Shown here piece after piece: positions 1-20,130 of a stretch of DNA of 20,130 nucleotides. The position numbers and the translations under genes are program-made. The DNA lies in the NCBI GenBank assembly GCA_054661495.1, contig BAAFSQ010000184.1, positions 1 through 20,130 of the forward strand, read 5' to 3'. How positions within the stretch are numbered: position 1 is the first letter of the stretch; each line of letters opens with the position of its first letter. Under the pieces are notes generated by a model. It saw nothing but the letters and a program-made list of their open reading frames with translations. It did no database searches and had not been told where the DNA came from. The DNA is from Zygophlyctis sp. KS116 (taxonomy: Eukaryota; Fungi; Chytridiomycota).

Positions 1-205
1 GGTGGAGGAGGAGCACCCTATTTTGTAAGAAATAATTATAATGCATACCATTCCAGGAGGCGGTGGAGGTGGAGGTGGGGGAACACCCTGTTGGATTATA
101 TATAATTATATGTATACCATTACGGGAGGTGGAGGAGGAGCACCCTATTTTGTAAGAAATAATTATAATGCATACCATTCCAGGAGGCGGTGGAGGTGGA
201 GGTGG
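1..205. repeat. Direct repeat of an exon-intron-exon unit in the formin FH1 region (127-nt period)
   Basis: Positions 1-78 and 128-205 are identical over 78 nt, including a whole 31-nt intron (18-48 = 145-175). Confidence 0.95.
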
Positions 206-2099
206 AGCATCCTATTTTATCAGATATGATTATACTGGATACCATTCCGGGAGGCGGTGGAGGCGGAGGCGGTCCGCTCTATATTTATAAGTTGAACAAC
301 AAATACTATTCCGAGGGGAGGGGGATGTGGCGGGGTTGATTCCTATTGTTAGAGTTACATTCACGGTTTACAAATTCTGATGAGAAATGTGGCGGTGGAA
401 TCTATTGAATTAGAAAGAATAATAAAATAATACATCAGCCATAATTGAGGAAGTCAATTTGTTATTCTAAAGTCAAAAACAATCAAGATACATTTGATGT
501 GGTACTAAGCGATTGATGTGCAATATTACCCTTAAGAATTATTCTAATAAGCAATTACGGTTATCTAACATTTAAACATTGAGTAATTACTAAATGATGC
601 ATGGAAGATGATGCCGTTTCCGGTTTGATGTCCAAAACATCACCATCCGATCGAATATTATCCAACTCTTTTTCAAGTCTTTTATACCGTGTAGTAGCCT
701 TTTTTAATCGTTCTTCAGTATCTTTCAAGCGATCGCCATCATTTGACATTGATGCAATAATTTTTGAAACGTCTATGTTAGCGAGGTCAGCAGCAGGATC
801 TGGATCTTCCGAATCTTTTTGAATCACAATCTGCTGGATGGTTTTATCAATAATAATCATGTATCTTTTAATTCATATGATAATAATAATTACTTCATTC
901 TAGAGAAATTAGCTATAAACTAGTTCACCTGAGAAACGGATTCAGAGGCAAAAATACCAAATGTTTCAATATTGAAGTGAATGGACCATACGATGATGTA
1001 AATCTCGCTGTGAGAGATAATGCTTTGACCATTTCCTCTGGTGTATCTAAGATCAATGAATTTATCCTGGAGTAAATCAATTTTTCATCCTCCTAAAAAT
1101 CATTAATCTTTTGAATACCTCAAATCCCGATATCCAAACATCAATCTGCATCTGCAAAACATCATGATCAATGTCTGATATTTTCTTAAAGTTAAAATGA
1201 AAATCATACGTCAATTAATTCCAATAATCCCAATTGTAAAAATTCGTATCTCATATGCATACGAAATTCAATTTCTTTCCCCGGACCACCATATATTAAA
1301 GAATTTATAAATGCCATGCTAGCAACCTTTCATTTTTAAAAAAGTGAATAAAACCTGTAAATCCTTTTCAATCGGCCCAAATTTAGAGGAACACGATTCC
1401 CATAAACCATAGACAATTATCTCGAATCTAAATCTAGTTTTTGCTTCTTCACTTAGAAATTCCAAAGCTTCTAGTACACTAGAGTGTCCTCCAGGAATCA
1501 TACACATGGCAGCAAATACTTCAAAAACCATGGCTCTAGTACGCATAGATTTAGATTTTAACGACAAGCTGATCACATTGAGTGCGCCAGGAGTATCTAA
1601 AACTGATGATAGTCCAATCTAATTTATCAGTCAAAATCAAAAATGCTCGTCATTCATCAAACAAGAAGCATGCGAGAATTATCAAAATATTCGATAGCGA
1701 TTATTATCATACCTTGTTATTCATTAGAGATCTTAAACATTTAATATATAGTTCTTCAGTCTCCAAGTTGTCAGAATCAGACAGCCCCTTTAAATTCCAT
1801 AAAAGTACTGATAAGCCCTTTGATTGAATGAAATTAGCGATCCAGCGCAATGGCCTCGACCGCAAAAATACAACGAAATCTCCTAATAATGTTTTATCTT
1901 GTGGGTTTTGTAAAAGTTCTGTAATTTCATGCATTTCTTCCTCATGAATAATATAACGTTCTGATAAATGCTGGACGCACATGATCCACTTCCTCTCTGG
2001 TGCTAGATTTCTAAGAACTGCCTTCTTATCATCTGTAAGGTTAAGATCGTCCATTAAGAGCTCTAGAATGTTGACTACATGCTCTGCCTTTGGTAGCAT
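1..2099 (-). CDS. Diaphanous/DAAM-related formin, GBD-FH3-coiled coil-FH1 part; 3' end (FH2) lies beyond the left edge
   Basis: ATG at 2099. GBD-like start ELLMDDLNLTDDKKAVLRNLAPERKW; FH3/DID armadillo motifs IKCLRSLMNNK, ASMAFINSLI, FRMHMRYEF, LKHLVFL..RMKYMIIIDKTIQQIVIQKDSEDPD; then a coiled coil and polyproline exons. Introns (plus coordinates): 1619-1712, 1327-1354, 1185-1209, 1093-1118, 900-928, 865-893, 565-590, 531-558, 467-491, 402-433, 343-371, 279-306, 212-242, 145-175, 88-117, 18-48. The spliced frame is open throughout. Confidence 0.9.
559..564 (-). other. Putative 6-nt phase-0 micro-exon (ATAACC, Ile-Thr) in the formin
   Basis: Flanked by a 26-nt GTAATT..TTAG intron (565-590) and a 28-nt GTAATT..TAAG intron (531-558). 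The alternative is one 60-nt intron, which is atypical for this window. Confidence 0.65.
894..899 (-). other. 6-nt micro-exon (AATGAA) in the formin FH3/dimerisation segment
   Basis: Lies between two 29-nt GT-AG introns (900-928, 865-893). Inclusion gives R-M-K-Y, preserving the R-x-x-Y spacing I recall from Diaphanous formins (..[18 protein letters not shown]..). Confidence 0.75.
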
Positions 2100-2168
2100 T
2101 TAACGCGCGTTAAATTGCGCGTGGCGTTTGAAGCTGATCATTGATTGTTTGTAAATAAAAACATAAGA
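2098..2168. promoter_or_regulatory. Candidate bidirectional promoter between the formin and Pan1/intersectin genes
   Basis: Only 69 nt separate the divergent ATGs (2099 and 2169). Contains a perfect 18-bp palindrome ATTTAACGCGCGTTAAAT (2098-2115) and GTGGCGTTT (2121-2129), a CpG-rich patch in an AT-rich background. Confidence 0.6.
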
Positions 2169-5100
2169 ATGATATTAGCATCTTTAGGTATTCATTTTCA
2201 AATTGATCATAGTTTCTCTATTTTTCCTAGAACCTCCTGATATCGCACAGTATGAATCTCATTATATGCAGTGCAGCCCTAACGCCCAAATGATCATTAG
2301 TGGTAATATAAGAGATTATAACATTTAGTGGAAGCAGCATCTCAAGTTTTTCTTAAATCGGGTCTTCCAAATCAAATTTTGAGTCAAATATGGAGGTTGT
2401 GCCTAGTTTCCTCTACAAATAGTCTAACATTTCCAGAGTTTTGTTTAAATATGTTTCTGATTAAAGCAAAATTAGGAGGGCAGCCCATTCCGAATTCATT
2501 ACCTGAAAATGTTAAAATGGCTGTTTTGAATTCAATTTCTAGTATACAGCGCCATTTATCTGCTCAATCAAATTTTACTGCAATCGGACCATCAACCAAT
2601 TCTTCCATGATTCCTGAAAGAAACTTGGAAATTTCTAGAACGCAAGACAAATCTGCAACTGATAGATCTCATTTTACTGCTAGTGCTAACCAATTTGGTA
2701 TAGAGAGTTCATCAGCCTCTGATAGATCGGGGTGGGCAGTTAATGCAGTTGATAAAGCTAAATACGATACAATATTTAAAGCCTGGGATACTTCTAACAC
2801 TGGTTACATTACGGTATCATTGATCGAATTTAATTCTAGGCTGAACAAGCTCGACAAGTATTTTCACAATCTAGGCTTTCTTCGACGATTCTAAATCATG
2901 TTTGGAAATTATCTGATATGCACAAACTTGGAAAACTTAATATGGATGAATTTGCTGTAGCCATGCATCTAATTTATGCTAAATTAGCTGGGAAAGATCT
3001 ACCTGTCACTCTACCCCAAGAATTAATTCCTCCCTCCACAAGAGATTTAGATGCTCTAGCATCTTTTGTGAAAAAAGATGTAATCGCCAATTTAAGTGTT
3101 CCAAAGAAGCCTCTTGCGAGGGATTACAGCGCAGCTAGTATTGACCTTTCTCCAATCGGAACTGAATTATCACGACCTCCTTTGGATAGTCCTGTTCAGA
3201 TTTTACCAAACTATGAACAAAGAGAAAAGAGAGAGGATCTATTGAAAACAATAGAAACAAAGCGTAAAGAATTATTTGAATTTCGAAGTAAAGTAGACGA
3301 GCAAACCAAATCGTCTAAAAGAATAGAGAATGAAATTTTCGATATAAAGAGGGATATAACTTCTCTTCATAGTCAAACCATTCAATCCTCAAGGATTGTT
3401 GATCAATATAAATCTTCCCTGGAGAAAGCTAGAACAATGATTCTTCAGTCAGGAGGAGCTTCAATACCTCAGTTGATATCTGCTGCCTCTAAACTGGAAA
3501 ATGAACTTTTAGGATCATTACAAAATGCTAAAAATATGATTGAGAGCACAGCAGAGAAAAAAATTGAAGCTGTCAAGCGGAAATATCCTTCTCAAGCATC
3601 AAACAATCTGCCAAGTTTAATATCATCGCCATCAGGGGCTGCTACAGATTCGGTATCATCCAAAGCTGCAGCCTTGCTTGCAGCAAGAATGGCAGCATTA
3701 GGCGTAGGAACCTCCAAAGATAACTCACAAAATGTTGCCCAAATCGAAATAAATAAGATCATGGAAGAGAAGAAGCAGCATATCGATCTATTAAGAGATA
3801 GGGAAGTACGAGTCCATAATATTTTGCAAGAAATTGGAATAATAACGCGAGGAAATAGTCTGCCGCATTATAGTTCTTCAGCAGTTTGGAATCCTAAAGT
3901 TGAAGACCAAATTAAATTCGAAGATGGCATCGGAATTAAGAGCGCTGAGGTTCAGTCACTCGTTGTAGATCTTAAGGATATATCCATGCAAGCAAAAAGA
4001 GGTCCACCTCTGCCTACAATTCCGATCAAACAGTCACACCTTTCACATGTTCATGCCGATATAAATGATAATTTTCTTTTAAATGCTAGCGGCACTTATC
4101 TAGATAATTCAAAGTCATCCTCTTTTTCTACAAATGGAAATGGTTCCAATTCAAAGCCGGCAGGTAAATCTTCTGAAAATACTTTCCAACAAATTGGCTC
4201 CGGGCAGGGCTCCTATTCTCAATATTCAAATGATAGAAAACTATCTGAATTGCCTATTAAAAGTCCCAAATGGGAGGAAAGAAAAGAAAATAATATTCCC
4301 TCTTCCACAACCCACGGAATAACTACTGATTCTATGGAGACATTTAAGTCTAGAGCCTCTTTCGAAACGAAACACTCTGCAGTTTTGCAAAGGGCACAAG
4401 AGGCAATTAAATTTGCCCAAGAAAGCACCGCAAGGAGATCGTTTATGGACTCCCCTAGCTCAGCTACTGGCGCCAACAATACCTTCACCCCTCAAACAGC
4501 TGAAAATACGACATATTTGGGTCTTAAAAAGGATAATTATACTAAACAAAATCATCCCACGAACGATGATCAAAAAGAGCCTTTTGGGCAGGAATTAACG
4601 CCTCTTAGCCCTAATAATCTTTCATCTGATTTCGCTTCTGATGGATCACTTGGTAGTAAGCAAAAAAATGTTGAGCGGATACAACCAAAAGGCTTTGATC
4701 ATAATGAAATAAAAACATCATCGAATGTTAACAATGGTTTCGATATTTCAAAAGAAGAAAACACCGAAAAATCTTTGTTTTCAGCGGGCACATTTGTGGA
4801 AAATTCTCAAAATATTTCCCAGTCGCAGAAAACTTCTTCCCAGTTAAGTCATCCAAATGCTGATGATGATTCGAGACGATATAATAATCTGAAGATTAAT
4901 TCTTCCCATTTATCACAAATTGCCGTGGTACAGCCAGATTTCTTAAGAGAAAATGATATTTCTTCGACTGTATTAGTAACTAAATAATCATATAGGGGAC
5001 CTCACTAATATCTGATGCAAAGCCTGACGAACGGAACACTTTATTGGCTTCGATCCGAAATTTTGGACCGAGATCTTTGCAAAAGGTCACTGAAGTGAAA

Positions 5101-8100
5101 GAGCAAAGCACGAGGCAGATATCAGTTACTTTATCTCCATCTTCAAATGTAGGTTATTTATAATTCAACTTTAGGGAACTACTAATGCCCCATTGATTTT
5201 GCCGAAAATTGTACTAATCGTTATCAGTACTAAAGTTTAGAGTACTCCACCCCCTTCACCTCCGAAATTAAGCATGGTGAATTCTTCCTCTGTGTCAAAA
5301 ATGGTATCAAATTTATGAATATTAATCTAAGAACTCACCACCTCCGCCTCCACCGCCTCTAGCTTCAATTCCAAAAAATGGAAACATTCCGGTTCGTTTA
5401 TTTATTTGATTTTTCTAGTTTTCGCTTGCAAAAGATTCACGCAGTGACTTACTGACTTCAATACGAAATTCAGGCGTCGACTCTTTGAAGAAAACAAAAA
5501 TTAACATGAAAGAGGAGATGGATGTATATTCTTGAATGCTAAAATGTAGGAAATCCCAAATAATATAGATGGTGCAAAATCTTCTCGTGAAGAAACAGAA
5601 CAAACAGCGATTCTGTTAAAGGTATGATGATACTTGTACTGATGGCAGACACAAGTTCCACCTCCTCCACCACCACCGAATGTCGGTGTTCCACCTCCCC
5701 CGCCACCGCCAAACATGAAAAGCATATTTACCATCCAGAATATAACAAGTGGTGGAAATATGGTAACACTTGAAGCCCCAGTCCCCCCGCCGCCACCATT
5801 CAATCTTGCCGTTCCATCTACCCTTCAGAAAGGAAAGGCCTCTAATACTGTTTCTAATGTAACTTTTTTCAACTTATATTTTAGAATTCCGTTAGCAAAG
5901 ATTCACATAGCGATCTTTTGGCTGCGATTCGTAATTCTGGCCTAGGTTCTCTTAAGAAAACTCAGACAGATATAAATTTAGAAGCGAACGTATGAATTTT
6001 AATACTTATATATAAAGGGGTCTGCAAATTCGGTCAAACGTTGCAATACTGCGCCAAAACCCTCTGCAGATCGCAAGATTGATTTGATGGATTCTATTCG
6101 TAATTCGGGTGTGTCATCTTTACGAAAAACACCTAAATTAAGTCCCAAAAAAGAAAATACAGGCTCACTTCCATTTAAAACACTGTCAGATTTGAAAAAT
6201 CAAGCAGGAAAGGGTACTAAAAATGAAACTAATGTCCGTCCACCTGATTTGGCAGATGATTTGAAGTTTGCATTGAAATCTTTTCGGAACAAAGTTTCTG
6301 GAAATTCGAATCCAGATGTAGATAAGGATGATGAAGATTCTGCATGGTCAAATTCTGGGAGCTCAATAGACAAAGCTTCTAACGACAATTTTGCTCTTAA
6401 AACGACTAAAACTTCTCTGGCACTGGTCTCAGAAGCTCCCAGAAACGAGATTTCCAGCCATAAACCCGAGACGTTTATATTTGCTCCAGAATCTAAAACA
6501 TTTAATTCTGCCGCATCAAGAGACTCGGATAAAAATAATATTATTGTGGATGAATCTCGTAAGAGTTTTAACACCACAAACATTTCTGGATTCAATCCTA
6601 CTGATTTTCAACGAAAATCCTTAAATATTGAAAATAACCCCCAAAAAGAAACTGCATTGTTTACAAGAATACCAGAAGGATCAGAAAATACTAATCCATT
6701 CATGCGAAAGTCTCAGATTAAACCAACTCATGATCCGTTGGGCACAGAAAATGTTATTTCTCTGGCGGATCCTGCACAAGCAAATAAACAATCATCTCCT
6801 CAACAGATTGATGTTCTTAATCCCTTTGGTTCGCCTACTAAAAATACAGAATCATACGATGCGAAATCAACACATGAATCGTCTCAAAACTTGGCCGATA
6901 TTGTTTCCGAGATGGAAAGTGAGTCAAAAAATGTGTCTGAAGTGCAAAATATCTTCTCTAAGTATGAAGTGGCGGCGCTGTATGATTTCAATGGGGTGCG
7001 AAGCGATGATCTGAGTTTCAATTTAGGGGATATACTCATAGTTTTACAGGAACATGGAGAATGGCTATACGGCACATCTTGCCGAAATTCCTTATCCGGA
7101 TGGTTTCCCAAGAATTATACGGAAGTGCGAATGGCGGATAGTGTGCAGATAAAAGGTAAACTGTCTGTACTAAGTTTAGATGATTACAGAGTTCTTTTTA
7201 ATTTCGAGGCAGAAAATTCAAATGAATTAACTATAAAATCAGGGGAAATTGTATCGATTGTAAAAAGCATTAATGAAAACTGGGTGATAATTAAAAACCA
7301 AAGAGGAGACAGTGGACTTGTACCATGCAATTATATTTCAAAGTTCAATGATCAGGAATCACATGCGGAGTTTACCGCTCATGATTCAATTCCTAATTCT
7401 GCAAGTTCTTCAACGTATCAAGATTCCAAGGTATATCATCTGACAAATCATCTAAAATTAAAGATTCTTGATACTAACGATTCTCCCAAAATGCTCTCCG
7501 GTATTCCAACAAAGCTTAGAACTGCTCTAGATATGGCTTATAGAAGTGAAAGTAATGATAATCTAGCCATATCAGATTTCGTTGTTACAGAATTTTCCAC
7601 AGAAGAAGATCGCAAGAGATATGAAGCAGTTCGTGAAATTCTTAATACCGAGCAAAAGTATAGTGATGACCTGAATGTGATTATTGAGGTAGCTCATTGA
7701 CTTTGTAAATCGTAGAATTTTCTCAAGCCTGTTTTGGCCAAAAAATACATGTCAAAGTCTGATATAAAAATAATATTTTCCAATATTCAAGAAATAGCAC
7801 AAGTGACTTCTACGATACTTAAAAGTTTTGAAGCTGCTCGTACTCCTATAGGTCTAAATCCTAATATCGGAGTACTTTTCATTCAGCATGTAAGTGAATT
7901 CTTTATGATGATTAGGTTCCATCGCTGGATATTTATAATTCTTATTGTTCCAACCTTATGACAGCGACAAAATATTTGATCGATAAGCTTCAAAAAGACG
8001 ATCGTTTGAACAGTTTCATCCTTGTAATTTTAAATCACTAATTTGCAGAAAAAACAAAAGAGCCCCAAATGCAAGAATTTAGATTTATCTTCGTACTTAC

Positions 8101-9213
8101 TAAAGCCCATGCAGCGCATTACCAGATATAGTCTACTATTTAAGCAAGTATTACACTATACTCCTAAAGACCATATTGAACATGCAGATATCTTGGCTGC
8201 TGTTGAAGCAAGTGAGAGGGTAGCACGTTCAGTCAATCAAGCCACAAAGGAGAGTGAAAGTCGACAAAAAATAGAAGAAATATCTGCAGTTGTAGATTTG
8301 GTATTACCTAATGAAAATATTGCTTTGGATCTATCAGCTCCAACTAGACTTTTAGGAAATCGCATATATTTACATGAAGGGCCATTAGCTAAAAACAAGA
8401 GCGGCAGAAAGATATATTGCTACTTATTCAATGATTTGGTTCTTTTGGTTGAGCCAAAAAACAAGGCTAGTAATATAATTTCAACAAAGGCTGTACAGTA
8501 TGAAATGTATGAAACGGTAATTTTTCTATAAAAAATTAAAAAACAGCCAATCCCAGTTAATGAAGTAATTATAAGAGAAGTCCCTAGGAATTTTGGAAAA
8601 GACGTTGGTACAATTGATGACTGCAGTTTTCAAATTGTTCATACGGATAAAATCATTACACTCCGTGCACCCACACCTTCTGATAAGCGACAATGGATGA
8701 AAATTGTAGAAACTGCAATTGCAGACGCAGAGAAAAAACTTTCCAAATCTCTTAGCGACAGTAAATTACAAAAAGAATCAAATCTTTCCATGATTGGAAC
8801 CTTGGAAGTAAAACTCTTGGAGATTAAAAAATTAGCTAGTGCTGATCGAATAAGTAATTATTTCAATTTAAATTTTTTAGAACTTAAACCTGGATTATTC
8901 TGCATATTTAATCTTGACGCACAATCTATTCGATCTAAAACTTGCCAATCATGGCCTCCTAAATGGGGACAAAATCTAATATTTTCAATATTCTCATTAG
9001 ACTCTACATTAAAAATCTCATTATATAATTACGATCGGTTCTCCAAGGATGGTAATTCCCGTTTACTAAAAGAATTTAGAATATATTGGCGAGACAAGTA
9101 TCCAATTAGATTTTTTAGAGTACTATGGTACAAAATCCACAGAGCCAATGACTCTTCAGCTGAATGAAGAGAGCGGTTCAATCATTTTACAATTGGCATT
9201 TCGGGGACTTTAG
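2169..9213 (+). CDS. PAN1: Pan1/intersectin-like endocytic scaffold, ~2167 aa: EH, EH, coiled coil, proline-rich with 4 WH2, central+acidic motif, 2 SH3, DH (RhoGEF), PH, C2
   Basis: EH1 KSGLPNQILSQIW..LTFPEFCLNM; EH2 DKAKYDTIF..GKLNMDEFAVAMHLIYAKL..LPQELIPPSTR (Pan1-type); AAALLAARMAALG; SH3 ALYDF..GWFPKNY and VLFNFEAENSNEL..GLVPCNY; DH EILNTEQKY..YLLKPMQRITRYSLL; PH YLFNDLVLL..KRQWM; C2 IGTLEVKLLE..PKWGQ..YDRFSKDEYIG. 20 introns: 2188-2212, 2303-2328, 2814-2839, 4970-4995, 5149-5174, 5211-5240, 5304-5331, 5392-5418, 5524-5549, 5622-5648, 5859-5884, 5990-6017, 7156-7179, 7431-7463, 7689-7715, 7890-7915, 8024-8048, 8517-8546, 8854-8880, 9052-9079. Spliced length is 6504 nt, ending at TAG 9211-9213. 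Confidence 0.85.
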
Positions 9214-9253
9214 ATTATTTGTTTGCCTCTTTAAACAAGATAAAAAAACTTGT

Positions 9254-10033
9254 ATGAACGTTGAACTGGAGCCATTATCATCAGCAGCACTGGAACAAGT
9301 AGATATACTGAATGAGTTTAATGAGAATGAAGTGGATTTCCTAAAGCGACTATTAACCATTGACGATGTAGACTCTATGAAGAAATCAATTCATTCTCGT
9401 CTGCAAGAATTGGTTTCGATAACTGACTATGCAGGAGAATACTCTCGAATGCCGGTATTCATTCTCTTTAAAATAATATATAGCCTGTTAGAATAGCTTA
9501 TAGACGATTTCCTGCGATTTCAGCAACAATATTCTTTGAATTAATTGTTGGTTTTATTGTGTCTGAATACTCTCATGTCTTGGAAAAACATATTTTATTA
9601 ACTTCATTTCTTCCAGTTTTATCAGCACTTGGGGGTAATTTGGGATTACAAGCTTCAACAACCACACTACGTGCATTAACGACTGGACATGGCTCCAAAA
9701 ATATTTTAAAGATTGTTATTAGAGAAACTAAAGTAGGAGCATTTATTGGATCTTTTTCAGGAATTTGTATACTTATAATTGGTATGCTTTGGTCTGAAAA
9801 TCTCAAATTTGCATATACTACATGTATCGCTGTATTTATTAATTGTACTGTTGGAGGATGTATTGGGAGTTTATCTCCTATTTTATTTGCTGCATTTTCT
9901 ATAGATCCTGCATTAATGACTGGACCTCTCGGTATAATATTTTTTAAAATTTTTAAAATTTTTAGAAACTGCAGTTCAAGATATGGTTGGAACAACAGTG
10001 TATCTTTCACTAGCCAAATATTTTCTAAAGTAG
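9254..10033 (+). CDS. mgtE: MgtE-family divalent cation (Mg2+) transporter, membrane domain with short N-terminal extension, ~238 aa
   Basis: Motifs RRFPAI, FLPVLSALGGNLGLQASTTTLRAL, RETKVG and DPALMTGPLETAVQDMVG, including the conserved TM5 Asp. Introns 9455-9483 and 9932-9965; stop TAG 10031-10033. Confidence 0.88.
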
Positions 10034-10090
10034 GTCTTTGCCCTACTTTGATTTTGTCAAATTCATAGTAGGGTTTAACGCCACTAAAAA

Positions 10091-10427
10091 ATGACAAAAA
10101 CTGGAATCGCAAAAGGATTAAACAAGGGACATGTCACTAACAAAAGAACTCTTGCTCCAAAACCAGTCTCTAAAAAAGGAGTAGAAACTAAAAGATCAAA
10201 GTTTGTTAAAAGTTTGATTAGAGAAGTTGTTGGATTTGCACCTTATGAAAAGAGAATTTTAGAATTACTAAAAAATTCAAAAGATAAGAGAGCAAAGAGA
10301 CTAGCAAAGAAGAAGGTTTTTTTAAAATTTGACTAAATTAAAGTTGGGAACTTTTGGAAGAGGAAAGCGAAAGGTTGATGAATTGAGTAATGTGATGGCA
10401 GAGTCTAGAAGAGCAGCTGCTCATTAA
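10091..10427 (+). CDS. RPL36: 60S ribosomal protein L36 (eL36), 102 aa
   Basis: [43 protein letters not shown] | [14 protein letters not shown]. One 28-nt intron 10316-10343; stop TAA 10425-10427. Confidence 0.97.
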
Positions 10428-10654
10428 TTTGAAACTGTTATACTAGTTTACAAGAGAATTATAAAATTAGCATGTTTTTGATTCTGACTCTTGAGATCTT
10501 AGGGGTAGATTAGGGGCTTTCTTGTAGAAAGCTGTAGGTCTATGTCTGAAATACCCCAAGACATTCTGCATGGTAAAGGTTAGTATTGAATATGGAACTA
10601 AGGACAGTTGCGGAAAATAGGAAAAATTTATTTGGAATTGGGAGATCGTGTCAT

Positions 10655-10664
10655 TAACGCGTTA
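10655..10664. promoter_or_regulatory. MCB-like palindrome TAACGCGTTA
   Basis: ACGCGT core within a 10-bp palindrome ending 22 nt upstream of ATG 10687. Function is inferred from the MluI cell-cycle box consensus only. Confidence 0.35.
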
Positions 10665-10686
10665 GCGTGGTTTCTTTGAGTGTGGA

Positions 10687-13164
10687 ATGGGACGAGTAGA
10701 TCCAACTGATAATGAGAATATTTTAATATCTGCGCCTTATATAAAGAATGAAAAGATTGACCGTCATAGCTCTATTGGAGATTTTGTTGCACTAGGTACT
10801 TTAGAAAAGGCTTATTATTAGATATTGTCGGAAACGATACTGATTTTCAGTCTTTTATTTATGATTTAGGACCCGGCGAAAAGATTATACGTCGGTTTGA
10901 TGTTAAATTACGACCATCTGATTGGATGAAAACTTGGTATTATATCATGTGTGTACTTACTCTTGGAGTATGGTGGCTAATGATCCAAATTACTCGATGT
11001 TGCAGACCAAAGACTATTTATAATTTTAAAGCAACTCTGCTCGTAACTGATAAGGGTCGATTGGGAGTTTGGTAATTTTAGTATTGTAATTATTAAGGAA
11101 ATCTGGATCTTGGGGAAGTCGTTCACCTTGCTTTCCACTTTGTTGTTGTGTTAAAGGAAACACTAGTGTTAATTCTTCTACAATAATTTCTTGGTACAGT
11201 ATCAAGGATATCGCACATATCCAACATCATAACGTACTTATTCGTCCATGGATCGCTTTTTTACTACCTTCAGTTTTTGGCTATATGACAAGATGGACTA
11301 GTTCATTAAGAATATTTTTCGGATCTTTTCCAAATCAAGACTTGTTAGATGCAGCTTCCTTTACTCTGCCTCAAACTGTTAGAACAAAATCTTCTATTAA
11401 TGTAGATCACCTACAATCGCTGTTCTCTGTTGTATGGTATTTACAAAATCTAAGTAAGGGAGTAAAGACACTTTTAGTGACAGCTGGAGCAGCTCTCAAT
11501 TTGGTTAATTTTGATGAAAACTTGACTGTAGAGATTTTCAGTTCTAAATATGATGTAAATCATCCTGATAAGGAATTGACTACTGCTACATTTTTGGAAA
11601 TTCAACAGCTTCTTTTGGAAATTAAAGGTGTAGCTGCAGTTGTGAACCCCCCGAGTACTTTGAATCAATTCTTCACGATTGAAAAGGATAAATGTAAAAT
11701 TGTTGATACCCATACATGGAAAGTTAAAATTGACTCTTCAAATGTTCCTTTGGCACCAGGAGAAGTAATTCTAGATGCATTCCCCTTTTATGTAATATAT
11801 TTTTTTGTTTTACACATAGACGAAATGGGAGGTTATAGATTTCTTTAAAGTCTTCTTTACGTTTGGATTGTATTGGCTGTTTAGATTAAGATTTCGTCTT
11901 GCCTTAAGAAATGCTGTGGTTGTTACAAAGGGTAGAATCATCGTTATATCTCAGAATTGGCCAACTGGATACAAAGATCCGGTTTCTTATTCTGTTCGAT
12001 CATTTTTCCTAAATGGATATGAAACTGGATATATGGTTCGAGAAAGAGCCGAATGCTGGGCTGAATTACAGACAAGCTATGGATGTATCGCACTACGACC
12101 GCACTTGGCCAATCCTGCTCCGTGGGATACTCTCCTCTTTGGTAAGCATTTTCCAATTGATTACAATAGGAATGTCCCATAGAACTTATATAAGAACAAA
12201 GGCGTTCCTGTTAAATTTAAGTTTAATTGACACACCCCAACTCTATCAATCTACGGGCGAGGCTGTAAAATCAGAAATTTTTAAAGACATCCCATGCTAT
12301 GGAAATGAAAGTTTAATCCATACCAGCAATAGTACTGGTGTTAGATTCACTGGAACTAGTTTCAATACTCAATTTTGGCAGAAATTATTCCTATCTGGGG
12401 ATAGTCTTTGCGCTTCCAGTGCATCTGTTATTTGTGCACCTTTCTTTTTAATCAAAATGATGTATTCAGCTTTATCAAATGGAGAAGAGAACCTTAAACC
12501 TTATGAAACAAGTCATATTCCTAACTGGGTATACCAGATACTTTCTTGTGGAAGACTTCCTTATTTTGTTAAACAAGAATTGTTTTTGACCACACACCGT
12601 GTGTGGGCTGTAGCTAAACCAATCAATTATCCTTGGTGCTGTACAAAATGCTTTGGAACTAAATATGAGGTAAGTGATTTTTATTAAGAATCCCAGGTAT
12701 ACTTTTGGAGTGGTTTACTTTCCAAACAATTTATAGGTGCAAAATTAACAGGTGAAGTTCAAATTCGAGAATCTATATATAGTCGTTTATGTGGCTGTCT
12801 CCCTGGACAGATATTTGCACCAAATGTAGCACAGAGCTCCATAGCTCTAGGTTATCAGTTTGGTAGCTCTTCGCAAGGATTCCCTATTCAACTATTTTCT
12901 TTCCAGAAAAAGGCCGATAAGGGATTAATTGAACATCCCGACTTCTTTGAATTCAGAAGAAGTATTGGATGTATTCAAACAACTCGAAATACCTACAAGG
13001 AACAACCAGGAATGAAATTCGAGCCTATCAAGCTTGACTTACAGCCACTGTCTGAAAAGGTATGATCTTTAATTATGTAAATGGGATAGGAAGTACAATC
13101 TACTGTTATCGGTCAACAAAAGTATGACGATCCTAAAAAGCTTATACCTGATCTTGGTCATTAA
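10687..13164 (+). CDS. Uncharacterised ~770-aa Cys-rich membrane-associated protein with three internal repeats (PH-fold/bacterial PH-like by motif)
   Basis: Continuous frame after removing introns 10796-10821, 11072-11097, 11792-11819, 12142-12169, 12670-12696 and 13060-13089. If the last intron is retained the gene stops at 13065. Repeats: PGEKI..LTLGVWWL..LLVTDKGRL; PGEVI..FTFGLYWL..VVVTKGRII; SGDSL..LSCGRLPY..LFLTTHRVW. Confidence 0.75.
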
Positions 13165-13298
13165 GAGTGACTTTGATGTTTTGTAAAAATGATTCTGAAA
13201 AGAAGAGTATTGTTTTTGAGAATGATTACATTTTTTAGAATTAGAGTAGACATGTCCGATCATTGTTCAACAACTGCACCTAGCCTAAAGACAATATT

Positions 13299-14472
13299 AT
13301 GTCAAAAGTTTGGGATATTTTGCTTAATTGGGCCATCCAGAGAAAAGATGCTTCATTTTACAAATCTGTCAATAGATCTTCTCGGGAGAAAATACTTTAT
13401 GAAGAAATAACTTTAAAGGAATTTGACAAGTTTAAATCGTTTATTCTGAATTTCTCAAATTCACTAGCTTATTCAAAACTCAAGAGTCTAAGAGTTCAGG
13501 GAGTCGTCAAAGGCCTATATGATGATATTCCCAGGGATTGGATTTCTCTGATCTTACAATTAGATCTAAACGAATTAGAATTGAATTCTTTGGAATGGGT
13601 GGGAGAGTCATTATTTACAAAATTATCATTTCCGACATCTCTAAATTGTCTTACAATTTCTAATCTACCAATCACCGGAAAGACGATTGAACATTTACTA
13701 TCTCTCTCACCATTCTTGACTAGTTTAACTTTGGATAATCTTAGATTTGTGAATGATAACCTCCTACAATGCTTTCCGGTATACATTCCTAATCTTGTGC
13801 ATTTATCACTTGTAGGTGCGTCAATTACGAGTAGAGGAATCTCTTCACTTGTAGGAGTTTGGTCAGTAGAATGCGCTTCTCCTTTGGTAGGTGCAAGTAA
13901 ATCAGGATCAAAAGTATCAATGTCAAAAGCATACAAAAGGACTTCTAGTGGTCTAGTTCATTTACAAACTTTGAATATTTCTGAATGTTTTGGTGTAGAT
14001 GATGTTGGATTAGAGTATTTGGCTCAATCTGAATGTGAATTACGAGAATTAAAAATGCGAGGTATACACCATTTTTTTTTATGTAATAGGATTAAGTAGA
14101 ATTAGTTCGCAAGGAATTAATCGAATTCTAGATAAAAATCATTTGGAAAGTCTAGATATTTCAATGGTTCTTAGTCTTAAAAATCCTTTATCAGCCCAGA
14201 AGAGACTTAAAACTTTAAAAGTATCATCTGGCTCTTTACCTGCACTTTTACATGTAACAAATCTTGCATGTCTTGAAATTTCTATAAATAAGGAAAGCGA
14301 TCTAGATGTGCTCAGTAGAATTATTCTTCAAAATCATTCCTTGGAAAGGCTTGTTTTGGTTGAAGATCATACTCTTGGAATGTATTCTTTGGACTCTTTC
14401 CAGTTTAATCCCTCAAAATTTCCACATATTAATATACAGATTGTATCAAATCAAAAGGGAAGATTCACATGA
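13299..14472 (+). CDS. RNI-like leucine-rich repeat protein, possibly with a degenerate N-terminal F-box, ~381 aa
   Basis: LRRs LTSLTLDNLRFVND, LVHLSLVGASITSRGI, LQTLNISECFGVDDVGL, LRELKMRGLSRISSQGI. N-terminal VWDILLNW..VNRSSREKILYEEITL resembles the end of a fungal F-box. Intron 14062-14089. The start codon is uncertain. Confidence 0.75.
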
Positions 14473-14483
14473 TCACTATATTT

Positions 14484-14834
14484 CTATTTTTTGATACACT
14501 CTAGGCATCTGGATTTTACTGTGGGATCTAATTCTGCATTTTCAATCCAATCCAGGACGGAATGGCTTTTTTTGAAGAATCGATCGGTACTAGGAGCCAT
14601 GTATGGCTTAAGCTTTTACATTAATATATGCATGCTTACATTGCAATCTAGATCGGGGATAATATAATCTCGAAGGCGCCATTTCTCTAAAACAAATGTG
14701 TTTCTCCTTGTCCAACTCCCTAGTCTTCCTGTTCCTTTTCCTTTATAATAATTCTTGTTCCCTCTCTTGGATGTCATGACTGTTCTTGATGCACCTCTGG
14801 TCAATGATGATGAGATTGAATCTAAAATTCCCAT
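14484..14834 (-). CDS. MRPL27: Mitochondrial ribosomal protein mL41 (yeast Mrpl27 family), 107 aa
   Basis: MTSKRGNKNYYKGKGTGRLG..YIIPDL.. | LKPYM signature. Intron 14613-14639; stop at 14484-14486. Confidence 0.92.
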
Positions 14835-15008
14835 TTGATTTTTTCAAGTCTGTGTCAAGGATGTGGCCAAAGTTACCATTACTTGAAGCAGTTGAATTTT
14901 TTTTGGATCTCAATGAATTATTTTTCATGTTTGCACTCGTGTGCCTAAAATAGCAAACTGGCCGCTGTTTTGTGGCGTTATAGCTCTTTAATTAGAATAA
15001 TCTCCACA

Positions 15009-15635
15009 ATGTCAGGAGAAGGATATATCTATAATATAATTTCAAAGATTCAGAGTGCCTGGGCCCCTGAGAATGCAGATCTTTCATCTAAAACTGATAC
15101 TAATTCTGATGCTGGAAAGAAGGATGTTGATATTTCCCCAAAGGATCATAGCTCTAAAGTGTCGCTGGAATCAGAAACTTCCAAAAATGATGAGACATTT
15201 TCTCAGAAAGTGACAAATATCTTTAGCGGATACTATAATTACTATAAATCGAATGATGAGCTCAAATCTGCAAGTGTCAGTTCAGCAGATAATACCTCTT
15301 ACATGAGGAATACTACAGAAAATCAAACTAATCAAAAGGATCTAGCAAATGTCTCAAACATTTTAGGAAATTATTTATTCTCAAAAAAAAAAGAGCCAAG
15401 TAATGATCGGACAGTTCCTAATGACTTACTAGCTGAAATTAAAAACGCTGGAGGTGTGACTAAATTAAACAAAGTTATTCATGTTAAAGAAGAAAAAAGA
15501 ACAGATCATGATCTCACAGCGGTTTTATCATCTGCACTTAATGCTAGAAAGAATGCGATGATTATGGATCCCGAAGGTAATTAACAATAATTTTAAACCA
15601 AAGATGACGATAATTCTGAATGGGATGATAATTAG
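15009..15635 (+). CDS. Small WH2-central-acidic (WCA) protein, putative Arp2/3 nucleation-promoting factor, 199 aa
   Basis: ATG 15009. WH2 NDLLAEIKNAGGVTKLNKV; central helix DLTAVLSSALNARKNAM. Removing the 27-nt intron 15577-15603 adds the acidic tail DPEDDDNSEWDDN* (TAG 15633-15635). Confidence 0.8.
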
Positions 15636-15737
15636 TGATGAATAGCAAATAAATTCATATTAAAATGAACTTTAAAGCTCAAGTGGCACTTTACGCCCAT
15701 TTCCCGTGGCGCTTTGTTTAAGTTTGATCAAATAGAA

Positions 15738-18241
15738 ATGCATGGTCTAAATAGACAACCCCCGTCAGCTCCACTACCTCCTTCTCCTGCAAATGGGGCA
15801 TCAATGCCTGATGTGCCAAACTGGAACTCGCATCAGGTATGTGAATGGCTAGAAAAAAGTAACTTTGGTCAATTTGTGGAGCTTTTCTTAGCTCATGATA
15901 TTACAGGCGATGTATTGATTGACTTGAATTATTCATTGCTAAAAGAGATCGGAGTCACTCTAGTAGGCGATCGAGCAAGAATCTTAGCAGCTATTAAAAG
16001 GAATTTGAAATCAGGGAATACTTCAATAGTCACTGACACATACAGTCTTGGGCCTTTAAGTCCTAAATTGGAAGAAAGAAGACCACCGCAAATGAGTTCT
16101 CCTGAACGACCTCAAAAGAACCGTTTCCCTGGCATGAGTCCCGGTTCACCAGATGCACCGGAATCCGATCATATTGGAGTCACAAGAATGGATAGTAGAA
16201 CCCATGCCTCTCCAACTATTTTTATGGGAGATGGAATATCTCCTACCGGCGGAAAATCCTCGCCTATGGTGAAAAATAGAAATAATATGTATCCAAGTTT
16301 AGCTCCACGTTCTTCATCAATTAAAGAATCAAAGCAATCACCATCATCGGCTAAATCTGATTCAGGTGACATTCATTCAGTCAGATATGTAAGTATTTTT
16401 TCAAAATTAATTTCGATTGCGTATTCTGATTTTTAGAAGATGGCAAGAGTGCAAGGAGTAAATGGACAATGGAATACTGCTAATCTCTCAGGAATAGCTG
16501 ATGGAGCAGCTATAAGAGAGCGAATATTTAGGTCTTTTGCCATTGATAGCTCGGGAATGGTTGATTTTGTTTTGCTCCGAAAAGAGATCACTAGCGAAGG
16601 AAGTGGTATATTTACAATTCTTAATAATTTGCTAGTTTTATCCGAGCCTAGTGATTCTGAATTAAGCCGAATAGTAAGCAAAAGCAATTACAGTGATATC
16701 CAGCTTCAATTTTTGATCAAAAGAAAAGCAGATTATAATGATGGATCATTCAGTCCTAAGAATTTAGCGGGGACAGAAGGTAAATTTACAGCTTATAATT
16801 ATTAGATGTAAAAAAGAACTCGGATAGGAAATTACAGAAGTTACTGGGAGAAAATGCCTATGGCGAACCTAAACAAATCCGGTATTCAAACAAGAGAATG
16901 ACAGATCATTCATATGCTGGTGATAAAAGATCCATTATGTCAGCAAGATCATCAAAGCTTAGTAGATTTTTTGGTGATAGACCTCCGGACGATATGATCA
17001 TGGATCAACTCGAGGAGTTTTTCCCAGGATGTATTGATGGTGAAACTGAAGAAAGGAAATCTATCATCAGAGATAAAGTACAAAGTGCAATATTATCCAA
17101 AAGAATGTCTAGAGCTTCAGTTCGACAGTCAACCATGGCTGCGCGAGTTAGTAGAATTGTTCCTCATAGGCCAGAGTCACGAGATAGCCGAAAATCTTCA
17201 ATTGATAGAATAACTCCAAACCTATATGGATCTATATCTTTGGCAGATCTTAAAGATAGATTTGAGAAGGAAACGCCACCAGAGCCATCTTCACAAGGTC
17301 CACCAAGATGGCAAAAGGGCTCTCTAATTGGTCAAGGAGGATTTGGAAAGGTTTATCATGCGTTAAACATTGAGACGGGTGAAATTATGGCAGTAAAACA
17401 AGTTTTATTGGGCCCTGAAAGTAAATCCCGTAATAAGAAAGAAGAAGCTTTGCAGAGAGAAATAGATTTACTGAAGGATCTAGATCATGAGCATATCGTA
17501 CGATATCTAGGATCTGAATCAACGGAAACATCTTTCAATGTATTTTTAGAGTACGTTTCTGGTGGATCAATTTCCAGTTGTCTCCAAAAAAATGGAAAAT
17601 TCGAAGAAGAACTAGCCCAGACATTGGCTTGCCAAATATTGTATGGATTAGAATATTTGCACGAACAGAATATTATTCATCGTGACATTAAGGGTGCAAA
17701 TGGTAAATTTCATTTTAATTAATCAACAGTATTGATTGATGCTGATGGTATCGCTAAAATATCCGATTTTGGAATTTCCAAAAAGAATGATTATCAAATG
17801 GCATATCAAAGAGTTACACGGCTTTCAATGCAGGGCTCTGTCAATTGGATGGCTGTAGAGGTAGTAAAAGGAAAAGGTTATAGTGCTAAAGTCGATATAT
17901 GGAGCTTGGGATGTCTGGTTTTGGAAATGTTGACAGGAAATGCCCCCTGGCACGGAGTCCAAGGAAGTATAATTTATCTTTTGGGGACTGGAAACCCCCC
18001 TCCTGTTCCTGAATGGCTTTCTCCTCTATCCAAAGCTTTTATTTCCAAGTGTTTTACCATTGATCCTGAAAAACGTCCTACCGCAACGGCGCTTTTATCT
18101 GAACCGTGGACATTAGTTGATCCTTATTCATATGATTTTTCGAAATGGATGAATGAAACGTCAACTAAAGAGGGTGACGAGATTGAGTCTGATGATGGTT
18201 CATATTATGATGACGTTCTAAAAACAAGCTCAACAGACTAA
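15738..18241 (+). CDS. STE11: Ste11-like MAP kinase kinase kinase with SAM domain, ~790 aa
   Basis: SAM WNSHQVCEWL..HDITGDVLIDL..LKEIGV..VGDRARIL; ubiquitin/RA-like segment; FFGDRPP..LEEFFP motif; kinase LIGQGGFGKVY, MAVKQV, HRDIKGAN, DFG, VDIWSLGC. Introns 16389-16436, 16606-16635, 16780-16805, 17703-17729. Confidence 0.88.
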
Positions 18242-18296
18242 TTATTAATGGAAATAAAAGTAGTAGATTTAAATTTAATTTCCACCTAAATTTTAA

Positions 18297-19522
18297 TCAC
18301 CAATCAAAAGTAGGCAGACAATCTTCTCTAAAAGGCCATTGATCAAAAATATGGTCAAATGTTGCAGCCCATGCATCTCGTTTTGTGAGGAAAGCATCCA
18401 GACCAAACATTTTCTTTATAGTAGCAGCCACACTACTATGTTCAAAAATTTCACCATTTTTACCAGAAGATACAACACTTCCTTTTTTAACCCATGGAGA
18501 AATGAGAATTGCGGGAACTCGGACGCCTAATCTATCAAACTTGAATCCTGATTTGCTTAATGCTGAATTATCATCTGGAATCGGTACATTAGTGGGGGGA
18601 GGAATATGATCATAAAATCCACCGTGTTCATCATAGATTATCAAAAGAGCAGTTTCATTCCAAGCAGGAGACGAGCGAACCGCATTATAGACCTGTTTTA
18701 GAAAATTTTCTCCATTTTTAAAGCTATGCGGAGGATGTTCATCTGATTTCAAAAAATCAGGATCTACCCTAAAGATTTATCAATGTCATTGACTTACACT
18801 GTGAAATCCGCAAACTTGCCGGCTTTAGCATCTCTGAAAAATTGACGAAGAGTCCGAAAATGTCTTAAATTCGATGGTTTCCTGAGATTTTTGTATAGCA
18901 CTAAAAAAGGTTCAAATCTAGAAAAGTAGTATTTCCAAGTCCTATTTTTTTGATTTAAAGAGTCATAGATCGTCTTCATTGGGAAGCCCCCTAGGTTAAA
19001 ATTATTATTCCAATATCCATTAGCCGTTGCTGAATGAATGAAATGTCTATTCGGAAATGTAGGCCCTGGGACTGACGCAAACCATCTATCAATAACCAAA
19101 TATTCTCGTGCTAAAGTTTGCAAAATAGGAAGTTTTCCATTCGGATAATAATTCATAACTTCTTCCATAGCCGAATCCACATTAAAGCGTAGTTTTTGGG
19201 CTACTCTGGCTGCATTGAGTGCAAATCCGGACATGGTTGGATTAGAGAAATTTTTAGGATGCATCTTTCCATATATCTGTTCTGTTACATCAGGTATCAA
19301 ATGTCCAGGATTAAATCCATTAATCATTTTGTAATTTGGTTGAGCAACAATGATCGTACCATTAGGAGAGGGATTGCTGGCAATATTTCCCATATCTGCG
19401 AACTGATAGCCGCCTAAAAGAGAATCAAATGAGTGGTTTTCCATGACTATTAAGATTATATGTTTAACGGGGGATGCCGCTAAACAAATAGCCATGAAAG
19501 GAATCAGTGAAAGATAACTCAT
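18297..19522 (-). CDS. Secreted phosphoesterase / non-specific phospholipase C (NPC/AcpA family), ~398 aa
   Basis: Signal peptide MSYLSLIPFMAICLA; motifs VMENHSFD, GPTFPNR, DEHPPH, YDEHGGFYDH, RLGVRVP, EHSS. Intron 18769-18797. Confidence 0.92.
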
Positions 19523-19644
19523 AAATTGGATTGTCAATCTTCTGTCAAGCCACAACTTAGCACGTTTTGGCAAGTAATTGGGAGCTCATCATCGAACCAA
19601 AAATCTCAGATCAAAGCCAAATATATATTCCATGGTGCCTGCAA

Positions 19645-20130
19645 TTAATCGTCCCAATCCTCGGAATCCTCATCGGAATCTATGAATTAAAGACGCGATC
19701 AAATACCTGATTCTCCCACAGCACCTTTTCGTCGATTTAATGCAGCCTTTAATGCAGCTGCTAAATCATCTCCAGTTTCTTCTACTGGTTCTGGGGATAC
19801 TTCTTGCGGACGTTCATTCTGGGGTTTCTTCAAAGAAGTAAGACCGGCATTTCTGATTGAAGACAAGAGATCATTGCGGCCATCGGGAGCCGGGGCCGCT
19901 TTAACTCGAGCAGGAGGAGGTACCTAATAGTTTCTTAACTTAAAATACTTACTGATTGTGAAGATGGTGGAGGAATTCCCTATACTATAAAATTTCTAGG
20001 ATCTTACCTGACGTGGCATTGCAGGTGGAGGAGGACCGCCCTATTATTTAAATATTTCTAAGATAGACTTACCATTCCTGGCATTGGAGGTGGAGGAGGA
20101 CCGCCCTATTATTTAAATATTTCTAAGATA
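19645..20130 (-). CDS. 3' end of a WASP/Las17-like nucleation-promoting factor (proline-rich, WH2, central, acidic); absent from the ORF track
   Basis: Exons 20073-20105 (GGPPPPPMPGM), 20008-20040 (GGPPPPAMPRQ), 19953-19979 (GIPPPSSQS), 19707-19923 (..DGRNDLLSSIRNAGLTSLKKP..DDLAAALKAALNRRKGAVGES) and 19645-19679 (DSDEDSEDWDD*). The N-terminus is outside the window, so the subfamily is inferred from the C region. Confidence 0.85.
20023..20130. repeat. Tandem exon+intron duplication (65-nt period) in the WASP-like proline-rich region
   Basis: 20023-20065 and 20088-20130 are identical over 43 nt, spanning exon and intron sequence. Confidence 0.92.

What the first reader, a model, noticed from the sequence alone, without database searches (positions are those of the whole stretch)
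4996..6347. Pan1/intersectin carrying its own internal 4xWH2 + central + acidic actin-nucleation module
Seen after manual splicing (most of it is missing from the ORF track): four WH2 motifs, DERNTLLASIRNFGPRSLQKV (5026-5088), DSRSDLLTSIRNSGVDSLKKT (5434-5496), DSHSDLLAAIRNSGLGSLKKT (5900-5962) and DRKIDLMDSIRNSGVSSLRKT (6069-6131). They are interleaved with polyproline tracts and followed by a C-like helix DLADDLKFALKSFRNKV (6246-6296) and acidic DVDKDDEDSAW (6315-6347). These closely resemble the WH2 and C of the WASP-like gene in this window. Established: WCA activates Arp2/3 and is usually C-terminal; tandem WH2 arrays (Spire, Cobl, JMY) can nucleate actin alone; animal intersectin-L recruits N-WASP in trans. 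Inference: one polypeptide may combine endocytic adaptor, Rho/Cdc42 GEF, Arp2/3 activator and tandem-WH2 nucleator.
Basis: partly seen in the sequence, partly recalled or inferred. Interest (0 to 1): 0.8.

Follow-up and report, generated by a model that had tools for sequence, protein, structure and literature searches.

The report
Chytrid intersectin/Pan1 with four WH2 motifs
A chytrid fungus's version of the endocytosis scaffold intersectin/Pan1 carries, in its middle, four actin-binding WH2 motifs followed by a WASP-like "central + acidic" element; single WH2 and acidic motifs are already known in this protein family, so this is an expanded and more WASP-like variant, not a new kind of protein.

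Summary
All four WH2-like motifs, the polyproline tracts, the C-like helix and the acidic-Trp patch lie at the stated coordinates. They join in frame through nine phase-0 GT-AG introns of 26-30 nt, the normal intron size in this genome; 0 of 300 shuffles allow such a chain.

WH2-4, C and A share one uninterrupted exon with both SH3 domains, so the module is internal to one EH-EH-...-SH3-SH3-DH-PH-C2 gene.

The nearest relatives are chytrid proteins named "Intersectin 1/2" or "PAN1". This backbone is documented (Dergai 2016), as are a central WH2 in Cryptococcus Cin1 and Pan1 = fungal intersectin.

I found three things not described in the papers I could search:
- A C-helix plus acidic-Trp element is conserved in orthologues from Batrachochytrium, Chytridiales, Synchytrium and sanchytrids.
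- Zoosporic lineages have the order polyPro-(WH2)-C-A, whereas Mucoromycota and Dikarya have A-polyPro-WH2.
- This lineage has four WH2 motifs; no orthologue examined has more than one.

A complex model places WH2-3 in actin's barbed-end cleft (score 0.90, best control 0.02). Arp2/3 activation and WH2-only nucleation are untested, and no RNA data could be obtained.

The scan had already noted this gene on this same window (s1-558350), not on other DNA.

Verdict: a new variant of a known kind, of moderate interest.

The parts
2188..2813 (+). First EH domain, in two exons (about 2188-2299 and 2329-2813, separated by a 29-nt intron). The start codon was not determined.
   Evidence: Pfam EH 39.4 bits on 2322-2891; own-genome EH scan; exon chain.
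2840..4969 (+). Long exon holding the second EH domain (about 2840-3049), a charged region taken to be a coiled coil, and a Ser/Thr-rich spacer. It ends in phase 0 at the GT at 4970.
   Evidence: Pfam EH 53.1 bits; chain. The coiled coil is inferred from composition and orthologues; no coiled-coil predictor was run.
4996..5148 (+). Exon with WH2-1 (5026-5088). The intron before it is 4970-4995 (26 nt); an in-frame alternative acceptor lies at 5022/5023.
   Evidence: Pfam WH2 19.2 bits, below the cut-off.
5175..5210 (+). Putative 36-nt micro-exon (GTTNAPLILPKI) flanked by 26-nt and 30-nt introns. The alternative is a single 92-nt intron, 5149-5240.
   Evidence: Inferred only from the genome's intron size; no reads.
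5241..5391 (+). Two proline-rich exons, 5241-5303 (PPPSPP) and 5332-5391 (P7), separated by a 28-nt intron.
5419..5523 (+). 105-nt exon with WH2-2 (5434-5496).
   Evidence: Pfam WH2 21.5 bits.
5550..5858 (+). Spacer exon 5550-5621 and polyproline exon 5649-5858 (P7, P7, P5).
5885..5989 (+). 105-nt exon with WH2-3 (5900-5962). It has the same length and register as the WH2-2 exon.
   Evidence: Pfam WH2 27.3 bits, above the cut-off. Complex model with actin: score 0.90, best control 0.02.
6069..6131 (+). WH2-4, in the large exon that starts at 6018.
   Evidence: No Pfam hit; 52% identity to the WASP-like WH2, E 1e-6; aligned without gaps in A2.
6246..6296 (+). C-like amphipathic helix DLADDLKFALKSFRNKV.
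   Evidence: Aligns with the C of two C-terminal WCA genes in this window and with orthologues. Fits most of the published C rule (PMC3298513). No hit to solved C-A sequences.
6315..6347 (+). Acidic patch with Trp (DVDKDDEDSAW; Trp at 6345-6347).
6693..6827 (+). Two NPF tripeptides (6693-6701, 6819-6827) in the linker before the SH3 domains; possible EH-domain ligands.
   Evidence: The ligand role is inferred from established knowledge of EH domains.
6975..7340 (+). Two SH3 domains (about 6975-7124 and 7185-7340), in the same exon as WH2-4, C and A.
   Evidence: Pfam SH3_1 79.2 bits, two stretches.
7629..9164 (+). DH (RhoGEF), PH and C2 domains across four exons with introns of 25-39 nt. The open frame ends at 9164.
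   Evidence: Pfam RhoGEF, PH_13 and C2; chain; best relatives.

Best explanation
This is the chytrid orthologue of intersectin / Pan1 / Cin1, about 2,170 residues long. Its layout is EH-EH-coiled coil-[WH2-1, polyPro, WH2-2, polyPro, WH2-3, WH2-4, C, A]-NPF linker-SH3-SH3-DH-PH-C2.

The middle section most likely works as a built-in class-I nucleation-promoting module of the N-WASP type (proline-rich region, two adjacent WH2, C, A), preceded by two further WH2/polyproline units:
- The WH2 helices bind actin monomers in the barbed-end cleft.
- The polyproline tracts recruit profilin-actin and SH3 proteins.
- The C helix and acidic Trp contact Arp2/3.

The protein would then start branched actin at endocytic sites itself. 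It would also scaffold WASP through its SH3 domains and load a Cdc42-type GTPase through DH-PH.

Shown here: the motifs, their in-frame exon chain, the domain set, orthology, conservation of C-A in zoosporic fungi, and a passing WH2-3/actin model.

Inferred: Arp2/3 binding and activation, profilin recruitment, GEF specificity, endocytic location, and inclusion of every exon in the mRNA.
For: Gene and exons:
- A single open spliced frame runs 2188-9160 with 15 introns of 25-40 nt.
- The module is crossed by nine phase-0 introns of 26-30 nt, against 0 of 300 shuffles.
- Tiny introns are verified in RPL36, a kinase and actin.

Selection: many synonymous differences between the WH2 copies.

WH2 identity:
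- The A2 profile hits N-WASP (E 3.3e-15), Cobl (3.1e-12), WASP, WAVE2, MIM, WIP and VopL; the top 19 hits are all WH2 proteins.
- The complex model of WH2-3 with a chytrid actin and ATP scores 0.90 in three runs, best of 3 controls 0.02. That mark was reached by 51 of 78 solved complexes and 2 of 108 mismatched pairs.
- The runs share at least 88% of contacts and partner pLDDT is at least 70. The interface covers actin 143-148, 167-168, 341-355 and 21-28.

C-A:
- It aligns with the C of the two C-terminal WCA genes in this window.
- It aligns with helix + acidic-Trp elements at the same place in orthologues from Batrachochytrium, Phlyctochytrium (two species), Chytriomyces, Irineochytrium, Synchytrium, Sanchytrium and Amoeboradix.
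- It has the L-x3-L-x3-L core and terminal V of the published C rule (PMC3298513).

Family precedent: Cin1 has a central WH2 and acts upstream of Wsp1 and Cdc42 (PMC3645719, PMC7324655). From my own knowledge, yeast Pan1's WH2-like plus acidic region activates Arp2/3 in vitro (Duncan et al. 2001); that paper was not held in the library.
Against: - No transcript evidence was available.
- Three of the four WH2 copies do not reach Pfam's cut-off.
- The C-A profile finds no solved WASP-family C-A.
- The basic residues after the C helix (K, R, K) are not the contiguous doublet of the published rule.
- The module is internal, not C-terminal.
- Several chytrid orthologues have C-A without any detectable WH2, in protein or in six-frame DNA. 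C-A may therefore serve a role that does not need WH2.
- The complex pass may reflect memory of solved WH2-actin structures, as the tool itself warns.
Confidence: 0.6

Rival explanations
1. The WH2 array, with or without C-A, mainly nucleates or elongates filaments without Arp2/3. It would act like Spire, Cobl or JMY, or like the WH2 + polyproline monomer-delivery activity of WASP-family proteins.
For: - There are four WH2 copies interleaved with five polyproline tracts.
- The window's WH2 style, with its longer helix-to-LKK linker, aligns well with Cobl WH2s.
- WH2-3 models onto actin.
Against: In the spliced model the WH2-to-WH2 linkers are about 78, 108 and 26 residues (coordinates). From my own knowledge of Spire and Cobl, known tandem nucleators depend on short, defined linkers. 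Only WH2-3/WH2-4 are N-WASP-like in spacing. A conserved C-A directly follows the array.
Confidence: 0.15
2. The WH2 and proline tracts only tether actin and SH3/profilin partners to the coat. The helix + acidic-Trp element is not an Arp2/3 activator but a ligand for another partner, or an intramolecular regulator of the SH3/DH region.
For: - The C-A profile has no match to solved C-A sequences.
- C-A occurs without WH2 in Batrachochytrium, Chytriomyces and others.
- The basic doublet of the C rule is imperfect.
- Cin1 mutants lacking the SH3 and GEF domains had no phenotype (PMC3645719), which shows that parts of these proteins can be dispensable.
Against: The order WH2-WH2-C-A and the spacing match the two canonical C-terminal WCA genes of the same genome. 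The hydrophobic L-x3-L-x3-L core and the Trp are conserved across distant orthologues.
Confidence: 0.2
3. The exons are alternative cassettes. The main isoform carries fewer WH2 copies, or a short EH-EH-coiled-coil isoform ends at the stop inside the retained 4970-4995 intron.
For: Every exon in the module is a multiple of 3 nt with phase-0 borders, so any of them can be skipped in frame. A TAA lies just after 4969 if the first intron is retained. Cin1 has short and long isoforms by alternative splicing (PMC3645719).
Against: All four copies are kept under amino-acid constraint. WH2-4, C and A cannot be skipped without also losing the SH3 exon.
Confidence: 0.15

Closest known systems
Cryptococcus neoformans Cin1 (fungal intersectin; Shen et al. 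2010, as summarised in PMC3645719 and PMC7324655)
   Same: EH, coiled coil, a central actin-binding WH2, two SH3 domains and DH-PH in one polypeptide. It acts with WASP (Wsp1) and Cdc42. The basidiomycete relatives seen here (Trametes, Mycena) match the window's DH-PH exon.
   Different: - Cin1 has one EH, one WH2 and no C2.
- In the basidiomycete and Mucoromycota orthologues examined, the acidic Trp lies about 100 residues before the polyproline and the single WH2, and I saw no C-like helix in the two sequences inspected by eye, Trametes and Haplosporangium.
- The window has two EH, four WH2, the order WH2-C-A, and C2.
Chytrid, sanchytrid and other early-fungal intersectin/PAN1 orthologues (Batrachochytrium, Gaertneriomyces, Synchytrium, Phlyctochytrium, Chytriomyces, Clydaea, Sanchytrium; 'primeval' ITSN of PMC4824007)
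   Same: - EH x2, SH3 x2, DH-PH and often C2.
- 45-59% identity in DH-PH.
- Polyproline followed by a C-like helix and acidic Trp before the SH3 domains.
- Sanchytrids, Clydaea and Lobulomyces also have one WH2 before it.
   Different: None has more than one WH2, either in the predicted protein (150 best relatives plus the cluster members fetched up to that point) or in six-frame scans of six fetched loci, one of which (Borealophlyctis) is cut off upstream of the module. The window has four.
N-WASP and other WASP-family VCA regions
   Same: Proline-rich region, two adjacent WH2, C helix and acidic Trp in that order. The WH2 profile matches N-WASP chains solved with actin. The C aligns with the window's own WASP-like gene.
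   Different: - The module is internal, not C-terminal.
- There is no WH1 or CRIB.
- Two extra WH2/polyproline units lie upstream.
- The C-A profile does not reach solved WASP-family sequences.
Saccharomyces cerevisiae Pan1
   Same: EH-EH-coiled-coil endocytic coat protein with an acidic motif and a WH2-like motif. It is regarded as the fungal intersectin (bioRxiv 10.1101/2024.03.28.587219).
   Different: Ascomycete Pan1 has lost SH3 and RhoGEF (same preprint). From my own knowledge, its acidic motif precedes a single WH2-like motif and it has no C helix.
Tandem-WH2 nucleators (Spire, Cobl, JMY)
   Same: Three or four WH2 motifs in one chain. JMY also has C-A. Cobl WH2s are among the best profile matches.
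   Different: The linkers here are long and proline-rich, apart from the last pair. No KIND, Cobl or JMY-specific domains are present. Nucleation without Arp2/3 is untested.

Membership tests
WH2 motif (Pfam PF02205) | Score at or above Pfam's gathering cut-off (23.1 bits) | tested here: inconclusive
   WH2-3 scores 27.3 (passes). WH2-2 scores 21.5 and WH2-1 19.2 (just below). WH2-4 has no hit.
WH2 motif (Pfam PF02205) | N-terminal helix with L-L/M-x-x-I, followed by an L-K/R-K-T/V motif | tested here: met
   All four copies have it. I14 and L22 are invariant and L10/L11 are conserved in at least 90% of alignment A2. The profile hits only WH2 proteins at the top of the PDB list.
WH2 motif (Pfam PF02205) | Binds the cleft between actin subdomains 1 and 3 | tested here: met
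   Model only, for WH2-3. Score 0.90, best control 0.02; the mark was reached by 51 of 78 solved complexes and 2 of 108 mismatched pairs. Contacts cover actin 143-148, 167-168 and 341-355. The pass may reflect memory of solved WH2-actin complexes. No binding was measured.
WASP-type WCA (class I nucleation-promoting factor) | Order WH2, then C, then acidic region with Trp | tested here: met
   WH2-4 at 6069-6131, C at 6246-6296, A at 6315-6347.
WASP-type WCA (class I nucleation-promoting factor) | C domain: three V/I/L/M residues spaced by three, then an R/K doublet or triplet, then V/I/L/M/Y (PMC3298513) | tested here: inconclusive
   L-x3-L-x3-L and the terminal V are present. The basics are K, R, K, not contiguous. 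Sanchytrid and Phlyctochytrium orthologues have RR/RRR. The C-A profile finds no solved WASP-family chain.
WASP-type WCA (class I nucleation-promoting factor) | Located at the C-terminus of the protein | tested here: not met
   About 940 coding residues (NPF linker, SH3 x2, DH, PH, C2) follow it, and the SH3 domains continue in the same open exon.
WASP-type WCA (class I nucleation-promoting factor) | Stimulates Arp2/3 nucleation | not testable with these tools
   Needs biochemistry.
Intersectin / Pan1 / Cin1 orthogroup | Two N-terminal EH domains, then a coiled coil | tested here: met
   EH scores 39.4 and 53.1 bits. The coiled coil is inferred and was not run through a predictor.
Intersectin / Pan1 / Cin1 orthogroup | SH3 domains followed by DH-PH(-C2) | tested here: met
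   SH3_1 79.2 bits (two stretches); RhoGEF 68.3 and 28.8; PH_13 47.2 and 31.5; C2 30.0.
Intersectin / Pan1 / Cin1 orthogroup | The best relatives are members of the family | tested here: met
   Top hits among 1.84 billion representatives are chytrid proteins named Intersectin 1/2 or PAN1, at 45-59% identity.
Tandem-WH2 nucleators (Spire/Cobl/JMY) | Three or more WH2 joined by short linkers that set nucleus geometry | tested here: not met
   There are four WH2, but the linkers are about 78, 108 and 26 residues. Only the last pair is close.

The most novel reading that the evidence does not exclude
The ancestral fungal intersectin/Pan1 was itself a canonical WASP-type activator with polyPro-WH2-C-A in that order. 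Yeast Pan1's odd acidic-then-WH2 layout would then be a derived remnant, and animal intersectin's reliance on N-WASP in trans a later loss. In this chytrid lineage the module was amplified by duplication of phase-0 WH2 exons into a four-WH2 machine. One polypeptide could then recruit cargo adaptors, load Cdc42, bind WASP and nucleate branched actin on its own.
Probability: 0.3. Interest if true: 0.65.

Novelty: new variant of a known kind. Interest (0 to 1): 0.45.

Why it matters
Intersectin in animals and Pan1 in yeast are central organisers of endocytic actin, but they look different. Animal intersectin borrows N-WASP, while yeast Pan1 has a weak, oddly ordered activator region.

The published account places the gain of WH2 in an "advanced fungal group" (PMC4824007). 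Here, zoosporic fungi carry WH2 and/or a WASP-like C-A in canonical order inside the full-length intersectin, and one lineage has four WH2 copies.

If the C-A is active, the actin-nucleating role of this family is older and more WASP-like than described. That would give a concrete route from a self-sufficient ancestor to the two modern arrangements.

It also offers a natural series of zero, one and four WH2 copies on the same scaffold for testing how WH2 number tunes Arp2/3-dependent assembly.

The practical limit is that everything beyond sequence and one structural model still needs biochemistry and transcripts.

Tried and rejected
- **Pfam on WH2-4.** Scanned alone and in a 116-residue context: no hit even at E 10.
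- **Single-sequence PDB searches.** The WH2-3 exon gave only chance hits to cytochrome c'. The WH2-4/C/A piece gave nothing.
- **C-A profile (A1) against PDB.** Only chance hits at E above 0.2 and no WASP-family chain, so sequence search does not establish the C-A as WASP-type.
- **Metagenome contig scan with the large exon.** 104 pattern matches, none confirmed. No close relatives exist for a between-species selection test.
- **Batrachochytrium isoform P0006.** Not on record for DNA; I used P0153 instead.
- **Borealophlyctis locus.** It starts at the contig end, so its upstream module could not be read.
- **Two-gene reading rejected.** WH2-4, C, A and the SH3 domains share one exon without a stop, and full-length single-gene orthologues exist.
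- **Chance or artefact rejected.**
- **Split actin rejected.** I considered sending this genome's actin as separate exon chains to the complex tool. I used a full-length chytrid actin from a word search instead.
- **Joined model.** Exons were searched one by one by reference, and the only joined step was a local in-frame path check that printed exon by exon.

Full report
**1. What is in the sequence**

The window has 36% G+C and is contig C184 of a 12.7 Mb genome in 1,175 contigs.

- WH2-1, 5026-5088
- WH2-2, 5434-5496
- WH2-3, 5900-5962
- WH2-4, 6069-6131
- the helix DLADDLKFALKSFRNKV, 6246-6296
- DVDKDDEDSAW, 6315-6347

Five proline runs lie between the WH2 copies.

**2. Are these exons of one gene?**

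The case therefore rests on sequence.

- *Splice chain.* The short open pieces are joined by nine GT-AG introns of 26-30 nt, all in phase 0.
- *Intron size is normal for this genome.* Conserved proteins give the same size:
  - RPL36 has a 28-nt intron.
  - A kinase's HRDIKGAN|VLID motif is split by 27 nt.
  - The conventional actin gene has introns of 27, 25 and 25 nt.
  - Earlier notes of this scan on other pieces of the genome say the same.
- *Whole-gene path.* A shortest-path search finds one open spliced frame from 2188 to 9160 with 15 introns of 25-40 nt, about 2,170 codons.
- *Shuffle control.* The stretch 4970-6017 can be crossed with nine introns of 25-30 nt. None of 300 shuffles allows any such path, and 12 of 300 do with 22-40 nt.
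- *Composition.* Exons have 41.5% G+C and introns 23.8%.
- *Selection.* The WH2 copies keep their residues through different codons. WH2-2 and WH2-3 share 16 of 21 residues, 9 of them with different codons. These are old copies held by selection on the protein.
- *One exon.* WH2-4, C, A, two NPF motifs, both SH3 domains and the start of the DH domain lie in one exon without a stop. The internal position of at least WH2-4/C/A therefore does not depend on any splice model.

Two details stay open. The first acceptor may be 4995 or 5022; both are in frame. The 36-nt micro-exon 5175-5210 is inferred only from intron size.

Exons were searched one at a time by reference.

**3. What the gene is**

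Pfam finds EH twice, SH3 twice, RhoGEF, PH and C2.

I searched the DH-PH exon against 1.84 billion representatives. The best hits, at 45-59% identity, are chytrid proteins that their depositors call "Intersectin 1", "Intersectin-2" or "Actin cytoskeleton-regulatory complex protein PAN1". They come from Borealophlyctis, Batrachochytrium, Gaertneriomyces, Synchytrium, Nowakowskiella, Phlyctochytrium, Chytriomyces and Clydaea. Further down come sanchytrids, Mucoromycota and basidiomycetes. Five of them have the same Pfam layout.

No hit exceeds 59%, and the metagenome scan found nothing. No close relative is therefore available.

The genome also has a separate three-EH gene on contig C21, probably Eps15/Ede1-like, and three single-EH loci.

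**4. What is already known**

- Dergai et al. 2016 (PMC4824007) describe EH-EH-CC-SH3-SH3-DH-PH-C2 as the primeval intersectin of "primitive fungi" and Fonticula. They place the gain of WH2 in an "advanced fungal group".
- Cryptococcus Cin1 is described with EH, coiled coil, a central actin-binding WH2, two SH3 domains and DH-PH. It works with Wsp1 and Cdc42 (PMC3645719; PMC7324655).
- A 2024 preprint treats Pan1 as the fungal intersectin. It notes that Ustilago keeps SH3 and RhoGEF whereas ascomycetes lost them.

The backbone, and the idea of a WH2 inside a fungal intersectin, are therefore not new.

**5. What the orthologues show**

A WH2 model built from the window and from orthologue motifs finds at most one WH2 in any of the 150 best relatives or the cluster members fetched by then.

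Six-frame scans of six orthologous loci give the following:

| Locus | WH2 found |
|---|---|
| Clydaea | one |
| Lobulomyces | one |
| Gaertneriomyces | none |
| Nowakowskiella | none |
| Batrachochytrium | none |
| Borealophlyctis (partial locus) | none |

An amphipathic helix followed by an acidic stretch ending in Trp sits after the polyproline and before the SH3 domains in Batrachochytrium, two Phlyctochytrium species, Chytriomyces, Irineochytrium, Synchytrium, Sanchytrium and Amoeboradix. In the two sanchytrids a WH2 precedes it.

In Mucoromycota and basidiomycetes the order differs: acidic Trp, then polyproline, then one WH2. I saw no helix before the acidic patch in the two I inspected by eye, Trametes and Haplosporangium.

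I found neither the conserved C-A nor this difference in order in the papers I could search. Subscription papers, including Shen 2010, were not held.

**6. Are the motifs what they look like?**

*WH2.*
- One copy passes Pfam's cut-off, two fall just short and one is missed.
- A profile of the window's copies plus orthologue WH2s (A2) hits chains solved with actin: N-WASP (E 3.3e-15), Cobl (3.1e-12), WASP, WAVE2, MIM, WIP and VopL. The top 19 hits are all WH2 proteins.
- I modelled the WH2-3 exon with a chytrid actin (P0243) and ATP. The score was 0.90 in all three runs, against 0.02 for the best of three controls.
- That mark was reached by 51 of 78 solved complexes and 2 of 108 mismatched pairs. 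The runs agree in at least 88% of contacts and partner pLDDT is at least 70.
- The contacts are actin 143-148, 167-168, 341-355 and 21-28, which is the canonical WH2 site.
- As the tool warns, solved WH2-actin complexes exist, so this shows likeness, not measured binding.

*C and A.*
- The helix has the L-x3-L-x3-L core and terminal hydrophobic residue of the published C-domain rule. Its basic residues are not a contiguous doublet (PMC3298513).
- It aligns without gaps to the C of two genes in this same window that end in canonical WCA. One is the WASP-like gene, which ends ...GES/DSDEDSEDWDD* at 19645. The other is a small protein that ends ...MDPE/DDDNSEWDDN* at 15635. The alignment is A3.
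- A profile of the C-A region finds no solved WASP-family chain. C-A identity therefore rests on pattern, order and conservation.

**7. Mechanism**

The last part of the module (polyproline, WH2-3, a 26-residue linker, WH2-4, a 38-residue linker, C, then the acidic Trp 16 residues after the helix) is laid out like the C-terminal half of N-WASP. Upstream are two further WH2 units separated by proline-rich linkers of about 78 and 108 residues.

The most likely reading (0.6) is a built-in Arp2/3 activator on the intersectin scaffold. Extra WH2/polyproline units would feed monomers.

The alternatives are:
- Arp2/3-independent nucleation or elongation (0.15). The long linkers weaken this reading.
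- Tethering only, with a non-Arp2/3 role for the helix/acidic element (0.2). This fits the orthologues that have C-A but no WH2.
- Cassette splicing that lowers the WH2 number (0.15; not exclusive). All exons are in-frame cassettes, and retention of the first intron would give a short isoform, as reported for Cin1.

The two WH2 exons of 105 nt each (5419-5523 and 5885-5989) align end to end. This points to growth of the array by exon duplication.

**8. Verdict**

It overstates novelty, because the family, its backbone and an internal WH2 are known, and C-A is shared by other zoosporic fungi. The tandem-nucleator idea is also overstated.

What remains new is the four-copy WH2 array, the canonical WH2-C-A order inside early-fungal intersectins, and the contrast with the A-polyPro-WH2 order of later fungi. 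This is a new variant of a known kind, with interest about 0.45.

Noticed in passing
window 14949-15635 (+): A small gene ends in a canonical WCA: WH2 VPNDLLAEIKNAGGVTKLNKV (from 15414), C DLTAVLSSALNARKNAMI, a 27-nt intron at 15577-15603, then a last exon DDDNSEWDDN* ending at 15635. No other domain was seen upstream. It matches the scan's note s1-558295.
   Followed up: partly
window 19645-20130 (-): This is the 3' end of a WASP-like gene: polyproline, WH2 DGRNDLLSSIRNAGLTSLKKP, C DDLAAALKAALNRRKGAV, a 27-nt intron at 19680-19706, and a last exon (D)SDEDSEDWDD* at 19645-19679. The 20-kb window therefore holds three WCA-bearing genes and a formin.
   Followed up: partly
window 1-2100 (-): A formin-like gene with repeated PPPPPPPPGM tracts in short open pieces (about 2-342) and a longer N-terminal exon (1710-2099). 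It is transcribed divergently from the intersectin gene. It matches the scan's note s1-558310.
   Followed up: no
G000:C971:313-384 (-) and G000:C12:28668-28739 (+); loci L010 and L009: These are the only other recognisable WH2 motifs in the genome. C971 is a 1.4-kb contig with polyproline followed by SRGQLLDSIRNSGMKSLKKT, the same 'SIRNSG..SLKK' style as the intersectin and WASP-like copies. C12 has an N-terminal NALLKAIQKGARLKKA followed by a long proline-rich region, which looks verprolin/WIP-like.
   Followed up: partly
orthologues P0047, P0056, P0057, P0070, P0076, P0077, P0080, P0082, P0089, P0139 versus P0006, P0010, P0013, P0014, P0027, P0030, P0040, P0050: Mucoromycota and basidiomycete intersectins have the acidic Trp about 100 residues before the polyproline and a single WH2. 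Chytrid and sanchytrid ones have polyproline, an optional WH2, a C-like helix, then the acidic Trp. Synchytrium has two helix/acidic-Trp elements, and a 'KMKxLQGA...DW' variant sits just before the first SH3 in Nowakowskiella, Clydaea and Gaertneriomyces.
   Followed up: partly
G000:C70 (locus L007, minus strand, 1287-2440 and upstream): The conventional actin gene is split by three introns of 27, 25 and 25 nt. Two of them split a codon (Trp86 and an Arg near residue 312). By chance, reading through the intron's first G gives the same amino acid in both cases.
   Followed up: yes
window 4970-6017: Every exon of the module is a multiple of 3 nt and every intron is in phase 0. Proline/WH2 arrays in this genome may grow by tandem duplication of exons.
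   Followed up: partly
window 10088-10424 (+) and 16799-18238 (+): These are a ribosomal protein L36 gene with a 28-nt intron and a MAPKKK-like kinase gene with a 27-nt intron inside the HRDIKGAN/VLID motif. Both were used here only as controls for intron size.
   Followed up: yes
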